Positions 1 to 64,000 of a stretch of DNA of 64,000 nt are shown here, piece by piece. The stretch spans positions 1,122-65,121 of the forward strand of contig JBBRAZ010000017.1 in NCBI GenBank assembly GCA_038206295.1, in the 5' to 3' direction. The first letter of the stretch is position 1. The number at the start of each line of letters is the position of its first letter. The DNA is from Acidimicrobiales bacterium. Lineage in GTDB: Bacteria; Actinomycetota; Acidimicrobiia; Acidimicrobiales; JBBRAZ01. The notes under the pieces are model-generated. The model ran no database searches. It was not told the origin of the DNA and saw nothing but the letters and a program-made list of their open reading frames with translations. The translations under genes were made by a program, and so were the position numbers.

Positions 1-90
1 TCCACAGCTCGCCATCCGGCATGTGCCCATCCTCGCACTTCCGTCCAGAATCCCTTTTCCCACGCTGAGGCCAGGTGCGACGATCGCCTC

Positions 91-534
91 GTGCCCACCG
101 ACCGCCCCAGGCCCGACGCGCAGCTCCTCGCCAACATCAAGCGCGACCACACGGTTCTGGCGACCCTCGCCGAACGCGCCAAGAGCCACTGGGCGGAGGA
201 AGACCTCGTCTACCGCTTCTGGCACCAGAGCTTCAAGGTGTTCTACATCCAGGACCTGACGCTCCAAATCGTGGACGCGCTCGAAGCACTGGCACCCGAG
301 CGCTGCGACCTCGACGAGCGGTTCCGACAGATCGTCGAGGAAGGCACGGGCAAGACGTTCGAACACGAGCACAACGAGCGGTGGCTCACCGAGACGCGCC
401 CGATGCTGGAGGCGTTCTGGCATGCCGACTACATGCTCCGAATGGCAGTCCGCTATGGACATGAGCTCGACCAGGCGCCCACTCTCCTTCCGTCGGGGTG
501 GGCGTCGCTGCTGTACCTCTACGGCACCCGCTGA
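91..534 (+). CDS. Conserved-looking hypothetical protein (147 aa)
   Basis: GC3-biased ORF with GTG start; aromatic-rich motifs EDLVYRFWHQSFKVF, LEAFWHA and LPSGWASLLYLY look like a real globular protein; function not recognised. Confidence 0.75.
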   Translation: MPTDRPRPDAQLLANIKRDHTVLATLAERAKSHWAEEDLVYRFWHQSFKVFYIQDLTLQIVDALEALAPERCDLDERFRQIVEEGTGKTFEHEHNERWLTETRPMLEAFWHADYMLRMAVRYGHELDQAPTLLPSGWASLLYLYGTR

Positions 535-631
535 GCGCGCGATCGCCTGAGACGGAGGCGATACCTCAGCGAACCGCCTCCACGATGATGCCCAGTGCGG
601 CCATCGCTACAGAGCGAGCGAGGAGACGTGA

Positions 632-654
632 CTACGTGTGTCAACTTCACGTAG
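632..654. promoter_or_regulatory. Inverted repeat CTACGTG-N9-CACGTAG, candidate AbiEi autorepression operator
   Basis: Perfect 7-bp arms about 20 bp upstream of a TACCAT -10 hexamer (675-680) that lies 7 nt before GTG 688; AbiEi antitoxins are known to bind promoter inverted repeats. Confidence 0.5.
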
Positions 655-687
655 CGAGTTATGGACACTTCGGCTACCATGGCTGGC

Positions 688-1365
688 GTGACTGATGTGA
701 GCGTTGCGACCCAGATCCGGACGAAGGTGGCCAGCTCGCGTGATCGCTTCTGGCGCCCCGAGGACTTCGACGGCTCGCCCTTGGCGGTCGCCAAGGCGCT
801 CTCGCGCCTCGCTCATGCTGGTGAGCTTCGCCGCGTCCGCCGGGGGCTCTACTGGCGCGGCACAACGACGCCATTCGGTATGGCTCCCCCACCATCGGAT
901 CGATTCGTCCACGAAGTCATCGGTACGCCGGGCACCGGCCCCGCCAGCTGGAGTGCCAGCCTCGCACTCGGGCTCTCCACGCAGGTGCCGCGCCGCGAGA
1001 CGATCGCGGTACCCGGCCGCTCGCCGCTCAACCCGGGCACTGTCCGGTTCGTGAGCCGCGCGGCCAGCGCCAAGCGCCGCGACGAGCGGCTCCGCCCGAC
1101 AGAGGTCGCTCTGTTCGAAGTACTTCGCGAGTGGAACACCCTCGTGGAAGTACCGACCGATGAGGCCGTTGAGCGCATCGCGAGTCTCGCCGAAAGCGGG
1201 GTGCTCCGCCTCGATCGCCTGGTGCGCGCCTCGACAACAGAACCACCACGCGTTCGTGAGCGCCTGCGACGCCTGCTGCACGCGCTCGACCGGGCAACCG
1301 ATGCAGCGCGCGTCCGGCCCGCTCGTGGTGGCTCAGCGCTTCACGACCTCGCGTTCGGGGGCTGA
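688..1365 (+). CDS. AbiEi-like type IV toxin-antitoxin antitoxin (DUF6088-like, N-terminal wHTH)
   Basis: AVAKALSRLAHAGELRRVRRGLYW wHTH signature and ALGLSTQVP motif; 6 bp upstream of the AbiEii gene. Start placed at GTG 688 (leaderless -10 spacing); the ORF track opens at 661. Confidence 0.85.
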   Translation: MTDVSVATQIRTKVASSRDRFWRPEDFDGSPLAVAKALSRLAHAGELRRVRRGLYWRGTTTPFGMAPPPSDRFVHEVIGTPGTGPASWSASLALGLSTQVPRRETIAVPGRSPLNPGTVRFVSRAASAKRRDERLRPTEVALFEVLREWNTLVEVPTDEAVERIASLAESGVLRLDRLVRASTTEPPRVRERLRRLLHALDRATDAARVRPARGGSALHDLAFGG

Positions 1366-1371
1366 TGCCCG

Positions 1372-2337
1372 GTGACCAACTTTCGCGACACCGACGAGTT
1401 CGGGCCGACCCTTGACGCGGTAGCCGAGCGCCTCGACATCAGCGCCACCGCCGTCGAGAAGGACTACTGGGTCAGCGAGGTGCTCCGTTCCCTGGCGGCG
1501 ACGTTTCCCGACGACTTCATCTTCAAGGGAGGCACGAGCCTCTCCAAGGGCTACGGCATCGTGGAGCGGTTCTCAGAAGATGTCGATGTGCTGGTGCTAC
1601 CTGGTGATCGCGGGCGAGGCGCTGCCGACAAGCTGATGAAGGCGATGGGTGAAGCCGCCGCAACCGGTGTCGGAGGCCAGGCAACGGGCGTCGGAGGCGC
1701 AGAGTCAGGCCGTCACCGATCCTTTGCCGTGAGCTACCCGGCGAGCCGTGAGCCGACGGCGCTGATCGCGACGAGCGTCCTGCTGGAGATGGGCGTTCGT
1801 GGCGGCTCGCATCCGCACGAGGAAGTCGTCATCGGCTGCCTGCTCGGGAACGCGCTCGATACGGCCGGAATCAACATCGCTGGCTACGAAGACCTTGCGC
1901 CGTTCCGAGTCCGCGTCCTGCATCCGGCGCGGACGCTTCTCGAGAAGCTCGTGCACATCCACGATCTGGCCCATCAGCTCGCGGCCGACGAAGACCAACC
2001 GGCCCCGCGCCGCAGCGGCCGTCACTTCTACGACGTGCACGAGCTCCTCGGCGACGACCGCGTCCTCGCCCTGCTACAGAACCGCGAGCAGACACTCGAA
2101 GTCGTCGCCAGCATCGACGAGATCACCCTGCGCTTCTTCAGCGGGGCCGATGGGATATCTGCTCGGCCCGACGGCGGGTTCGCCACCAGCCCCGCGTTCG
2201 ATCCAACCACCTCGACGTCGAGCCGGCTGCGGACCGCGTATGACCTGACGATGCCAGAGCTGTACTTCGGCAGCGATCCGCTACCGAGTTGGGACAGCAT
2301 CTGCCGCCGCGTCGCGGACCACGCGCCGTTGCTCTGA
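1372..2337 (+). CDS. AbiEii/AbiGii-family nucleotidyltransferase toxin
   Basis: VEKDYWV, FKGGTSLSK, RFSEDVD and RHFYDVH motifs of the AbiEii nucleotidyltransferase family. Confidence 0.92.
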   Translation: MTNFRDTDEFGPTLDAVAERLDISATAVEKDYWVSEVLRSLAATFPDDFIFKGGTSLSKGYGIVERFSEDVDVLVLPGDRGRGAADKLMKAMGEAAATGVGGQATGVGGAESGRHRSFAVSYPASREPTALIATSVLLEMGVRGGSHPHEEVVIGCLLGNALDTAGINIAGYEDLAPFRVRVLHPARTLLEKLVHIHDLAHQLAADEDQPAPRRSGRHFYDVHELLGDDRVLALLQNREQTLEVVASIDEITLRFFSGADGISARPDGGFATSPAFDPTTSTSSRLRTAYDLTMPELYFGSDPLPSWDSICRRVADHAPLL

Positions 2338-2394
2338 CGACGCGAGGAAATTCATGCTGTCGAAACACCCGATGGCTGTCAGTCTTGCGGAGCC

Positions 2395-2994
2395 ATGACG
2401 ACCTGGTTCACCGCCGACCTGCATCTCGGCCACCGCAACATCATCGACTACTGCAAGCGCCCCTTCGACGGCGTCGAGTCAATGGACCGCGACCTCGTCG
2501 AACGCTGGAACGAGGTCGTTCACGACGAGGACACGGTCTGGATCCTCGGCGACTTCGCCCTTGGCAAGCTCAGGGAGACGCTCCCGCTGGCCGGCGAGCT
2601 GCGCGGGCGCCTGATCCTGCTCACCGGCAACCACGACCGCTGCTGGGTCGGCCACGGCCGCAGGGCCCAGGGCTGGTCCGACCGGTACCTGGAAGCCGGG
2701 TTCGCCGAGGTCCACCACGGAACCGCGACGATCCAGATCGCCAGCACGCAGGTTCGGCTCTGCCACTTCCCCTACCGGGGCGACAGCCACCGCCGCGACC
2801 GCTACCTCGCACACCGCCCGACCGATGACGGCGCCTGGCTCCTGCACGGCCACGTCCACGACCGCTGGGGCCAGAGCGGACGGATGATCAACGTGGGTGT
2901 CGACGTCACGGACTTCCGCCCGATCAGCGAGGCCGCGATCGCTGCGGTCATCGCCGAAGGGCCCACACGGCGCGACCAGCTTCCCTTGCCTTGA
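2395..2994 (+). CDS. Calcineurin-like metallophosphoesterase (phage-type, COG4186-like)
   Basis: Metal-binding motifs ADLHLGH, LGDF, GNHD, CHFP and LHGHVH. Confidence 0.9.
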   Translation: MTTWFTADLHLGHRNIIDYCKRPFDGVESMDRDLVERWNEVVHDEDTVWILGDFALGKLRETLPLAGELRGRLILLTGNHDRCWVGHGRRAQGWSDRYLEAGFAEVHHGTATIQIASTQVRLCHFPYRGDSHRRDRYLAHRPTDDGAWLLHGHVHDRWGQSGRMINVGVDVTDFRPISEAAIAAVIAEGPTRRDQLPLP

Positions 2995-3049
2995 GGCTGC
3001 TGGCCGTCCCGCCCACGGTCCCGCCGGCTCCTCGAGCGATGATCTCCGT

Positions 3050-3226
3050 ATGTCCGAGAACCGTGCTTACCGATTCGCCGTCACTTTCGAGGTCGAGCCC
3101 GGCCATCCCGCGTACGACGATCCGGAGTGGGCCGCCGACGCCGCGTGGGGTGCGCTCACCAGCGAGTACGGGCTGCGCGCGGTCTACACCGACATCGAGG
3201 AGGTCGAACTCGATCACGCGCTCTGA
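3050..3226 (+). CDS. Small acidic hypothetical protein (58 aa)
   Basis: ATG at 3050 inside track ORF 2897-3226; MSENRAYRFAVTFEVEPGHPAYDDPEWAADAAWGAL is protein-like, whereas the upstream part of the ORF is not. Confidence 0.55.
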   Translation: MSENRAYRFAVTFEVEPGHPAYDDPEWAADAAWGALTSEYGLRAVYTDIEEVELDHAL

Positions 3227-3232
3227 CGACAG

Positions 3233-3598
3233 CTACGAGACGTTCAGCTCCAACTCGATCGCACTGCTCCCCATGTAACGGTCGCCAGTCAGGTCGAGGA
3301 GGAGGTCGAGATGCTCGTGGTTCACCTCGTCGATGGCGTCCTCGACCCTGCGGTCGTCGTGGCCCTCGGTCACATCGAACAGCACGTCGCCGGTGTCGGA
3401 CAGCACGCGCTGGATGCGCAGGATGCGTAGCCAGTCCTCGTTCGTTTCGCCGCGCATCTCGATCACCGTGGCCCCCGGCAGGACGTCAGCCACGGTCTCG
3501 ACTGCGATTCGCTCAGCCAGCGGCGCGAGCGCCTCCTCGAGCGCGTTCCACTGGTCACGGGTGCGCTTGAACTCGGTGACGAGATGCGTGTGCGACAT
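3233..3598 (-). CDS. Acidic hypothetical protein (121 aa)
   Basis: ATG at 3598 preceded by GAGGAG; last 121 aa of track ORF 3233-4237 (MSHTHLVTEFKRTRDQW...). Confidence 0.7.
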   Translation of the reverse strand: MSHTHLVTEFKRTRDQWNALEEALAPLAERIAVETVADVLPGATVIEMRGETNEDWLRILRIQRVLSDTGDVLFDVTEGHDDRRVEDAIDEVNHEHLDLLLDLTGDRYMGSSAIELELNVS

Positions 3599-3629
3599 GG
3601 CGACTCCTCGGCGCGGTGAGCTGCCACCG

Positions 3630-3651
3630 ACCCTACGCACCACCTGTGACA
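3630..3651 (-). promoter_or_regulatory. TGTC-N12-TAGGGT, PafBC/RecA-NDp-like DNA-damage promoter motif
   Basis: Minus strand reads TGTC ACAGGTGGTGCG TAGGGT, matching the spacing of the mycobacterial TGTCRGTG-N8-TANNNT motif; the central bases deviate. Confidence 0.35.
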
Positions 3652-3716
3652 GCCAGCTCCCGCTTGGACGGGCGTCATCTCTGCACCGGCCGACGTGAGC
3701 TCGTAGCTTGCGGGCC

Positions 3717-6700
3717 GTGGACGAGCTGCCGGCGGGCCTGTACGAGGTGCTCGTCACCGAGGGGCTGAAGGCCCGCCTGGATGCACTCGCCGATGCCGTC
3801 CCGACTGAGCAGGGCGCACTCCATGCTGCGGAGGCACCCGACCGCATCGCCTGGCACCTGAGCCGCGAGATCGAGCGGGCGCTCTCCGACGTCCGTGAGC
3901 CCAACCGAGCCCGGGTCGGCATCGAGGTGGCCCGAGCACTGCTTGATCGCCTCGGCGAGCTGGTCGAGGTCGACGCGTCAATCGCCCCGGTCGACCCGGC
4001 CACGGTCCTGCACGCAATCCTCGGCCGCCGCCCCGACGGCAGCCCCGAGACCCTTGCCGAGCCGTTGATCCCCCTGCTCGACACGACCCTGCTCACGAAC
4101 GCGCCTGGCGAGCCGAACCTCTGGAACCAGCTGCGGTCCGAGATCGAATCGGCCGACCGCATCGACGTCGTCATGGCGTTCATCCGCCGCACCGGCATCG
4201 CACCGCTGCTCGACGCCCTCCGCCACCACCGCGGCAAGGACCGTCAGCTCCGAGTGCTTACGACGACCTACACCGGGTCGACGGAGAAGGCGGCGCTGGA
4301 ACAGCTCGTCGACCTCGGCGCCGACGTTCGGGTGTCCTACGACCTGAGTACGACCCGCCTGCACGCCAAAGCGTGGGTGTTCCACCGCCGCTCCGGCTTC
4401 TCCACTGCGTACGTCGGCTCGTCGAACCTGACGCATTCGGCACAGGTCACCGGCATCGAGTGGAACGTCCGAGCATCTGCCGCCCGCAACCCCGATGTGA
4501 TCGCCAAGTTCGGCGCCGTGTTCGAGAGCTACTGGTCCAGCGGCGACTACCTCCCCTATGACCCCGAGCAGTTCGAGGACGAGCAGCGCCGTGCCGGGCG
4601 AACGGACTCCGGGCCGCTGGTGATCTTGAGTCCGATCGAGCTGCGACCGCTCCCCTTCCAGGAACGACTCCTCGAGTTGGTGGCGGTAGCTCGTGAGCGC
4701 GGCCACCACCGCAACCTTCTCGTGTCCGCGACCGGCACCGGCAAGACCGTGATGGCCGCGCTCGACTACGCCGGCCTGCGCGAGCAGCTCGACCGCTCAC
4801 GGCTGCTGTTCATCGCGCACCGCGAGGAGATCCTCGATCAGAGCCTCGCCACCTTCCGCTACGCGCTGCGTGACGCGTCCATTGGCGAGAAGTGGGTCGG
4901 TGGCGCACGACCGACCCGCTTCGAGCACGTCTTCGCGTCGATCCAGAGCCTGAGCGCCTCCGGGCTCGACGCGCTGGCCGCCGATCACTTCGATGTGGTG
5001 ATCGTGGACGAGTTCCACCACGCCGCCGCCGGGTCCTACGAGAAGGTGCTCAACCACCTCGAGCCCGTCGAGCTCCTCGGCCTGACCGCAACACCCGAGC
5101 GCAGCGACGGGCTGCCGATCCTGGGGTGGTTCGACGATCGCATCGCCGCCGAGCTTCGGCTGTGGGACGCCATCGACCAGCAGCACCTGGCGCCGTTCCT
5201 CTACTTCGGCATCCACGACGGCCTCGACCTCACCGACATCCCGTGGCGGCGCGGTCGGGGCTACGAGATCGAGGCGCTCACCAACCGCTACACCAGCTCT
5301 GACGCGTGGGCCCGCCTCGTGGTGAAGCAGGTCAACGACCACGCCGACGTTGGCTCGATGCGGTGTCTCGGGTTCTGCGTGAGCGTTGAGCACGCTCAGT
5401 TCATGGCCCGGCACTTCAACCACCACGGCATCGCGTCCGTGGCGGTGTGGGGCGACAGTCCACGAGCGGACCGCGAGGCCGCCTTGCGGGACCTCGCCGC
5501 GGGCGACGTCAAGGTCGTGTTCTCCGTCGACCTGTTCAACGAGGGTGTCGACGTCCCCAACGTCGACACCGTGCTGATGCTGCGCCCGACCGAGAGTCCG
5601 GTGCTGTTCCTCCAGCAACTCGGCCGCGGGCTGCGCAAGGCAAAGGGCAAGTCGTACTGCACGGTGCTGGACTTCGTCGGCACCCACCGCAAGGAGTTCC
5701 GCTTCGACCGCCGCTACCGCGCCCTGCTCGGCGGCACCCGGCGCGACGTCGAGCGAGCCGTGCAGATGCAGTTCCCGTTCCTGCCCGCCGGCTGCAACAT
5801 GCAACTCGACGAGAAGGCCGCCGAGATCGTCCTGCGCAGCCTCCGCGAAGCCATCCCATCACAGTGGAAGGCCAAGGTCGACGAACTGCGATCGCTGCGC
5901 CGCGAGCGCCCCGGCATCGGCCTGGCTGAGTTCCTGGACGAGAGCGGGCTCGACCTCGACGACCTCTACGCCAACTCCAAGAGCTGGTCAGACCTGATCG
6001 AGGCCGCTGACGGAGCGGTTCTTCCGGCGGGCTCGGACGAGCCGGTCCTGCGGCGGGCCGTCGGTCGACTCCTGCACGTCGACGACGCGGAGCGCATCGC
6101 CACCTATCGCCAGCTCCTGGCGAGCGAACGCCCCCAGGTTCGTGACCTACCGGAGCGCACTCGGCGGCTCGTCCACATGCTCGTTGCCGCACTCGCCGAC
6201 CAGGCGCTCACGAAGGATGCCTCGCTCCAGGATGCCGTCGACCTCGTGTGGTCACATCCGCAGGTCGTCGCCGAGCTGGCCGAGCTGTTCGGTGTCCTCG
6301 ATCACCGAATCGACCACCTCCACCAGCCGCTCGCCACCCACCCGGACTCGCCACTGCAGATCCACGCCCGCTACAGCCGCATCGAGATCCTCGCCGCCAT
6401 GGGCCTCGGAGGCGACCGAGCCAAGATCGCCGCCTGGCAGAGCGGCGTGTACGAAGCCAAGCCCGCCAACGCCGAGCTGCTCGCGTTCACGCTCGACAAG
6501 AGCAGCGGCGGTTTCTCCCCCACTACCCGCTATCGCGACTACGCCGTCAGCCGCACGCTGATCCACTGGGAGAGCCAATCGGCCACGCGCGAAGACAGCC
6601 CGACTGGCCTGCGGTACCGGGACCACGAGCGAGATGGCCGCACCATCCTGCTGTTCACCCGACTCCGAGCCGACGACCGTGCGTTCTGGTTCCTCGGCCC

Positions 6701-6809
6701 TGCCACCTACCGAGGCCACGTCGGAGAGAAGCCCATGGCCATCACCTGGGAGCTCGACGTCCCACTCCCCGGCGACCTCTACGCCGCCTTCGCCGCCGCT
6801 GTCGCCTAG
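3717..6809 (+). CDS. PLD nuclease - SF2 helicase - DUF3427 protein (SauUSI-like modification-dependent restriction enzyme)
   Basis: PLD HxK motif RLHAKAWVF...GSSNL, Walker A SATGTGKT, DEFHH, LTATPER, helicase C-domain VDLFNEGVDVP/QQLGRGLR, C-terminal YRDYAVS..LIHWESQ. Start GTG 3717, 7 nt after TAGCTT. Confidence 0.88.
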   Translation: MDELPAGLYEVLVTEGLKARLDALADAVPTEQGALHAAEAPDRIAWHLSREIERALSDVREPNRARVGIEVARALLDRLGELVEVDASIAPVDPATVLHAILGRRPDGSPETLAEPLIPLLDTTLLTNAPGEPNLWNQLRSEIESADRIDVVMAFIRRTGIAPLLDALRHHRGKDRQLRVLTTTYTGSTEKAALEQLVDLGADVRVSYDLSTTRLHAKAWVFHRRSGFSTAYVGSSNLTHSAQVTGIEWNVRASAARNPDVIAKFGAVFESYWSSGDYLPYDPEQFEDEQRRAGRTDSGPLVILSPIELRPLPFQERLLELVAVARERGHHRNLLVSATGTGKTVMAALDYAGLREQLDRSRLLFIAHREEILDQSLATFRYALRDASIGEKWVGGARPTRFEHVFASIQSLSASGLDALAADHFDVVIVDEFHHAAAGSYEKVLNHLEPVELLGLTATPERSDGLPILGWFDDRIAAELRLWDAIDQQHLAPFLYFGIHDGLDLTDIPWRRGRGYEIEALTNRYTSSDAWARLVVKQVNDHADVGSMRCLGFCVSVEHAQFMARHFNHHGIASVAVWGDSPRADREAALRDLAAGDVKVVFSVDLFNEGVDVPNVDTVLMLRPTESPVLFLQQLGRGLRKAKGKSYCTVLDFVGTHRKEFRFDRRYRALLGGTRRDVERAVQMQFPFLPAGCNMQLDEKAAEIVLRSLREAIPSQWKAKVDELRSLRRERPGIGLAEFLDESGLDLDDLYANSKSWSDLIEAADGAVLPAGSDEPVLRRAVGRLLHVDDAERIATYRQLLASERPQVRDLPERTRRLVHMLVAALADQALTKDASLQDAVDLVWSHPQVVAELAELFGVLDHRIDHLHQPLATHPDSPLQIHARYSRIEILAAMGLGGDRAKIAAWQSGVYEAKPANAELLAFTLDKSSGGFSPTTRYRDYAVSRTLIHWESQSATREDSPTGLRYRDHERDGRTILLFTRLRADDRAFWFLGPATYRGHVGEKPMAITWELDVPLPGDLYAAFAAAVA

Positions 6810-7239
6810 CACATGGGGCTGCGTGTCCGAGGGCCGACGCACACGCTGGCCCCGCGACGTCTTGGGAGGGGGAGGTTCCAGACGGCATGAGCCATACGAG
6901 ACCGCCTACGGGACGCGCTCACTCGCTTCGGCGCTGTGGCCCATCTGTTACCGAATGGGCTCAGACTGATGGCACTGATCGTGACGGTCGGAGCTTGCCA
7001 CCGTTCTGGCCGATGACGACTGACGGAGACCGTGGACGACTTCGCCACCCAGTCGCCCGCCGCTCTTGGTGATGGTGCTCCTTGAAATAGCCGAGCAGGC
7101 GGCGACCGTCGCTGATTTGCGTTGGTGTCGAAGCGGGCTTCATGGTCGCCCCCCTTGTACTCGTAACCGACGCCGAGCGCCACTATGACGAGGCGCCGGG
7201 GCCTTGACTGAGGCTCGGCCACGAATCGCCAGCTGCTAC

Positions 7240-8001
7240 TCAGAGTGCGGTGAAGCGGTGACCGGACTCAAGGCCAATCTCGAGCCCAGGGAATCCGAGC
7301 ACCTTGGCCGAATAGTCGTGATACGACGCAGCCCAACGCATCTTGTCGCTCGCTCGAGGATTACTCTTGCAGGCGGCAAGCCTTGTCACGACCGCCTCCT
7401 TATGCCGCTGCAACATGAACTCCGGCGCACCGCTCTTGAGACTCCACGCAAGGTAATGAACGAAGCACTGCCCATCCTCATCCACAAGGAGGCTCCCGAA
7501 CTCAACGGCGGGATCATCGGAGGCTTCCGTTACGGCATCACCGAACGTCGCTAGCACAGCCTCCGAGATCGTTATCCTCGGCCAGTGCGCCACACTTGAT
7601 TCAGCAGCATACGCAGCATTCAGGCCGCTTCCAAAGACAAATTCTGGCCCGATCGCTAACGAGCCCTTCTCGACGCCACCTCGAAGGAACAGGGTGTCCA
7701 CAGCGAAAGCCAACTGAAATGCAGCAAGCTCGTCGACAACCCATGCCAGCGCAGGGTTCACTTCCTGATTCGACGATGCATAGGTGGGCCAACTCAACAC
7801 CGTGTTATCGGTGAAAGCGACACTCTCGAAATTGGGGGACTCACCAAGAAAGTCTCGCACTCGCTGCCGGGCAGAGATGAGCCTGCCGAGGCCTGCGTCC
7901 TCGTCCCCGTCCATCGCCCTCGTCCCTAGAACGTCAATGAATGCCACAACGCACTCCCGAAGTTCAATACCTGCTACAGATCCCATTGTGGCTTCAACCA
8001 T
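7240..8001 (-). CDS. Divergent class III nucleotide-cyclase-like (palm-fold) protein
   Basis: FIDVLG (first metal Asp), AFTDN (second Asp), FLRGGVEKG, GSGLNAAYAAESSVAHWPRI; the ATG immediately follows the TGA of the upstream gene (8002-8004). Confidence 0.7.
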   Translation of the reverse strand: MVEATMGSVAGIELRECVVAFIDVLGTRAMDGDEDAGLGRLISARQRVRDFLGESPNFESVAFTDNTVLSWPTYASSNQEVNPALAWVVDELAAFQLAFAVDTLFLRGGVEKGSLAIGPEFVFGSGLNAAYAAESSVAHWPRITISEAVLATFGDAVTEASDDPAVEFGSLLVDEDGQCFVHYLAWSLKSGAPEFMLQRHKEAVVTRLAACKSNPRASDKMRWAASYHDYSAKVLGFPGLEIGLESGHRFTAL

Positions 8002-9099
8002 TCAAGATGCTGGAAGTCCCACACCAAGCCGTTCCCGGAGTACAGAAGCACCCCGGATCAGATCGGATTGGAAGGAACTAAGACGATCGATAATGGAATC
8101 CATCACCTGAGTAGCATTCCGGGCGGATCGAGAAAAGTCTCGATTGAGTCTCTGATCACGGAGCTCCTGCAGCGTCGTTCGCATCGACCTAATTCCCGTA
8201 AGGCCGCCGTCGAGACCCTGACTCAATCCCTCGAGGTTCTCCATGAGCTTCTGGGCAGATTCCCGGTCCGAAGGATCTTCCAGCGGCGCTAGCTCGAAGA
8301 TGTCCATTAGGCTTTCGGAAATCGCCGGTGCAACTAACCCAAGAAGTTCGTCGTATGTGTCCAGCTCTTCCTTGTACCAATCGAGATCCTTTGCCGCTCG
8401 TCGAAGAACGGCAAGTGCCTTCGCCGTGTGTCCGGGAGACGCTGCAGTCTGCAGGTCCTGCACCTCAGCCGTACGAGTGACGAAGCGCTCTCCGATCTCC
8501 CGCGTTGCTGTCGATACTGCGATTGTCCCGTTCGATAGGTTTTCAAGGCGATCTTGGTTTTCAATAAGATGATCCAGAAGTCCGGCCGGCTCATCTTCCT
8601 CTATATGCACGAGAGACGAAGGCGCTCCTAGCGACTCATGAGAGTCTTTGTCGAAGAAGTCTTGGACAGGGCTCGAATACTTGATTGTACCGTCTTGGAC
8701 AGCTCGCGCAATCGATTTCAGTGAGTCGATAAGCCCGCCTATGGCTGCAAAGTGCGGGGAGTACTTGATCAATCGGTATGACCGAAGATCAAATGGAACC
8801 TGATCGATATCTTGGGTCAAGATGACTGTGGGCTTTCCGAGAGCATGGGCGATGCCAAGCTCGTACATTACGTTTGGGTTTCTCGAGGAGATTTCTGCAA
8901 CCACAAGGTCAGCTTGGCTGATCCCGTGGACAATCGCGGCAAGGATGTTCTGAAGATCGAGCTCATCGGCTCTCGCGACCACGAATCCCTCTTGCTCCAG
9001 GGTCGGTTTGATTAGCTGCGAATAGATCTCTGTGTACTCAGTGTCGATTGGGGAAAGCACAAACGCGTTCGGCTTGCGCTCCTCCACTGCGGCTGTCAT
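8002..9099 (-). CDS. Nucleoside-deoxyribosyltransferase/TIR-like N-terminal domain + long helical C-terminal region (365 aa)
   Basis: AFVLSP, RAD, ISQADLVVAEISSRNPNVMYELGIAHALGKPTVIL and PFDL motifs; ATG 9099 with a GGAGG RBS; C-terminal part amphipathic/helical. Confidence 0.8.
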   Translation of the reverse strand: MTAAVEERKPNAFVLSPIDTEYTEIYSQLIKPTLEQEGFVVARADELDLQNILAAIVHGISQADLVVAEISSRNPNVMYELGIAHALGKPTVILTQDIDQVPFDLRSYRLIKYSPHFAAIGGLIDSLKSIARAVQDGTIKYSSPVQDFFDKDSHESLGAPSSLVHIEEDEPAGLLDHLIENQDRLENLSNGTIAVSTATREIGERFVTRTAEVQDLQTAASPGHTAKALAVLRRAAKDLDWYKEELDTYDELLGLVAPAISESLMDIFELAPLEDPSDRESAQKLMENLEGLSQGLDGGLTGIRSMRTTLQELRDQRLNRDFSRSARNATQVMDSIIDRLSSFQSDLIRGASVLRERLGVGLPAS

Positions 9100-9220
9100 C
9101 AAGAACCTCCGTCGTGGGTGCGAGGCTAGTAACACAGCACCGTCAAACTGCATGGACCCTAGCTGGCAGGGCGGTTCGATCAGCGAACGGGCCCCGGACC
9201 CGCAGATCGGATCCGCCTGC

Positions 9221-9556
9221 TCATGGCACGACCCACCCTACTGACCGAAGCCAGTCGACCTCGCGGGGACTGAGCTCCCTGGTCCCGTGTTTCCATGACC
9301 CATCAATGTTGAGTGCGGATCCATCGCGAAAGTGGATCTGGGGTACCTCCGCGCCCGAGTTGTTGATGCCGTCGACGCGCTGCACCGACGACGGTCGGCC
9401 TGTGCGCCGCCGAGCCAACCCCACGGCCACCTGCCAGTGCACCTTCAGATGCTCGAAATCTGCAACGTGACGACACTCGACGACCGCGCCGTCCGGATCA
9501 GATGCGCCTATCACCGGATCACACCACTTCGCGCACGAGCAGGGCCAGCTCAATGC
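9221..9556 (-). pseudogene. 3' fragment of IS-interrupted Menshen NsnC-like effector gene
   Basis: In frame with the 5' fragment once the IS and one target-site copy are removed (...HHLGGW|AL|SWPCSCAKW...); ends RVDGINNSGAEVPQIHFRDGSALNIDGSWKHG...GWVVP*. Confidence 0.75.
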
Positions 9557-10967
9557 GGCGCTTCGCGGATGAGCGGGGTGGGGTGAGGGGCTGAGGGTCC
9601 CGGGCGCGGTACAGGGGCTCAACGAGTCTGGAGATGTCTGACGTCTCTAGATCGAGGAGCCCCTGTGTCTTCTGATGCTACGCGCATGTGCGAGCTGCTG
9701 GTCGGCCTGCCCGACGTGGACGTGCTCGACGTCGTGGAGACCGCCGACGCCCTGGTGGTCACGATCGCGACGCGTGGCGCCCGGCCGTCGTGCCCGGCGT
9801 GTGCGGGTGCGGTGGTGCTCAAGGACCGCACCGATGTCGCGCACGCGGATCTGCCGTGCTTCGGGCGTCGCACGACGCTGGTGTGGCGCAAGGCCCGCTG
9901 GGCGTGCCCCGACGCGCTGTGCGCGGTGGGGTCGTTCACCGAGCAGGCGCCCGCCATCGCAGCACCCCGGTTGGCGATCACCGATCGGGCGGGGCGGTGG
10001 GTGACGATGCAGGTCGGTCGCCACGGCCGCTCGGTGAGCGAGGTCGCTGAGGATCTGGGGTGCGGGTGGCACGCGGTGATGGACGCCGTGATCGCGTACG
10101 GCGCCGTGCTGGTCGATGACCCGGCCCGCTTCGGTGCGGTCGCCGCGATCGGCCTCGATGAGACGCTGCGCTGCCGGGTCGGACCGTGGCGTGAGCAGCA
10201 GTGGTCCACCCAGATCGTCGATGTCGGCGCCGGGCAGCTCCTCGACGTCGTTGCGGGGCGCTCCGCTGCGGGGCCGTGCAACTGGTTCGCTGCACGCAGC
10301 GACGAGTGGCTCGATGCTGTGGCGTGGGGGGCCCTGGACCTGTCGGGGCCGTACCGCAAGGTGTTCGACACGATGCTGCCCGCAGCTGTGCAGGTCGCGG
10401 ATCCGTTCCACGTGGTCAAGCTGGCGAACACGAAGCTCGACGAGTGCCGTCGCCGCGTGCAGAACGAGACCCTCGGGCACCGCGGCCACAAGCACGACCC
10501 GCTGTACCGGTGCAGGCGGCTGCTCACCCGCGCCGATGAACGCCTCGACGCGAAGGGCCGCTCGAAGCTCCTCGGTCTCCTGGAGGCCGGCGACCCGCGC
10601 GGTGAGGTCCGCACCGCGTGGCACGCGAAGGAGACGGTGCGCTCCATCTACGACCTCCTCGACGCCGACGTCGCCCTCGAGTTCGTCACCCGCCTCGGCC
10701 ACGACCTCCAAGACGAGGACTGCCCACCGGAGGTCCGCCAGCTCGGCCGCACCATCGTGCGGTGGCGTCACCAGATCGCCGCGTGGCACCAGTCGCATGT
10801 GAGCAACGGACCGACCGAAGCGGTCAACAACCTCGTCAAGCGCGTGAAGCGCGTCGCGTTCGGGATCACGAACTTCGTCAACTACCGGATCCGCGCTCTG
10901 CTCTACGCCGGCAAGCCCAACTGGGACCTACTCGCGACGGTCACACCCCGCTGAAACGCGAAGCGCC
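9557..10967 (+). mobile_element. ISL3-family insertion sequence (1411 bp)
   Basis: Left IR GGCGCTTCGCGGATGAGCGGGGTG (9557-9580) vs right IR reverse complement GGCGCTTCGCGTTTCAGCGGGGTG (10944-10967), 21/24 identical; 8-bp direct repeat CTCAATGC at 9549-9556 and 10968-10975. Confidence 0.93.
9665..10954 (+). CDS. ISL3-family transposase
   Basis: Zinc-finger CPAC...WACPDALC, DDE-type motifs GLDET, ALDLS and SNGPTEAVN, plus DPFHVV; intact 429-aa ORF. Confidence 0.93.
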   Translation: MSSDATRMCELLVGLPDVDVLDVVETADALVVTIATRGARPSCPACAGAVVLKDRTDVAHADLPCFGRRTTLVWRKARWACPDALCAVGSFTEQAPAIAAPRLAITDRAGRWVTMQVGRHGRSVSEVAEDLGCGWHAVMDAVIAYGAVLVDDPARFGAVAAIGLDETLRCRVGPWREQQWSTQIVDVGAGQLLDVVAGRSAAGPCNWFAARSDEWLDAVAWGALDLSGPYRKVFDTMLPAAVQVADPFHVVKLANTKLDECRRRVQNETLGHRGHKHDPLYRCRRLLTRADERLDAKGRSKLLGLLEAGDPRGEVRTAWHAKETVRSIYDLLDADVALEFVTRLGHDLQDEDCPPEVRQLGRTIVRWRHQIAAWHQSHVSNGPTEAVNNLVKRVKRVAFGITNFVNYRIRALLYAGKPNWDLLATVTPR

Positions 10968-11290
10968 CTCAATGCCCAGCCACCCAGATGATGGGCCGAC
11001 GAAAGTCCGCGAGCTGAAGTGCCCCTCCATCTCAGCTGACCGGCCGAGCGCGGGCCACGGGCGTTCGTGGCTCCCTCCAACAGCAGAACGACCTTGTCGC
11101 GCTTCGGGCCCTTCCGGACCTCGTCGTACTCGTCGGAGCACTTGAGGCGCTGAACCAATGGGCCGCCGTCGACTATCAGCCATCCCCGAACTTGATCGAG
11201 CAACCCGATCAAGCGACCTGCCTCAACTTGGTCGCCACAGCACGCGAGCGACAACTCGTTGAACGCAAACGCCTTATCAGGGTGGGGCAC
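10968..11290 (-). pseudogene. 5' fragment of IS-interrupted Menshen NsnC-like effector gene
   Basis: GTG 11290 with GAGGTGAGG RBS, 12 bp after the ATPase stop; 105 codons up to the target duplication (MPHPDKAFAFNELS...HHLGGW). Confidence 0.75.
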
Positions 11291-11302
11291 GACCTCACCT
11301 CA

Positions 11303-12427
11303 CTAGTTGGCGAAGTCTGCCAGCGCCGAAAGAGACTCGAGGTACTGATCGAAGAAGCCGTCTGGCCAGTGCGCGATCTGACCGGCGACGTCGATCACGA
11401 GTGGTTCAAACCGCGATTCCCCACCCTCGACCCGCGAGAAGTAGACCAGGCTCACGTCGCGCGGCTTAAGTGTCCCTTCGGCCACTCCGAGTCGAATCGC
11501 GTTGAGAACGTGATCGCTATGTGTCTCGACCACGACCTGTGCGCCTGCCCTAGCGCAAGCTACGCACAGCCTCGCAAGGTGGCCTTGGCCACGTGGGTGA
11601 AGGTGCGACTCCGGGTTCTCTACGAGAAGGAGGTCGCCGCGCCGAGCGGAGAGACAGGCAACGATGACGGGCAGCGCATAGCTGAGCCCAAACCCAACGT
11701 TGGTCGCACGATGCGGCCTTCCCGAGCTGAGTCCGGTCAGAGGACCGTCGGAGAAGCGAACGACAGCCGAACCCGTACCGGCCAGGTTGCTGGGGTAGAT
11801 CCGGGTATCGCTCGAGATCAGCTCTAACCACGCACCACACTGCTGCTCGAGGGACTTTCCCACCCCGGGCAAACGAAGCGGCGCTGCTACATCCTCGCTG
11901 CCGCGCGTAAGCAACAGGTGAACGGCATACTCGCCGCGTGGGCCAACGCTACGACTTCCCACGACGGCTGAGTGGGACTTCTGGTGAACAAGCGTCGGGC
12001 CGAGACGATCGGCGCGAACGTACTCAAGATGTTTCCACGGAATGTCAACGCGGATCGGATCGTCGCGGTCCTGGAGCGGGATGAAATCGGCATCGGACTG
12101 AGCCGAGCCGCCGAAGTGCCGCCATGGACTGCTCGTCGAGCGAATCCCAACCTCCAGCACCTGTGGTCCCTGCTCACGCGCCGGAGCAGCATCGGGCCTA
12201 TCGAACAGTACGTCCTCGTAGTCGCCCAGCTCAATCAAGTCACCGTTGAGTACGAATCCGGGCGGGTCCTGGTCACGAGATTGCTCCAAGAGGACAATGG
12301 CATGCATCACGGACGACTTTCCCGACGAGTTCGTTCCAGTGAGGACGGTGAGCTTGCCTAATCGAACGTCGAGCCGACGAAACCCCTTGAAATTCGTCAA
12401 TCGGAGATCGTGAATTCGCCCAGTCAC
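11303..12427 (-). CDS. AAA_21/ABC-type ATPase with DUF3696-like C-terminus (Menshen NsnB-like)
   Basis: LTNFKGF, Walker A GTNSSGKSS, signature VGFGLSYALP, Walker B LVENPESHLHP, ETHSDH and C-terminal HWPDGFFDQ. Confidence 0.85.
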   Translation of the reverse strand: MTGRIHDLRLTNFKGFRRLDVRLGKLTVLTGTNSSGKSSVMHAIVLLEQSRDQDPPGFVLNGDLIELGDYEDVLFDRPDAAPAREQGPQVLEVGIRSTSSPWRHFGGSAQSDADFIPLQDRDDPIRVDIPWKHLEYVRADRLGPTLVHQKSHSAVVGSRSVGPRGEYAVHLLLTRGSEDVAAPLRLPGVGKSLEQQCGAWLELISSDTRIYPSNLAGTGSAVVRFSDGPLTGLSSGRPHRATNVGFGLSYALPVIVACLSARRGDLLLVENPESHLHPRGQGHLARLCVACARAGAQVVVETHSDHVLNAIRLGVAEGTLKPRDVSLVYFSRVEGGESRFEPLVIDVAGQIAHWPDGFFDQYLESLSALADFAN

Positions 12428-13620
12428 CGCAGCGCCCTTCCAACCTTCTCGTGGCGCAGATGGACCTTCCGATAGTCACCTGTGCCTTGAGAGATCGAGG
12501 CGAGGAACTCGGGGTCCTCAAGCAGTACCTTGAATCGCTTCTGCACCGTCGCCTTCCGAGAGCCCAGCTTCTTTCGGTCAGCCACTGACTTCGCAGATAT
12601 CGCGACCATCACCGTCTCGAACAGAGCCTTGTTGATCGGCGCTCGGCGAGGATCGCCCGGAAGGCTTTTCCGGAATGCATGTTCGCCGAACAGCGCAGAG
12701 GCCACACCCAAGCTTCCCTTGAACAGCGACGAGAAGGAGCGCCTCTTCGCCGCCGTCATCGAGCTCAACGCCTTCAGGCCACCAGTAAGGAACCCGTCGA
12801 AATCGGTCGACCGAGAGTATGACTCAACGCCCTGTACGTGGAAGGCCGCGTAGCGAAGGATGATCTCTCGATCCTCCATCCTGTCGCTTCGCACGCGCCC
12901 ACCAGTCGCCTTCTTGAACTCGTCGCTTTCAGCGAGCGTCCCAAGCAGGATGCGACCTTCGCCCGGCGTCAACGCGTGGCGAAGCTCCTGACGTGTCAGA
13001 GGTGCACCACCCGTGTTGATCCGAGCAAAGATGTTGAACATCACTGGCTCGGGTGTGCCGCGCCGAATCAGGTTGAGCACAAACTCAGTCTCCTGGATCC
13101 GTGTCTGGAGACTCGGTCCAAGGTCTTCGTAGGTCAGCCCCTCATACTGAGACAGGTACTCCAGGCTCCGCAGCTGTCGGAAGGATGAGCCCGGCAGAAG
13201 GTCCGGTTCGACGAAGCTCGCGATGGTGGAGATGCGCTGGACGCCATCAACCACGATCCACTTGTCATCGCCGGTCTGCGACTCGGCCGCGTACATCGTC
13301 GGAAGTGGAATCCGTAGCAGGAGAGACTCGATCAGTCGACTCTTTCGTTGAAGGTTCCAGATTCCCGACTTCCGCTGAAAGTCAGGTTCCAGATCGAGGC
13401 GGCCGGACCGCAGGCGGGACAGAAGCAGGTTGACGTTTGGCGTTCGCTGGACGACATCAATGTCCTCGGGATCGAACGGATTGACGATCGGCTCCAGCGA
13501 TGGATCGTCGAGCTCTGGCTCGAAGTCTTCGTCCTGGCTCGTATCCTCGAGTGTGGGCATCGCGTTAGCTCGCAGCGGGTCGGAGGGTCCGAAAATCACG
13601 GAAGGTACGGCCGAAGCCAC
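12424..13620 (-). CDS. DUF262 (ParB/Srx-like, GmrS-like) protein (Menshen NsnA-like)
   Basis: PDFQR, LIESLLLRIP, VDGVQR, FARINTGG and LTRQELR motifs; 4-bp overlap (ATGA) with the ATPase gene; alternative start ATG 13560. Confidence 0.87.
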   Translation of the reverse strand: MASAVPSVIFGPSDPLRANAMPTLEDTSQDEDFEPELDDPSLEPIVNPFDPEDIDVVQRTPNVNLLLSRLRSGRLDLEPDFQRKSGIWNLQRKSRLIESLLLRIPLPTMYAAESQTGDDKWIVVDGVQRISTIASFVEPDLLPGSSFRQLRSLEYLSQYEGLTYEDLGPSLQTRIQETEFVLNLIRRGTPEPVMFNIFARINTGGAPLTRQELRHALTPGEGRILLGTLAESDEFKKATGGRVRSDRMEDREIILRYAAFHVQGVESYSRSTDFDGFLTGGLKALSSMTAAKRRSFSSLFKGSLGVASALFGEHAFRKSLPGDPRRAPINKALFETVMVAISAKSVADRKKLGSRKATVQKRFKVLLEDPEFLASISQGTGDYRKVHLRHEKVGRALR

Positions 13621-13831
13621 CAGCCATCAGCGACTCGAGCACTCGCCGAGACTAGTGAGCTGCCGCGCGCCCAAGGCGGACCAACGAATGCACTGACCGT
13701 GCGGCCGGCCAGTCATTGTCGACTTGGACCCCGAAAGCAGCCCAGCGATCGGTGCCCGATGGGTTCGCCGTCCTTTCGGCCGAGGCGGGTCCGGCGGCCG
13801 GAACGCACCCCCTTGGCGACCAGTAGCTCGT

Positions 13832-13850
13832 GATGACAAACCGATGACAA
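13832..13850. repeat. Direct repeat GATGACAA x2 (11-bp period), candidate integrase arm-type sites
   Basis: Copies at 13832-13839 and 13843-13850, about 70 bp from the tRNA 3' end on the island side. Confidence 0.45.
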
Positions 13851-13881
13851 GCGCCCGATCCGAGCTGGTCGACCACCGCCG

Positions 13882-13916
13882 AAAAATGCGCTGACCAGGG
13901 CGATTGCCCTGGTCAG
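13882..13916 (-). terminator. Hairpin terminator after tRNA-Leu(GAG)
   Basis: Perfect 11-bp stem CTGACCAGGGC/GCCCTGGTCAG (13891-13916), 4-nt loop, followed 4 nt later by TTTTT on the minus strand. Confidence 0.65.
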
Positions 13917-13917
13917 G

Positions 13918-14004
13918 TGGTGTCGGAGGGGGGACTTGAACCCCCACGTCCTTGCGGACACTAGCCCCTCAAGCTAGCGCGTCTACCTATTCCGCCACTC
14001 CGAC
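13918..14004 (-). tRNA. tRNA-Leu(GAG)
   Basis: Acceptor stem GTCGGAG/CTCCGAC + A-CCA, anticodon arm CTAGC-TTGAGGG-GCTAG, long variable arm, GTTCAA T-loop. Confidence 0.96.
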
Positions 14005-14083
14005 GTGGCACCGGCGAACCGGTGCGGAGCGTGACTCTAGCAACCCCGCCCCCCAGCCCGGAAGCCGAAGGCGCGCCTGGCCG

Positions 14084-14311
14084 CTAGGCCATCAGCAGGG
14101 TGAGCGAGGCGGTGGTGAACGAGAACACCAGCGCCACCACGACCGTGATGCGGTCGAGGTTCTTCTCCACCACGGTCGACCCTGCGGCCGCACCGCTCAT
14201 GCCGCCGCCGAACATGTCCGACAGGCCGCCGCCCTTGCCGCTGTGCAGCAGCACGAGGAAGATCAGCGACAACGTGGCGATCACGTGCACGATGGTGACG
14301 GCGACTAGCAC
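14084..14311 (-). CDS. secG: Preprotein translocase subunit SecG
   Basis: Two TM segments, LHSGKGGGLSDMFGGG and VEKNLDRIT; follows tpiA. Confidence 0.95.
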   Translation of the reverse strand: MLVAVTIVHVIATLSLIFLVLLHSGKGGGLSDMFGGGMSGAAAGSTVVEKNLDRITVVVALVFSFTTASLTLLMA

Positions 14312-14383
14312 TGCAGCTCCTCTGCGGTCAGGGGGACCGGCCCGCCAGGCTACCCGAAGCCCAGCGGTGCACCCCAGCCAGGC

Positions 14384-15166
14384 TCAGCCGGCCAGCCGGT
14401 ACTGCACGATGTGGGCGAAGTCCTCGGGCACCAGGCTGGCGCCGCCCACCAGCGCCCCGTCGATGTCGGGCATCGCCATCAGCTCGGGCGCGTTGCCGGG
14501 CTTCACCGACCCGCCGTACTGGATGCGCACCGCCGCGGCCGCGTCCGAGCCGAACGCGTCGGCCACCACGCCGCGGATCGCAGCGCACACCGCCTGCGCG
14601 TCCTCCGACGACGCGGTCTTGCCCGTCCCGATGGCCCAGATCGGCTCATACGCGATCACGAGCCCGGCCACCGCGTCGGCCTTCAGGCCCGCCAGCCCGG
14701 CGCGCACCTGGCCGTCGACCTTCGCCTCGGTCGTGCCCGCCTCGCGCTCATCGAGCGTCTCGCCGCAGCACACGATCGGCGTCATCTCGTGCTTCAGGAT
14801 GGCCTTCACCTTGCGGTTCACGTCCTCGTCGGTCTCACCGAACAGCTCCCGGCGCTCCGAGTGCCCGACGATCACCAGGCTCACGTTCATCTTGGCCAGC
14901 ATCCCCGGCGCCACCTCGCCGGTGAACGCCCCGCTGTCCTCCCAGTGGCAGTGCTGCGCGCCGAGCTGGATCGGGATGCGGTCCGACTCCAGCGTCGTCT
15001 GCACCGAGCGGATGTCGGTGAACGGCGGGTGCACCGACACGTCGACCTTGTCCACGTCGTCCTCGGTGATGAGATAGCTCAGCTTCTGGACCGACTGGAT
15101 GGCCTCGAAGTGGTTGTTGAACATCTTCCAGTTGCCGCTGATCAGCGGCTTGCGGGCCTCAGCCAT
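14384..15166 (-). CDS. tpiA: Triosephosphate isomerase
   Basis: GNWKM, GHSERR, AYEPIWAIGTG, YGGSV and LVGGASL; real start ATG 15166 (MAEARKP) inside a longer track ORF. Confidence 0.97.
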   Translation of the reverse strand: MAEARKPLISGNWKMFNNHFEAIQSVQKLSYLITEDDVDKVDVSVHPPFTDIRSVQTTLESDRIPIQLGAQHCHWEDSGAFTGEVAPGMLAKMNVSLVIVGHSERRELFGETDEDVNRKVKAILKHEMTPIVCCGETLDEREAGTTEAKVDGQVRAGLAGLKADAVAGLVIAYEPIWAIGTGKTASSEDAQAVCAAIRGVVADAFGSDAAAAVRIQYGGSVKPGNAPELMAMPDIDGALVGGASLVPEDFAHIVQYRLAG

Positions 15167-15189
15167 GGGATCGCTCCTGCTCTGGGCCC

Positions 15190-16323
15190 TCAGGCCGATG
15201 GTGCGTTGGGTGCGTTGCGCAGCGCCTCGAGGCCCGGCAGGTCGCCCTGCTCGAGCAGCTCCAGCGACGCGCCGCCCCCTGTCGAGACGTGGTCGATGCG
15301 ATCGGCCAGGCCGAACTGCGCCGCGGCCGCTGCCGAGTCGCCGCCGCCGACCACCGAGAAGCCCCGCGTGTCCGCGACGGCTTCGGCCACCGTGCGCGTC
15401 CCGGCGGCGAAGCGCGGGTCCTCGAACACGCCCATCGGGCCGTTCCACAGCACGGTGCTCGCCTCGAGCACCAGCTCGGAGAACTCCGCCGCGCTGCCCG
15501 GTCCGATGTCGAGGCCCATCCAGCCATCCGGCACGTCCATGCCCACCTGGCGCACGTCACCGCCGGCATCGGGATCGCCGATCGTGCCACCGGGCCCCAT
15601 CACCGTGAGGTCGTGCGGCAGGTGGATCGGCGCACCGGAGTCGAGCAACCGCTTGCACGTGTCGACCATGTCGTCCTCGCACAGCGACGAGCCGATGCGG
15701 TGCCCCTGCGCCTTGAGGAACGTGAAGCACATGCCACCGCCGATGATCAGCCCGTCGACCACCTCGAGCATCGCCTCGATGACGCCGAGCTTGTCGCTCA
15801 CCTTCGAGCCGCCCATGATCGCCACGAACGGCCGCCCGGGGTTCGAGCGCAGCGTCAGCAGCACCTCCACCTCACGAGCCAGCAGCCGGCCCGCCGCCGA
15901 CGGCAGCGTCTTGGGCGGCCCCACGATCGACGCGTGCGCCCGGTGCGACGCGCCGAAGGCGTCGTTCACGTAGGCATCGAAGCCCTCGATGAGCTTCGCC
16001 ACGAAGGCCGGATCGTTGGCCTCCTCGCCCTTGTCGTAGCGCAGGTTCTCCAGCAGCTCCACGCCCGGCGCCAGCTCGGCGAGCCGAGCGCGCACCGGCG
16101 CCACGGAGTACTTCGGGTTCGGCTCGCCCTTCGGACGCCCGAGGTGCGTGCACGCCACCACCTCCGCACCCGCCGCCTGCAGCCACTCGATCGTGGGCAG
16201 GGCGGCGCGGATGCGCAGGTCGTCGGTGATGCGGTCGCCGTCGAGCGGGACGTTGAAGTCCGCTCGCAGCAGCACGCGGCGACCGCTCAGGTCACCCAGG
16301 TCCTCCAGCTGCGGGACGCTCAC
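15190..16323 (-). CDS. pgk: Phosphoglycerate kinase
   Basis: RADFNVP, HLGRPKG, NDAFGASHRAHAS, WNGPMGVFE and STGGGASLE. Confidence 0.97.
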   Translation of the reverse strand: MSVPQLEDLGDLSGRRVLLRADFNVPLDGDRITDDLRIRAALPTIEWLQAAGAEVVACTHLGRPKGEPNPKYSVAPVRARLAELAPGVELLENLRYDKGEEANDPAFVAKLIEGFDAYVNDAFGASHRAHASIVGPPKTLPSAAGRLLAREVEVLLTLRSNPGRPFVAIMGGSKVSDKLGVIEAMLEVVDGLIIGGGMCFTFLKAQGHRIGSSLCEDDMVDTCKRLLDSGAPIHLPHDLTVMGPGGTIGDPDAGGDVRQVGMDVPDGWMGLDIGPGSAAEFSELVLEASTVLWNGPMGVFEDPRFAAGTRTVAEAVADTRGFSVVGGGDSAAAAAQFGLADRIDHVSTGGGASLELLEQGDLPGLEALRNAPNAPSA

Positions 16324-16333
16324 TGCGGCAGGG

Positions 16334-17344
16334 TCACTTGTTCGCTGCGCCGACGATCTTCGTGAGATCGACGAGGCGGTTCGAGTAGCCCCACTCGTTG
16401 TCGTACCAGCCGAGCACCTTGACCATGTTGCCCAGCGCCATCGTCAGGCCGGAGTCGAACGTGCACGACGCCGGCGAGCCGACGATGTCGGTCGACACGA
16501 TCGGGTCCTCGGTGTAGACGAGCACCTTGCCGAGCGGATCGCTCGCCGCGGCGGCCTTGAACGCTGCGTTGACCTCATCCGCGGTGACGTCCTGCTTGAG
16601 CAGGCCCACGAAGTCGGTGATCGAGCCGTCGGGCACCGGCACCCGCAGCGCCGTGCCGTCGAGCTTCCCCTTCATCGACTCCAGCACCAGGCTCGTGGCG
16701 CGGGCCGCACCCGTGGAGCTCGGCGTGATGTTGATCGCCGACGCACGCGCCCGGCGCATGTCGCTGTGCGGGCCGTCCACCAGGTTCTGGTCGCCGGTGT
16801 AGGCGTGCACCGTGGTCATGAGGCCCTTCTCGATGCCGAACGCATCGTCGAGGACCTTGATCATCGGCACGAAGCAGTTCGTCGTGCACGAGGCGTTGGA
16901 GACGACGAGGTGCTTCTCGGCGTCGAACGTGTCGTCGTTGACGCCGACGACGAACGTGGCGTCGGCCTCGGTGCAGGGAGCGGACACGATGACCCGCGGC
17001 GCGCCGCCGGTGAGGTGCCCGGCCGCCGCGTCTCGCTTGGTGAAGAACCCGGTGGACTCGATGACCACGTCCACGCCCAGGTCGCCCCAGGGCAGATCCG
17101 CGGGGTTGCGCTCGGCGAGCACCTTGACGGTGTTGCCATCCACGGTGATGGAGCCGTCGCCGACGCTCACCTCACCGCTGAAGCGCCCCATGACCGAGTC
17201 GTAGCGCAGCAGGTGCGCCATGGCGTCGAGCGAGCCGAGGTCGTTGACCGCGACCACCTCGATGTCCGCGCCCTGGGCCACGATCGCCCGGTAGAAGTTG
17301 CGCCCGATGCGCCCGAAGCCGTTGATGCCGACGCGGATACCCAT
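16334..17344 (-). CDS. gap: Glyceraldehyde-3-phosphate dehydrogenase
   Basis: GINGFGRIGR, SNASCTTNC and WYDNEWGYS. Confidence 0.98.
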   Translation of the reverse strand: MGIRVGINGFGRIGRNFYRAIVAQGADIEVVAVNDLGSLDAMAHLLRYDSVMGRFSGEVSVGDGSITVDGNTVKVLAERNPADLPWGDLGVDVVIESTGFFTKRDAAAGHLTGGAPRVIVSAPCTEADATFVVGVNDDTFDAEKHLVVSNASCTTNCFVPMIKVLDDAFGIEKGLMTTVHAYTGDQNLVDGPHSDMRRARASAINITPSSTGAARATSLVLESMKGKLDGTALRVPVPDGSITDFVGLLKQDVTADEVNAAFKAAAASDPLGKVLVYTEDPIVSTDIVGSPASCTFDSGLTMALGNMVKVLGWYDNEWGYSNRLVDLTKIVGAANK

Positions 17345-17492
17345 GGATGTCCTGCCTCCTTGCAGAAAGAATTGGGGCCATCCGACCAGATCCCAAGGGC
17401 CGGATCAACTTGGACACCTTGCGGCGGTGGGCGGCGGGAGGCGCCTCGGGGCCCATCACCGTCCGTGGTTCCACAACCACAACGATTGGCTG

Positions 17493-17536
17493 TTGACACC
17501 GCCCCTCGGGCTCGCTACAGTCGTACACATGTTCGA
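17493..17536 (+). promoter_or_regulatory. Sigma-70-type promoter TTGACA-N17-TACAGT with overlapping LexA (SOS) box
   Basis: TTGACA 17493-17498, TACAGT 17516-17521; TCGTAC-ACAT-GTTCGA 17521-17536 is one mismatch from the actinobacterial TCGAAC-N4-GTTCGA box and covers the ATG. Confidence 0.75.
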
Positions 17537-19022
17537 GTCCGACCCCGAAGCGGGGCCCATCACCGCAGCAGAGATCCGGGTGTTCACCGCCCGGCTCGCC
17601 GCGGTCGATGCCGCCGAGCTGCTCGGGTCCGAGGCCGGGGCGCTGTGCCGCTCGCTGGCCACGCTCGAGCACGCCACCGCCGCGGCCACCACCCGCCTTG
17701 CCGCCCGTGTCGACGAGGTCGGCACGTGGAAGGGCGACGGCGCCCGCTCGGCCGATGCCTGGCTCGCCGCTGCGCGCGGCTGCTCCGAGGGTGCGGCGCG
17801 CGCCGCGCTGCGCACCCGGGCCAAGCTCACGGAGCTGCCCCAGGTCGCGGCGCTGGCCGATGCCGGCGCCCTCTCCCCCGCCCAGGTCGAGCTGGTCGCC
17901 ATCGGCGCCTCGGCCGACGCGGGTGCCACCGACGAGCTGCTCTCGCTGTGCCGGTCCGGCACGCTTCGCCAGCTGCGCGACCGTGCCGCCACCGCAGCCG
18001 CATCCAACGGCCGGGCCAAGAAGCGCAGCCGCGACGCGGCGCGCAACCGGCGGCTGTCCTTCTCCACCGACCCCCTCACCGGCGAGCGCCGCATGACGGG
18101 CAGCCACGCGGCCGAGCACATGGCCATCATCGAGGCTCGCCTCCGGGCCGACGCCGAGCGGCAGTTCCACCGCGGCCGCCGCGAGGGCCGGCGCCTCCCC
18201 CAGGCCGCCCGCATGATGGATGCCCTGCTCGCCCTCTGCGGCGGCTCGCCCGATGCGCTCGCCGACGACCTCGACCCCGACGCCGATGCTGGCAACGATC
18301 CGCATCCTCGGGCCGACCCGCCCGCGGATCCCCCACCCCCGTCGAGCGGCGGAGCCACAGGTGCTGCCCCCGCGTCGGCGCCCGGCTCGGCGCCGGCAGC
18401 CTCGCCGGCGCCGCAGCCCGCACCGCAGCCCGCGACGCCGCCGAAGGCGCAGGTGCTCATCCACATCGACCTCGATGCCCTGCTGCGGGGACACACCCGC
18501 AGCGGCGAGCGCTGCGAGATCGAGGGCGTGGGCGACATCCCCGTCGAGGCTGCCCTCCGGTTCGCCGACGACGCCTTCATCAAGGCCGTCATCCGCGAGG
18601 GCACCGACATCCGCACCGTCTGCCACCTGGGCCGCGGCATCCCGGCCATCCTGCGCACCGCCATCGAGGCTCGGAGTCGCTGCTGCGACCGGCCGGGGTG
18701 CGACAGCACCGCCGGCCTCCAGATCGACCACGCCCACATCGACTGCGCCGATGACGGCCCCCTCACGCTCGACGGCGGCCACCGATTGTGCCCGCACGAT
18801 CACCGCAAGAAGACGCACGAGGGCTACCGCCTGCTCGGCACCCACGGCAACCTGGTGTGGGTCGACGCGGACGGCCGCGTCGTCACCGCCGACAACCCCG
18901 ACACCCACCCCCCAATCCCCGACCTCCTCACCGCCCAAGCCACCCTCCGCAAGAACCTGAGATCCCGCGCCCCCACGTCAAAGCGGAAGAAGCAGCAGAA
19001 ATCGAAGCAGAAGAGACGTTGA
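17529..19022 (+). CDS. DUF222 / HNH-signature protein (REP13E12-like)
   Basis: N-terminal helical DUF222-like region, ARMMDAL, P/A-rich linker, CEIEGVG, and C-terminal CDRPGC...IDH...LCPHDHRKKT; leaderless ATG 17529. Confidence 0.85.
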   Translation: MFESDPEAGPITAAEIRVFTARLAAVDAAELLGSEAGALCRSLATLEHATAAATTRLAARVDEVGTWKGDGARSADAWLAAARGCSEGAARAALRTRAKLTELPQVAALADAGALSPAQVELVAIGASADAGATDELLSLCRSGTLRQLRDRAATAAASNGRAKKRSRDAARNRRLSFSTDPLTGERRMTGSHAAEHMAIIEARLRADAERQFHRGRREGRRLPQAARMMDALLALCGGSPDALADDLDPDADAGNDPHPRADPPADPPPPSSGGATGAAPASAPGSAPAASPAPQPAPQPATPPKAQVLIHIDLDALLRGHTRSGERCEIEGVGDIPVEAALRFADDAFIKAVIREGTDIRTVCHLGRGIPAILRTAIEARSRCCDRPGCDSTAGLQIDHAHIDCADDGPLTLDGGHRLCPHDHRKKTHEGYRLLGTHGNLVWVDADGRVVTADNPDTHPPIPDLLTAQATLRKNLRSRAPTSKRKKQQKSKQKRR

Positions 19023-19127
19023 CCACAGGCTGCCCTTCCTCTCGACGAGCCAACCCTGCACCGACGCGCGCCCTCCCAGGGCACGGGTGGCGACGATTCC
19101 AGCGAACGACCACGCGCAGCGAAGCGA

Positions 19128-19232
19128 GCATGGTCGGTAGCGCATCGTCGACAGGACCCGGGCCCGATAAGCCGCACGCCACGCAGGGACGCGAGGAGCG
19201 CATGGTCGGTAGCGATCCGGTGACAGGACCCG
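19128..19232. repeat. Pair of 33-bp imperfect direct repeats GCATGGTCGGTAGCG-N7-GACAGGACCCG
   Basis: Copies at 19128-19160 and 19200-19232, separated by 39 nt. Confidence 0.8.
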
Positions 19233-19264
19233 CCGCTGCGTGGGGAACAGGCGACGCCGACCAG

Positions 19265-20116
19265 CTACCGCCCGATATCGCGGTGGCGGACTCGGGGCGA
19301 GAGGCCGCGGGCGCGCAGGAGCTCGGCGAGGCGCTCGGCGATGGCGACCGAGCGGTGGTGGCCACCGGTGCAACCCAGCGCCACGGTCACGAACGACTTG
19401 CCCTCGTGCACGAACGCCGGCAGCAGCAGGTCCATCAGCGCGTCGAGGTGGTCGACGAACTTCTGCGCCTTCGGGTCGCCCAGCACGTGGTCGGCCACCG
19501 CGGCATCCAGGCCGGTGAAGGGGCGCAGGTCCTCGTCCCAGTACGGGTTGGGCAGGAAGCGGCAGTCCAGCACGATGTCGGCATCGGCGGGCAGGCCGTG
19601 CTTGTAGCCGAACGATTGCACGGTCACCGACAGCGAGTCGTCGTGCTCCTCGCTGCCGAACAGCGTCACGATCCGATCCCGCAGCTCGTGCACGTTCAGC
19701 TCGCTGGTGTCGATCACCACATCGGCCATCGCCCGCACCGGCTCCAGCAGCGCCCGCTCGGCCTCGATGGCCTCCGCCAGCGACCGGTCGTCGGCCAGCG
19801 GGTGCCGCCGCCGGCTGCTCTCGTACCGACGGATCAGCACCTCACTCGAGGCGTGCAGGTACAGCACCCGCACCTGCGCGCCTCCCTCGCGCAGCGCCAG
19901 CAGCGCCGGAAGCACCTCCTCGTGGTACGGCCCGGTGCCAACCACCAGCACCACCCGCTCGATGGTGGTCTGCGGGTCGTTGCCCAGCTCGGCCACCTTG
20001 GGGATCAGCGACGGCGGCAGGTTGTCGATCACGAACCAGCCCAGGTCCTCCAGGTGGTCCGCGGCCTGCGAGCGCCCGCCGCCGGACACGCCGGTGATGA
20101 CGAGGTACTCGCTCAC
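19265..20116 (-). CDS. rapZ: RNase adapter RapZ / P-loop nucleotide-binding protein (YvcJ family)
   Basis: ITGVSGGGRS, FVIDNLP, SFGYKHG, DCRFLPNP and GCTGGHHRS; start GTG 20116 (alternative 20131). Confidence 0.93.
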   Translation of the reverse strand: MSEYLVITGVSGGGRSQAADHLEDLGWFVIDNLPPSLIPKVAELGNDPQTTIERVVLVVGTGPYHEEVLPALLALREGGAQVRVLYLHASSEVLIRRYESSRRRHPLADDRSLAEAIEAERALLEPVRAMADVVIDTSELNVHELRDRIVTLFGSEEHDDSLSVTVQSFGYKHGLPADADIVLDCRFLPNPYWDEDLRPFTGLDAAVADHVLGDPKAQKFVDHLDALMDLLLPAFVHEGKSFVTVALGCTGGHHRSVAIAERLAELLRARGLSPRVRHRDIGR

Positions 20117-20293
20117 CGCGTTCGCCTGCACGACGTGGAGCGGGCCATGCCGGCCACCCTACCGGCGCGGGAGCGGGCGGTCGGGGTGCCTGCGGCGGTG
20201 CGACCGGCGACGTCGAGCGCTCCTCAGCCGCAGCATGCGGTCCAGCCGCCACCCCCGGGCGCACGCCACCCACGCCCCGCCCCGCAGCCTTGC

Positions 20294-21055
20294 TCAGCGC
20301 CCGCGGAGCTCGCAGCGCAGCAGCAGCAGCCGCGGGATGCTCGCGGCCGCGGCGTAGCCCGGCGACCGCTCCAGGAAGCCCGGCGGCGGCGCCGGCTCCT
20401 CCAGCCGCGTCACCAGCAGCCCCACCGCAGCCAGCGCGTTCACGTAGCGGCCCAGCGGACGGTGCAGGAACGGGATGTGCACCCCCAGCTCCACCTGCTC
20501 CACCAGCCGCTGCTCACGCAGGTACTCCCCCACCCGCCAGTACTGCTCCGGCGGATCCACCATGTGGTCGTCGATCCACCCCGCGTCCGGGCTCTGCAGC
20601 AGCGGGTGGTTCAGGAAGAACGCGAACACCCCACCGGGCACCAGCACGCGGGCCACCTCGGCGATGGCCTCCTCGAAGCGCTCGATGTGCTCGAACACCA
20701 GGCACGCCACCGCAGCATCGAAGCTCCCGTCCGCGAACGGCAGCGTCGCGGCCTCCGCCCGAGCGAACCGAGGTCCGCCGCCGCGCCGCTGCGCCTCGAC
20801 GATCTGGTTGTGCACCGGGTCCACGCCCACCACCAGCTCGGCGCCCGCCGCCACGTGGCGCGCCACCTGCCCCTCGCCGGTGCCGACGTCCAAGATCCGC
20901 CGCGCCCCCGCCAGGTGCTCGGCGGCCATCGGCAGGATCTGCTCGACGTACTCCGGGTCCGCGCCCTGCGTGAAGTGCTCCTGCCACCACCCGGCCTGCT
21001 GCTCCCACAGGTCCCTGAGCTCGGTCGCGGCGTCGACCGCCCCCTCGTCGCTCAC
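20294..21055 (-). CDS. Class I SAM-dependent methyltransferase
   Basis: LDVGTGEG and LPFADGSFD motifs; GTG start overlaps the uvrC stop (GTGA). Confidence 0.88.
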   Translation of the reverse strand: MSDEGAVDAATELRDLWEQQAGWWQEHFTQGADPEYVEQILPMAAEHLAGARRILDVGTGEGQVARHVAAGAELVVGVDPVHNQIVEAQRRGGGPRFARAEAATLPFADGSFDAAVACLVFEHIERFEEAIAEVARVLVPGGVFAFFLNHPLLQSPDAGWIDDHMVDPPEQYWRVGEYLREQRLVEQVELGVHIPFLHRPLGRYVNALAAVGLLVTRLEEPAPPPGFLERSPGYAAAASIPRLLLLRCELRGR

Positions 21056-22935
21056 TTCGTCTCCGGTCCCTTCGGTCGCGTGCCCGCGGCGTGCAGGTGC
21101 TCGTACAGCCCCGCCGCGACTGCGTCGGGCAGCCACGACAGCGCCTGCAGGTCCTCCAGCGTCGCGCGCTGCACCGCCCGCACCCCGCCCAGCTCCTTCA
21201 CCAGCCGCTTGCGCCGCGCCTCGCCCAGCCCCGGCACCCCGTCGAGCACCGAGCGCGTCATGCGCTTGCCGCGGAGCTGACGGTGGTACGCGATCGCGAA
21301 CCGGTGGGCCTCGTCCCGCACCCGCTGCAGCAGGTACAGCGCCTCGGTCCCCCGGGCGATGCGCACCGGCTCCGGGTCGCCCGGCAGGTACACCTCCTCG
21401 AAGCGCTTCGCCAGCGACGCCACCGGGATCTCCCCGCGCAGCCCCAGCTCGTCGAGCACCCGCACCGCGACGCTCAGCTGCCCCTTGCCGCCGTCCACCA
21501 GCAGCAGCTGCGGCGGGTAGGCGAAGCGCCCGCGCTCCTCGATCGGCAGCGCTCGGTCCGCCAGGTACGCAGTGAGGCGCCGGCGCAGCACCTCCTCCAT
21601 CGCCGCGAAGTCGTCGTTGCCCTCCACCGTGCGGATCTTGAACCGCCGGTACTCCGACGGCCGCGGCTGGCCGTCCTCCAGCACCACCATCGACCCCACG
21701 TAGTCGGTGCCCTGCAGGTGGCTCATGTCGTAGCACTCGATGCGCAGCGGCGACTCCGGCAACCCGAGCGCCTCCTGCAGCTCGTTGAGGGCCCGCGCCC
21801 GCGTGTTGTGGTCCGACGCCCGGCGCATCCGGTGCCGGCGCAGCTCCTCGGCCGCGTTCGCCACCACCGTCTCGCTGAGCTGGCGCTTGTCGCCGCGCTG
21901 GGGCACCCGCACCGACACCTTGGTGCCGCGCATCGAGGTCAACCACGCCTCCAGCAGCTCGGTCTCCGACGTCGGCGACGACACCAGCACCTCGCGCGGC
22001 ACCCCCATCGGCGGGTCGTCGTACAGCCGCTCGAGCACCGAGTCCACCAGCTCGGCGTCGCTCAGGTCCTCCACGCGGTCCACGATCATCCCCTTGCGCC
22101 CCACCACTCGGCCGCGCCGCACCAGGAACACCGCCACGGCCCACTGCAGCTCGTCGCCTGCGAACCCCACCAGGTCCAGGTCCTCGTCGCGCTCGGCCAC
22201 GATCTGCTGGCGCTCGACGGCCTTGCGCACCGCGGCGAGCCGGTCGCGCAGCCGCGCCGCGCGCTCGAAGTCCAGGTCGGCCGCCGCCGCGCCCATCTCA
22301 GACTCGAGCCGCTCCACCACCTCGTCGGTGTCGCCGTCGAGGAACGAGCACAGCTCGGCCACCAGCTCGCGGTAGCGCTCCGGGGTCACCTCCCCCACGC
22401 AGGGCCCTGCGCACTTCTCGATGTGGAACAGCAGGCACGGCCGGCCCAGCGCCTCGTGGCGCCGCAGCTTGGTGTCCGAGCACGTGCGGATCGGGAACGT
22501 GCGCAGCAGCAGGTCGAGCGTCTCGCGGATCGCGTACGCCTGGCCGAAGGGCCCCCAGTACCGCACGCCGGGCTTCTTCGTCCCGCGCAGCACCATCGCC
22601 CGCGGCCACGTGTCGGCCTCGGTGATCGCCAGCCACGGATAGCTCTTGTCGTCGCGCAGCCGCACGTTGAACCGCGGCTGGTGCGCCTTGATCAGCTCGT
22701 TCTCCAGCAGCAGCGCGTCGACCTCGTTCTCGACGGTGATCCACTCCACCGTCGCCGCTGCGGCCACCAGCTGCGCGGTGCGCGGCGCCAGGGTGGCGGG
22801 GTCTGCGAAGTAGTTGGCCAGGCGGCTGCGCAGGCTCTTCGCCTTGCCCACGTACAGGACGCGACCGTGCGCGTCCTTGAACTGGTACGAGCCGGGCTGA
22901 TCGGGGATCGACCCGGTGGGAGGGCGCTCCACCAC
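21052..22935 (-). CDS. uvrC: Excinuclease ABC subunit C
   Basis: GIY-YIG YVGKAKSLRSR, NVRLRDDKSYP, ECYDMSH, LVDGGKGQ, RDEAHRFA and HhH. Confidence 0.97.
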   Translation of the reverse strand: MVERPPTGSIPDQPGSYQFKDAHGRVLYVGKAKSLRSRLANYFADPATLAPRTAQLVAAAATVEWITVENEVDALLLENELIKAHQPRFNVRLRDDKSYPWLAITEADTWPRAMVLRGTKKPGVRYWGPFGQAYAIRETLDLLLRTFPIRTCSDTKLRRHEALGRPCLLFHIEKCAGPCVGEVTPERYRELVAELCSFLDGDTDEVVERLESEMGAAAADLDFERAARLRDRLAAVRKAVERQQIVAERDEDLDLVGFAGDELQWAVAVFLVRRGRVVGRKGMIVDRVEDLSDAELVDSVLERLYDDPPMGVPREVLVSSPTSETELLEAWLTSMRGTKVSVRVPQRGDKRQLSETVVANAAEELRRHRMRRASDHNTRARALNELQEALGLPESPLRIECYDMSHLQGTDYVGSMVVLEDGQPRPSEYRRFKIRTVEGNDDFAAMEEVLRRRLTAYLADRALPIEERGRFAYPPQLLLVDGGKGQLSVAVRVLDELGLRGEIPVASLAKRFEEVYLPGDPEPVRIARGTEALYLLQRVRDEAHRFAIAYHRQLRGKRMTRSVLDGVPGLGEARRKRLVKELGGVRAVQRATLEDLQALSWLPDAVAAGLYEHLHAAGTRPKGPETK

Positions 22936-22968
22936 GATGCCGAGGTTACGGCCGTGCCGCTGCGGCCA

Positions 22969-24492
22969 TCACCCCGTCGGCTCCAGGTCGTCATCGAGCT
23001 CGCCGAACCGTCCGTCGTAGTCCACGTAGAAGCGGCGCGGCGGCGGCACCTCGAGCTCGACGCCGCCGAGGCACGAGAAGATCGTCGGGAACAGCGCCGG
23101 CAGCTCGCGCACCGCGGTGCGCTCCGGGCACTGCGGGAGGCGGAGCGCGCTCAGGTTGGCGAAGCGCTGCTCGAGCCCAGCCGCGCCGGCATCGGGTCCG
23201 GGGAACTCGGTGGTGAACCAGTCGCCGTGATCGCTCACCACGGCGATGACCGCGGACGGATCGGCCGCCACGAGCTGCGTCATCGCCTCCAGCAGCGTCG
23301 AGTTCAGGCACGAGAGCTGCGCCGCGTACGCGTCGCCCAGCACCCCGGTGCGCGGCCCGAGCCGATCGATGGGCGGCTCGCGGCGCGAGCAGTCGGCCAG
23401 CAGCCGGAATGGCTCGTGCGGGCTCATGATGTGGGCGTGGACGAAGCGCGGCGTGTCGCGGTTCCCCGCCCCGGCGGTCAGCTCCACGATGTCGAGCGGA
23501 TCAGGCAGCTCGACCGGCGGATCGAAGGCCGGGAGCAGGCCCAGCGGTGTGAGCTGCCCGAGGAGCAGCCCCACCTCGCTCCCGAGCGGCTGGTCGACGT
23601 TCACCGGCAGGCACCGGACACCCACGCGCGGCTGGCACCGCATCGCGTCGAACCGCCCCGGATTGGCGTACCAGTACTCGTAGCCGAGCGACTCGAAGGT
23701 GCGCACGGTGCGGTTGTCCCCCGTCAACACGGGACCGAAGGCATCGAGGCCACGCGCCAGCTGCTCGACGGCCGTCACCGGGTACGCGGCCTCGAACATC
23801 GACGACACCGACAGCGGGGTGATGGGGTACGCGGCCCGGGAGTCCTCGGCGACCGTGAAGCCGAGCTCCTCCAGCGCCGCGATCGTCGGCTGGTTGTCGA
23901 AGCCGAGGTGCTGCTCCAGCTGATCTTCCCGCGCGTACGCATCGAGGATGAACAGGTAGACGTCTGGGCGGTCGCCGACGACGGCATCGATGAACGCGCG
24001 ACGGTCCGACGGGGTCGCCTGCGGCGCAGCGCGAGCCGCGCCGAGCTCCCACACCAGCAGCGGCGCCGCCGAGGTCACCGCCATCGCGGCGCCCAGGAGG
24101 AGCAGGAAGGTGCGACCCCCGGCCGATCGTGCTGCGCGATCGCCCGCGAGCACCGCGCCGCCGACCACGACCAGCAGCCATGCGAGCACGGCCATCCAGC
24201 CGCCGATGGCATCGTCGAACGGACCGAAGTTGAAGAAGAGGAACACCGCCACCACCACCCACACCGTCGCGACGACCGGCCCGACCCGTCGCTGCAGCGC
24301 AGCTGCCCCGCCGACGGCGACCAGCACGGTCCCCAGGGCGAGCTCCAGCACGCGACCGACGTCGAGGATCTCGAGGCGGTTGGTGTGGAGGAACTGCCAG
24401 TACGGCGCAGCGGCGAACGCCGCCACCACCGCGAGCAGCAGCGGGTCGACCCGATGCCGCTCGGATCTCTCGGCGGCAGCGCGACCAGGCAT
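22969..24492 (-). CDS. Multi-TM membrane protein with C-terminal alkaline-phosphatase-superfamily (sulfatase/LTA-synthase-like) domain
   Basis: About 5 N-terminal TM helices, then FILDAY, YPITPLS, HIMSPHEPF and SDHG. Confidence 0.8.
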   Translation of the reverse strand: MPGRAAAERSERHRVDPLLLAVVAAFAAAPYWQFLHTNRLEILDVGRVLELALGTVLVAVGGAAALQRRVGPVVATVWVVVAVFLFFNFGPFDDAIGGWMAVLAWLLVVVGGAVLAGDRAARSAGGRTFLLLLGAAMAVTSAAPLLVWELGAARAAPQATPSDRRAFIDAVVGDRPDVYLFILDAYAREDQLEQHLGFDNQPTIAALEELGFTVAEDSRAAYPITPLSVSSMFEAAYPVTAVEQLARGLDAFGPVLTGDNRTVRTFESLGYEYWYANPGRFDAMRCQPRVGVRCLPVNVDQPLGSEVGLLLGQLTPLGLLPAFDPPVELPDPLDIVELTAGAGNRDTPRFVHAHIMSPHEPFRLLADCSRREPPIDRLGPRTGVLGDAYAAQLSCLNSTLLEAMTQLVAADPSAVIAVVSDHGDWFTTEFPGPDAGAAGLEQRFANLSALRLPQCPERTAVRELPALFPTIFSCLGGVELEVPPPRRFYVDYDGRFGELDDDLEPTG

Positions 24493-24692
24493 CGAGGATC
24501 GACGCTACCGCCGCGCGGATCCCCCCGCCGAGCACCGCGACCAGCGAGCGCCTCGCTCGCGGCCTCAGGCCGTCTCGGATCGATCGCCGACGCCCGACAG
24601 CCGGGCCACCCGGGAACCCGAGCGCTGGTCCCCGCTGGGGCGATGCGTCAGATCGCATCCGAGAACCTGGTGGCCGGCGGGCGCCGTGGGCG

Positions 24693-24819
24693 TAGGATGA
24701 CCGCGCCGGCCTGGTCTCCGGCGACATATCTCGCTCTGTGGCCGACATCCCCGTGGCGTGGCGACCAGGCTGCCCCCACCGGCCGACAGCAGAGCCTCCA
24801 GCACCGGAGGACGAACCAC
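24693..24819 (+). promoter_or_regulatory. -10 (TAGGAT) plus structured 5' leader of nadA
   Basis: Stem CGGCCTGGTC/GACCAGGCTG encloses two small hairpins; CCTCC can pair with the SD GGAGG. Confidence 0.45.
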
Positions 24820-25914
24820 ATGCTGCGACTCCAGGCACCGCTCCCAGAGCGGTACGTCCAGGCGACCCCAGAGGAGCTCGCAGACCGCATCGCCGCGGCC
24901 AAGGCCGCGCTCGGCGACCGCGTCTTCATCCTCGGGCACCACTACCAGCGCGACGAGATCATGCGGTGGGCCGATGCCCGCGGCGACTCGTTCCAGCTCT
25001 CGCGGCTCGCAGCGGACCGCGACGACGCCGAGGTCATCGTCTTCTGCGGCGTGCACTTCATGGCCGAGTCGGCCGACATCCTCACCGCTGCGCACCAGCA
25101 GGTCATCCTCCCGGACCTCAACGCCGGCTGCTCGATGGCCGACATGGCCGACATCGACCAGGTGACCGACGCCTGGGATGAGCTGGCCGAGGTCACCGAC
25201 GTCAGCCGGCTCGTGCCCATCACCTACATGAACTCGTCGGCCGCCCTCAAGGCCTTCGTGGGGCGCAACGGCGGCGCGGTGTGCACCTCGAGCAACGCCC
25301 GCGCCGTGCTCGAGTGGGCGTTCGCCCGCGGCGACCAGGTGCTGTTCTTCCCCGACCAGCACCTCGGCCGCAACACCGCGCTCGCCATGGGCTACGGCCA
25401 CGACGACCTGCGCCTGTGGAACCCGCGCCTCGCGCTCGGCGGGCTCACCGAGGCCGACTGCAAGGGCGCCTCGGTGCTGCTGTGGAAGGGCCACTGCTCG
25501 GTGCACCAGCGCTTCCGCCCCGAGCACGTCGCCGCGTTCCGCGCCGAGCACCCCGACGGCCTGGTGGTCACCCACCCCGAGTGCGCGCACGACGTGTGCG
25601 AGGTCGCCGACGCGGTCGGCTCGACCGACTTCATCGTCCGCTACATCGAGGCCGCGCCCGCGGGCTCGACGATCGCGGTCGGCACCGAGATCCACCTCGT
25701 GCAGCGCCTCGACGCCGAGACGCCCGACAAGCACGTCGTCACGCTCGACCCGCTGATCTGCCCGTGCTCGACCATGTCGCGCATCGACCCGCAGCACCTC
25801 GCGTGGGTGCTGGAGCGCCTCGTCGACGGTGTGGTCGTGAACCGCATCACCGTCGACGACGAGACCGCGCAGTGGGCGCGGGTCGCCCTCGAGCGCATGC
25901 TCGAGATCACCTGA
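24820..25914 (+). CDS. nadA: Quinolinate synthase A
   Basis: GHHYQR, GDSFQL, FCGVHFMAE, AGCSMAD, YMNSSA, WKGHCSVH, THPEC and CPCSTM; ATG 24820 with GGAGG RBS. Confidence 0.96.
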   Translation: MLRLQAPLPERYVQATPEELADRIAAAKAALGDRVFILGHHYQRDEIMRWADARGDSFQLSRLAADRDDAEVIVFCGVHFMAESADILTAAHQQVILPDLNAGCSMADMADIDQVTDAWDELAEVTDVSRLVPITYMNSSAALKAFVGRNGGAVCTSSNARAVLEWAFARGDQVLFFPDQHLGRNTALAMGYGHDDLRLWNPRLALGGLTEADCKGASVLLWKGHCSVHQRFRPEHVAAFRAEHPDGLVVTHPECAHDVCEVADAVGSTDFIVRYIEAAPAGSTIAVGTEIHLVQRLDAETPDKHVVTLDPLICPCSTMSRIDPQHLAWVLERLVDGVVVNRITVDDETAQWARVALERMLEIT

Positions 25915-25931
25915 CGGTCCACACCGGGCCC

Positions 25932-27473
25932 TCAGGCGTCCGCAGCCCCTCCAGACGGCATCGGCCGCACGGCGATCCCCAGCAACGACTGCCCGAACGG
26001 CATCTGCACCGCTGACTCGATGCGGCGGATCACCGGCACCGCGTACCGATCGAACGCCTGCACCGCGGATGGCGTCGTGGGCATCTTGCCCATCCGCACC
26101 GCGTACAGCCACCACGCGATGGCGCCAGGGAGGTTCATGTACCGGACGGAGAGCGGCTCCAGCCCAGCAGCGGCGAACTGCTGCTCGAGCTCGTGCTTGC
26201 GGTAGCGACGGACGTGACCGATCCGCAGGTCGAACTCGCTGTAGAGCTCCTCGAGCGCGGGCACGAAGATGATGACCTTGCCACCTGGTCTGACGAGATC
26301 CCGCATCCGCGCCAACGCTCCCGTCGCGTCCGCGATGTGCTCGAGCACGTTGACGGCGACCGCGGCGTCGTAGGTCCCCGTCAGCGTCGGATCGAGGATG
26401 TCGGCGTGCAGCACCTCCACCCGCCCGCCCGACGGGAACCGCTCGTTGAGCAACGGCACCGATCTGCTGGACACCTCCAACGCTGTCACCGCAGCAACCG
26501 CGCTCAATCGCTCGGTGAGATCACCGTGGCCCGCGCCGACCTCGATCACCGCTTCGCCGAGGTGCGGTCGAGCGCAGTCGAAGATCCAATCTGCGTAGTT
26601 GACCGCCCCGCTGAGGGAGTGCAGCGACTCCACGAGCTCGTTGTCTGTGTCGTCGTAGTCCGCAATCCGCCGGGCCGCCCTCTGCCGAGCGCGCCACAGA
26701 CGAGGCCCGACGCGCGAGTACCACAGGATGCACAGCACGGTCACGACACCAGCGACCACACGGGACCGCGAGTGATCGTCGTCGAGCGGCCGCGCCGGGC
26801 AGGAGATGCCAACCTCGAACACCCGGCGGCGGTGCACGGCGAGCTTCGCCACGATCTCGATCTCCACGCCGTAGCGCGACTGCTCCAGATCCAGGCACTG
26901 GATCGCCGACCGCGTGAACGCCTTGCAGCTCGACTCGACATCGGTGAGGTTCAGGTTCGTCGACATGTTGGAGAGCGTGGTGACCGCACGGCTCCCGAGG
27001 CTGCGCCAGAACGGTTCGATGCGTCGCTCCACACGAGGCTTGAACCGCGACCCGAGCACCGCGTCAGCTGAACCAGCCAGCAGCGGCCCGAGCACGTCGT
27101 CGTAGGCGACGAGGTTCGCGTCAGGGTCGGCTTCCTGGATCAACACGAACGGCATCGTCACGCGGGCGATCCCGCTGCGAATCGCATCGCCGCGTCCTCG
27201 ACGACGGTCATGGCGCACGACGACGATCCGCCCGTCGTCGATCGCATCGACGACGGGTCCCGTCCGGTCGGTGGAGCCGTCGTCGACGACGATCACCTGC
27301 CCGGTGTACGGCGACCCGAGGATGCCCTCGAGCGCAGCGGCGATCGTGGCCTCCGCGTTGCGCACCGGCACGATCACCGTCAGGCAGCGGTCGCGCACGC
27401 CCGAGCTGCGGCTGGGGTCCGCGGTCGACACGTCGCCGGCGCCGCCCTCCCTCGATTCGTCGATGACGGCCAT
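25932..27473 (-). CDS. GT2 (polyprenol-phosphate glycosyltransferase-like) + class I methyltransferase fusion
   Basis: VIVPVRN, DDGSTD, GSRF and LTDVES in the N-half; EVGAGHG and NVLEHI in the C-half; start ATG 27473 uncertain. Confidence 0.85.
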   Translation of the reverse strand: MAVIDESREGGAGDVSTADPSRSSGVRDRCLTVIVPVRNAEATIAAALEGILGSPYTGQVIVVDDGSTDRTGPVVDAIDDGRIVVVRHDRRRGRGDAIRSGIARVTMPFVLIQEADPDANLVAYDDVLGPLLAGSADAVLGSRFKPRVERRIEPFWRSLGSRAVTTLSNMSTNLNLTDVESSCKAFTRSAIQCLDLEQSRYGVEIEIVAKLAVHRRRVFEVGISCPARPLDDDHSRSRVVAGVVTVLCILWYSRVGPRLWRARQRAARRIADYDDTDNELVESLHSLSGAVNYADWIFDCARPHLGEAVIEVGAGHGDLTERLSAVAAVTALEVSSRSVPLLNERFPSGGRVEVLHADILDPTLTGTYDAAVAVNVLEHIADATGALARMRDLVRPGGKVIIFVPALEELYSEFDLRIGHVRRYRKHELEQQFAAAGLEPLSVRYMNLPGAIAWWLYAVRMGKMPTTPSAVQAFDRYAVPVIRRIESAVQMPFGQSLLGIAVRPMPSGGAADA

Positions 27474-28626
27474 GCGGGCGCGCAGTGTACTGGTCTCCGC
27501 GTCCAGCGATCGGGGACAGCGACGGCGACACGCGGCGCGCTCCCCCGACGGGCGGCTCGTATGCTGCGCCCATCGATCGACACCTCCTCGCAATCGGCGC
27601 CATCGGCGTGGTCGCCGCAGCGACGTTCCCGCTGGCAGCAGCTCGAAGCGACGGCGCACTCGCCCTCATCTGGCCGAGCAGCGAGACGCCCGCTGGTGCG
27701 CACATCGCTCGCGACTTCCCCGACGAGGAGCTGCCCGCCGGCGACGGCCACGACGGGCAGTACTTCTACGTGATCGCTCGTCAGCCCATGCACCTGGAGG
27801 CCGCGGCGACGGGCCTCGACGCAGCGCAGTACCGGCTGCAACGCCCGATCTTCCCCCTGGCCGCCTGGGCGCTCGCGCCGACCGGCGGCGGCTACGCGCT
27901 CATCGCGGCCATGGCGATCGTCGGCGTGCTGGCGATCGGCCTGACCGTCGCCGCAGCTGCTTCGATCCTGGAACGGCTCGGGGGGCGCCGTGAGCTGGCC
28001 CTGCTCGTGCTCGCGCTCCCAGGCACCTACTGGTCGGTGCGGCTGTCCACCGCTGACAACCTCGCTCTCGCGCTGGCGACCCTCGCCGTAGCGCTCGCGC
28101 TCGCCCGGCGCGACGCGCTCGCAACCGCCATCGCCGTGCTCGCGGTCCTCGCGAAGGAGCCGATCATCCTCGTGCTGATCGGCTTCGCGCTGTGGCGCCG
28201 CGATCGCGCCGCCGTCGCGCTCGCAGCCGTCCCCGCCGTCGCCGCCGGCGCCTGGTACGTGACGCTCGCCGTCCTCCTCGATGCCCCGGGCACACCGGTT
28301 CCGGCGGTCACCTCACCGCTGCACGGCGTCACCGAGGCCTGGCGGCTGGTGTGGTCGGTGGGAATCGCCCGTGACGGGATGCTGATCCTCGTGCTGACCG
28401 TCGGCCTCGCGGTGGCGGCCCTCCTCCGAAGCGGCCTGCGCGGACCGTTCGGCTGGGTGCTCGCGCTGCACCTCGCGCTGTTCGTCGTCATGACCGAGCA
28501 CGTCATCGGCCTCGCGACCAACGTCAGCCGCGCTGGCGCGCCGATCATGCTGTTCAGCCTGCTGACGCTGCTGACGCCGCGTCCCGGGGAGCGCCCCACC
28601 GATGATGCGCCACCCTCCGTCGACGC

Positions 28627-31512
<2,886 letters not shown>

Positions 31513-31546
31513 CGGGCCAGGCTACCGCCTGCCGAGGGACCCACGG

Positions 31547-31562
31547 GCGAACGCCTGTTCGA
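31547..31562. promoter_or_regulatory. LexA (SOS) box upstream of uvrA
   Basis: GCGAAC-GCCT-GTTCGA, one mismatch from TCGAAC-N4-GTTCGA, in the -35 region of the uvrA promoter (TAGCCT at 31524-31519). Confidence 0.75.
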
Positions 31563-31608
31563 CAGCCATTGCGGTCCAGCCCCGTGGCACCGTCGGTACA
31601 CTCCCGCC

Positions 31609-33186
31609 GTGGTCTCGCCGGGTGACGCATCGGCCGCACCTACGGAGCGCCGCCGCACCACCCGGGCGACCGCAGCTGCGGTCGCGCTGGTCGCGCTGGC
31701 GTGCGCGCAGCCGTTCCTCGGGTTCCTCAGCCACAACCGCGACCAGATCCACGACGTCGGCGCGGTGCTCACGTACGCAGCCGCGACGGTGGTCATCTGC
31801 GTCGGCGTCCTCCTGCTCCTGCTGCGCCGCGACCGAGCGGCACCCGCCACCTCCGCCACGCTCGTCACGGTGCTCGTGGTGTCGTTCTTCAGCTTCAGCT
31901 CCTGGCTCTCGCCGTATCCCTCCGCTGATGGCCGGCTGGTGCAGGCCGGGGTGTGGTTGCTGGTGACGGCGCTCGCGATGCGCCTCGCGTCCATGCTCGT
32001 GCGCCGCCACCCCGCCACGTTCGGGTACCTGCTGGTGTTCGTCGCGGTGAACGCGCTCGTGCCGACCGTGGCGCTGGTGCGGGCCGAGGTCTCCGATGCC
32101 GGACCTGACGCCGCCCTCGCCGAGGCGGACCTCGAGATCCCCATCGCCCCGATCGAGGGCACGGCACCGAACGTGTACTGGTTCGTGATCGACGAGTACG
32201 GCCGAGCGGACCAGCTCGCCGCGGTCTACGGCATCGACAACGAGCCCTTCGTCGACGCCTTGTCGGAGCGCGGCTTCGATGTGGCGGAGCGATCGTGGGC
32301 GAGCTACCCGCGGACGCACCTCTCGCTCGCGACCACGCTGTCGATGGACTACACGGTCGTTCCGGGCACCCCCCTCGTCGACGAGTACACCGAGGTGTCC
32401 CCCATCGTCCGCGGCGACAACGCCGTCGTCCAGAGGTTCCGCGACCACGGCTACCGGTACCTCTACAGCGACGATCACTTCCAGGAGTGGCGCGCGTGCG
32501 ACCCGGCGCTCGCCGATGTCTGCTTGCCGTACGCCCAGACGGGCACACCGCTGCGCGAGGTCGACCTGAAGCTGCTCCAGCTCACCCCGATCGGCCCGTT
32601 CGTCCAGCCCGGGTTCACCTACACCGACCCGGTGCAGATCGTCGACGCCCTCGAGGCGCACACCGGCGACGCCGCCGATCCGGCGTTCGTGTTCGCGCAC
32701 GTCATGACCCCCCACTGGCCCTACCGCTTCGAAGAGGACTGCAGCGACCGCGGCGAGCTGCTCGACCACCTGCGCCTCACCATCGAGCAGCGCAAGGGCG
32801 CGTACGCCACCGATCTGCGATGCATGAACGCGCTCATCCTCGAGGGAGTCGACCGCCTCGTGGCGCGCGACCCGACCGCGATCATCATCGTGCAGGCCGA
32901 CCACGGGTCCGGCCTCGATCTCCCGTGGCTCGAGGACCCCGCAGCGTGGACCCCGGCGCACAGGGCCGAGCGGTACTCGCCGCTCAACGCCATCCGCCTC
33001 CCCGATCGCTGCTCCTCGCACCGCATCGAGGACCAGCCCCTGGTCAACACGTTCCGCATCGTGTTCGCCTGCCTCGAGGGCCAGCAGATCCCGCTGCTGC
33101 CCTGGCGCGCCTTCCTGTCCCCCTACGACCAGGTGCACGACATCGTCGAGCTCGACACCGCGGCGATCGCCGGCGCAGCCGGCTGA
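31609..33186 (+). CDS. Multi-TM membrane protein with alkaline-phosphatase-superfamily domain (paralogue of 22969-24492)
   Basis: FVIDEYGR, YPRTHLS, HVMTPHWPY and ADHG; GTG 31609 lies 6 nt after TACACT. Confidence 0.8.
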   Translation: MVSPGDASAAPTERRRTTRATAAAVALVALACAQPFLGFLSHNRDQIHDVGAVLTYAAATVVICVGVLLLLLRRDRAAPATSATLVTVLVVSFFSFSSWLSPYPSADGRLVQAGVWLLVTALAMRLASMLVRRHPATFGYLLVFVAVNALVPTVALVRAEVSDAGPDAALAEADLEIPIAPIEGTAPNVYWFVIDEYGRADQLAAVYGIDNEPFVDALSERGFDVAERSWASYPRTHLSLATTLSMDYTVVPGTPLVDEYTEVSPIVRGDNAVVQRFRDHGYRYLYSDDHFQEWRACDPALADVCLPYAQTGTPLREVDLKLLQLTPIGPFVQPGFTYTDPVQIVDALEAHTGDAADPAFVFAHVMTPHWPYRFEEDCSDRGELLDHLRLTIEQRKGAYATDLRCMNALILEGVDRLVARDPTAIIIVQADHGSGLDLPWLEDPAAWTPAHRAERYSPLNAIRLPDRCSSHRIEDQPLVNTFRIVFACLEGQQIPLLPWRAFLSPYDQVHDIVELDTAAIAGAAG

Positions 33187-33306
33187 CCGGAGCGCGGCGC
33201 CCTGCCGGAAGGCTGGACCCGCAGCTCGCGGCGAGGTGACGACGCCGCTCGGGCGCATCGACGACCGGCCGGACCCGCCGCGCGCCGCCTGGTCTAACCT
33301 CGCCGC

Positions 33307-34740
33307 ATGCAGGGCGCTCTCCGCCAGACCCAGGCGCGCGCTGCACCGAGCGGGTGGGTGCGTGCGCACCGCACCGAGCTGCTCCTCGTCGCCGCGGTCC
33401 TCGTGCTGACGGTGCCGTTCCTGCGCACCCTCTCGACGCAGCCCGCGTCGCGCTACCTCTTCACGGTGGCGGTCGTCGACGATGGCACCGTCACCCTCGA
33501 CCCGTACCGCTCATCGCTCGGCGACGACCAGGCGATCGTCGACGGGCGCGTCATCTCCGACAAGGCCCCGTACCAGCCGTTCGCCACCATGCCCGTGTAC
33601 TGGGCCTACCGGGCCGCCGGCGGCGACCCGTTCCCCGCCGACGTCCCCACCGGCGCCCTCGGCGAGACCGCGACGGTCGGGCTCTGGCTCGTCACGCTCG
33701 TGTCGTCCGCCCTCCCCGCCGCCGCGCTGGCGGTGGTGATCCACCGGCACGCCGCAACGCTCGCCCCGGCGGTCGCTGCACCGGTCGCGCTCGCCCTGGT
33801 GGTCGGCACGGTCGTCCTGCCGTTCGGATCGATGCTGTTCGGGCACGTGCTCGCCGCGCTGACCGGCTTCGCCGCCTGGCACCTCGTGCGAGCCGAGCAC
33901 CCGCGCGCCGCCAGGCTCGTGGGTGCCGGCGCGCTGCTCGGTGCCAGCATCGGCGTCGAGTACCCGCAGATCGTGGTCGCCGCGGTCGTCGGGGTCGCCT
34001 CGATCGTCCTGCTCCGCCAGCGAGCGGCGTGGGTCGCAGCAGGCGGCGTGCTCGGCATCGCCCCCCTGCTCGCCTACAACTCGATCGTGTTCGGTTCGCC
34101 GTTCACCACCGCCTACCAGGGGCACCTCCCCAACTTCCATGGCAGCGGCGCCTTCGGCGTGTACAACCTCGTCGCGCCGCAGCCACGACAGCTCGGCCTG
34201 GCGCTGATCGGCGACCGCGGGCTGCTCACCCTGACCCCGGTGGTGCTCATCGCCCTGGTCGCCTGCGTCGTGGCGATCCGCCGGCGCACCCCGGCGCGCA
34301 CCGACGCCGTCGTGGCGCTGGTCCTCCTGGCGGTGTTCGTCCTCATCTCGACGGGCATCGACGGCTACGGCGGCAGCTCGCCAGGTCCGCGCTACCTGGT
34401 GCCGATCATCCCCTTCTTCGCCCACCCGCTCGCCGAGGCGTTCGTGTCGTGGCGACGGCTCAGCGTCGGCGCCGCGCTGTGGGGCGCGGGCTGGATGGTC
34501 CTGGCCACCATGACCGACCCGCTCTACGAGCGGGGAAACGCTGCGACCATCGACTGGCTGCGCGACGCCATCGATGGATCGTTCCAGCGCACCATCCCCG
34601 GCGAGCTGCTCGGCGACCCCGCAGCGCTGCTCCTCGTGCCCTGCGCCGCAGCGTGCGCCGTCGCTGCGTGCCGCGCCGGCGCCCGCGGCGCGGTCGCGGC
34701 GGAGGCGGCCGAGCCCCTGACCACCCTGGAGGCGACGTGA
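33307..34740 (+). CDS. Polytopic membrane protein, GT-C-like
   Basis: Extracytoplasmic loop with DKAPYQP, more than 10 TM helices, EYP and PGPRYLVP motifs; translationally coupled to the GT2-MTase gene. Confidence 0.7.
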   Translation: MQGALRQTQARAAPSGWVRAHRTELLLVAAVLVLTVPFLRTLSTQPASRYLFTVAVVDDGTVTLDPYRSSLGDDQAIVDGRVISDKAPYQPFATMPVYWAYRAAGGDPFPADVPTGALGETATVGLWLVTLVSSALPAAALAVVIHRHAATLAPAVAAPVALALVVGTVVLPFGSMLFGHVLAALTGFAAWHLVRAEHPRAARLVGAGALLGASIGVEYPQIVVAAVVGVASIVLLRQRAAWVAAGGVLGIAPLLAYNSIVFGSPFTTAYQGHLPNFHGSGAFGVYNLVAPQPRQLGLALIGDRGLLTLTPVVLIALVACVVAIRRRTPARTDAVVALVLLAVFVLISTGIDGYGGSSPGPRYLVPIIPFFAHPLAEAFVSWRRLSVGAALWGAGWMVLATMTDPLYERGNAATIDWLRDAIDGSFQRTIPGELLGDPAALLLVPCAAACAVAACRAGARGAVAAEAAEPLTTLEAT

Positions 34741-36209
34741 AGCGGATCGGGATCCTCGTCGTCGCCTACAACGCGGCGAGCACGCTGCACACGGTCCTGG
34801 ACCGGATCCCGGTCGAGTTCCGACCGCAGATCACCGGTGTGCTGATCTCCGACGACGCGAGCAGCGACGCCACGTACCTCGTCGGCCTCGGCTACCAGGC
34901 CTCGACGCCCACCCTGCCGCTGACCGTCCTGCGCCAGCCACGCAACCTCGGCTACGGCGGCAACCAGAAGGTCGGCTACCGGTGGGCGATCGACAACGAC
35001 CTGGACATCGTCGTGCTCCTGCACGGCGACGGGCAGTACGCACCCGAGATGCTCCCGGCGATCGTCGAGAAGCTGGTGACCGGCGAGTGCTCTGCGGTCA
35101 TGGGCTCCCGCATGCTGGAGCGCGGCGGCGCCCGACGGGGCGGCATGCCCATGTACAAGTACGTGGGCAACCGCATCCTCACCTCCTTCGAGAACCGGGT
35201 GATGGGCTCCTCGCTCAGCGAGTGGCACTCCGGGTACCGCGCCTACAGCGTCGCTGCGCTGCGCGACATCCCGTTTGAGGTGAACAGCGACGGCTTCGAC
35301 TTCGACACGCAGGTGATCGTCCAGCTCATGGAGGCGGGCAAGCACATCTGCGAGATCCCGATCCCGACGTTCTACGGCGACGAGATCTCGCGGGTCAACG
35401 GCATGAAGTACGCGTTCGACATCTGCCGCCACGTCGTGCGCTACCGGTTCCAGAAGATGGGCTTCGGCCAGGGCGACCTCGTGTTCGCCACGAGGTCCTA
35501 CGAGCAGAAGGTGGGTGCCGACAGCTCGCACGCGCAGGTCGTGTCGATGATCGGCACGAGCGCCGCGCTGCGGATCCTCGACCTGGGCTGCGGCGACGGC
35601 ACGGTCGGCAGCGAGCTCCGGCGCGCCGGCCACACCGTGGTGGGCGTCGACCTGCACCCCGCGCCCGGAGCAGCCGACCGCCTCGATCGCTTCGTCGTCG
35701 CCGACCTCGACGACGGCTTGCCCCCCGACATCGGAGACGGCTTCGACGTCGTGCTCGCCGCCGACGTGTTCGAGCACCTCAAGCAGCCAGATCGGCTCCT
35801 CGACGAGCTGCGCGCGGTGCTCGCCCCCGGCGGCCGCATCGTCGCCAGCATCCCCAACGTGGCCCACTGGTACCCGCGCCTCCGCTTCGCCTCCGGCCGC
35901 TTCGACTACGACTCCCGCGGCATCCTCGACCGCACCCACCTCCGGTTCTTCACGCGGGCGAGCTTCACGCGGCTCGCCGCCGCGAGCGGCTACGCCGTCG
36001 GTCGCGTGCGCTCGACCAGCCTGCCCCTCGAGGTGCTCGACCGAGGCAGGTCCGCGGTCGGCGAGAGCGGCGCGCGGCGCGCGGTGCGCGCCACCGATCG
36101 CATCTCGCGCGCGGCGCTCCCGAACCTCTTCACCTACCAGTGGCTCTTCGAGCTGCGAGCGACCGGCGGGAGCCCGGCTGCCCGCCACGCCGTGGCCGGC
36201 GACGACCCG

Positions 36210-36227
<18 letters not shown>
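34737..36227 (+). CDS. GT2 + class I methyltransferase fusion
   Basis: VVAYNAA, DDASSD, HGDGQY, GSRM and HSGYRAY; LDLGCGDG and ADVFEHL; GTG start overlaps the upstream TGA. Confidence 0.9.
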
Positions 36228-38228
<2,001 letters not shown>

Positions 38229-38238
38229 GTCGAACAGG

Positions 38239-39603
38239 CTACGGGCGAGCGAAGCAGTCCAGCGCGTACGCCTCCAGCGATGGTCGCGACCACTCCTCGC
38301 ACGGCACGAGTCCAGGGGGTCGCCAGGCTCGAAGCTCGTGGGACAGCACCCACAGCCTCCCCTCCCACGCTCGGTCGCCGACCACGTACGTGAACACGCC
38401 GTCGGCGGTGACGCCTGGCACCGGCTCGCCGTCGATCGGGGCGCCGAGGCTCCACACGAGCACGTGCGAGAGGAAGTCGGGGCTCAGCGCCACGGCGTCG
38501 CCCGGCGAGACCGACGCCGCGAGCGCACGCACCGCCGGCCCGGACTCCTCCTCGTAGCGCACCGCTGGCACCAGCGACGGCAGGACCATCGCCGCGAGCA
38601 GGACGGCGACGACCACCGGCCAGAGCCCGGCGCGGCGGCGCGACTCCTCTGCGAGCGCGGCGAGAGCGATCACGTAGCCGAAGGCGCTCGCCGCGAGGGA
38701 CCGGGCGACCAGCACGGGTGCGACGAAGCCGAGCGCGGCGGTCGCCAGCACCGGGATGGCGCACAGCGAGAGCCACGCCCATCCGAGCACCGGATCGCGG
38801 CGGTGCAGCGACCACCCGCCGACCGCCACGGCCAGCAACGCCACGGGTGCGCCATCCGGGTAGAAGAGCACGACGACCCGACCGACCTCGGCGACGGCCT
38901 GCTGCGGGTCCGCGAGCGCGATCCACTGCCCGGTGCCGTTGCCGAGCTGCCCTGCGAGCGAGGGACTCCACGCCGCTGCCCAGACCACAGCGGGCACGAC
39001 GATCGCTGCGCGCCACCGCCACGCCTCTGGGTCGCGGCGTCGCCCCGGCAGCAGCGCCAGCCCGGCGATGAGCGACCAGCCGGTGTTGTCGGCGGCAGCA
39101 GCGACGAGGACCAGCGCGCCGACCGCTGCGAGGTGCCAGCGTCGTGGTGCTCGCAGCCACCCGACGGCGAGCACGAAGGCGGCCACCCCGCACAGCAGCA
39201 GGAGGGCGTACATCCTCGCCATGCGGCCGTAGAACACGAAGAACGGAAGGACCGCCGTCAGGAGCACGACCCAGGTGCCGAACCACCCCTGCGTGCGAGC
39301 CCAGCGCCAGACGAGCAGCAGCGCACCGCAGGACAGGACCGCCGACGGCGCCCGCAGCCAGAGCGTGCTGCCGTCGTGCACCACCGGGTGACGCAGCACG
39401 TAGTCGAGCGGCGGGTGCACGTCCTGATCGACGAGGCGCCCCACCAGCGCGCTGAGCGGCGAGCGCGCCAGCACGCCGGTGAACTGCTCGTCGGCGCTCG
39501 GGGCGCTGCCGCCGAGGTCGATCCATCGCAGCACCACGCCCACCGCCAGCGCCAGGCCCGTAGCGAGCCGCGCCCCCGACCCGTCGGTGCGTCCCCGGTC
39601 CAC
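38239..39603 (-). CDS. GT-C (PMT/ArnT-like, family 39-like) membrane glycosyltransferase
   Basis: [19 protein letters not shown] and ARMYALL motifs followed by multiple TM helices. Confidence 0.8.
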
Positions 39604-39730
39604 CGGCGCAGCCTACGGTGCGGTCCCCGCCTTCCGGGGGAGCGATGGCGGCACCTCCCAGGGCTACGCTCGTCGCCGGATCCGCTCCCCCGGTTGCGGA
39701 TCGCGCCCATCGACCATCGGGAGCACGATC

Positions 39731-40501
39731 GTGAAGGATGCACTCGGCGCCGTCGAGTCAGCGCTGGTTCTCGGCGGCAGCTCGGACATCGCGGTGGCGA
39801 TCATCGAGCGGCTGGCCGCCGATCGGTGCCGCCGCGTGGTGCTGGCGGTCCGTGATCCCGAGGGACACGCGGCCACCACCGCCGCAGAGCGGGTGCGCGC
39901 CGCAGGCGTCTCGCAGGTCGAGCTCGTCGCCTTCGACGCCGGCGCGCCCCAGGACCACCATCGCGTCCTGGCGACCACGACCGACCGCATCGGCGACGTG
40001 GACCTCGTGCTGGTCGCCTTCGGCGTCCTCGGCGACCAGGCCGCCTACGACGACGATCCGGAGGCGGCCGCAGCGGATGCCGCCACCAACTACGCCGGCA
40101 CCGTGTCGGTCGGCCTCCAGGCGGCGCGCACGCTACGGGCCCAGGGCCACGGCACGCTGGTGGTCCTGTCGTCGGTCGCCGCCGAGCGCGCCCGGAAGAC
40201 CAACTACGTGTACGGCTCGGCCAAGGCGGGCGTGGACGCGTTCACCCAGGGCCTCGGCGACGCGCTGATCGGCTCCGGAGCGCGGGCGATGGTCGTGCGC
40301 CCCGGCTTCGTGCACTCGCGCATGACCGATGGCATGGAGCCCCAGCCGTTCGCCACCACCCCCGAGAAGGTCGCCGACGCGGTCGCCGACGGGCTGCGGC
40401 GAGGCCGCGAGATCATCTGGGTGCCGGGCATCCTGCGCTGGCTGTTCGTCGTGATGCGCCACCTGCCACGCCCGCTGTGGCGCATCGTGTCCGCGCGATG
40501 A
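39731..40501 (+). CDS. dprE2: Decaprenylphospho-keto-pentose reductase (DprE2-like SDR)
   Basis: LGGSSDIA, LSSVA, NYVYGSAKAG and VRPGFV; clustered with ubiA and dprE1. Confidence 0.85.
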   Translation: MKDALGAVESALVLGGSSDIAVAIIERLAADRCRRVVLAVRDPEGHAATTAAERVRAAGVSQVELVAFDAGAPQDHHRVLATTTDRIGDVDLVLVAFGVLGDQAAYDDDPEAAAADAATNYAGTVSVGLQAARTLRAQGHGTLVVLSSVAAERARKTNYVYGSAKAGVDAFTQGLGDALIGSGARAMVVRPGFVHSRMTDGMEPQPFATTPEKVADAVADGLRRGREIIWVPGILRWLFVVMRHLPRPLWRIVSAR

Positions 40502-41379
40502 GCGGCACCGCCGGCGCCTGGCTGCGAGCGGCGCGCCCCAAGCAGTGGATCAAGAACCTCCTCGTGTTCGCTGCGCCGGGCGCGGCGGGCGTGCTGGACC
40601 AGGGCGACGACCTGGCGCGCACCTGCGGCGCCTTCGTGTGCTTCTGCGCGGTGGCCTCCGGCACGTACCTCCTCAACGACGCCCGCGACGTCGAGTCCGA
40701 CCGGCTCCACCCCACCAAGCGCGAGCGCCCCATCGCAGCAGGAGAGGTTCCCGTGCGCGCCGCGGTCCCCGTCGGCATCGTCGTGCTGCTGCTGGGCGTG
40801 CTCGCCGGCGCTGCGATCGACCCGAACCTCGGGGTCGCGCTGGCCGCCTACATCGCCATCACCGCCTCCTACTCGTGGGGGCTGCGCGACATCGCGGTCG
40901 TCGACCTCCTCGCCATCGCCAGCGGCTTCGTGCTCCGAGCCATCGCGGGGGCCACCGCTGTCGACGTGCCCATCTCGGACTGGTTCTTCATCGTGACCTC
41001 TGCCGGCGCGCTGTTCATGGCCGTTGGGAAGCGCACGGGCGAGGCCGGGGAGCTCACCGTCGAGCTGGCCGCAGCCATCCGCCCCACGCTCGCCGCCTAC
41101 TCCCCCGCGTACCTCTCCTACCTCCGCTCGGTCACCTCCGGCGTGCTGCTGGTCGCCTACTGCCTGTGGGCCTTCGAGACCGCTGACGTCGCGGACGCGA
41201 CCGGCATCTGGTACGAGCTGTCGATCGTGCCGTTCGCCGCCGCGATCTTCCGCTACGCGCTGCTCGTCGACCAGGGCCAGGGAAGCGCGCCGGAGCAGGT
41301 GGTGCTCACCGACCGGGTGCTGCAGGCGATCGGTTGCGCGTGGCTGGTCGTGTACGGCGTCGCCGTCTACGGGAGCTGA
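40498..41379 (+). CDS. Polyprenyl-phosphate phosphoribosyltransferase (UbiA family, Rv3806c/NoeC-like)
   Basis: RPKQWIKNLLVF and YLLNDARDVESDRLHPTKRERPIAAG; multi-TM; ATG overlaps the dprE2 stop. Confidence 0.9.
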   Translation: MSGTAGAWLRAARPKQWIKNLLVFAAPGAAGVLDQGDDLARTCGAFVCFCAVASGTYLLNDARDVESDRLHPTKRERPIAAGEVPVRAAVPVGIVVLLLGVLAGAAIDPNLGVALAAYIAITASYSWGLRDIAVVDLLAIASGFVLRAIAGATAVDVPISDWFFIVTSAGALFMAVGKRTGEAGELTVELAAAIRPTLAAYSPAYLSYLRSVTSGVLLVAYCLWAFETADVADATGIWYELSIVPFAAAIFRYALLVDQGQGSAPEQVVLTDRVLQAIGCAWLVVYGVAVYGS

Positions 41380-41383
41380 CGCC

Positions 41384-42742
41384 GTGGCCGACGCACCGCG
41401 CACGTACGAGGAGCTCACGGGGTGGGGACGCACCGCACCGACCGCGGCCACCGTGCACCACGCGGTCGGCGACGACGAGGTCGCGGCCGCGGCCCGCGCC
41501 GCGGCCGACGGCCGGGGCCTGATCGCACGCGGGATGGGGCGCTCCTACGGCGACGCTGCGCAGCGCGCGGGCGGCGACGTCGTATCGCTCACCGGCGACG
41601 ACGCCTTCACGCTCGATCGGGCCACCGGCGTGGTGACCGCGCGCGCCGGGGTCACCCTCGAGCGGCTCCTGCACCACCTCGTGCCCCGCGGCTGGTTCGT
41701 CCCCGTGTCGCCCGGCACCCGCCTGGTCACCGTCGGCGGTGCGGTCGCCTCCGACATCCACGGCAAGAACCACCACCGCGACGGCTCGTGGTGCGACCAC
41801 GTCCGCTCCATGCGCCTGGTCCTGGCGAGCGGCGAGGAGGTGACCGTCGGCCCGGACCAGGACCCCGAGCTGTTCTGGGCCACCGCCGGCGGGATGGGCC
41901 TCACCGGGGTGATCGTCGAGGTGGTCTTCCAGGCGCAGCCCATCACCTCGAGCCGCCTCATCGTCGACACCGACCGCACCCGGGACCTCGACGAGGTCAT
42001 CGAGCTGATGGCGTCGGGCGACGACGGCTACCACTACTCCGTCGCCTGGACCGACCTGCTCGCGCCGGGTCGGCGCCTCGGCCGCTCGGTGCTGACGCGC
42101 GGGCGCTTCGCCACCGCCGAGGAGTCGGGCCTCGACTCGCCGCTCGCCTACCGGGCCGCCGAGCTGGTGCGCGCGCCGCCGGTCGCCCCCTCGAGCCTGC
42201 TCAACGGACTGTCCATCCGCGCCTTCAACGAGCTCTGGTTCCGCACGGCGCCGCGCCTGCGTCGCGACGAGCTCCAGACGATCCCCACGTTCTGGCATCC
42301 GCTCGATCTCGTCGGGGGCTGGAACCGCCTCTACGGTCCCGGCGGGTTCGTGCAGTGGCAGATGGTGGTCCCCGACGCCGCGACCGATGCGCTTCGCACC
42401 ATCTGCCGACGACTCGGCGCCGAGCACGTGCCGTCGTTCCTCACGGTCCTCAAGCGCTTCGGCGCCGGCAACCCCGGCCCGCTGTCGTTCCCGATGGCTG
42501 GGTGGACCCTGGCGCTGGACATCCCGGCGCGCACCGCGGGGCTCGCACCCCTGCTCGACGAGCTGGACGACCTCGTCGCCGGGGTCGGCGGCCGCGTCTA
42601 CCTCGCCAAGGACAGCCGCCTGCGCGCATCGCTGGTGCCGACCATGTACCCCCGGCTCGACGAGTGGCGGGCGGTGCGCGAGCGCGTCGATCCCCACGGC
42701 GCGCTGCGCAGCGACCTCGCCGTGCGCCTCGACCTCTGCTGA
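41384..42742 (+). CDS. dprE1: Decaprenylphosphoryl-ribose oxidase (DprE1-like FAD oxidoreductase)
   Basis: LTGWGR, RGMGRSYGDAAQ, PGTRLVTVGGAVASDIHGKNHH, GGMGLTG, LKRFG and YLAKD. Confidence 0.88.
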   Translation: MADAPRTYEELTGWGRTAPTAATVHHAVGDDEVAAAARAAADGRGLIARGMGRSYGDAAQRAGGDVVSLTGDDAFTLDRATGVVTARAGVTLERLLHHLVPRGWFVPVSPGTRLVTVGGAVASDIHGKNHHRDGSWCDHVRSMRLVLASGEEVTVGPDQDPELFWATAGGMGLTGVIVEVVFQAQPITSSRLIVDTDRTRDLDEVIELMASGDDGYHYSVAWTDLLAPGRRLGRSVLTRGRFATAEESGLDSPLAYRAAELVRAPPVAPSSLLNGLSIRAFNELWFRTAPRLRRDELQTIPTFWHPLDLVGGWNRLYGPGGFVQWQMVVPDAATDALRTICRRLGAEHVPSFLTVLKRFGAGNPGPLSFPMAGWTLALDIPARTAGLAPLLDELDDLVAGVGGRVYLAKDSRLRASLVPTMYPRLDEWRAVRERVDPHGALRSDLAVRLDLC

Positions 42743-42764
42743 GCGGCGCACCTGCCGCCTGCCC

Positions 42765-43370
42765 TCAGGCGGACTCGGAGCGCAGCCCCTCGATCCAGGC
42801 CCACGCTCGAGCCACCTCGCCGTCGAGGTCCTCCAAGGTCCCGCCGTTGTCGATGACGAGATCCGCTCGAGCGAGGCGGTCGTCGCGATCCACCTGGGCA
42901 GCGATCCGCCGACGAGCGTCGTGGTCGCTGAAGCCGCGGTGCTCGACGAGCCTCGCAACCGCCACCTCGGGATCGACGTCGACGACGATGAGGGCCGCCA
43001 CGTCGTCGCGCCCGGACTCCACGAGCAGCGGCACGTCGAGCACGACCACGTCGTCGGTGCCGACGGCCTCCTCGAGGCGGCGAGCGATCTCCACGCCCAC
43101 CGCGGGGTGCACGATGGCGTTGAGATCCGCCAGCGCGGCGCCATCGGAGAACACGACGGCGGCGACCGCAGGCCGGTCCAGCGTCCCATCGGCGTGCAGG
43201 ATCCCCCCGCCGAAGCGCTCGACCATCGCCGCGAGGACCTCCTGGCCAGGAGCCTGCAGCTCGCGGGTGATCGCGTCCGCATCGATGATGCGCGCGCCGC
43301 GACGGGCGAGTCGCTCCGACACCGAGGACTTCCCCGAGCCGATGCCGCCGGTGAGGCCGATGAGGAGCAT
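42765..43370 (-). CDS. coaE: Dephospho-CoA kinase
   Basis: IGLTGGIGSGKS, DADAI, LDRPA, IVHP and DVPLL. Confidence 0.96.
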   Translation of the reverse strand: MLLIGLTGGIGSGKSSVSERLARRGARIIDADAITRELQAPGQEVLAAMVERFGGGILHADGTLDRPAVAAVVFSDGAALADLNAIVHPAVGVEIARRLEEAVGTDDVVVLDVPLLVESGRDDVAALIVVDVDPEVAVARLVEHRGFSDHDARRRIAAQVDRDDRLARADLVIDNGGTLEDLDGEVARAWAWIEGLRSESA

Positions 43371-43460
43371 CGGCGGACCGTAGCGCGCCAGACCCCGGCG
43401 CGAGCCGCCCGCTACGCTCGCGGCGGCGTCACCCGCCCGAGCCGGACGACGGGACGATCG

Positions 43461-45341
43461 ATGGCCACCGAGGAACGCACATCCACGCTGGACGCCGCTG
43501 ACGTCGCCGCACCCGAGCACGCGCCTGACGCCGGCGACGGCACCGCAGCGTCCGCCAGCTCGGCCGCCAAAGGGTCCCGGGCGCAGGGGGAGACACCGGA
43601 GATCGTCCCCCTGGCCGAGCGCATCACCCGGATCGGCGACCTCAGCGACGGCTCGATCGACGACGACGACCTCGACTCCAGCGCCGGGCTCTTCGACAGC
43701 TTCGACCGCGTCGCCACGTTCGGGCCCGCCATCCTCGCCATCCGCTGGGGCACCACCGCGCTGTCGGTCGGCCTCGCTGCGCCCGAGATGGCCGAAGGCA
43801 ACCTCGTGATGGCGATGTGGTCGGTCGTCGTCATCGCCTACTCGGTGCTGCGAACCCAGCTGCCGATCCGCTACATGGGCAACGTCCGCTCCCTCACCGA
43901 GGTCATCGCGGAGGCCACGCTGCACGTCCTGGTGCTCGCCACCACCGGCTTCTGGGAGTCCCCGTTCGTCTTCACCCTCATCACCGCGGTGACCGTGGCC
44001 GGGTTCGCTCGCGGCTTCGGGTTCGCGCTGCGCATCGCGTCGGTCTCCGCGATGAGCGTCAACATCCCGTACCTGATGCGCGCCGACGCGAGCACCGAGG
44101 AGTTCCTCCTGTCGGTGCGCACCTCGGCGGTCCTGCTGCTGATCGCGGTGGTCAGCGGCTGGGCTCGACGGATCTCCGGCGAGGCCGATCGCCAGCGCAC
44201 CCTCGCCCTGCACCGGCTCGACCGCCTGTCCGATGCCAACGCGCTGCTGTCGAACCTCCACCGGGTGGCCCAGACGCTTCCGGCGTCGCTCGACATCGAT
44301 GACGTGATGGACACCACCCTCACCCGGCTCCGCAGCCTGGTGGAGTTCGACGCGGTGGTGGTCGCCGCCCTCGATGACACCGATGCAGGCTGGGACGTGC
44401 TGCGCCGCGAAGGCTGCCGAGCAGCGCTGCGCATCTCCGGCGACGAGCTGCTCCCGGTGCTCGCGCGGGCGGTGGCCGCCGACGAGGTCGTGGTCGTCGA
44501 CCACGCCCTCCAGGAGGAGCTGGGATTCTCGAACCGGGCCACCAGCGGCATCTACGCGCCGCTGCCGGCGCGTGGCGCGGTCATGGGCTTCCTGGCCCTC
44601 GAGCGCACCGGCGTCGACCCGTTCAACGAGCGCGACCTGCGGGTGGTGCGAGGCTTCGCCGAGCCGATGGGCCTCGCCATCGACAACGCCCGATGGTTCG
44701 CACGGCTGCGCACCGTGGGAGCCGACGAGGAGCGGACCCGCATCGCACGCGACCTGCACGACCGCATCGGCCAGTCGCTGGCCTACCTCGCCTTCGAGCT
44801 GGACCGCATCGTCGGCGCCAACGAGCGGGGTACGTCGGTGGGTCCCGACCTCGACCAGCTCCGCAACGACGTGCGCGGGGTCATCGGCGAGGTGCGCGAC
44901 ACGCTGTACGACCTGCGCACCGACGTCTCGGAGAGCAACGACCTGGCCAGCACGGTCGAGCAGTACGTCGCCCGGGTGCGCGACCGCAGCGGTCTGGCCA
45001 TCCACCTCCTGCTCGATCGCAAGCACCGCTTGCCCATCCTCCAGGAGCGCGAGCTCTGGCGGATCTGCCAGGAGGCGCTCACGAACATCGAGCGTCACGC
45101 CGATGCCGCCGAGGTGCGCATCGAGTGGCGGTGCGACGGCCGCACCGGCCACCTCGAGATCAGTGACGACGGACGAGGGTTCCCCGTCGGAAGCGCCGGT
45201 CGCCTCGACTCCTACGGGATCCTCGGCATGCGTGAGCGGGCATCGAGCATCGGTGCCACCCTCGAGCTGCTGAGCGAGCCGGGCGCAGGGTCGACGGTGC
45301 GGTGCTCGCTGATCCCTCCGCTGTCTCCCGCACACCGCTGA
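43461..45341 (+). CDS. Membrane sensor histidine kinase (TM + GAF + HisKA_3 + HATPase, NarX-like)
   Basis: About 5 TM helices, GAF-like region, ERTRIARDLHD, EALTNIERHA, DDGRGF and GILGMRERA. Confidence 0.92.
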   Translation: MATEERTSTLDAADVAAPEHAPDAGDGTAASASSAAKGSRAQGETPEIVPLAERITRIGDLSDGSIDDDDLDSSAGLFDSFDRVATFGPAILAIRWGTTALSVGLAAPEMAEGNLVMAMWSVVVIAYSVLRTQLPIRYMGNVRSLTEVIAEATLHVLVLATTGFWESPFVFTLITAVTVAGFARGFGFALRIASVSAMSVNIPYLMRADASTEEFLLSVRTSAVLLLIAVVSGWARRISGEADRQRTLALHRLDRLSDANALLSNLHRVAQTLPASLDIDDVMDTTLTRLRSLVEFDAVVVAALDDTDAGWDVLRREGCRAALRISGDELLPVLARAVAADEVVVVDHALQEELGFSNRATSGIYAPLPARGAVMGFLALERTGVDPFNERDLRVVRGFAEPMGLAIDNARWFARLRTVGADEERTRIARDLHDRIGQSLAYLAFELDRIVGANERGTSVGPDLDQLRNDVRGVIGEVRDTLYDLRTDVSESNDLASTVEQYVARVRDRSGLAIHLLLDRKHRLPILQERELWRICQEALTNIERHADAAEVRIEWRCDGRTGHLEISDDGRGFPVGSAGRLDSYGILGMRERASSIGATLELLSEPGAGSTVRCSLIPPLSPAHR

Positions 45342-45420
45342 AGCGGCAGCGCCGTTCGCAATCGGCGACCGAGGCCCAGCGAGTAGCCTCGCAGCACCAC
45401 GAGGGAACCCGGGGGCCCAG

Positions 45421-46065
45421 GTGACGATCCGGCTGCTGCTCGCCGATGACCACAAGATGCTGCGCGAGGCGCTGCGCCGAGCCATGACCGAGCACGGGCT
45501 CGACGTCGTGGGCGAGGCCGCCGACGGCGAGGAGGCGGTGCACCTCGCCGCCGAGCTCGAGCCCGACATCATCCTCATGGACGTCACGATGCCCATCCTC
45601 GATGGTGTCGAGGCCTGCCGACAGGTGCGCGAGCGCCGACCGGAGACCCGCGTCGTGATGCTCACGATGCACGCCGACCAGGAGGTGCTCGCCTCTGCGG
45701 TGCGCGCCGGAGCGAGCGGCTACCTGGTCAAGGACTGCTCGATGGAGGAGATCGTCCAGGCGGTGCGCATGGCGGCCAACGGCGACACGGTGCTCTCACC
45801 GAAGCTGGCGGCCTCGATGCTCGAGGAGGTCCGCAACCTCGACCGCGAGCAGCCTCCCGAGGAGCGGGTCGTGACAGCGCGCGAGGAGGAGGTGCTCCAG
45901 CTCATCGCGGACGGCTGCAGCACGCCGGAGGTCGCCGAGCGGCTGTTCATCAGCCAGAAGACGGTCAAGAACCACCTCGCGTCGATCTACCAGAAGCTCG
46001 ACGCCCGCGATCGCACGCAGGCGGTGCTCGCGGCGGTGCGCATGGGCATCGTCAGGCTGGATTGA
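45421..46065 (+). CDS. NarL/LuxR-family response regulator
   Basis: LADDH, MDVTMP, LTM, GYLVK; HTH TAREEEVL...TVKNHL. Confidence 0.95.
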   Translation: MTIRLLLADDHKMLREALRRAMTEHGLDVVGEAADGEEAVHLAAELEPDIILMDVTMPILDGVEACRQVRERRPETRVVMLTMHADQEVLASAVRAGASGYLVKDCSMEEIVQAVRMAANGDTVLSPKLAASMLEEVRNLDREQPPEERVVTAREEEVLQLIADGCSTPEVAERLFISQKTVKNHLASIYQKLDARDRTQAVLAAVRMGIVRLD

Positions 46066-46103
46066 TCCACTACCATCTGTCTGGTCGATCGCCGGAGCGG
46101 TCT

Positions 46104-46128
46104 CCATTCCCATCTTCGATGGAAATGG
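46104..46128. promoter_or_regulatory. Inverted repeat CCATTCCCATC-TTC-GATGGAAATGG upstream of flp
   Basis: 10/11 symmetric arms in the A/T-richer interval between the response regulator and the pilin. Confidence 0.45.
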
Positions 46129-46236
46129 GCCGTACTTCCTATACAGATCTCCTTCGGTGGTGACGATAATCACTGAAGTAGAAAGCCCAGCCCCGGGCTC
46201 AGGGGTACGTTGCATCAGCACAGAAGGAAGATAACT

Positions 46237-46434
46237 ATGACCTCGATCCAGACCCTTGGCGCATGGCTGCAGGCTCGGCTCACCGTCGATGAGCGTGGCG
46301 CCTCCCTCGTGGAGTACGCCCTTCTCGTTGCCCTGATCGCCGTGGTGTGCATCCTCGCCATCAGCTTCCTGGGCGGCGCTGCGTCTTCGCAGTTCAGCTC
46401 GGTCGGCAACTCCATCTCGACCGCCGGCTCCTGA
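46237..46434 (+). CDS. flp: Flp family type IVb pilin
   Basis: DERG|ASLVEYALLVALIAVV Flp cleavage and E-Y motif; ATG after an AGAAGGAAG RBS. Confidence 0.95.
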   Translation: MTSIQTLGAWLQARLTVDERGASLVEYALLVALIAVVCILAISFLGGAASSQFSSVGNSISTAGS

Positions 46435-46451
46435 GCCGACTCAGTCGAAAC

Positions 46452-46485
46452 CAGAAGGGGCGGGGCTTCGGCCCCGCCCCTTCTG
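46452..46485. terminator. Strong hairpin between convergent flp and tad transcripts
   Basis: Perfect 15-bp stem CAGAAGGGGCGGGGC/GCCCCGCCCCTTCTG with a C(TTCG)G tetraloop. Confidence 0.85.
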
Positions 46486-46549
46486 CGCGTCTGGGGTCAG
46501 GTCGCGACGCCCGCAGGTGCCCGATCGCACATCGTGATGCCCTGCGGCG

Positions 46550-47992
46550 TCAGCAGCCCTGTGCTCCACGCCGGCAGAAGGCGCGGAACGTGTCGTCGGT
46601 CCACACGAGCCGCCAGTCGGTCGACTGCAGCAGCAGGCTCTCCAGCGGCTGGTCGCGATGCCAGATGACCGCCACGCCATCCCACCGGTCGAGCACCTCC
46701 TCCCACCGCAGCGCCCCGACGGTGAGCGCGAAGTAGTCGGCGCTCACCGCAGCCGGGTACATGTCGAAGCGATCGTCGAAGAAGACCGGCTCGCCGAGAT
46801 CGAGCTGCTCCATGACGTTGCCCACGTAGTCGTGGGTGATGAGCCGGGTGCGGTCCCCGTCTCCGATCACGCCGCGCTCATCGAGGTGCGCCAGCGCATC
46901 GATGGGATAGGCGTCGTATCGGATGTCGGGGCTCGAGGTCACCCCGATCGCCAGCAGGGTCGCGCCGAGCGCCACCATCGATCCCGCGAGCGCCGCGCCG
47001 AGCGTGCTGCGGTCGTCGCCTCGGATCGAGCCGAGATCTGCGAGGCCGCGGGCGGCGCCCGGCACCAGCACGACCACCGCGACGCCGATGTTGCGCATGG
47101 CCAGCAGCGACAGCGGGACGAACACCAGCAGCGGAACCGCCACCGACCACGACGGACGTCGCACGAGCGCCGCGATCGACACCGCCACCAGCACCAGGTA
47201 GGCGAGCATCCACCGATCCTGGAAGCTCGCCGCCTGCCACTCGACGACGCTCTGCAGCACCTCGCGCTGACCCAGGAGGTGCAGCGGGAACACCAGCAGC
47301 TTCGGCCCGATCGGATTGACGGCCGCCAGCACGATGCCCGCCACGGTGAACGCCAGCGCCTTGGGCGCGCGTCCCAGCGGGGCCCGGTCGAGCCCGCGGC
47401 CGATGCCGATCGAGACCAGCAGGACCACCGCGAGGGGGAACGATCCGTGGGTGTTGACCCACACCCACATCACGGGGAGCACCACCCACATCGGCAGGCG
47501 CTCCTCGACCACGAGCAGCAGCATGGCCACACCCAGGAGCCCGAACATGAGGGGTCGCTCGAACGACCACGCGCCCGAGCCCACCGCCACCGCCAGCGCT
47601 GCGACCGCGAGCCGAGGAAGGACCGTGCGCGCAGGCGCGGTCAGCGCCCAGATGCACGCGACCAGCGCCACCATGGTCAGCGCCAGTCCGAGGCGCAGCC
47701 CCGCCGGGCCGAACCACGCCTCGGACTGCGCGTACAGCAGCGATGCGAACCAGCTCTGCACCACCCACGGCTCACCTCGGGCGGTGAACGAGTAGGGATC
47801 GACGGTCGGCACCCCGCTCTCGAGGATGCGCCGCCCCGTGGCCAGGTGCGTCAAGAAGCTGTTGTCGTGCAGCGGCTTCGTCGAGAGCCGTACCGCCCAC
47901 ACCAGCAGGCCTGCGGCCATCGCTGCATCGAGGGTGGCGCCGCGGGCGTGCGCGGCGCCCGACTCGCTGGGAGCGCTGGGGTCGGGCATCAT
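46550..47992 (-). CDS. Polytopic membrane protein, putative GT-C-type transferase, last gene of tad operon
   Basis: HDNSFLTHLATGR...DPYSFT..GEPW...SW loop, NTHGSF, EWQ and FFDDRFDMY; 10 bp downstream of tadC. Confidence 0.7.
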   Translation of the reverse strand: MMPDPSAPSESGAAHARGATLDAAMAAGLLVWAVRLSTKPLHDNSFLTHLATGRRILESGVPTVDPYSFTARGEPWVVQSWFASLLYAQSEAWFGPAGLRLGLALTMVALVACIWALTAPARTVLPRLAVAALAVAVGSGAWSFERPLMFGLLGVAMLLLVVEERLPMWVVLPVMWVWVNTHGSFPLAVVLLVSIGIGRGLDRAPLGRAPKALAFTVAGIVLAAVNPIGPKLLVFPLHLLGQREVLQSVVEWQAASFQDRWMLAYLVLVAVSIAALVRRPSWSVAVPLLVFVPLSLLAMRNIGVAVVVLVPGAARGLADLGSIRGDDRSTLGAALAGSMVALGATLLAIGVTSSPDIRYDAYPIDALAHLDERGVIGDGDRTRLITHDYVGNVMEQLDLGEPVFFDDRFDMYPAAVSADYFALTVGALRWEEVLDRWDGVAVIWHRDQPLESLLLQSTDWRLVWTDDTFRAFCRRGAQGC

Positions 47993-48002
47993 CCCGACCG
48001 AC

Positions 48003-48929
48003 TCAGAACGCCTCGCGCATGTTGATGATCGCGGGACCGATGACCACCACGAACAGGCCGGGGAACACGCAGAACACCATCGGGATCAGCATCTTCACCG
48101 GTGCCTTCATGGCCTGCTCCTGCGCCATCTGCCGGCGCTTGATGCGCATCTCCTCCGCCTGCGAGCGCAGCACCTTGGAGATGGACACGCCGAAGGTGTC
48201 GGCCTGGAGGACCGCCAGCACGAACGACCGGACCTCCGAGACGTTGGTGCGCTCCTCGAGGGCGCGGAGCGCATCAGCGCGCGACGAGCCCGCCCGGACC
48301 TCGCCCAGCATGCGGGCGAACTCCTCGGAGAGGGGCCCCGGGACTGCATCGATGGTGCGGTCGATCGCCTGCTCGAAGCCGAGGCCTGCCTCGACGGAGA
48401 TGGTCAGCAGATCGAGGATGTCGGGCAGCGAGCGGCGGAGGATGAACTGCCGCTCCGACAGCGCCTTGTCCAGCTGCGAATCCGGCCCCATCACGAAGAG
48501 GAACAGCAGGACGCCGAACAGGATGAGCTGCGGCATCCCCGCGACGCCCAACGGATTCCAGATGAAGGCGAAGATGAAGGAGAACGGCGAGAGGGCGATC
48601 ATCACGACCTTGGTCGCGAGGAACCGGTCGAACTCCTCCGGCGACCCCTTGCCAGCGCACTGCAGCTTGTGGCGCGCGGTGTCGACGTAGCCGACCGGCG
48701 TGAAGCGGCGCCCGAGGCCGACGACCTGACCGATGATCGGCGTGAGGGTGCGCTCGCGCAGCGGAACGAGGAGCTCCTGGTCGCGGACGCTCTCGACCTC
48801 GTACTCCTCGAGCTGCCGCAGCGTCTCGCGCATCGCAGCCTTGTCGTTCGCGCTGGACCCGATGGTCCACACGATGAGGACGACGCAGAGCGCAACCCCG
48901 ATGATGCCGATGAGCAGTTGAGTGTCCAT
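48003..48929 (-). CDS. tadC: Tad pilus inner-membrane platform protein TadC
   Basis: T2SS-F domain LPDILDLLTISVEAGLGF...AEEMRIKRRQ...KAPVKM. Confidence 0.93.
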   Translation of the reverse strand: MDTQLLIGIIGVALCVVLIVWTIGSSANDKAAMRETLRQLEEYEVESVRDQELLVPLRERTLTPIIGQVVGLGRRFTPVGYVDTARHKLQCAGKGSPEEFDRFLATKVVMIALSPFSFIFAFIWNPLGVAGMPQLILFGVLLFLFVMGPDSQLDKALSERQFILRRSLPDILDLLTISVEAGLGFEQAIDRTIDAVPGPLSEEFARMLGEVRAGSSRADALRALEERTNVSEVRSFVLAVLQADTFGVSISKVLRSQAEEMRIKRRQMAQEQAMKAPVKMLIPMVFCVFPGLFVVVIGPAIINMREAF

Positions 48930-48935
48930 GGTGCC

Positions 48936-50840
48936 TCAGATGTCGATGTCGATGATCTTCTTCATCCACACGAAGCCGACGAGCGTGGCGACCGTGGCGA
49001 GACCGAGCAGGATGTTTCCCAGCGTGTGCGTGAAGAGCGTCTCCATGTAGGTCGGGTTGATCGTGTACATCGTGACGCCGAGACCGGGCGGCATGATGCC
49101 CAGCACGATCGCCGAGACCCGGCCCTCGGCGGTGAGCGCCGAGATCTCGCCCCGGAGGCGCTCTCGCTGGATCATGGTGTCGGCCACCGTGATGAGCAGC
49201 TCGGCGAGGTTGCCGCCGACCTCGCGCTGGATACCGATGGCCATGACCGCCCAGGCGAAGTCCTGGCTCTGCATGCGCTCAGCGGTGCCGTTCAACGCAT
49301 CCTCGAGCGAGCGTCCGAGTCGAGCCTCGGTCACGACTCGGCGCAGCTCGTCGCCCATCGGACCGTCGACCTCCTGGGAGACCGCCTCGACGCCCTGCAT
49401 GAGCGAGAATCCGGCGCGCAGGGTGCCGGCGAGCAGCTGGAGCATGTCGGGGAGCGCTGCCATGAACTGCTTCTTGCGCTGCCCGGCCTTGAAGCTCACG
49501 ACCGCTGGCGGCACGAGCACGCCGAGCACGGCCATGAACAGCAACCCGATCACGCCGCCGATCAGGACGAAGCCGAGCACCATGAGCACCAGGACGATCA
49601 GCAGGTAGAAGAACAGCGCCTCAGCAGCGCGCAGCGGGATCTTCGCCTGCTCCAGCGCGACCTCGGTCTTGCCCAGGAACCCCTGCTGCTCGGCCACCTG
49701 CTCGGTCAGATCGACGGCCCGCTGGACGATCGCGCTCTTGATCCGAGTGCCCTCGCCCTCCTCGTCCTCTGGGAGGTAGCCCTCGGTGTACATCGAGAGC
49801 GCATCGGAGAGCTCGTTGTCGCGGGTGAAGATGACCGCCAGGCTGTAGACGATGCCGGTGACCGCGGCGAGGACGAGCACGATGCCGAGCATGAGCCCGA
49901 GGGTTCCGCTGAGGAAGCCGAGCGGGCTGCCGCCCGCCGGCGGCGTGGGCTCGAGCGACGCCTTGCCGCTGGTGATCTGGCCGACGCCGTACTCGTAGCC
50001 AAGGGTCTCGCCGCCGACGGCGAGCGTGCCAACCACCGTGTCGAGCTCGGTCGCCGGCGCGGCGTAGGAGATGGTGTAGAGGTTGGTGGCATCGAGCGCC
50101 GCATCCTCGAGCGCCGCGTCGAGCTCGGTGGGCTTGTCGGTCTGGCGGTAGCTGCCACCGGTGTCCGCGGCCAGGCCCTGGAGCTGCGAGGAGGAGAAGG
50201 ACGCTGTCGCCAGGCCCACCACGTTGAGACGGGCATCCGCGCTGGTGAGCGCACCGCGGGCGGTGCCCACGCCCCCGTTGGAGCCGTCGTCGGGCGTGCC
50301 GGTCACGACGATGACAGTGCTGCCCGGCACGTCCTCCTGGCCGAGCACCCGCGCTGCGCCCGCGATCGAGTCCCACAGCGTGTTGCCACTGCGGGCGGTG
50401 ACCCGATCGATCGCCTCGAGGAGCACCGCCTTGTCGGCGGTGAACGGCGACATCTTCCGCACGCGATCGCTCGAGGAGTAGATCGCGATCTCCAGGCCGT
50501 CGCTAGCCTCGACGACGGCCTTCGCCGCCTCGCGGCTGGTGACGAGGCCACCGGCCTCCTCCAGCGCTGCGCTGGCCTCGATCAGGATCACGAGGCGCTG
50601 CTGCGCTGCAGGCACCGACGCTGCGGGAGCGGTGACCCGCGCCTGCTCGCCCTCCACGGCGATCTTGGCATCGGCGAGCTGCTCGGGTGGCGCGTCGGAC
50701 CGCACGACGAGCGTGACGGCTTCGTCGTTGGTGGCGTCGACGGTGACCACCTGGCTCGGACGTCGGTCCTGCGCACCTGCGGTGGCGGGCAGCAGGACTG
50801 CGAGCACCGCCGCGACCAGGAGGAGGATCCTGCGGGTCAC
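48936..50840 (-). CDS. tadB: Signal peptide + VWA-like domain fused to TadB
   Basis: N-terminal signal, VWA-like core (LVILIEAS, TLWDSI, VIVVTG), C-terminal LPDMLQLLAGTLRAG...REVGGNLAE. Confidence 0.88.
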   Translation of the reverse strand: MTRRILLLVAAVLAVLLPATAGAQDRRPSQVVTVDATNDEAVTLVVRSDAPPEQLADAKIAVEGEQARVTAPAASVPAAQQRLVILIEASAALEEAGGLVTSREAAKAVVEASDGLEIAIYSSSDRVRKMSPFTADKAVLLEAIDRVTARSGNTLWDSIAGAARVLGQEDVPGSTVIVVTGTPDDGSNGGVGTARGALTSADARLNVVGLATASFSSSQLQGLAADTGGSYRQTDKPTELDAALEDAALDATNLYTISYAAPATELDTVVGTLAVGGETLGYEYGVGQITSGKASLEPTPPAGGSPLGFLSGTLGLMLGIVLVLAAVTGIVYSLAVIFTRDNELSDALSMYTEGYLPEDEEGEGTRIKSAIVQRAVDLTEQVAEQQGFLGKTEVALEQAKIPLRAAEALFFYLLIVLVLMVLGFVLIGGVIGLLFMAVLGVLVPPAVVSFKAGQRKKQFMAALPDMLQLLAGTLRAGFSLMQGVEAVSQEVDGPMGDELRRVVTEARLGRSLEDALNGTAERMQSQDFAWAVMAIGIQREVGGNLAELLITVADTMIQRERLRGEISALTAEGRVSAIVLGIMPPGLGVTMYTINPTYMETLFTHTLGNILLGLATVATLVGFVWMKKIIDIDI

Positions 50841-52204
50841 CTGCGGATCGCCTTCCGGTCGGAGGTGTCCTTGGAGAACACCTCGGCGCCGAGCCTGATG
50901 CCGAGGTCCGCCAGCTTCTCGGCGAACTTCGGGCGGACGCCGGTGGCGGTCAGGTGACCACGGAAGCGGCCGTGCTGGTCGACGCCGGCAGCGAAGTCGA
51001 ACAGGAAGACGTCCTGGAGGGTGATGACGTCGCCCTCCATCCCCTGGACCTCGGTGATGTGGGTGATCCGGCGGGTGCCGTCTCGCAAGCGGGTGAGCTG
51101 CACGATGAGGTCGACGGCAGCGGAGACCTGCTCGCGGATCGCCCGGATCGGCAGGTCGAAGCCGGCCATGAGCACCAGCGTCTCGAGTCGGGACAGGGCG
51201 TCGCGCGGGCTGTTGGCGTGGATGGTCGTGAGCGAGCCGTCGTGACCGGTGTTCATGGCCTGGAGCATGTCGAGCGCCTCACCGCCACGGCACTCCCCGA
51301 CCACGATGCGATCGGGTCGCATGCGAAGGGTGTTCTTGACGAGGTCGCGGATGGTGACCTCGCCGCGGCCTTCGATGTTCGGTGGCCTCGTCTCGAGCGA
51401 GAGCACGTGGTCCTGGTGGAGCTGGAGCTCCTTGGCGTCCTCGACGGTGATGATCCGCTCGTCGGAGGGGATGAAGGAGGACAGCACGTTGAGCGTCGTG
51501 GTCTTGCCGGTGCCGGTACCGCCGGAGACGATGATGTTGAGGCGTCCGACGATGCACGCCTGCAGGAACCGCGCCGCGTTGGCGTTGAGGGTGCCGAAGC
51601 GGATCAGGTCGTCGACCTGGAGCGGATCGGCGGAGAACTTGCGGATGGTGAGGAACGGGCCGCCGATCGCCAACGGTGAGATGACCGCGTTCACACGGGA
51701 GCCGTCGGGGAGGCGGGCATCGCACAGCGGGCTGGACTCGTCGATGCGTCGACCGATCTCGCCCACGATCTTGTCGATGATGCGTCGGAGGTGGGTCTCA
51801 TCGACGAAGTTCGACTCGACCTTCTCGAGCTTGCCGCTGCGCTCGACGTAGACGCTCTCGGGGCCGTTGACCATGACCTCGCTGACGTCCTCGTTGTGGA
51901 GGTACACGTCGATCGGGCCGTAGCCCAGGATGTCGTCGGAGACCTCCTGGATCAGCTGGGCCTTGTCAGCAGCCGACAGCGGTGCACGCTCCTGCGCGAG
52001 GGCCGCGTGGAGCTGCTCGTGGACTCGCCGTCGGAGGTCGTCGCCCGAGAGCCGCTTGTCGTAGAGGACCGGACCGAGCTCGTCGATCAGCGTGTGGTGG
52101 ATCTTCTGGCGCAGCTCCGCCAGGAGCGGGTCGCGGCGCTTGTTGGAGCCGCCACCCGGCGCCGGTGCCTGCTGCACGTCGTGCAACCGCTTGTAGAGCG
52201 ACAT
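50837..52204 (-). CDS. tadA: Tad pilus assembly ATPase TadA/CpaF
   Basis: DARLPDGSRVNA, GGTGTGKTT, RMRPDRIVVGE and MNTGHDGS. Confidence 0.96.
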   Translation of the reverse strand: MSLYKRLHDVQQAPAPGGGSNKRRDPLLAELRQKIHHTLIDELGPVLYDKRLSGDDLRRRVHEQLHAALAQERAPLSAADKAQLIQEVSDDILGYGPIDVYLHNEDVSEVMVNGPESVYVERSGKLEKVESNFVDETHLRRIIDKIVGEIGRRIDESSPLCDARLPDGSRVNAVISPLAIGGPFLTIRKFSADPLQVDDLIRFGTLNANAARFLQACIVGRLNIIVSGGTGTGKTTTLNVLSSFIPSDERIITVEDAKELQLHQDHVLSLETRPPNIEGRGEVTIRDLVKNTLRMRPDRIVVGECRGGEALDMLQAMNTGHDGSLTTIHANSPRDALSRLETLVLMAGFDLPIRAIREQVSAAVDLIVQLTRLRDGTRRITHITEVQGMEGDVITLQDVFLFDFAAGVDQHGRFRGHLTATGVRPKFAEKLADLGIRLGAEVFSKDTSDRKAIRR

Positions 52205-52240
52205 GTCACCACCTCCCGTTCAGAGCGACGCCGAGCGCAG

Positions 52241-53488
52241 TCACCGTCGCCGACGCTTCCCGGAGCCGCCACCGCTCTCGACGGTGCTCGGGAGGTACAG
52301 GTCGGCCAGCTGCTCGATCGCCTTGGCCACCGACGACTTCGGCGCGTCGAGCACGACCGCCGCCGCTTTGTTGACCGCCTGCGGCACCACGACGTCGCTG
52401 GGCACCAGCACCTTGGCCTGGAGGCCGAGCGTGCGCTCCACGTCGCCGACCTCGAGGCGCACCTTCGAGTCGGCGCGGTTGAGGACGAGCTTGACCTTCT
52501 CCGCGGAGATGTCGAGGAGGCGCATGGTCTGCAGCGCGATCTTGGTGTCCTTGATGCTGGGGATGTCGAGGCCGGTGACCATGAGGATCTCGTCGCTCAT
52601 CTCGAGCGCGCCGATCATCGGATCGTTGAGGTAGGTCTGGGTGTCGACGATGACCAAGGCGCAGAAGGTGCGCAGGACCTCCAGCAGCTTCACCACGTCC
52701 GCGGCGCCGATCTGATCGGCGTGCGCAGGCTCCAGCGGCGCGGGCATCACCAGGAGGCCCGAATCCTTGTGCTCGACGAGCAGGCTCTGGAGCAGGGACG
52801 GGTCCAGGCGTTCCTGCGCGCTGACCGCATCCACCAAGGTGTGCTGCGGAGCGAGCTTCAGCATCACCGCGATGTCGCCGAACTGCAGGTCGATGTCGAC
52901 CAGGCACACCGGTCGGGTGCAGCGCTTCGCCAGCGTCACCGCCAGGCTCGCGGCGATCACCGAGGTTCCGGAGCCGCCCTTGGCCGAGTAGAGCGTGACG
53001 ATCTGGCCCAACTCATCGCTGAACTCGTCGAACTCGTCGATGGCCGGCGTCGCCGGCCCGGTGGGCACGACGCGCGCCGACAACCCGGAGGCCACCCTCG
53101 TGACCGCTCCGGTCAGCTCGGCGGTGTCGACGGGCGCGGCGAGCACGTCGCGCACCCCTGATCGGAGGGCCTGCTGGTAGATCTCGGTCGAGACCTCCTC
53201 CGCGACCATGATCGCGCCGAGCTCCGGCCGAGCGGTGAGCAGGCTCGCCGCCTTCTGGAGCTCGGGCCCGATGCCGACCGTCGGTCCCAGGACCATGACG
53301 ACGGGGAAGCCCGACAGGCGCGGCGCGAGCTCGTCGATGCTCGACAGCGGGGTCGCCCCCTGGCCGAGCTGCATCGCGAGCCGGCTGCGGGTGACCTGGT
53401 CGGGGTCGATGACGACCACGGCCACGCCTACCTGCTGACCCCCGTCGGCTGCGCCACCGCCGGACTGGCTGGTGAACGAGCTGGTCAC
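52241..53488 (-). CDS. cpaE: CpaE/TadZ-like receiver-MinD pilus localisation protein
   Basis: Receiver-like N-domain, SAKGGSGTS deviant Walker A, VDIDLQFGD and LVLNR. Confidence 0.9.
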   Translation of the reverse strand: MTSSFTSQSGGGAADGGQQVGVAVVVIDPDQVTRSRLAMQLGQGATPLSSIDELAPRLSGFPVVMVLGPTVGIGPELQKAASLLTARPELGAIMVAEEVSTEIYQQALRSGVRDVLAAPVDTAELTGAVTRVASGLSARVVPTGPATPAIDEFDEFSDELGQIVTLYSAKGGSGTSVIAASLAVTLAKRCTRPVCLVDIDLQFGDIAVMLKLAPQHTLVDAVSAQERLDPSLLQSLLVEHKDSGLLVMPAPLEPAHADQIGAADVVKLLEVLRTFCALVIVDTQTYLNDPMIGALEMSDEILMVTGLDIPSIKDTKIALQTMRLLDISAEKVKLVLNRADSKVRLEVGDVERTLGLQAKVLVPSDVVVPQAVNKAAAVVLDAPKSSVAKAIEQLADLYLPSTVESGGGSGKRRRR

Positions 53489-54354
53489 TGCTCCTGCCGC
53501 CCCGCAGGTCCGTACGGGGTCAGCTCGGCACCGACCTCACCCGGGAGCTCGCCCAGGCGATCGATCTCGAGGAACGGGATGGGCGCGGGCTCGTAGTCCT
53601 GGGGGACGAGCGACAGGTAGAGCGAGAACTCGGTCGCCGTCTCGAGGGTGGCGAGGAGCTGGACGCCATCGACGGGCATGTCGAAGGTGATGAGCCCGCG
53701 CGTGGCGTTCTCCTGCGCCGGCTGGGGAGCCGCGCCCTCCTCGGCGACAACCTGCTCGCCGAGGTCCAACGCCGCGAGCTGCCCCATGGCCAGGATGTGC
53801 GCCTTCTGGTACAGGTACCGGTAGCCGAGCCACCCTTCGACCTCGAGCTCCGGGATGATCGGGGCGGTGCCGTCGGTGGTGCACCTGTTCTCGCAGTACA
53901 CCAGGATGTTGACCTCGTCGCCCGGGGTCAGGTTGCCGCCGACGGCGCCGACGTCATCGATGGAGATCGTGACGGTGGCGTACTCCGGGTTGCGGATGCG
54001 ATCGCGGAACTGGCTGACCGCCTGTCCGGCGTCCACGAACATGCTGTCGAGGATGACGGTGTTCTCGGAGATGTCGAAGACCGCCACGCGGCCCTCGATC
54101 TCCTCGACGGTGGTGACCGCGTTGGCGGGGAGGAACTGCTTCTGGATCTTCGCCAGCCCGATGAGGCCCTGGGCCTGCGCCGTCGCCGTGTCGGTGCCGC
54201 GCTGGATCGAGCCCTTCGCCTGCACCGCCTCGACCAGCTCCGCATCGTCGTTGACCTTGTCCTCGAGACCGGACACGTAGCTGAAGAGCACGAATGCCGC
54301 GAGGGCACCGATGACCACAGCGCCGATCAGGATGAGCGTTCGACGTGAACTCAC
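53485..54354 (-). CDS. cpaB: Flp pilus assembly protein CpaB/RcpC (SAF domain)
   Basis: N-terminal TM, SAF-like region, VGGNLTPGDEVNI; first gene of the tad operon. Confidence 0.85.
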   Translation of the reverse strand: MSSRRTLILIGAVVIGALAAFVLFSYVSGLEDKVNDDAELVEAVQAKGSIQRGTDTATAQAQGLIGLAKIQKQFLPANAVTTVEEIEGRVAVFDISENTVILDSMFVDAGQAVSQFRDRIRNPEYATVTISIDDVGAVGGNLTPGDEVNILVYCENRCTTDGTAPIIPELEVEGWLGYRYLYQKAHILAMGQLAALDLGEQVVAEEGAAPQPAQENATRGLITFDMPVDGVQLLATLETATEFSLYLSLVPQDYEPAPIPFLEIDRLGELPGEVGAELTPYGPAGRQEQ

Positions 54355-54560
54355 TTGGACCCCATTCCTCGTTCGGCGACGCGCGTGCGTCGCCCTGGCC
54401 GAAGGACGCCTTCTCCCCGAAGGTCCCCTTGTCTGCTATCCACGATTCGGGTCAAACGGCAGACCCCTAGGTCGTTCTCCCTACCTTCGGCGCGAACGGC
54501 CGAAGATGTGAGCGATTCCCCCGGATTCTGCCGTGTCTCCCCGATCGACCTCTGAACCGC

Positions 54561-55994
54561 TCAGGCGTCGGCCTGCGGCTCCTCGTCGACCATAGCCGAG
54601 TCGTCAGACGCTGCGGCGCCTGCGCCTGCGCCTGCGTCCGCGTCTTCCACGTCCCCGCTTGCGTCTGCGCCAGCGGCGTCAGCGCCAGCGGCGTCAGCGC
54701 CAGCGGCGTCAGCGGCGCCGGGAGCGGCGGATTCCTCGTAGTACTCGGCCCACGCCTCCTCGGCGCCGGTGGCCGGGCCGATGTAGTTGCCGTCGTCATC
54801 GAACGCGTGATCACCAAAGTGCTCCTGGTACTCCGCAGCGACCTCGCCGCCCTCCGCAGCCTGCTTGATCGACAGGCTGATGCGCCGGCGTGCCAGGTCG
54901 AGATCGATGATCTTGACCCAGAGCTCCTCGCCAGGGGTCACGACGTGCTCGGGCAGCTCGACGTGCTGCGCCGACATCTCCGAGATGTGCACCAGGCCCT
55001 CGATGCCCTCGCCGACCTGCACGAAGCCACCGAAGGGCACCAGCTTGGTGACCCGTCCGTAGACCAGCTCGCCGACCCGGTGGTTGGAGGCGAACTCCTG
55101 CCACGGGTCCTGCTGCGTGGCCTTCAGCGAGAGGCTGATGCGCTCCCGGCTGTGGTCGACCTCGAGGACCTGCACCTGGACCTCGTCGCCCACGGCGACG
55201 ACCGACGACGGGTGGTCGACGTGCTTCCAGGACAGCTCCGAGACGTGGATCAGGCCGTCCATGCCGCCGAGGTCGACGAACGCGCCGAAGTTGACGACCG
55301 ACGAGACGACGCCGGTGCGAACCTCGCCGGGCTGCAGGTTGACGAGGAACTCCTCGCGCTGCTCGCGCTGCGTCTCCTCGAGCCAGGCGCGGCGGCTGAG
55401 CACCACGTTGTTGCGGTTCTTGTCCAGCTCGATGATCTTCGCCTCGAGCTCGCGACCGACGTACGGCGCAAGGTCGCGGACCCGCCGGAGCTCGACGAGC
55501 GACGCCGGCAGGAAGCCGCGCAGGCCGATGTCGATGATCAGGCCGCCCTTGACCACCTCGATGACCGGTCCGGAGACGACGCCCTCGCGCTCCTTGAGGG
55601 CCTCGATCGTTCCCCACGCCCGCTCGTACTGGGCCCGCTTCTTGGAGAGGACCAGGCGACCGTCCTTGTCCTCCTTCTGGAGGACGAGTGCCTCGATCTT
55701 GTCGCCGAGGGCGACGACCTCACCGGGGTCGACGTCGTTGCGGATCGACAGCTCGCGCGATGGGATCACGCCCTCGGACTTGAAGCCGATGTCCAGCAGC
55801 ACCTCGTCGCGATCGACCTTGACGACGGTGCCCTCCACGATCTGGCCATCCTCGACGTCGACCATCGTGGCGGCATAGGCGTCCTCGAGGGACTGGCCGT
55901 CGAGATCGTTGAGGACGATGACCCGACCGAGGACCTCCTCCTCGGTGAGCGTGGACGTGGATGGGGCGGTTTCGGCACTGGCCAGATCGGACAC
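54561..55994 (-). CDS. rpsA: 30S ribosomal protein S1
   Basis: Four S1 repeats (DIGFKSEG, GFLPASLV, FGAFVDLGGMDGLIHVSELSW, EGLVHISEM); start GTG 55994 preferred over 56105. Confidence 0.97.
   Translation of the reverse strand: MSDLASAETAPSTSTLTEEEVLGRVIVLNDLDGQSLEDAYAATMVDVEDGQIVEGTVVKVDRDEVLLDIGFKSEGVIPSRELSIRNDVDPGEVVALGDKIEALVLQKEDKDGRLVLSKKRAQYERAWGTIEALKEREGVVSGPVIEVVKGGLIIDIGLRGFLPASLVELRRVRDLAPYVGRELEAKIIELDKNRNNVVLSRRAWLEETQREQREEFLVNLQPGEVRTGVVSSVVNFGAFVDLGGMDGLIHVSELSWKHVDHPSSVVAVGDEVQVQVLEVDHSRERISLSLKATQQDPWQEFASNHRVGELVYGRVTKLVPFGGFVQVGEGIEGLVHISEMSAQHVELPEHVVTPGEELWVKIIDLDLARRRISLSIKQAAEGGEVAAEYQEHFGDHAFDDDGNYIGPATGAEEAWAEYYEESAAPGAADAAGADAAGADAAGADASGDVEDADAGAGAGAAASDDSAMVDEEPQADA
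54661..54714. repeat. In-frame 15-bp tandem repeat (about 3.6 copies) in the rpsA tail
   Basis: GCGTCWGCGCCAGCG at 54661, 54676 and 54691, partial at 54706; encodes AAGAD repeats. Confidence 0.9.
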
Positions 55995-56137
55995 AGGTTC
56001 TTCTTCTTGTCGGTAGGTGGGACGCTGACGGACAGCCGTCACGCACCGGGTCCCCGGTTGCGTACGGCGTGCAGCACGGACTGCTGCGGCGCGGGAGGGT
56101 ACCACCGGTGCTCCCAGCGGCCCCAGCCGAGGGGCGA

Positions 56138-56896
56138 TCAGCCCGCCGGCGGCGGCGGTCGGTGCGCGAGGAGCAGCAGCTCGGGGTGGTCGAGATCCGG
56201 GGGACGAGCGCGGTAGTCGCCGGGGGTCACCGACCAGCAGTCGTCCACCACGAGGTCGACCACCTCGGCGAGCAGGCGCAGCTCCCGCGGCGTCATGCAG
56301 GTGGTCCAGAGGTCCGCGGGGTGCACCCCACCGGAGGGGTCGCGGACCTCGGTGCGCTCGTGGTTCACCCCCGTGGCGGCGTCGAACGCGTCGTGGTCCT
56401 CCAGGTAGCGGACCTGGAAGTAGGACGAGAAGGCGGTCACCGCCACTCGGCCGCCTGGTCGCAGGGCGCGTCGCATCCCTCCCAGGACGGCTCGATCAGG
56501 CTCGAGGGCGTCGGCTGCAGGCACCGGGCCGCCGAGGCCGAACGCTCCCTGGCACAGCGAGATGGCGGCGTCGAACTCGCCGTCGAAGGCGAGTGCACGG
56601 GCGTCGCACCGCTCGAAGCTGGCCCCCGGCGGCGCCCCGGTGGATGCGAGGTCGATGAACGTCGCTGAGATGTCCACGCCGTGCACCTCGATGCCGAGCC
56701 TCGCCAGCGCGTGGGCGTGGCGGCCCGGACCGCAGCCGACGTCGAGCACCCTGCTGCCCGGTGCGAGCTCGAGCGCCTCGACGAGCGAGGCGACCTCCTG
56801 GTCGGTCCCCCTGGTGAACGAGTAGCGGAGGTAGGCGCTGCCGAGCTGATCGGCGACGTCCTCGAACCAGTGCCGGTCGCTGCCGGTCAACGGCAC
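56138..56896 (-). CDS. Class I SAM-dependent methyltransferase
   Basis: LDVGCGPGRH, GVDIS and FDAAISLCQGAFG. Confidence 0.9.
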   Translation of the reverse strand: MPLTGSDRHWFEDVADQLGSAYLRYSFTRGTDQEVASLVEALELAPGSRVLDVGCGPGRHAHALARLGIEVHGVDISATFIDLASTGAPPGASFERCDARALAFDGEFDAAISLCQGAFGLGGPVPAADALEPDRAVLGGMRRALRPGGRVAVTAFSSYFQVRYLEDHDAFDAATGVNHERTEVRDPSGGVHPADLWTTCMTPRELRLLAEVVDLVVDDCWSVTPGDYRARPPDLDHPELLLLAHRPPPPAG

Positions 56897-56900
56897 GCCG

Positions 56901-57092
56901 TCAGTACGGGCTCGGGCATTCCCAGCCTGGCGGGAACACGCGCCACTCGTGCCACGAGTGGTTCACGCCGCCGCAGTCGTCGAGGGTCTGCCAGGCGATG
57001 ATCCCGGACGCGAGCGCGAAGATCCCGAAGACGATGAAGAGGTAGAAGAGCAGGCCGGCGCCGCCCTTGCGCGTGTCGAGCTTGATGGCCAT
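56901..57092 (-). CDS. Small single-TM protein (63 aa)
   Basis: GAGGG RBS, one hydrophobic helix, C-terminal C...W..FPPGWEC; co-oriented between polA and the MTase. Confidence 0.65.
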   Translation of the reverse strand: MAIKLDTRKGGAGLLFYLFIVFGIFALASGIIAWQTLDDCGGVNHSWHEWRVFPPGWECPSPY

Positions 57093-57171
57093 CGTCTGCT
57101 CCCTCGGCGCCGGCCGCCCGATCGGCGCCGATCGGCATCGTAGAGCACGGCGGCGGCGCCGGACGGTGATG

Positions 57172-59862
57172 TCAACCCTTCGCTTCGGCCCAGTTCTCGC
57201 CCCGGGCCAGGTGCACCGCGAGCGGGACCCGCAGATCGAACGCCTCGGCCATCGCGGCGCGCACCCTCGCCTCCACCTCGTCCCACTCCCCCGCGCCGAC
57301 CTCGACGATGACCTCGTCGTGGACCTGCAGGATGAGCCGGCTCCGACCAGCGGCGGCCTCGAGCTCTGCGTCGAGTCGGACGAGCGCGACCTTGAAGATG
57401 TCAGCTGCGAGACCCTGGATGCCGGCGTTCATCGCCTGGCGCTCACCTGCCTGGCGGAGGCGGTGGTTGGACGACGACAGCTCGGGGATCCGGCGCCGTC
57501 GACCGAACAGGGTCTCGGTGTAGCCCCGCTCGCGCGCCTCGGCCACCGCCCGCTCCATGTACGAGCGCACGGCGGGGAAGGCGGCGAAGTAGGCATCGAG
57601 GATCTCGCTCGCCTCGCCGGTGGGGATCCCGAGGCGCTGCGCCAGGCCGTAGGCCTCCATCCCGTACGCGAGCCCGTAGGAGACCATCTTGGCCCGGGCC
57701 CGAAGCTCGGGTCCCACGTCGCCGGGAGCAACCCCGAACACGCGCGCTGCGGTCTCGGTGTGGATGTCGACACCGGACTCGAACGCTGCGATGAGCCCCG
57801 GGTCCTCGGCCAGGTGCGCGATGCAGCGGAGCTCGATCTGGTCGTAGTCGGCGACGAGGAGCTCGAAGCCCGCACCGGCCACGAACGCCCGCCGGAACCG
57901 GCGACCCTGCTCGGTGCGCACCGGGATGTTGTGCAGGTTGGGCGCATCAGAGCTGAGGCGCCCGGTGCGCGCCACGGTCTGGTGGAACGTGGCGTGGATC
58001 CGGCCGTCGGGCGCCACCTCCGCCAGCAGCCCCTCGGCGTAGGTCGACCGGAGCTTCTCCACCTCGCGGTAGGCGAGGAGCTCGTCGACGATGGGGTGCT
58101 GGCCTCGCAGCTTCTCCAGCGTCGCAGCATCGGTCGAGTACCCGGTCTTGGTCTTCTTCTGCGGCGTGAGCCCGAGACGATCGAAGAGGACCTCCCGAAG
58201 CTGCGGCGTGGAGTTGACGTTGAACTGCCCACCGGCGAGCTCCCAGATGGCGTCACGGTGCCGATCGCACTCGGCCACCAGCGATGCGCCGAGCGCCTCG
58301 AGCTCCGCCACGTCGACTGCGACCCCGACGCGCTCCATGCGTGCAAGCACCAGCACCAACGGCACCTCGACGTCGCGGTGCAGCTCCGCCATGCCCTGCG
58401 CCTCGAGCGCCTCGAGCAGCACCGGAGCGAGCGCAGCGGCCGCCAGGGCGCGGCGAGCTGCATCGAGGGACGGATCGCCAGCGGTGCCATCGAGGTCGAG
58501 CTGTCCAGCGGGGGCGTCGGTGCCGGTCGCTGCACGCCAGGACGTGGACCGCTCGAGCAGCTCCTCGAGCTCGTAGCGCCCCTCGGACGGATCCAGGAGG
58601 TACGCGGCCAACCTCGTATCAGCGCGCAACCCCCGGACCTCGATGTCGAGATCGAGCAGCGCCCGCACCAGCGGCTTGGCGCCGTGCGCCAGGACGCCCG
58701 GCCCGTCGACGCCCAGGCACCGCGCCAGCGAGGAGCGCACCGCGTCGAGCTGCAGCATCGCAACATCGATGATGAGGACCGGTGCAGCTGGCGTCGTCGC
58801 GAGCACCACGGCGTCGAGGTCGATGCCGAAGCGGCGGTGCTCGACGACGCCGTCGATCGCCACCTGCACGCCGCCCGTCACCAGCTCCTCGAGCGCTGCA
58901 ACGACCGCCGCCTGTCCGTCGGGCACGAGCAGCTCGGGCTCGAGCACCTCGCCGTCCTGGACCCCCGCCGCGGCTGCGTCGAGCTCGAAGGCCTCCGCGA
59001 TGCGGGGCGCGAGGGAGCCGAACTCGAGGAACTCGACCAGCTGGCGGAGGGCGTCCGCGTCGATCGCCCGGGGCTGGAGCTCGTCGAGCGCGGGGACCGC
59101 CTCGACGTCGCGCACGAGCGCCATCATCTCGACGTTCGTGCGCACCACCGACTCGTGCTCGGCGAGGTTGGCGCGCAGCTTCGGGGTCTGGTCGTCGAGG
59201 TGCTCGTAGATCCCGTCGATGCCGTCGTAGGCCACGATCAGCTTGGCCGCGGTCTTCTCCCCCACCCCCGGCACGCCGGGCAGGTTGTCCGATGGGTCGC
59301 CGCGCAGCGCGGCGTACTGCACGTAGCGATCCGGTCGCACGCCGGTGCGCTCGGCGATGCCCGCCTCGTCGTACACGACGTAGTCCGAGACGCCCCGGCG
59401 GTTGTAGAGCACGCGGATGTGCGGGTCGCGCACGAGCTGGTAGCTGTCGCGATCCCCGGTGACGATCAGGACGTCGTCTCCGGCGGCGGCCGCTCGCTCG
59501 GCGAGGGTGGCGAGCACGTCGTCGGCCTCGAACCCGGAGATCTCGACGGTGGGCAGCCCCAGCACCTCGACGACCTGGCGCACGAGCCCGAGCTGCTGGC
59601 GCAGGATGTCGGGCGCCTCGTCGCGGTTGCCCTTGTAGTGCGGCACCCGATCGTGGCGAAAGGTCGGCTCCGGTCGATCGAACGCCACCACGACGTGAGC
59701 GGGACGGTGCTCGCGCACCAGGTTCACCAGCATCGAGGTGAACCCGTACACGGCGTTGGTGACCTGGCCGCTGCCTGTCGCCATGTCGGTCGGCAGGGCG
59801 AAGAACGCTCGGTACGTCAGCGAGTTGCCGTCGATGACCATCCAGGTCGCACGGGCGGTCAC
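57172..59862 (-). CDS. polA: DNA polymerase I
   Basis: 5'-3' exonuclease (IDGNSL, FEADD, GDRD, GDPSDN) and polymerase motifs DYDQIELR, AKMVSYGLAYG and VHDE. Confidence 0.97.
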   Translation of the reverse strand: MTARATWMVIDGNSLTYRAFFALPTDMATGSGQVTNAVYGFTSMLVNLVREHRPAHVVVAFDRPEPTFRHDRVPHYKGNRDEAPDILRQQLGLVRQVVEVLGLPTVEISGFEADDVLATLAERAAAAGDDVLIVTGDRDSYQLVRDPHIRVLYNRRGVSDYVVYDEAGIAERTGVRPDRYVQYAALRGDPSDNLPGVPGVGEKTAAKLIVAYDGIDGIYEHLDDQTPKLRANLAEHESVVRTNVEMMALVRDVEAVPALDELQPRAIDADALRQLVEFLEFGSLAPRIAEAFELDAAAAGVQDGEVLEPELLVPDGQAAVVAALEELVTGGVQVAIDGVVEHRRFGIDLDAVVLATTPAAPVLIIDVAMLQLDAVRSSLARCLGVDGPGVLAHGAKPLVRALLDLDIEVRGLRADTRLAAYLLDPSEGRYELEELLERSTSWRAATGTDAPAGQLDLDGTAGDPSLDAARRALAAAALAPVLLEALEAQGMAELHRDVEVPLVLVLARMERVGVAVDVAELEALGASLVAECDRHRDAIWELAGGQFNVNSTPQLREVLFDRLGLTPQKKTKTGYSTDAATLEKLRGQHPIVDELLAYREVEKLRSTYAEGLLAEVAPDGRIHATFHQTVARTGRLSSDAPNLHNIPVRTEQGRRFRRAFVAGAGFELLVADYDQIELRCIAHLAEDPGLIAAFESGVDIHTETAARVFGVAPGDVGPELRARAKMVSYGLAYGMEAYGLAQRLGIPTGEASEILDAYFAAFPAVRSYMERAVAEARERGYTETLFGRRRRIPELSSSNHRLRQAGERQAMNAGIQGLAADIFKVALVRLDAELEAAAGRSRLILQVHDEVIVEVGAGEWDEVEARVRAAMAEAFDLRVPLAVHLARGENWAEAKG

Positions 59863-60437
59863 TGCGGCGCCAGATCGCCGGCGACCACCGCGTCGGCGAC
59901 CGCCCGCATGGTCTGGCGCGATGCCATCGCGTGGCGTTGGACGAACTGGAAGGACTCCTGCTCCGACAGCCCGTGGCGATCCATGAGCAACCCCTTGGCG
60001 CGGTCGACGGCCTTGCGCGCCTCCAGGCGCTCGGTGAGGTCCGCGCTCTGCTCGTGCAGCGCGCGCAGCTCGATGAAGCGACCGAGCGCGACCTCGATCG
60101 CCGGCACCAGCTCAGCGCGCTGGAACGGCTTGACCAGGTAGGCCAACGCTCCCGCGTCTCGGGCCCGCTCGATGAGGTCGCGCTGGCTGAACGCCGTCAG
60201 CACCAGGACCGCGGCGAGGTGCTCCTCGCTTATGGCCTTGGCGGCGGTGAGGCCATCTGCGCCGGGCATCTTGATGTCGACGATCACCACATCGGGCGCA
60301 GCAGCGCGCACGAGGTCGACCACCTCGTCGCCACGGCCGGTCTCACCGACGACCTCGTAGCCCTCCTCCTCCAGCGTCTCGCGCAGGTCGAGGCGGATGA
60401 TGGCCTCGTCCTCCGCGATCACCACGCGCGTGGCCAC
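59859..60437 (-). CDS. Response regulator with ANTAR RNA-binding domain (PdtaR-like)
   Basis: AEDEAII, VDIKMP, YLVKPF; ANTAR ARKAVDRAKGLLM...F. Confidence 0.93.
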   Translation of the reverse strand: MATRVVIAEDEAIIRLDLRETLEEEGYEVVGETGRGDEVVDLVRAAAPDVVIVDIKMPGADGLTAAKAISEEHLAAVLVLTAFSQRDLIERARDAGALAYLVKPFQRAELVPAIEVALGRFIELRALHEQSADLTERLEARKAVDRAKGLLMDRHGLSEQESFQFVQRHAMASRQTMRAVADAVVAGDLAPQ

Positions 60438-60499
60438 GGCTCCCTCCGATCAGGTGAGCGGATCCTACCGCTCGCTCCCGACGCCGCGATCGGCCCGCG

Positions 60500-60790
60500 T
60501 CAGCGCCCAGCGGTCAGCTGATCGAGGAGATCGTCCTGCAGCGCCTCGAGCTCTGCGATCGAGCGGAGCACCCGGTCGCGGTGCCGCGCCATCGCATCCG
60601 CGTGACGGCGACTGGTGCGGTGCTCCTGCTCGGCGAGCGCGGTCTCCGAGACCAGGGCCCGCAACCTCGCGTCGTCGGCCTCGTCCTGCATCGGGGCCAG
60701 CTGCTCGTCCACCACCGCGAGCTCGGCGCGCAGGCGCTGGAGGTCGCGAGTCGCGGTCTGCAGCCGCCGCTCGACCCTCGATCGGAGCAT
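60500..60790 (-). CDS. Coiled-coil hypothetical protein (96 aa)
   Basis: ATG 6 nt after TACACT; heptad-rich sequence MLRSRVERRLQTATRDLQRLRAEL... Confidence 0.75.
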   Translation of the reverse strand: MLRSRVERRLQTATRDLQRLRAELAVVDEQLAPMQDEADDARLRALVSETALAEQEHRTSRRHADAMARHRDRVLRSIAELEALQDDLLDQLTAGR

Positions 60791-60821
60791 GAGCGGAGTG
60801 TACGGCCTTCGCCGGGACCTG

Positions 60822-60904
60822 TGCCCGGGGCGGGACTCGAACCCGCACGCCACGAGGGCAAGGGATTTTGAGTCCCCCGCGTCTACCGATTCCGCCACCC
60901 GGGC
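60822..60904 (-). tRNA. tRNA-Leu(CAA), CCA not encoded
   Basis: Acceptor stem GCCCGGG/CCCGGGC, anticodon arm GGGGA-CTCAAAA-TCCCT, variable arm, GTTCGA T-loop. Confidence 0.95.
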
Positions 60905-60958
60905 TGGCTGGCTGTGCCGCGACCGACGGCGTCGATGCGAGAGCGTAGCCTCCACCCC

Positions 60959-61099
60959 ATGGCTCGAACCCCCGCCCGCCGCGTGCGCTCCCTCGCTGCG
61001 CTGGCCCTCTCGCTCGCTGCGATCACCGTGCTGCGCGAAGCGGCGTTCCGCCGCAACGATCGGCGCCATCCCCTCGCGGACGCCGGCCGTGCGCCGTGA
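60959..61099 (+). CDS. Small hypothetical peptide (46 aa) with hydrophobic core
   Basis: ATG 7 nt after TAGCCT; MARTPARRVRSLAALALSLAAITVLREAAFRRND... Confidence 0.5.
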   Translation: MARTPARRVRSLAALALSLAAITVLREAAFRRNDRRHPLADAGRAP

Positions 61100-61171
61100 C
61101 GATGGGCACGTCGTGAAACCACCAGCACCTCGGTTCGGTCCCAGCACCGTGCCGGCCACCCGACGCGCGTC

Positions 61172-62347
61172 GTGATCGCGTTCACCTTCCCGGGACAGGG
61201 CTCCCAGAAGCCGGGCATGGGCGAGCCGTGGCGCGAGCACCCCTCGTGGGAGCTGGTGTCGGAGGCCAGCGCCGCCTCCGGGCGCGACGTCGAGCACCTC
61301 CTCCTGCACGCCGGCGCCGAGGACCTGGTGCAGACCCGCAACAGCCAGCTCGCGACGTTCGTCCTCTCGATGGTCGTGCTCGATGCCGTCGAGCGCCTCG
61401 GCGTCGAGCCCGCCCTCGTGGCTGGCCACAGCCTCGGCGAGTACAGCGCGCTGGTCGCCTCCGGCGCGCTGGCGTTCGAGGACGGTGCCGCTCTCGTGGC
61501 TGCCCGCAGCGATGCCATGCACGATGCCGCTTCGGACCGGCCCGGCACGATGGCCGCGGTGCTCGGGCTCGACGACGACCTCGTCGAGGTGGCGTGCGCC
61601 CGGATCGCCGGTGACGTCTGGGTGGCCAACTACAACGGCCCGGGCCAGGTGGTCATCGCGGGAGCGACGGCGGCGGTGGCTGCGGCCAGCGATGCGGCGC
61701 GCGAGCTCGGCGCGAAGCGCGTGATGCCCGTCGCGGTCTCCGGCGCGTTCCACACCCCGTACGTGGAGGCGGCGCGAGACCCGCTGCGCAAGGCCATCAC
61801 CAACGCGGGGCTGCGCGATGCCACGCTGCCGGTGCTCGCCAACGTCGATGCGCTGCCGCACCAGCGAGCCGTGGAGTGGATCGAGCTCCTCGTGGCGCAG
61901 CTCTGCAGCCCCGTGCGATGGCGCCAGGTGCTCCACCACATGGGAGAGCACGGCATCGCCACCATCGTCGAGCTCGGCGCCGGCAACGTGCTGAGCGGCA
62001 TCGCCAAGCGCACGCTCCCCGGGGTCACGACGGCCAACGTCGCCGAGCCCGACCACCTCGACCGCCTGCTCGAGGTGCTGGCAGGCACGGGAGCTAGCAG
62101 CGTCGCCGCCCTCGATGGGGAGCACCTCTTCGCGACGGAGCGCCTGGTGGTGTCGCCCTCGACGGGCATCTTCCGCCCCGCAGCGCAAGCGACGAGCGGC
62201 GGGCGCGTGGAGGTCGGCGACCTCCTCGGTCACGTCGGCGAGGCGGAGGTCCGCTCGGCGTTCGCCGGCCAGCTCATGGGCACGCTCGCCGAGACCGGCG
62301 AGCGCGTCACGGGCCAGCAGCCGATCGCCTGGCTGCGGTCCGCCTGA
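61172..62347 (+). CDS. fabD: Malonyl-CoA:ACP transacylase with C-terminal biotinyl/lipoyl-like domain
   Basis: FPGQGSQ, GHSLGEY, ANYNGPGQVVIAG and GAFHT; about 75-aa extra tail. Confidence 0.93.
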   Translation: MIAFTFPGQGSQKPGMGEPWREHPSWELVSEASAASGRDVEHLLLHAGAEDLVQTRNSQLATFVLSMVVLDAVERLGVEPALVAGHSLGEYSALVASGALAFEDGAALVAARSDAMHDAASDRPGTMAAVLGLDDDLVEVACARIAGDVWVANYNGPGQVVIAGATAAVAAASDAARELGAKRVMPVAVSGAFHTPYVEAARDPLRKAITNAGLRDATLPVLANVDALPHQRAVEWIELLVAQLCSPVRWRQVLHHMGEHGIATIVELGAGNVLSGIAKRTLPGVTTANVAEPDHLDRLLEVLAGTGASSVAALDGEHLFATERLVVSPSTGIFRPAAQATSGGRVEVGDLLGHVGEAEVRSAFAGQLMGTLAETGERVTGQQPIAWLRSA

Positions 62348-63270
62348 TGGGGGCGATCGTCACCGGGTGGGGCTGCGCCCTCCCCCCGACCGTCGTCACC
62401 AACCAGGAGCTCGCGGGGCACCTCGACACGAGCGACGAGTGGATCGCCGAGCGCACCGGCATCCGGTCGCGCCACATCGGGGGCACGACCGGCGGCCTCG
62501 CCGCCGCCGCCGGCGCCGAGGCGCTGCAGCGCGCTGGCGTTCACGGCGCGGACATCGACCTCCTCCTGCTCGCAACGAGCACCCCCGATGCGGTCATGCC
62601 GCCGACCGCCGTCGACGTCGCCGCCGCGCTGGGGCTGACGTGCGGCGTCGCCGACATCAACGCCGCATGCTCCGGGTACGTGTACGGCCTGGTGCTCGCC
62701 CACGGCATGCTCGCCCTGGGGTCGCAGCGGGTCCTGCTCATCGGTTCCGACACGATGAGCCGCATCACCGACCAGAGCGACCGGTCGACCGCGGTCCTGT
62801 TCGCCGACGGCGCCGGCGCGGTGGTGCTCGAGCGCACCGACGGCGCCGGCGAGCTGATCGCATGGGAGACGGGCACCGATCCCGACGGACGGCACCTGCT
62901 GCGCTGCGCTGCGGGCGGCACCATCGACATGGACGGGCGGGAGGTCTACCGACGAGCGGTGCGCATCGTCGTCGAGAGCTGCACCCGCGTCCTGGCCGAC
63001 GCCGGCGTCGCCTCGGGCGACGTCGCGCTGCTCATCCCGCACCAGGCGAACAGCCGGATCATGCTGGCGGCGGCCGACCGCCTCGGGATCCCGACCGATC
63101 ACGTGGCGATCTCGCTCGACCACACGGGCAACACCAGTGCGGGATCGATCCCGACCACCCTGGTGGAGGCCCTGGCCGCCGACCGCCTCCGCGCTGGCGA
63201 CCACGTCCTGTACATCGGCTTCGGTGCCGGCATGAGCTGGGCCACGGCGTTGACGAGGTGGGGTGGATGA
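62347..63270 (+). CDS. fabH: 3-oxoacyl-ACP synthase III
   Basis: ERTGI, AACSG (Cys), PHQAN (His), GNTS (Asn) and GFGAG. Confidence 0.93.
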   Translation: MGAIVTGWGCALPPTVVTNQELAGHLDTSDEWIAERTGIRSRHIGGTTGGLAAAAGAEALQRAGVHGADIDLLLLATSTPDAVMPPTAVDVAAALGLTCGVADINAACSGYVYGLVLAHGMLALGSQRVLLIGSDTMSRITDQSDRSTAVLFADGAGAVVLERTDGAGELIAWETGTDPDGRHLLRCAAGGTIDMDGREVYRRAVRIVVESCTRVLADAGVASGDVALLIPHQANSRIMLAAADRLGIPTDHVAISLDHTGNTSAGSIPTTLVEALAADRLRAGDHVLYIGFGAGMSWATALTRWGG

Positions 63271-63977
63271 ACCGCTGCGTGCTGATCACCGGAGGGGCGA
63301 AGGGCATCGGCCTGGCGTGTGCCAGGGCGTTCGTCGCCGAGGGCGACCGCGTCGCGGTCACCTGGCGCAGCGAGCCGCCGCCCGACGACCTCGACGCGCT
63401 CGCGCTGCGCTGCGACGTCACCGATCCCGAGCAGCTCGACGCCGCCTTCGCCGCGGTCGAGGAGCAGCTCGGCGCGGTGGAGGTCCTCGTCGTGAACGCC
63501 GGCATGACCCGCGACACCCTCGTCCTGCGGATGAGCGACGACGACTTCACCGACGTGCTCGACACCAACCTCGTCGCCGCGTTCCGCTGCATCCGGCGGG
63601 CGGTGAAGCCGATGATGCGCAGCCGCACCGGGCGCATCGTGCTCATCGGGTCCGTCGTCGGACGCATCGGTCAGGCGGGCCAGGCCAACTACGCGGCGTC
63701 CAAGGCCGGCCTCATCGGCCTCGCCCGCTCGGTGGCGCGCGAGTTCGCCACCCGCAACATCACGGTGAACGTGGTCGCGCCGGGACCGATCGACACCGGC
63801 ATGATCGAGGCGCTGCCCGAGCAGGTGCAGGGCGCGCTGGTCGCCATGGTGCCCATGGGCCGCGTGGGCGACCCCGTCGAGGTGGCGGCCGCAGTGCGGT
63901 TCCTCGCCTCGCCGGAGGCGAGCTACATCACCGGTGCCGTCGTCCCCGTCGATGGCGGCCTGGCGATGGGCGGCTAG
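63267..63977 (+). CDS. fabG: 3-oxoacyl-ACP reductase
   Basis: TGGAKGIG, VNAG, GQANYAASKAG and NVVAPG; ATG overlaps the fabH stop. Confidence 0.93.
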   Translation: MNRCVLITGGAKGIGLACARAFVAEGDRVAVTWRSEPPPDDLDALALRCDVTDPEQLDAAFAAVEEQLGAVEVLVVNAGMTRDTLVLRMSDDDFTDVLDTNLVAAFRCIRRAVKPMMRSRTGRIVLIGSVVGRIGQAGQANYAASKAGLIGLARSVAREFATRNITVNVVAPGPIDTGMIEALPEQVQGALVAMVPMGRVGDPVEVAAAVRFLASPEASYITGAVVPVDGGLAMGG

Positions 63978-64000
63978 ACCGCAGGGTTGACAGGCGCCGA

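What the first reader, a model, noticed from the sequence alone, without database searches (positions are those of the whole stretch)
7240..9099. Unassigned two-gene module: NDT/TIR-like glycosidase-helical protein abutting a divergent class III cyclase-like protein (candidate new nucleotide-signalling defence system)
Seen: the two genes are directly adjacent (TGA 8004-8002, then ATG 8001) and A/T-richer than the host (hand count 34/60 GC at 8701-8760 vs 46/60 at 21121-21180 in uvrC). They sit inside a defence island. The upstream protein keeps the NPNVMYELG motif. The downstream protein keeps both metal-binding Asp residues (FIDVLG, FTDN) and the Asn, but has Ala where class III cyclases have the transition-state Arg (GLNAAYAAES vs VNxAxR). 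Established: the YELG Glu is the catalytic residue of NDT/TIR-type N-glycosidases; Pycsar pairs a class III cyclase with an effector carrying a cNMP-binding domain; CBASS uses CD-NTases. Neither partner type is visible here. Inference: either the palm enzyme makes a non-canonical nucleotide signal read by the NDT/TIR-helical protein (the helical region acting as sensor or oligomeriser), or the two act sequentially on the nucleotide pool.
Basis: partly seen in the sequence, partly recalled or inferred. Interest (0 to 1): 0.85.

Follow-up and report, generated by a model that had tools for sequence, protein, structure and literature searches.

The report
Rare cyclase-fold plus nucleotide-glycosidase gene pair
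Two tightly joined, horizontally acquired genes in a bacterial defence island encode a nucleotide-cleaving enzyme and a re-tooled relative of cyclic-nucleotide cyclases; the pair is real, rare and unnamed, but each partner usually lives alone, so a signalling defence system is possible rather than shown.

Summary
Gene A (8002-9099, minus strand) and gene B (7240-8001, minus strand) abut (TGA then ATG). They form a 55% GC patch in a 70% GC window and lie among AbiE, a PLD-helicase, an ISL3 element and a DUF262/ATPase pair.

Gene A has an NDT/DNPH1-type N-glycosidase domain (Pfam above cut-off, fold confirmed, invariant YELG glutamate) followed by a generic four-helix bundle. Gene B has no Pfam, NCBIfam or PADLOC match, yet folds with high confidence (pLDDT 94) as a class III cyclase catalytic domain. 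Both metal-binding aspartates and the phosphate-binding arginine are kept. The transition-state arginine is lost.

The pair recurs as a coupled operon in three other places, one of them wrecked by IS elements, and the two genes diverge together. Outside this clade the families do not travel together. None of 80 loci with gene A relatives has the cyclase-fold gene, and 1 of 77 loci with gene B relatives has an NDT gene. Gene B's family is very large (4,865 clusters), often monocistronic, found on plasmids and absent from phages.

Best reading (about 0.4): a defence module in which the palm enzyme's nucleotide product controls the glycosidase effector. Main rival: two stand-alone modules that are merely co-transcribed.

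The parts
8002..9099 (-). Gene A, 365 aa (stop 8004-8002): an NDT/DNPH1-type N-glycosidase domain followed by a four-helix bundle.
   Evidence: ORF and translation. Pfam PF05014 scores 34.6 bits against a cut-off of 28.8. PADLOC PDLC00733 'Effector/TIR' E 1e-8. AF2 pLDDT 88.7. Foldseek top hits are NDT, DNPH1 and BcmB.
9106..9110 (-). Shine-Dalgarno GGAGG, 6 nt before ATG 9099. It supports the 365-aa start rather than the 383-aa ORF start at 9153.
   Evidence: Read from the sequence. The database protein P0005 also has 365 aa.
8695..9072 (-). NDT-like Rossmann-type domain of gene A (residues 10-135).
   Evidence: AF2 secondary structure. Foldseek TM (target-normalised) up to 0.77 to DNPH1.
8854..8880 (-). 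NPNVMYELG motif (residues 74-82) with the predicted catalytic nucleophile Glu80.
   Evidence: N74, N76, V77, Y79, E80 and G82 are invariant in 50 family members. The region aligns to Rcl/DNPH1 residues 66-100.
8026..8580 (-). C-terminal bundle of four ~45-residue helices (residues 174-358). Residues 153-168 before it are low-confidence in the model (pLDDT below 50).
   Evidence: AF2 model. Only generic helical-bundle or coiled-coil matches in the PDB. The domain is shared with solo family members.
7240..8001 (-). Gene B, 253 aa (stop 7242-7240): a class III nucleotidyl-cyclase-fold palm enzyme with a C-terminal helical extension.
   Evidence: No Pfam, PADLOC or NCBIfam hit. AF2 pLDDT 94, pTM 0.91. 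The top 50 Foldseek PDB hits are all class III adenylyl/guanylyl cyclases, E from 3.5e-6. A profile search finds 4,865 clusters.
7924..7941 (-). FIDVLG (residues 21-26): first metal-binding Asp (D23) on strand beta1.
   Evidence: D23 and G26 are invariant in 60 family members. It aligns to the FADIVGFT motif of mycobacterial cyclases.
7804..7815 (-). FTDN (residues 63-66): second metal-binding Asp (D65).
   Evidence: D65 is invariant. It lies in the beta-hairpin 59-72 of the model.
7675..7686 (-). LRGG (residues 106-109): Arg107, equivalent to the phosphate-binding Arg of the class III 'VRIGxHxG' motif.
   Evidence: R107 and G108 are invariant. hhalign places it on the VRIG of a Guanylate_cyc protein.
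7597..7626 (-). GLNAAYAAES (residues 126-135). Asn128 is kept, Ala132 replaces the transition-state Arg, and Glu134 is invariant.
   Evidence: hhalign column mapping. Family alignment.
7300..7425 (-). Family-specific C-terminal helical extension (residues 193-234) carrying the conserved H200, K220, W223, Y227 and H228.
   Evidence: AF2 helices 193-210 and 215-234. K220 and W223 are invariant; H200, Y227 and H228 are nearly invariant.

Best explanation
The pair is a horizontally acquired, translationally coupled two-gene operon. It is most likely an anti-phage (abortive-infection type) module built on nucleotide chemistry.

Gene A is the effector. Its NDT/DNPH1-type domain, with Glu80 as nucleophile, would cleave the N-glycosidic bond of a nucleotide or of NAD+ and so starve the phage. 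The four-helix bundle would mediate oligomerisation or regulation.

Gene B is a metal-dependent nucleotidyl-transfer enzyme with a class III cyclase fold. It keeps the two-Asp metal site and the phosphate-binding Arg but lacks the transition-state Arg. It carries a conserved helical extension that may complete the active site within one chain. It would therefore turn an NTP into a non-canonical nucleotide product. In this clade that product, or gene B itself, controls gene A, either switching it on during infection or holding it off until the product is lost.

Shown: the folds, the conserved catalytic residues, the conserved coupled operon, the foreign base composition and the defence-island setting. 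Inferred: the enzymatic activities, the product, the direction of control and the defence role itself.
For: - Folds and catalytic residues.
- Conserved operon. In the window the stop and start abut. In L001 the gap is 4 nt. In L002/L003 the genes overlap by 11 nt. In L004 both genes are present but broken by two IS elements. Gene A is 41-61% identical and gene B 40-51% identical across these loci, so the two diverged together.
- Gene B's clade is a 100/100-supported group on a long stem branch of 1.26.
- The pair is lower in GC than its flanks in all four loci. It is absent from 60 same-order genomes, and gene B-type proteins occur in only 2 of 401 genomes of the phylum.
- Context: a defence island here. 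Elsewhere the pair sits next to Fic, a serine recombinase (read from the translation), or an integrase and TrwC.
- All 50 gene A family members match the effector domain of PADLOC model PDLC00733.
- A CMP-hydrolase-type domain is the predicted signal-activated effector of type VIII Thoeris (bioRxiv 10.64898/2025.12.03.692087).
- Gene B's family is on 58 plasmids but on 0 of 50,697 phage records, and is nearly absent from IMG/VR. Its tight neighbours are often Abi-type genes.
Against: - Outside the small clade the two families do not co-occur.
- Gene B's relatives are often monocistronic. Examples are the B. cereus plasmids, and 26 of 56 loci have no tight same-strand neighbour.
- Gene A's relatives usually have no conserved partner and sit alone inside type I R-M loci or next to TIR-Mrr.
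- Gene A's helical domain is the same in paired and solo members, so no dedicated signal-sensing domain (cNMP-binding, SAVED, CARF, SLOG) is visible.
- The second NDT association (a Clostridia MAG) is phylogenetically separate, and its sister is solo, so it may be chance.
- There is no experimental or expression evidence.
Confidence: 0.4

Rival explanations
1. The pair is two independent single-gene accessory or defence modules that became co-transcribed in one mobile cassette. Each works alone and there is no biochemical cross-talk.
For: Both families are overwhelmingly found without the other. Gene B relatives are monocistronic on Bacillus plasmids. Gene A relatives sit alone in R-M loci. 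Neighbours of gene B's family are a changing set of solo-capable Abi-type genes (AbiH, Abi_alpha, FRG, HEPN, HNH_2, DUF3800), as expected for island co-residence.
Against: The adjacency with start/stop coupling survives divergence down to 41-51% identity in four loci, in different flanking contexts. No close homologue of this gene B clade was found without gene A. The clade sits on a long stem branch, suggesting a functional shift.
Confidence: 0.3
2. The two enzymes attack the nucleotide pool in sequence. Gene B converts (d)NTPs into a monophosphate-type or cyclic product and releases pyrophosphate. Gene A, like DNPH1 or BcmB, which act on (d)NMPs, then removes the base, making the depletion irreversible.
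For: Gene A's best structural matches by TM-score are DNPH1 and CMP N-glycosidase BcmB, which are nucleoside-monophosphate hydrolases. Gene B keeps the metal and phosphate-binding residues but lacks the residue that stabilises the cyclisation transition state. The coupled translation fits a stoichiometric enzyme pair.
Against: Cells already contain NMPs and dNMPs, so gene A would not need gene B. This matches the many solo gene A relatives. Constitutive activity would be toxic, and no regulator is visible in the module (no third gene).
Confidence: 0.12
3. This is toxin-antitoxin-like control by direct protein contact. Gene B acts as a sensor or neutraliser that sequesters the gene A glycosidase, much as retron RT-msDNA sequesters its NDT-like effector, and its catalysis is secondary.
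For: Translational coupling and a toxin-like first gene. Some gene B relatives carry antitoxin-style N-terminal HTH_37 or HTH_17 domains. Retrons pair a palm-domain polymerase with NDT-like effectors (papers listed; mechanism from my own knowledge).
Against: The invariance of D23, D65 and R107 across a family of thousands argues that catalysis matters. Solo gene A relatives have no such neutraliser.
Confidence: 0.1
4. The pair has a non-defence role, for example nucleoside modification or salvage, or a secondary-metabolite step, as with the CMP glycosidases BcmB and MilB in nucleoside-antibiotic pathways.
For: NDT-family enzymes have metabolic roles, and BcmB is among the structural matches.
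Against: No biosynthetic neighbours appear in any of the four loci. The contexts are mobile or defence genes. The pair has a patchy, horizontally transferred distribution.
Confidence: 0.05

Closest known systems
Pycsar (PycC class III-type pyrimidine cyclase plus PycTM or PycTIR effector)
   Same: A two-gene module that pairs a class III cyclase-fold enzyme with an effector whose enzymatic domain is of the TIR/NDT type. It is found in defence islands.
   Different: Gene B and 59 relatives match no PADLOC model convincingly (one weak hit, to PDC-M02A), so no PycC model either if PADLOC carries them (own knowledge), and they do not match Pfam Guanylate_cyc. The transition-state Arg is missing. 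Gene A has no cNMP-binding domain. The effector gene comes first. Both families are mostly solo.
Class III adenylyl/guanylyl cyclase catalytic domain (Pfam PF00211; for example CyaC, Rv1625c, Cya2)
   Same: The fold matches: the top 50 PDB hits have a target-normalised TM of 0.5-0.68. The two metal Asp residues, the VRIG-type Arg and the G..A...ES helix are shared.
   Different: There is no significant sequence match (PDB profile E 0.2-0.6; no Pfam hit). The Asn/Arg pair is not conserved across the family. There is an extra conserved helical extension with the motif K-x-x-W-x-x-x-Y-H.
DNPH1/Rcl, nucleoside 2'-deoxyribosyltransferases and the CMP N-glycosidase BcmB
   Same: Gene A's N-terminal domain shares their fold and the catalytic Y-E-L-G glutamate.
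   Different: Gene A carries an added 190-residue four-helix bundle. Its substrate is unknown. Its context is defence or mobile DNA rather than metabolism.
Type VIII Thoeris effector ThsI (CMP-hydrolase domain plus TPR, activated by cADPR; bioRxiv 10.64898/2025.12.03.692087)
   Same: An NDT/CMP-hydrolase-type catalytic domain fused to an all-helical domain and partnered with a signal-making enzyme.
   Different: The partner here is a cyclase-fold protein, not a TIR protein. The helical domain is a four-helix bundle, not TPR.
Retron-Eco1 (Ec86) type: reverse transcriptase plus msDNA plus NDT-like effector
   Same: An NDT-like effector is partnered with a palm-domain nucleotidyl-transferase (titles; mechanism from my own knowledge).
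   Different: Gene B is not a reverse transcriptase (cyclase fold). No ncRNA was looked for or seen.
Panoptes (mCpol minimal Cas10-like palm enzyme plus 2TM effector; inhibitory signalling, PMC12657230)
   Same: A small stand-alone palm-domain nucleotide synthase is paired with an effector. It offers a model in which a constitutive product holds the effector off (abstract only).
   Different: The palm subtype differs: the top matches are class III cyclases, not Cas10 or GGDEF. The effector also differs.

Membership tests
Class III nucleotidyl cyclase (PF00211) | Sequence match to the family model above its threshold | tested here: not met
   No Pfam hit for gene B or for any of 59 relatives. 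PDB profile matches to cyclases reach only E 0.19-0.56.
Class III nucleotidyl cyclase (PF00211) | Cyclase-homology-domain palm fold | tested here: met
   AF2 pLDDT 94. The 50 best Foldseek PDB hits are all class III cyclases, E 3.5e-6 to 1.8e-4.
Class III nucleotidyl cyclase (PF00211) | Two metal-binding aspartates | tested here: met
   D23 and D65 are invariant in 60 sequences. D23 aligns to the FADIVGFT Asp.
Class III nucleotidyl cyclase (PF00211) | Transition-state Asn and Arg pair | tested here: not met
   Asn128 is present in this clade only. Position 132 is Ala here, Glu or Met in the two paired relatives, and variable in the wider family.
Class III nucleotidyl cyclase (PF00211) | Active site formed across a dimer; makes a 3',5'-cNMP | not testable with these tools
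   No multimer prediction or biochemistry was available.
Pycsar | Cyclase recognised as PycC | tested here: not met
   No PADLOC match for gene B. Among the 60 relatives there is one weak hit, to PDC-M02A. That PADLOC v2.0.0 carries PycC models is from my own knowledge, not checked here.
Pycsar | Effector with a cyclic-nucleotide-binding domain fused to TM or TIR | tested here: not met
   Gene A has only PF05014 plus a helical bundle. There is no cNMP_binding hit.
NDT/DNPH1 superfamily (PF05014) | Model match above the gathering score | tested here: met
   34.6 bits against a cut-off of 28.8, E 2.2e-8.
NDT/DNPH1 superfamily (PF05014) | Catalytic glutamate nucleophile in the (Y/F)E(L/I)G motif, and the fold | tested here: met
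   E80 is invariant in 50 relatives. Foldseek matches NDT, DNPH1 and BcmB with target-normalised TM up to 0.77.
TIR domain | Match to TIR models or fold better than to NDT | tested here: not met
   No Pfam TIR hit. A TIR structure (SPARTA) appears only at rank 24, E 1e-2, behind NDT and DNPH1. The PADLOC model labelled 'TIR' matches at domain level only.
CBASS | CD-NTase signal synthase in the operon | tested here: not met
   Neither gene matches any PADLOC or Pfam model other than gene A's PF05014 and the PDLC00733 effector domain, so there is no CD-NTase match. Gene B's fold is class III cyclase.
Thoeris type VIII | TIR (ThsB-type) signal producer next to the CMP-hydrolase effector | tested here: not met
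   There is no TIR gene in the module. The neighbours are identified.
Retron with NDT-like effector | Reverse transcriptase and msr/msd RNA | tested here: not met
   No RT domain in either gene or in the flanking genes. The RNA component was not searched for.

The most novel reading that the evidence does not exclude
Gene B would represent a very large, unannotated family (at least 4,865 clusters at 50% identity) of single-chain class III-fold palm enzymes with a re-tooled active site. These enzymes would make a nucleotide messenger not yet described. In this clade the messenger would gate an NDT-type glycosidase, either activating it or, as in Panoptes, holding it off until a phage removes the signal. 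On this reading the pair would be the first case showing which partner the family acts on. It would define a new branch of nucleotide-signalling immunity, parallel to Pycsar, with a new generator and a new receiver domain (the four-helix bundle).
Probability: 0.2. Interest if true: 0.8.

Novelty: new variant of a known kind. Interest (0 to 1): 0.55.

Why it matters
If the two genes are coupled, the pair would extend cyclase-based immunity (Pycsar) to a non-canonical generator and to an N-glycosidase effector with an unknown type of receiver domain.

Whatever the coupling, gene B gives a route into a family of thousands of plasmid- and island-borne cyclase-fold proteins. That family has no Pfam, NCBIfam or PADLOC model and no known product.

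The pair is small (1.9 kb) and easy to test with point mutants, so the question can be settled quickly at the bench.

Tried and rejected
- Word-indexed homologue search for gene B found only itself and one relative. The exhaustive profile search was needed to see the family.
A 20-sequence subset worked, but its search pattern excludes gene B's own clade, so GTDB genomes were not surveyed for the clade itself.
- A third gene in the operon was rejected. ORF 6806-7222 (minus strand) has flat codon-position GC and no conserved counterpart in L001 or L002.
- Cassette boundary repeats: only short chance-level repeats.
- Promoter and terminator scan: no promoter-like site and nothing useful. The only minus-strand terminator-like site lies inside gene A.
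- The idea that the association with NDT genes is ancestral to a wider branch was rejected. The Clostridia protein P0127, flanked by HEPN and NDT genes, is not sister to the clade, and its sister P0199 is solo.
- NDT fusions among longer gene B relatives: none. Two carry HTH domains; several extensions look like over-called starts in high-GC DNA, judged by eye.
- Identity of gene A's helical domain: only compositional matches to helical bundles and coiled coils (MCP, apolipoprotein, syntaxin, ZorA tail).
- Phage-borne homologues (a counter-defence reading): none found.
- Literature searches found no description of the pair or of gene B's family.
Full report
**1. The observation**

The window is high in GC (69.7%). 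The stretch 7240-9099 is a clear low-GC patch (55.4%; gene A 53.8%, gene B 57.7%). Its GC3 is 0.57-0.63, against 0.88 for the adjacent helicase gene.

On the minus strand, gene A starts at ATG 9099, six bases after GGAGG at 9110-9106, and ends at TGA 8004-8002. Gene B starts at the very next base (ATG 8001) and ends at TGA 7242-7240. All quoted motifs are present at the expected residues.

The ORF after gene B (6806-7222) has no coding signature, so the module has two genes.

The surroundings are a defence island next to tRNA-Leu (13918-14004). It holds AbiEi/AbiEii, a PLD-ResIII-DUF3427 helicase-nuclease, an ISL3 transposase and an AAA_15/DUF3696 plus DUF262 pair.

**2. Gene A**

Pfam assigns residues about 45-102 (62-119 of the 383-residue ORF scanned) to Nuc_deoxyrib_tr, above the curated cut-off (34.6 against 28.8 bits). 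PADLOC matches only the effector domain of a generic 'Effector/TIR' model, and all 50 aligned family members do the same.

A model built on 50 relatives (pLDDT 88.7) shows three parts:
- a Rossmann-like domain at residues 10-135;
- a low-confidence stretch (pLDDT below 50) at residues 153-168;
- four helices of about 45 residues each, at 174-358.

Foldseek places the first domain with nucleoside 2'-deoxyribosyltransferases, DNPH1/Rcl and the CMP N-glycosidase BcmB (target-normalised TM up to 0.77). A TIR structure appears only far down the list. N74, N76, V77, Y79, E80, G82 and H85 are invariant across the family. E80 falls in the stretch that aligns to Rcl residues 66-100, which holds its catalytic glutamate (residue identity from my own knowledge).

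The helical half gives only compositional matches to helical bundles and coiled coils.

**3. Gene B**

Gene B has no match in Pfam, PADLOC or NCBIfam, and neither do 59 relatives.

The word-indexed search found only one relative. An exhaustive profile search of 1.84 billion representatives found 4,865 clusters at E<=1e-3 and 1,274 at E<=1e-10, mostly proteins of 250-300 residues.

With 60 of them as the alignment, AlphaFold gives pLDDT 94 and pTM 0.91. The 50 best PDB matches are all class III adenylyl or guanylyl cyclase catalytic domains (E from 3.5e-6). The viral library likewise returns guanylate-cyclase-domain proteins.

Invariant residues are D23, G26, D65, R107, G108, G124, E134, K220 and W223. 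Sequence-profile and profile-profile alignments (the latter weak: probability 16%, E 0.0017) map them as follows:
- D23 falls on the first metal-binding Asp of mycobacterial cyclases.
- R107 falls on the VRIG arginine.
- N128 falls on the cyclase Asn.
- A132 falls on the transition-state Arg.

Across the family, however, position 128 is mostly Ile or Val and position 132 varies. A conserved helical extension (residues 193-234; H200, K220, W223, Y227, H228) has no counterpart in canonical cyclases. I infer that it may replace the second subunit that completes the active site in dimeric cyclases. This was not tested.

The database gene call for this protein (P0003, 224 aa) starts at Met30 and would delete D23. 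Conservation of residues 14-29 in the relatives shows the longer start is correct.

**4. Is the pair a unit?**

Every close relative of gene B that was found lies directly after a gene A relative.

| Locus | Gene A identity | Gene B identity | Junction | Nearby genes |
|---|---|---|---|---|
| L001 | 48% | 49% (47% in the MAFFT alignment) | 4-nt gap | serine recombinase (read from the translation, not Pfam) and a 368-aa gene without Pfam match |
| L002/L003 | 61% | 51% | 11-nt overlap | Fic gene |
| L004 | 41% | 40-46% | both genes cut by IS elements | integrase and TrwC relaxase |

In L004, which lies on a 1.36-Mb contig, gene B is split between residues 114 and 121.

In all four loci the pair is lower in GC than its flanks. 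In a maximum-likelihood tree the three intact gene B proteins form a 100/100 clade on a long stem of 1.26 substitutions per site.

The pair is absent from 60 genomes of the same order. Gene B-type proteins occur in 2 of 401 genomes sampled across the phylum.

The operon is therefore a real, mobile unit in which the two genes have diverged together.

**5. Are the two families generally coupled? No.**

Gene B's family:
- Of 77 genomic loci holding typical gene B relatives, from Proteobacteria, Chlorobi, Bacillota, Acidobacteria and archaea, only one has an NDT gene nearby.
- That locus is a Clostridia MAG with the order HEPN_Cthe2314, cyclase-fold, NDT-like with a different C-terminus.
- Its cyclase-fold protein (P0127) is not sister to the paired clade. 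Its sister (P0199) is monocistronic on B. cereus-group plasmids.
- Neighbours are otherwise heterogeneous: AbiH (three loci), Abi_alpha, FRG, DUF3800, HNH_2, an Mrr-helicase, KAP NTPase, relaxase and coupling-protein genes, and housekeeping genes.
- 26 of 56 loci with enough flank have no tight same-strand neighbour.

Gene A's family:
- Of 80 metagenomic loci with gene A relatives, about 70 of them with the same helical domain, none has a cyclase-fold gene.
- No conserved partner emerges.
- Several relatives sit between hsdS and hsdM of type I R-M systems, or next to a TIR-Mrr protein.

Other points on gene B's family:
- It is on 58 plasmids, always annotated 'hypothetical protein'.
- It is on none of 50,697 phage records and almost absent from IMG/VR.
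- A few members carry N-terminal HTH_17 or HTH_37 domains.

**6. Interpretation**

The folds, catalytic residues, mobility and contexts all fit conflict systems that act on nucleotides.

The conserved coupled operon favours a functional link in this clade. The solo lifestyle of both families, and the lack of a pair-specific sensor domain, argue against an obligate generator-and-receiver design of the CBASS, Pycsar or Thoeris type.

I rank the readings as follows:
- control of the gene A glycosidase by gene B's nucleotide product, or by gene B itself: about 0.4;
- two independent modules that are co-transcribed: about 0.3;
- a sequential attack on the nucleotide pool: about 0.12;
- antitoxin-like sequestration: about 0.1;
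- a metabolic role: about 0.05.

Precedents exist for each element:
- class III cyclases in Pycsar;
- a CMP-hydrolase-type domain as the predicted signal-activated effector of type VIII Thoeris (bioRxiv 10.64898/2025.12.03.692087);
- NDT-like effectors partnered with a palm-domain polymerase in retrons;
- a minimal palm enzyme that signals by inhibition in Panoptes (PMC12657230).

**7. Comparison, novelty and limits**

The pair fails the membership tests for Pycsar: no match to any PADLOC cyclase model, no cNMP-binding effector, and no transition-state Arg. It also fails those for CBASS, Thoeris and retrons.

Gene A is a member of the NDT/DNPH1 superfamily. Gene B has the class III cyclase fold but lies outside the Pfam family.

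No paper describing the pair or gene B's family was found.

I class it as a new variant of a known kind: nucleotide-based defence modules.

Limits:
- Defence itself is inferred from context.
- No multimer prediction was possible.
- GTDB genomes were not surveyed for the paired clade itself.

Noticed in passing
window 2395-2994 (+): A 199-aa ORF with a strong coding signature (GC3 0.91) and an N-terminus 'FTADLHLGH', typical of calcineurin-like metallophosphoesterases. It has no Pfam hit at E<=1e-3. It sits between AbiEii and the PLD-helicase gene.
   Followed up: partly
window 3708-6809 (+): A 1,033-aa PLD nuclease, ResIII/Helicase_C and DUF3427 fusion, a defence-type helicase-nuclease, immediately downstream of the pair on the opposite strand.
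   Followed up: partly
window 9221-13620: A DUF262 (GmrSD_N) gene and an AAA_15/AAA_21-DUF3696 ATPase gene, followed by an ISL3 transposase (9665-10954, +).
   Followed up: partly
window 7240-8001 (database protein P0003): The public gene call for gene B starts at Met30 (224 aa) and removes the conserved FIDVLG strand with the first catalytic Asp. This is an annotation error that would hide the fold.
   Followed up: yes
L004 6001-11431: On a 1.36-Mb contig the same gene pair has been destroyed by two DDE transposase insertions, one in the 3' part of gene A and one between residues 114 and 121 of gene B. It lies next to an integrase and a TrwC relaxase.
   Followed up: yes
L052, L064, L074 (genes starting about 8 nt after the cyclase-fold gene): A 300-aa family recurs directly after the cyclase-fold gene in three proteobacterial genomes (Rhodocyclaceae MAG, Halopseudomonas, Paraburkholderia). 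Three of the scanned neighbours match AbiH, and these three are the likely ones, though the tally does not name its members. This is a second recurrent pairing worth its own look.
   Followed up: partly
L171 2964-5598 and L172: A cyclase-fold family member (P0129) lies between an HNH_2 nuclease gene and, in L171, a short (185 aa) bona fide Guanylate_cyc gene (L172 ends before that gene).
   Followed up: no
L160, L163, L151: Relatives of gene A sit inside type I restriction-modification loci, between hsdS and hsdM in L160 and L163 and just upstream of the methylase gene in L151. This is a typical nesting place for stand-alone defence genes. In L125 the neighbour is a TIR-Mrr fusion.
   Followed up: partly
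P0151, P0200 (relatives of gene B): Some family members carry an N-terminal HTH_17 or HTH_37 domain, and P0217 has what I judged by eye to be a HicB-like N-terminus (no Pfam hit). This hints at autoregulation or antitoxin-like behaviour in parts of the family.
   Followed up: partly
L005/L006 7144-9000: A gene A relative (33% identical) is followed in two independent contigs by a 618-aa protein that, by my reading of its sequence, has a multi-pass membrane N-terminus and an HTH-like C-terminus. It has no Pfam match.
   Followed up: no

Follow-up and report, generated by a model that had tools for sequence, protein, structure and literature searches.

A Type I Menshen operon of an Acidimicrobiia genome, its effector gene probably interrupted recently by an active ISL3-family insertion sequence

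How did a three-gene Menshen anti-phage operon, encoded on the minus strand of an Acidimicrobiia genome (Acidimicrobiales bacterium; a draft of 92 contigs), come to carry an insertion sequence (IS) within its third gene, and is this insertion an accident of transposition, a selected loss or a switch? The operon was analysed in a window of 64,000 nucleotides, which is the whole stretch of DNA under study, and the GC profile of this window falls to 52–64% over about 7000–13500, as against about 68–71% on both flanks. No near-identical or closely related locus was found in any collection searched, the best NsnB reaching 61% identity. Our preferred reading, which we hold to be probable, is that of a Type I Menshen operon on a low-GC defence island beside a tRNA-Leu gene, the nsnC of which recently received an active ISL3-family element by simple insertion; the event would be one hit of a transposition burst and not a programmed switch. 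The genes of the operon and the border of the island are as follows.

12424–13620, minus strand: nsnA, 398 aa, intact; ParB-like DUF262 (GmrSD_N)
11303–12427, minus strand: nsnB, 374 aa, intact; ABC-type ATPase with C-terminal DUF3696, overlapping nsnA by 4 bp
10976–11290, minus strand: 5' fragment of nsnC, codons 1–105; alpha/beta N-terminal domain at the inPIN position (ORF list, join and alignment)
9221–9556, minus strand: 3' fragment of nsnC, codons 106–216 and stop; Cys cluster (SWPCxC...CRH) and a C-terminal domain of ~70 aa of polymorphic-toxin type
13918–14004, minus strand: tRNA-Leu(GAG), located by ARAGORN; marks the edge of the low-GC defence island in which the operon lies
13891–13916: terminator-like hairpin beside the tRNA-Leu gene (terminator scan)

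An earlier note on this DNA had described a DUF262 gene, followed with a 4-bp overlap by a DUF3696-type ATPase gene and then by a third gene starting at GTG 11290, and had taken the three for a Menshen triplet. All of these coordinates were reproduced, and the NsnA and NsnB profiles, on which the assignment had been made to depend, do match, with the third gene in the canonical position. NsnA is recognised by the PADLOC NsnA model (E=1e-120; residues 29–395, model positions 20–377 of 385) and by Pfam GmrSD_N (E=9.5e-20), shares 63–64% identity with the NsnA proteins of the homologous operons L001 and L003, and retains the DGxQR motif as well as the other invariant columns. The matches agree with the expected make-up of an NsnA, in which a ParB-like DUF262 domain is joined by a C-terminal DNA-binding region. 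Since it carries no extra N-terminal sensor domain, the system is placed in Type I. NsnB is recognised by the PADLOC NsnB model (E=7.4e-93; model positions 2–343 of 345), in addition to Pfam AAA_15, AAA_21 and DUF3696 (DUF3696 at E=3.1e-12), and its Walker A (GTNSSGKSS) and ENPExHLHP motifs are invariant in comparison with three homologues. The third ORF begins 12 nt past the nsnB stop, and is interrupted by an element with the following features.

9557–10967, plus strand: ISL3-family insertion sequence, 1411 bp, in the orientation opposite to the operon
9557–9580 and 10944–10967: terminal inverted repeats at the ends of the element
9665–10954, plus strand: transposase, 429 aa, apparently intact; Zn-ribbon, HTH and DDE_Tnp_ISL3
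9549–9556, unstranded: left copy of the target-site duplication, CTCAATGC; its minus strand encodes A106-L107-(S108)
10968–10975, unstranded: right copy of the target-site duplication, CTCAATGC (exact-match search)

Only two exact copies of the 8-bp sequence are present in the window, at 9549 and 10968, and they bracket the element. The inverted repeats (GGCGCTTCGCG) are perfect over 11 of 11 positions and agree at 21 of the first 24, by hand count of the 40-nt ends. The transposase matches Pfam DDE_Tnp_ISL3 (PF01610) at E=4.5e-47, and its HTH_Tnp_ISL3 (25.3 bits, cutoff 27.4) and Zn_ribbon_ISL3 (23.7 bits, cutoff 25.5) matches lie below threshold. The proposal of an effector gene split by an ISL3-family element with an intact transposase and an intact target duplication was thus borne out. 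Of 41 genomes from the same order, 15 contain relatives of the transposase, with identities of up to 62%, and, judged from these sequences, the element is new when set against the genomes of its order.

The excision of 9557–10967 together with one duplicate had been said to restore a stop-free ORF of 216 aa, and it does: joining 9221–9556 to 10976–11290 gives 651 nt, i.e., 216 codons (105 + 111) and a stop, a length typical of the family. The present-day ORF (11290..10928) encodes 120 aa, made up of the 5' part of nsnC followed by the duplicate and 13 IS-encoded codons up to a stop. The insertion point lies between codons 105 and 106, at the end of the N-terminal alpha/beta domain and just ahead of the conserved Cys cluster; in an AF2 model of one homologue (P0002), the last strand of the N-domain stops at this very point. 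The junction of the joined gene reads ...HHLGGW-AL-SWPCSC..., inside a conserved GG(F/W)ALSWPCxC motif in which S108, P110, C111, C113 and W116 are near-invariant. The repaired protein shares 44–53% identity, over 100% of its length, with ten full-length homologues; in alignment with these, the 3' fragment retains every invariant family residue, and apart from the split nsnC shows no other decay. The end-to-end alignment with ten independent full-length homologues, which runs across the junction, shows that the joined 216-aa frame represents a genuine gene rather than a fortuitous open frame.

Full-length homologues of the 216-aa protein downstream of DUF262/DUF3696 pairs, on which the Menshen reading had also been staked, do occur: all six gene contexts checked run from GmrSD_N through an AAA_15/21/DUF3696 ATPase to the homologue as the directly following third gene. 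The family is rare: 5.8 billion proteins yielded about 10 full-length relatives, and 1.8 billion representatives yielded 9 at E<1e-30. Most of its members stem from metagenome contigs of Acidimicrobiia type. It had been suggested that Menshen HMMs be run on the repaired protein, and here the result was negative, no PADLOC model, and hence no NsnC model, matching at E<=10. Such a miss is to be expected, since 35 families of NsnC N-domains and 15 of C-domains have been reported (Li, Tan, Basu, Corbett and Zhang, NAR 2025, PMC12065111). The DSSP string of the N-domain in the P0002 model alternates between beta and alpha elements, which fits a PIN-like domain; Foldseek gave no match for it.

The C-terminal domain of ~70 aa is also found at the tips of RHS, PT-HINT and Fil_haemagg_2 (haemagglutinin-repeat, CdiA-type) proteins. 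A search of 50%-identity representatives gives about 360 matches to it at E<=0.001; almost all of these lie at the extreme C-terminus of larger proteins, and in polymorphic toxins the domain is followed by a conserved immunity-like ORF of ~165 aa. This position at polymorphic-toxin tips, with the immunity-like ORF behind, supports an effector of toxin or nuclease type. An AF2 model of the domain from this locus (pLDDT 93.8) consists of H2–15, four strands and H62–70; a Lys-His pair and a second His are conserved, the His in strand 2 and the KH at strand 4. Searches of Pfam, NCBIfam, PADLOC and the PDB returned no match for the domain, and Foldseek against the PDB returned no structural neighbour, its best hits having E=0.7 for the full-length model and E=1.5 for the C-terminal domain alone. 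Likewise, six of the downstream ~165-aa ORFs gave no real Pfam match at E<=0.1 (a chance DUF2120 hit only, 13 bits, E=0.084), and two of the six gave no real NCBIfam match (a chance hit of 16 bits only, against a cutoff of 700).

According to the NsnB4-NsnC2 model of Li et al. (2025), the DUF3696 tails of an NsnB tetramer would, in an intact system, be the docking site for the N-domain of NsnC. NsnA would sense phage DNA, upon which the ATPase activity of NsnB would license or release the C-terminal toxin domain, and the released domain, most likely a nuclease, would shut down the cell or the phage. At the present locus, the toxin domain would be uncoupled from the docking domain as well as from its translation signals, and for this reason the system would be off. 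The inference in the earlier note that it is currently off is therefore sound: the toxin domain is cut from the predicted NsnB-docking domain and possesses no start signals of its own.

At least five copies of the element are present in the genome, with ends that are 100% identical; all copies other than the one in nsnC break contigs, leaving about 139–140 bp of IS at the contig ends. Two pairs of contigs matched by their target duplications (C45|C17 and C54|C58) show that the element also interrupts other ORFs, namely an AbiEi_4/DUF559 gene and a 453-aa ORF without a Pfam match. The duplications at these two copies are likewise 8 bp long (CGCAAACC and GACTTGGG), and since each copy has its own duplication the copies are simple insertions. 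Two of the three resolved targets (n=3) are accessory or defence-like genes, a sample in which a bias or selection toward such genes is conceivable. Because the other copies lie in unrelated genes, the insertion in nsnC is most simply explained as a recent, opportunistic hop. Such an insertion would be tolerated and possibly mildly favoured, since the shedding of a costly toxin-based defence is cheap.

A stronger role for selection is conceivable but rather unlikely, in which the insertion was positively selected because NsnC was toxic or autoimmune, or because it barred the uptake of a useful mobile element. The effector does carry a polymorphic-toxin domain, in a genome that contains no homologue of the immunity family associated with this domain, and one of the other IS copies interrupts a nuclease-type gene (AbiEi_4/DUF559). 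Li et al. (2025, PMC12065111) also mention that phage tolerance may be reached through pseudogenisation of Menshen parts, and IS insertions in cas genes are reported to be enriched under nuclease toxicity (PMC10359306). However, the 453-aa ORF hit by another copy has no visible link to defence, three resolved sites permit no claim of enrichment, and nsnA and nsnB are untouched; besides, an island that is not essential would tolerate any insertion. The number of copies, the identity of their ends and the unrelated genes that they interrupt fit a general transposition burst, which is the preferred reading, and selection for relief from toxicity, as proposed in the earlier note, gained no support here.

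The earlier note had also raised the possibility of a reversible switch, in which precise excision of the element restores nsnC at a useful frequency and the population phase-varies between on and off. Reversible insertion and excision of IS elements governs some surface-polysaccharide loci in other bacteria. On paper, the event in nsnC is exactly reversible, with an intact duplication and a family-typical restored frame, and the transposase is intact in an element that is evidently active. Exact repairability carries no information, however, because any newly inserted IS that has generated a target duplication can be repaired in this way. No empty site was found: the metagenome contigs lack the 25-mer that spans the repaired junction, which is uninformative since they lack a flanking 25-mer as well. 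The site shows no feature of a dedicated switch, and the identical-ended copies in unrelated genes again fit a burst; we regard a switch as unsupported and very improbable. Least probable of all is that the assembler placed the element inside an intact chromosomal nsnC, since, odd as it is that this copy alone was assembled through while all others break contigs, both of its junctions share an 8-bp duplicate which is single-copy in the homologous gene, which a mis-join would not create and which is therefore a signature of real transposition, and the other copies show the same 8-bp pattern.

The insertion, on the retained reading recent and opportunistic, offers a clear-cut natural case in which a mobile element would have turned off a defence based on a toxin. 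IS-mediated loss of a defence system is an ordinary route in bacteria, and the event itself raises no new question; the rare toxin domain of the effector is only a mildly new point. With this locus, the Menshen catalogue gains a rare NsnC family of actinobacterial (Acidimicrobiia) origin. The C-terminal domain and its candidate immunity partner are the more useful by-product and, if not among the families named in 2025–2026, offer a cheap target for toxin-immunity and structural work. Tentatively, and with some doubt, the C-terminal ~70 residues might represent an undescribed toxin fold (conserved Arg, Asp, His, Asp and Lys-His) which forms with the ~165-aa ORFs an uncurated toxin-immunity pair widespread at RHS/CdiA-type tips. 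Menshen might then have borrowed the toxin without the immunity gene, leaving sequestration by NsnB as the sole safety catch, so that the IS knock-out would mark its carrying cost and the domain would add a 16th effector class to the 15 described by Li et al. (2025).

Several known systems can be set beside this locus. Compared with Type I Menshen as described (PMC12065111), it has the same order of three genes, overlapping or abutting, in a defence island, with a ParB-DUF262 NsnA free of any extra sensor domain, an NsnB composed of an ABC ATPase and DUF3696, and a third protein of about 220 aa with an alpha/beta N-domain and a small toxin-type C-terminal domain; it differs in an NsnC without a PADLOC match, which belongs to a rare family, has a conserved Cys cluster between its domains and is encoded by an IS-split gene. 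PB-UF1 ("Unknown Fold 1", PMC12065111) is a Menshen effector domain without a confident structural homologue that also occurs at the C-termini of polymorphic toxins. The domain studied here similarly lacks a Foldseek match and sits at RHS, PT-HINT and haemagglutinin-repeat tips; by comparison of descriptions only, the two differ in that Imm15 lies downstream of PB-UF1 in polymorphic-toxin loci, whereas the ORFs found here match no Pfam family. BECR-Tox2 (bioRxiv 10.64898/2026.08.28.747851) serves as a C-terminal module of Menshen NsnC and also occurs in polymorphic-toxin loci, where a small immunity gene is dedicated to it; it has a KH motif in an N-terminal extension and a second His near beta-4, and most of its members are in Menshen. 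The present domain resembles it in its dual use, in the predicted order of a helix and then four strands, which is that of the BECR core, and in its conserved Lys-His and second His, whereas the order of His and KH is reversed and most members of its family are in polymorphic toxins; no BECR structure was among its Foldseek matches, and no sequence-profile match was found in the PDB.

The element itself resembles the ISL3 family in its single DDE_Tnp_ISL3 transposase with Zn-ribbon and HTH, its length of about 1.4 kb, its terminal inverted repeats starting GGC.CTTCG and its 8-bp duplication, in keeping with the norms of the family, and differs in that its best transposase match among 40 genomes of the order reaches only 62% identity. 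Finally, the inactivation of prokaryotic immunity genes by IS elements is documented, for example in CRISPR-Cas systems (Nat Commun 2023, PMC10359306). The present case differs in its defence system (Menshen and not CRISPR-Cas), IS family and host phylum; in both, a natural IS insertion in a nuclease or effector gene disables, or here would disable, the defence and leaves the remainder of the locus untouched.

Three minus-strand genes of the window constitute a Menshen operon, of Type I as classified by Li et al. (2025; PMC12065111), an assignment made because NsnA is without an extra N-terminal domain. The first two genes, as they appear in the ORF list, and the insertion sequence (IS) that splits the third, the effector gene nsnC, are as follows.

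13620 to 12424, minus strand: nsnA, ORF of 398 aa
12427 to 11303, minus strand: nsnB, ORF of 374 aa
9557 to 10967: ISL3-family IS of 1411 bp, with inverted-repeat ends and flanking duplicates
9665 to 10954, plus strand: transposase of 429 aa, the only protein of the IS

The nsnA and nsnB frames overlap by 4 bp, and nsnC starts at GTG 11290, 12 nt past the nsnB stop; these values, the other coordinates and counts of the earlier note and its 216-aa join were each reproduced. Its reading of the locus as Menshen, against which a lack of NsnA and NsnB profile matches was to count, was borne out by both PADLOC models, that of NsnA matching the first protein over nearly its full length (E=1e-120) and that of NsnB matching the second (E=7.4e-93). 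Identity to the proteins of homologous operons is 63–64% for NsnA and 49–54% for NsnB, and in the alignment with them all invariant columns are retained in both, including the Walker A and ENPExHLHP motifs. The IS is the sole lesion of the operon.

The effector gene had been described as exactly restorable, and on paper it is. When 9221–9556 is joined in silico with 10976–11290, so that the IS and one octamer drop out, the resulting 651 nt comprise 216 codons plus a stop, with a junction that reads ...HHLGGW-AL-SWPCSC.... Among 5.8 billion proteins searched, ten are full-length homologues, with 219–233 aa (44–53% identity, 100% query coverage, E from 1e-48 to 3e-65). In the family alignment the junction falls inside GG(F/W)ALSWPCxC, the best-conserved N-proximal motif, and the restored protein retains each invariant column. 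For the homologues P0001, P0002, P0005, P0006 and P0008 the DNA context was checked, at six distinct loci, and at each of them the homologue lies directly 3' of a GmrSD_N (DUF262) gene and an AAA_15/AAA_21/DUF3696 gene, where the earlier note had taken a lack of such neighbours as grounds for abandoning its reading. The restored frame is thus, judged by its conservation and neighbours, a gene. The proposed search of the restored ORF with Menshen profiles gave nothing, since the 216-aa protein has no real Pfam or PADLOC match at E≤10, and NCBIfam (E≤0.1) gave for P0002 a chance 14-bit match alone, against a cutoff of 293 bits. This is unsurprising, because for NsnC Li et al. (2025; PMC12065111) count 35 families of N-domain and 15 of C-domain. 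A single near-full-length NsnC relative occurs in 185,579 species-representative genomes, at L005:1099-1770, a locus of the Acidimicrobiia MAG SAW267, where the NsnC frame is open, has no start codon before its codon 69 and is entered over 150 bp by the nsnB frame, an anomaly that is probably a frameshift or assembly error in this MAG.

The operon forms the tRNA-proximal end of a low-GC (52–64%) island, adjoined by tRNA-Leu(GAG), and its neighbours within the island include the following.

661 to 2337 and 3708 to 6809: an AbiEi_4-like gene with an AbiEii nucleotidyltransferase toxin gene, and a PLD nuclease-ResIII/helicase-DUF3427 protein of 1033 aa
7240 to 9153, minus strand: translationally coupled NDT/TIR-like pair, 67 bp downstream of the nsnC stop

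In the 383-aa product of the coupled pair's first gene, the N-terminal domain is nucleoside-deoxyribosyltransferase/TIR-like (Pfam E=2.2e-8; PADLOC TIR effector E=1.2e-8), and the product of the second, of 253 aa, has no Pfam, PADLOC or NCBIfam match; the IS may exert a polar effect on these two genes, provided that they share a transcript with the Menshen operon. At four loci elsewhere (L003, L035, L036 and L037) the Menshen triplet directly follows a tyrosine integrase, and HTH_17, HTH_3 and TrwC relaxase genes are close by; the triplet in these relatives is therefore cargo of integrative mobilisable elements. No integrase remains in the window, where the tRNA-Leu and a terminator hairpin stand at that place.

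The knock-out of the effector gene by an ISL3 element, as claimed earlier, is upheld by the transposase (Pfam DDE_Tnp_ISL3, E=4.5e-47, with the ISL3 HTH and Zn-ribbon matched more weakly, below threshold), by the inverted repeats and by the 8-bp duplicates. Of the octamer CTCAATGC the 64-kb window holds exactly two copies, at 9549 and 10968, which bracket the IS. The ends of the IS are inverted repeats GGCGCTTCGCG, perfect at 11/11 positions, and a manual count found matches at 21 of their first 24 positions. The 3.78-Mb, 92-contig genome holds at least five copies of the IS, with visible ends 100% identical, and two further insertions were reconstructed by means of matching 8-bp duplications at contig ends. 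One, between C54 and C58 (duplication GACTTGGG), splits an AbiEi_4/DUF559-type gene, and the other, between C45 and C17 (duplication CGCAAACC), splits a 453-aa ORF without assigned function. The latter copy (C17:1-65, 1.1 kb left of window position 1) lies about 10.6 kb left of the nsnC copy and in the same orientation. A composite transposon made of these two copies was rejected, since each has its own matching duplication, and they are for that reason independent simple insertions. Between these direct copies lie the AbiE genes, the PLD-helicase gene, the NDT/TIR-like pair and the 3' portion of nsnC, and a single recombination event between the copies would remove most of the defence island. 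ISL3 transposases occur in 15 of 41 genomes of the order, at up to 62% identity. The identical copies, the intact transposase, the intact duplication and the otherwise undecayed nsnC point to a recent event within an ongoing burst. On C7 (left end) and C60 (right end), the 8 bases flanking the IS are mutual reverse complements, GGGTATCG and CGATACCC, with no direct duplication; either the IS seems to sit at the centre of the palindrome GGGTAT[CG]ATACCC, or two oppositely oriented copies seem to have hit the same repeat. On C53, a fifth right end is without a partner.

The earlier suggestions that the insertion was selected to relieve toxicity, or that precise excision serves as a reversible switch, both found no support. 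Exact repairability comes with every new insertion that duplicates its target. NsnB is absent from 40 genomes of the same order, its closest relative elsewhere is 61% identical and the exact protein was found nowhere outside the window's genome. The 25-mer of the empty site had zero matches in metagenome contigs, a search that is uninformative because a flanking control 25-mer also gave zero. Inactivation of immunity genes by IS elements is a known phenomenon (PMC10359306), and pseudogenised Menshen parts have already been mentioned by Li et al. (PMC12065111). The event is a commonplace inactivation by an IS, and the known system that it struck carries a rare NsnC variant.

The anatomy of the effector was derived from an AlphaFold2 model of the homologue P0002 (11-sequence alignment, pLDDT 86, pTM 0.84), which comprises an N-domain of alternating strands and helices (residues about 8–108), a Cys/His-rich hairpin region (SWPCxC...CRH...H..HW) and a C-terminal unit in which four strands are flanked by a helix on either side. 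On this model, the IS sits at the exact end of the last N-domain strand (W105-A106-L107), so that the 120-aa product still encoded behind nsnB contains essentially the entire N-domain, the part of NsnC predicted to dock between two DUF3696 tails of the NsnB tetramer (PMC12065111). The Cys cluster and the toxin unit now lie beyond the IS, without a start context of their own. The window's last 76 residues were also modelled alone (40-sequence alignment, pLDDT 93.8). With Foldseek, neither the full-length model against PDB and BFVD nor the domain-only model against PDB gave anything below E=0.3, the returns being low-TM-score junk only.

A phmmer search of 1.8 billion representatives gave 359 matches, nine of them at E<1e-30, namely seven full-length and two truncated NsnC relatives. 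Among the matches listed, nearly all span residues about 148–219 only and place the domain at the extreme C-terminus of proteins of up to 2237 aa; sampled carriers bear RHS repeats, a PT-HINT pretoxin domain, DUF6443, haemagglutinin repeats or an RHS-associated core. By this distribution, NsnC's C-terminal domain is a polymorphic-toxin module. In 13 of 16 genome loci, the start of an ORF of about 160–175 aa lies at the toxin stop or no more than about 30 bp from it. Six such ORFs were compared, each showing homology to two or more of the rest, which makes them a candidate immunity family. In nine loci from many phyla (L007, L009, L013, L015, L017, L019, L024, L030 and L032) the conserved ORF overlaps the toxin-tip stop, at about 6200–6720 in most of these loci, with the shared motifs PPS(L/I)Y, EEYR and WEF.R.IY. 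These downstream ORFs have no Pfam or NCBIfam model. The window's genome holds one copy of the toxin domain, and a homologue of the candidate immunity family was not found there.

The nearly invariant residues R25, D27, H40, D50, K54 and H55 (domain numbering) would suit a metal-independent nuclease. A profile of the domain against PDB sequences gave a chance 13-bit match to RNase H alone, and a per-member Pfam scan gave no match. A His-Me/HNH reading of H..N..H was rejected on three grounds: a non-conserved Asn, a spacing that is too short, and a third strand between hairpin and helix. The predicted order of helix and four strands is that of the BECR core, a resemblance with no demonstrated relationship, and BECR-Tox2 (bioRxiv 10.64898/2026.08.28.747851) offers an analogous dual use, with a motif order that differs from that of the window's domain. 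Imm15, the partner of PB-UF1 reported by Li et al., was not found beside this domain. The best fit, likened by description, is PB-UF1 itself, "Unknown Fold 1" of the Menshen study, an effector domain of unknown fold that is also found at polymorphic-toxin tips (PMC12065111).

What the first reader, a model, noticed from the sequence alone, without database searches (positions are those of the whole stretch)
24693..24819. Candidate cis-regulatory RNA in the nadA leader
Seen: unlike the many leaderless genes here, nadA has an about 115-nt leader. A 10-bp closing stem (24707-24716 with 24763-24772) encloses two hairpins (GCGA-CATATC-TCGC; GCCG...TGGC), followed by CCTCC (24795-24799), which can sequester the SD GGAGG (24806-24810). 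Established: NAD+-sensing riboswitches are known upstream of nadA in Acidobacteria and of pnuC in streptococci; I cannot match this leader to them by eye. Inference: possibly a new NAD/NMN/quinolinate- or Fe-S-responsive translational switch.
Basis: partly seen in the sequence, partly recalled or inferred. Interest (0 to 1): 0.55.

Follow-up and report, generated by a model that had tools for sequence, protein, structure and literature searches.

The report
Single-domain NAD+-type riboswitch before nadA
The leader of the NAD-synthesis gene nadA is a strongly conserved folded RNA with the ligand-pocket signature of the known two-domain class-I NAD+ riboswitch, but built as one domain braced by a loop-loop contact, an arrangement I could not find described.

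Summary
The leader is real and far more than chance. From a -10 box (24693-24698) to the nadA start (24820) it forms a 5' hairpin H1, a basal helix P1x, then P1, an 8-nt bulge ACAUCCCC (24745-24752), P1a and a small apical hairpin P1b. The H1 loop CCUGG pairs with the P1b loop CCAGG. A CCUCC/GGAGG hairpin covers the Shine-Dalgarno.

In 85 Acidimicrobiia nadA leaders, 97.8% of modelled pairs hold and 16 of 24 pairs show compensatory changes. The element occurs once per genome and, where checked, always directly before nadA.

The middle 5 bp of its "closing stem" are the loop-loop contact; its two inner hairpins are not conserved. It also missed that the core (penultimate C:G of P1, ACANCCCC, G:C of P1a) is the ADP pocket of the class-I NAD+ riboswitch.

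The leader fails Rfam RF03013 (14.8 vs 37.5 bits), is not tandem, and lacks the 7-bp P1a and GYG loop. I read it as an undescribed single-domain variant, probably an NAD+-responsive translational OFF switch. Ligand and switching step are untested.

Other agents in this scan reached the same reading on other genomes.

The parts
24693..24698 (+). -10 promoter box TAGGAT; the transcript probably starts about 24704
   Evidence: A TAnnnT hexamer ends 6-12 nt before H1 in 84 of 85 homologous leaders. The sigma-70 consensus scan finds no full promoter and no terminator.
24705..24722 (+). Hairpin H1: stem GCCGG (24705-09) with CCGGC (24718-22), loop CCUGGUCU (24710-17)
   Evidence: 98.1% paired. All 5 pairs show compensatory changes, e.g. 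GCCAC/GUGGC and GCUGG/CCAGC. RNAalifold predicts it independently on the MAFFT alignment.
24710..24715 (+). 5' strand of the loop-loop (kissing) contact, CCUGGU
   Evidence: Pairs with 24764-24769 and is 94.5% paired. The middle pair is UA 67, GC 9, CG 7, AU 1; the first pair is CG 81, UA 4.
24723..24732 (+). Unpaired linker with conserved ACAUAU (24724-29)
   Evidence: Column counts are A62 C73 A75 U65 A70 U56 of 85. No pairing partner was found; its role is unknown.
24733..24739 (+). P1x 5' strand (basal extension helix)
   Evidence: Pairs with 24789-24795. Duplex energy of a leader's own strands averages -12.2 kcal/mol, against -6.5 for strands taken from other leaders.
24740..24744 (+). 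P1 5' strand GGCCG
   Evidence: Pairs with 24780-84 and is 98.8% paired; 4 of 5 pairs are compensatory. C24743:G24781 is C:G in 85 of 85 sequences.
24745..24752 (+). 8-nt bulge ACAUCCCC (the ACANCCCC signature)
   Evidence: Column counts are A82 C84 A83 N C78 C82 C83 C84 of 85. It aligns to the bulge of RF03013.
24753..24756 (+). P1a 5' strand GUGG
   Evidence: Pairs with 24776-79 and is 99.7% paired. The second pair is UA 43 / CG 41; the first pair G:C is invariant.
24760..24774 (+). Apical hairpin P1b: GGCG (24760-63) with UGCC (24771-74), 7-nt loop ACCAGGC
   Evidence: Predicted by RNAalifold and 99.4% paired, but nearly invariant. Divergent leaders carry GGCG/CGCC, GAG/CUC, GCU/AGC and AUA/UAU instead. 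Support is weaker than for the other helices.
24764..24769 (+). 3' strand of the loop-loop contact, ACCAGG
   Evidence: See 24710-24715.
24776..24784 (+). P1a 3' strand CCAC (24776-79) and P1 3' strand CGGCC (24780-84)
24785..24788 (+). Asymmetric 3' bulge GACA between P1 and P1x
   Evidence: 2-6 nt of variable, A-rich sequence in relatives.
24789..24795 (+). P1x 3' strand
24795..24810 (+). Shine-Dalgarno hairpin: anti-SD CCUCC (24795-99), loop, SD GGAGG (24806-10)
   Evidence: A pyrimidine anti-SD lies 3-6 nt before the SD in most GC-rich leaders. Predicted probability that the SD is paired is 0.96 here and 0.82 on average in 81 leaders, against 0.60 for 39 control SD sites in the window.
24820..25914 (+). 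nadA, quinolinate synthase (364 aa)
   Evidence: Pfam PF02445, E 5.3e-98.

Best explanation
The ~116-nt nadA leader is a riboswitch aptamer plus expression platform. It is related to the class-I NAD+ riboswitch but has a different overall build.

Shown here: one domain (P1x-P1, ACAUCCCC bulge, P1a, small internal loop, P1b) is braced by Watson-Crick pairing between the P1b loop and the loop of a 5' hairpin, H1.

Inferred: the pocket elements that bind the ADP half of NAD+ in class I are all kept, so the RNA most likely binds NAD+ or NADH through its ADP moiety. These elements are the penultimate C:G of P1, the ACANCCCC bulge and the G:C that opens P1a.

Inferred, least certain: ligand binding stabilises P1/P1x. 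That helix abuts the CCUCC/GGAGG hairpin, so closing it removes the single-stranded standby region next to the already masked Shine-Dalgarno. nadA translation then falls when NAD+ is plentiful.
For: Structure:
- 85 leaders show 97.8% of cells paired, and 16 of 24 pairs have compensatory changes. No shuffle of 500 reaches this, and slid controls reach at most 51% paired.
- The same helices appear on an independent MAFFT alignment and in RNAalifold.
- P1x is supported by own-versus-foreign strand energies, -12.2 against -6.5 kcal/mol.

Gene association:
- All 85 matches lie 13-114 nt (mostly 14-26) before nadA on the same strand.
- There is one significant copy in the window's genome.
- About 87 of 101 nadA-bearing genomes sampled in the order carry it. 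No genuine copy was found in a genome where nadA was not detected, apart from one fragmented assembly.

Link to class I:
- The only Rfam hit in the spacer is RF03013, aligned P1 / bulge / P1a.
- Weak whole-genome RF03013 hits land exactly on this element in at least 8 genomes.
- The pocket features named in PMC7297122 are conserved: C6:G47-equivalent 85/85, bulge positions 78-84 of 85, G16:C45-equivalent 85/85.

Mode of control:
- No terminator is present.
- The SD is masked more than control SD sites.
Against: - No binding or expression data exist.
- In class I, the tertiary C:G pairs between the bulge and a GYG loop 7 bp away are needed for binding (PMC7297122, PMC10702441). Here P1a is 4 bp and there is no conserved GYG.
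- The RF03013 score is noise-level on its own (14.8 bits; stronger chance hits occur in the same genome).
- Thermodynamic modelling shows no aptamer-dependent change in SD pairing: 0.78 with the aptamer forced, 0.82 with it forbidden. The switching step is therefore not demonstrated.
- Low-GC members lack a clear anti-SD hairpin.
- Some members have C instead of A at bulge position 1, and one (L159) lacks the bulge altogether.
- Class-I domain 1 itself does not discriminate ATP or ADP from NAD+ in vitro (PMC10702441).
Confidence: 0.6

Rival explanations
1. It is the same conserved aptamer, but the physiological ligand is another adenosine-diphosphate-containing or related metabolite (ADP/ATP, NaAD, NADP, ADP-ribose), or the RNA reads the NADH/NAD+ ratio. 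The outcome could even be activation rather than repression.
For: - Class-I domain 1 binds only the ADP moiety and does not reject ATP (PMC7297122, PMC10702441).
- The scaffold around the pocket differs here.
- The P1x 3' strand can also pair with the first codons of nadA (mean -8.6 kcal/mol; folds). That would give an OFF state without ligand.
Against: - The exclusive association with nadA fits end-product feedback best.
- The P1x-3'/start-codon pairing shows no covariation: -8.6 for own strands against -8.4 for foreign strands.
Confidence: 0.22
2. It is a structured leader that binds no small molecule. It could be a target of a protein or small RNA regulator, or an mRNA-stabilising or temperature-sensitive 5' structure that merely keeps the Shine-Dalgarno partly masked.
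For: - The SD hairpin is predicted to form whatever the aptamer state.
- One genome keeps the whole scaffold after losing the bulge (L159).
Against: - About 20 unpaired positions are nearly invariant across a whole class, including an exact copy of a known ligand-pocket bulge with its flanking pairs. That is typical of metabolite-binding RNAs.
- There is one copy per genome, always at nadA.
Confidence: 0.12
3. One reading: a 10-bp closing stem encloses two small hairpins, forming a novel sensor of quinolinate, NMN or Fe-S status unrelated to known NAD+ riboswitches.
For: The complementarity exists in this one sequence.
Against: - Both inner hairpins and the outer pairs of the stem fail conservation and covariation tests.
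- The competing helices H1, P1 and P1a covary.
- The core matches class I.
Confidence: 0.03

Closest known systems
NAD+-I riboswitch (nadA motif, Rfam RF03013), domain 1, Acidobacteria
   Same: - Lies directly upstream of nadA.
- Has an 8-nt ACANCCCC bulge on the 5' strand between P1 and P1a.
- C:G is the penultimate P1 pair and G:C the first P1a pair.
- Has a series of helices P1 / P1a / internal loop / P1b.
- Has no terminator here, but Shine-Dalgarno masking, like the class-I second domain's platform.
   Different: - One domain instead of two in tandem. Malkowski et al. 2019 state that neither domain occurs alone in nature.
- P1a is 4 bp, not a conserved 7 bp.
- The internal loop has no GYG.
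- The P1b loop pairs with the loop of an extra 5' hairpin.
- There is an extra basal helix P1x.
- The SD sits in a separate hairpin, not in P1'.
- Found in Acidimicrobiia (Actinomycetota), not Acidobacteria.
- Scores 14.8 bits against a 37.5-bit threshold.
ubiB motif (Nocardia), a variant of nadA-motif domain 1 (Malkowski et al. 2019, PMC6859854)
   Same: It is an actinobacterial relative of the ADP-pocket domain, followed by a hairpin that holds the ribosome binding site.
   Different: As described in PMC7297122, ubiB keeps the 7-bp spacing and the internal loop of domain 1. It is followed by a plain 11-bp stem-loop and is associated with ubiB, not nadA. No 5' hairpin or loop-loop contact is described. 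I could not obtain ubiB sequences to compare directly.
NAD+-II riboswitch (pnuC motif, Streptococcus)
   Same: It is also an NAD-related cis-regulator with a pseudoknot that masks the ribosome binding site.
   Different: It has an unrelated sequence and fold, binds the nicotinamide (NMN) half, and controls pnuC. There was no Rfam match here.

Membership tests
NAD+-I riboswitch (nadA motif, RF03013) | 8-nt ACANCCCC bulge on the 5' strand between P1 and P1a | tested here: met
   ACAUCCCC at 24745-52. Column counts are A82 C84 A83 N C78 C82 C83 C84 of 85 leaders. It aligns to the model's bulge.
NAD+-I riboswitch (nadA motif, RF03013) | C:G as the penultimate P1 pair next to the bulge (contacts the ligand adenosine), and G:C opening P1a | tested here: met
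   C24743:G24781 is C:G in 85/85 and G24753:C24779 is G:C in 85/85. The feature is defined in PMC7297122.
NAD+-I riboswitch (nadA motif, RF03013) | P1a of 7 bp, followed by an internal loop whose GYG pairs with two bulge cytosines | tested here: not met
   P1a is 4 bp. The loop positions 24757-59 are variable and the 3' side is a single C.
NAD+-I riboswitch (nadA motif, RF03013) | Two similar bulged domains in tandem | tested here: not met
   There is only one bulged domain. The 5' element H1 is a plain hairpin, and the linker ACAUAU is not flanked as a bulge.
NAD+-I riboswitch (nadA motif, RF03013) | Score at or above Rfam's gathering threshold | tested here: not met
   14.8 bits against 37.5. 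No genome reached the cut-off: 0 of 101 relatives and 0 of 151 genomes of the phylum.
NAD+-I riboswitch (nadA motif, RF03013) | Location immediately upstream of nadA | tested here: met
   85 of 85 matches.
NAD+-I riboswitch (nadA motif, RF03013) | Binds NAD+/ADP and represses expression | not testable with these tools
   Needs in-line probing or ITC, and reporter assays.
NAD+-II riboswitch (pnuC motif) | Match to the family model | tested here: not met
   No hit even at E up to 10 in 24400-24950.

The most novel reading that the evidence does not exclude
This is a natural stand-alone ADP-pocket domain that works as a complete NAD+ sensor. Its extra invariant unpaired nucleotides (linker ACAUAU, the P1b region, the loop-loop helix) would build the missing nicotinamide-side contacts or replace the GYG tertiary lock. 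If so, it would show what the enigmatic second domain of class I is for, or that it is dispensable. It could also be an evolutionary sister or ancestor of the tandem form.
Probability: 0.25. Interest if true: 0.85.

Novelty: new variant of a known kind. Interest (0 to 1): 0.7.

Why it matters
The class-I NAD+ riboswitch has open problems. In vitro, only the ADP half of NAD+ is seen to bind. The second domain shows no convincing ligand binding. The discoverers reported that neither domain occurs alone in nature.

A widespread natural single-domain version, controlling the same gene in a different phylum, gives a direct experimental handle on three questions:
- Does the pocket alone suffice for regulation?
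- How is the pocket locked without the GYG contact?
- Is NAD+ distinguished from ADP and ATP?

It also extends riboswitch control of NAD synthesis to Acidimicrobiia, an abundant and mostly uncultured group in soil, freshwater, marine sponges and wastewater. Finally, it would supply a new covariance model for genome annotation.

Tried and rejected
- Rfam at gathering thresholds: only two tRNAs in the window.
- RF03013 across 101 relatives and 151 genomes of the phylum: nothing over the cut-off. The best hit (29.6 bits, L176) lies inside a coding repeat.
- Minimum free energy of the leader: no more stable than shuffles (z 0.05).
- Weak matches of my model R1 (L102 in the window's own genome, L141-144, L156, L163, L164): none of those screened with tblastn (L141-144, L156, L163, L164) is next to nadA, all lack the bulge or the loop-loop complementarity, and I treated them as noise.
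- A second anchor match in L060: chance.
- Search for a mutually exclusive 'ON' structure, with four negative results:
  - P1x-3' against the start codon region, own versus foreign energies: no covariation.
  - P1x-5' against the start region or the SD: no signal.
  - Anti-SD against SD: no signal, as expected since the SD is fixed by the ribosome.
  - Forcing or forbidding the aptamer barely changes predicted SD pairing.
- Eight nadA-bearing genomes of the order with intact upstream DNA have no trace of the motif or of RF03013.
- Literature searches for ACANCCCC, NAD+-I variants, a third class, or an Acidimicrobiia/Actinobacteria nadA riboswitch found no description.

Full report
**What is at the locus**

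nadA (Pfam NadA, E 5e-98) runs from 24820 to 25914. Its neighbours are a divergent 507-aa ORF with no Pfam match (22969-24492, minus strand) and a convergent glycosyltransferase-methyltransferase gene. nadA therefore stands alone behind a 327-bp spacer.

The fold of this single sequence is no more stable than shuffles (z 0.05), so the question had to be settled by comparison with relatives.

**First lead**

At curated thresholds Rfam finds only two tRNAs in the window. A permissive scan of 24400-24950 gives a single hit: RF03013, the nadA motif or class-I NAD+ riboswitch, at 24740-24784. It scores 14.8 bits against a threshold of 37.5, with E = 2. The alignment places GGCCG/CGGCC as P1, ACAUCCCC as the bulge and GUGG/CCAC as P1a.

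On its own this is noise-level, because the same genome has stronger chance hits. However, among the few weak whole-genome RF03013 hits in relatives, at least eight fall exactly on the element defined below (G000, G013, G024, G041, G055, G062, G074, G078). Chance cannot explain hits landing repeatedly on one 100-nt target in megabase genomes.

**Conservation**

I fetched 80 Acidimicrobiales loci that encode close NadA relatives (71-77% identity).

- 74 of them contain the conserved anchor sequence just upstream of nadA, and 70 distinct full-length copies went into the alignment.
- Two more are cut by contig ends with parts of the leader visible.
- Four show nothing, one of those also being cut by a contig end.

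A covariance model built from the 70 homologous leaders plus the window's own (R1) gave these results:

- One significant match in the window's own genome, at this site (103 bits; the next best is 23.6 bits, E 0.07).
- Matches in 88 of 151 genomes sampled from the order.
- Matches in 45 of 151 sampled from the class, including other orders.
- Outside the class within the phylum, only four weak matches. None of these is next to nadA.

nadA itself was found in 101 of the 151 genomes of the order. About 87 of those carry the element, counting two low-GC members found only with filters off. Six more have nadA at a contig edge. Eight have intact upstream DNA without the element.

All 85 aligned matches lie on the nadA strand, with their 3' end 13-114 nt (mostly 14-26) before the start codon. 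The tallies include two unpublished genomes (G042 and G064). No sequence from them was used in the alignments.

**Structure**

Two alignments were scored: a MAFFT alignment (A1, 71 sequences) and a model-based alignment of 85 leaders (A3).

| Element | Window coordinates | % paired (A3) | Covariation |
|---|---|---|---|
| H1 | 24705-09 / 24718-22 | 98.1 | 5 of 5 pairs compensatory |
| Loop-loop contact | 24710-15 / 24764-69 | 94.5 | middle pair UA 67, GC 9, CG 7, AU 1 |
| P1 | 24740-44 / 24780-84 | 98.8 | 4 of 5 pairs compensatory |
| P1a | 24753-56 / 24776-79 | 99.7 | second pair UA 43 / CG 41 |

The loop-loop contact was not part of the model, so the alignment is not fitted to it.

RNAalifold on the MAFFT alignment independently returns H1, P1 and P1a. 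It adds a small apical hairpin, P1b (GGCG 24760-63 with UGCC 24771-74), whose 7-nt loop carries the CCAGG. P1b is 99.4% paired but almost invariant. Its support comes from divergent members that carry GGCG/CGCC, GAG/CUC, GCU/AGC or AUA/UAU instead. I rate it as likely rather than shown.

For the whole model without P1x:

- 97.8% of cells are paired.
- 16 of 24 pairs have compensatory changes.
- 0 of 500 shuffles reach this.
- Slid controls reach at most 51% paired.

A basal helix P1x (24733-39 / 24789-95) varies too much in register for column counts. It is supported instead by duplex energies of a leader's own strands (-12.2 kcal/mol) against strands from other leaders (-6.5).

A TAnnnT -10 box ends 6-12 nt before H1 in 84 of 85 leaders, so the RNA begins at H1. 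No terminator is present.

Scored on the same alignment, only the central five pairs of the 'closing stem' are supported, and they are the loop-loop contact. The outer pairs do not covary, and their 5' bases belong to H1. The two inner hairpins are not conserved.

**Comparison with class I**

PMC6859854 and PMC7297122 describe class I as two tandem domains. Each has P1, an ACANCCCC bulge and P1a. Domain 1 adds a 7-bp P1a, an internal loop whose GYG pairs with two bulge cytosines, and P1b.

In class I the ligand's adenosine docks on the penultimate C:G of P1 and stacks on the first bulge A. The diphosphate is held by Mg2+ at the neck of the bulge.

Features kept here:

- The bulge is kept: 78-84 of 85 at each specified position.
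- The penultimate C:G of P1 is invariant (85/85).
- The G:C that opens P1a is invariant (85/85).
- The order of helices, P1 / P1a / loop / P1b, is retained.

Features that differ:

- There is a single domain.
- P1a is 4 bp.
- There is no conserved GYG.
- The P1b loop kisses an extra 5' hairpin.
- P1x is added.
- The Shine-Dalgarno sits in its own hairpin.
- The Rfam model does not reach threshold.

It therefore works like, and is very probably related to, class I, but it fails several defining features. I file it as a new variant rather than a member.

**Mechanism**

Shown: the structure, its exclusive link to nadA, the pocket signature, the absence of a terminator, and an SD that is more masked than controls. 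Predicted pairing is 0.96 here and 0.82 across 81 leaders, against 0.60 for 39 control SD sites in the window.

Inferred: an ADP-containing ligand, most likely NAD+ or NADH, stabilises P1/P1x and lowers translation.

The switching step itself is unresolved.

- I found no conserved alternative pairing.
- Forcing or forbidding the aptamer hardly changes predicted SD pairing.
- The idea that best fits the anatomy follows from P1x abutting the SD hairpin. Closing P1/P1x would remove the single-stranded standby region the ribosome needs to open that hairpin.
- Low-GC members lack a clear anti-SD. So the P1x/SD proximity may matter more than the anti-SD.

**Novelty**

Full-text searches found no description of such an element. 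The discoverers of class I state that neither domain is found alone in nature.

After I had formed this reading, a look-up showed that other agents of this scan reached the same conclusion on other Acidimicrobiia genomes. That is not independent evidence, but it means the scan has found this element before.

Noticed in passing
L159 (G099:C1, about 2570466-2570562, minus strand): One Acidimicrobiales genome keeps H1, the loop-loop complementarity, P1, P1a, P1x and the SD hairpin. The ACANCCCC bulge, however, is reduced to 1-2 nt. This looks like a natural loss of the ligand pocket with the scaffold retained.
   Followed up: partly
L172 (G133), L169 (G073), L153, L155: Divergent, partly low-GC members have C instead of A at bulge position 1 (CCAUCCCC or CCAUAUCC). 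L172 replaces the near-invariant GGCGA with AAUAU, and L172 and L169 lack a clear anti-SD hairpin. The Infernal filters missed L172 and L169 in the genome search.
   Followed up: partly
window 24787-24795 with 24820-24826, and the same places in relatives: The 3' strand of P1x is also complementary to the first codons of nadA (AUGCUCCGG in many relatives, AUGCUG here). The MFE of the tail often pairs them, but own-versus-foreign energies show no covariation.
   Followed up: yes
window 24724-24729: The unpaired linker ACAUAU between H1 and P1x is conserved (56-75 of 85 per position), with no partner found. In one subgroup it reads ACAACCUC, reminiscent of the bulge sequence.
   Followed up: no
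window 22969-24492 (minus strand): The divergently transcribed 507-aa ORF upstream of nadA has no Pfam match. nadA has no nadB or nadC next to it. The downstream gene is a convergent glycosyltransferase family 2 / methyltransferase fusion (25932-27659).
   Followed up: no
window 21091-25914 (plus strand): The nadA frame stays open for 1607 codons upstream of the real start. This is a high-GC artefact that could mislead gene callers.
   Followed up: no
L176 1470-1530 (G364:C80): The best RF03013 hit in the phylum sample (29.6 bits) lies in a coding repeat, ...ATCGACATCCCCGAG ATCGAGATCCCCGAG TTCAACATCCCC.... It is a false positive caused by the ACATCCCC word.
   Followed up: yes
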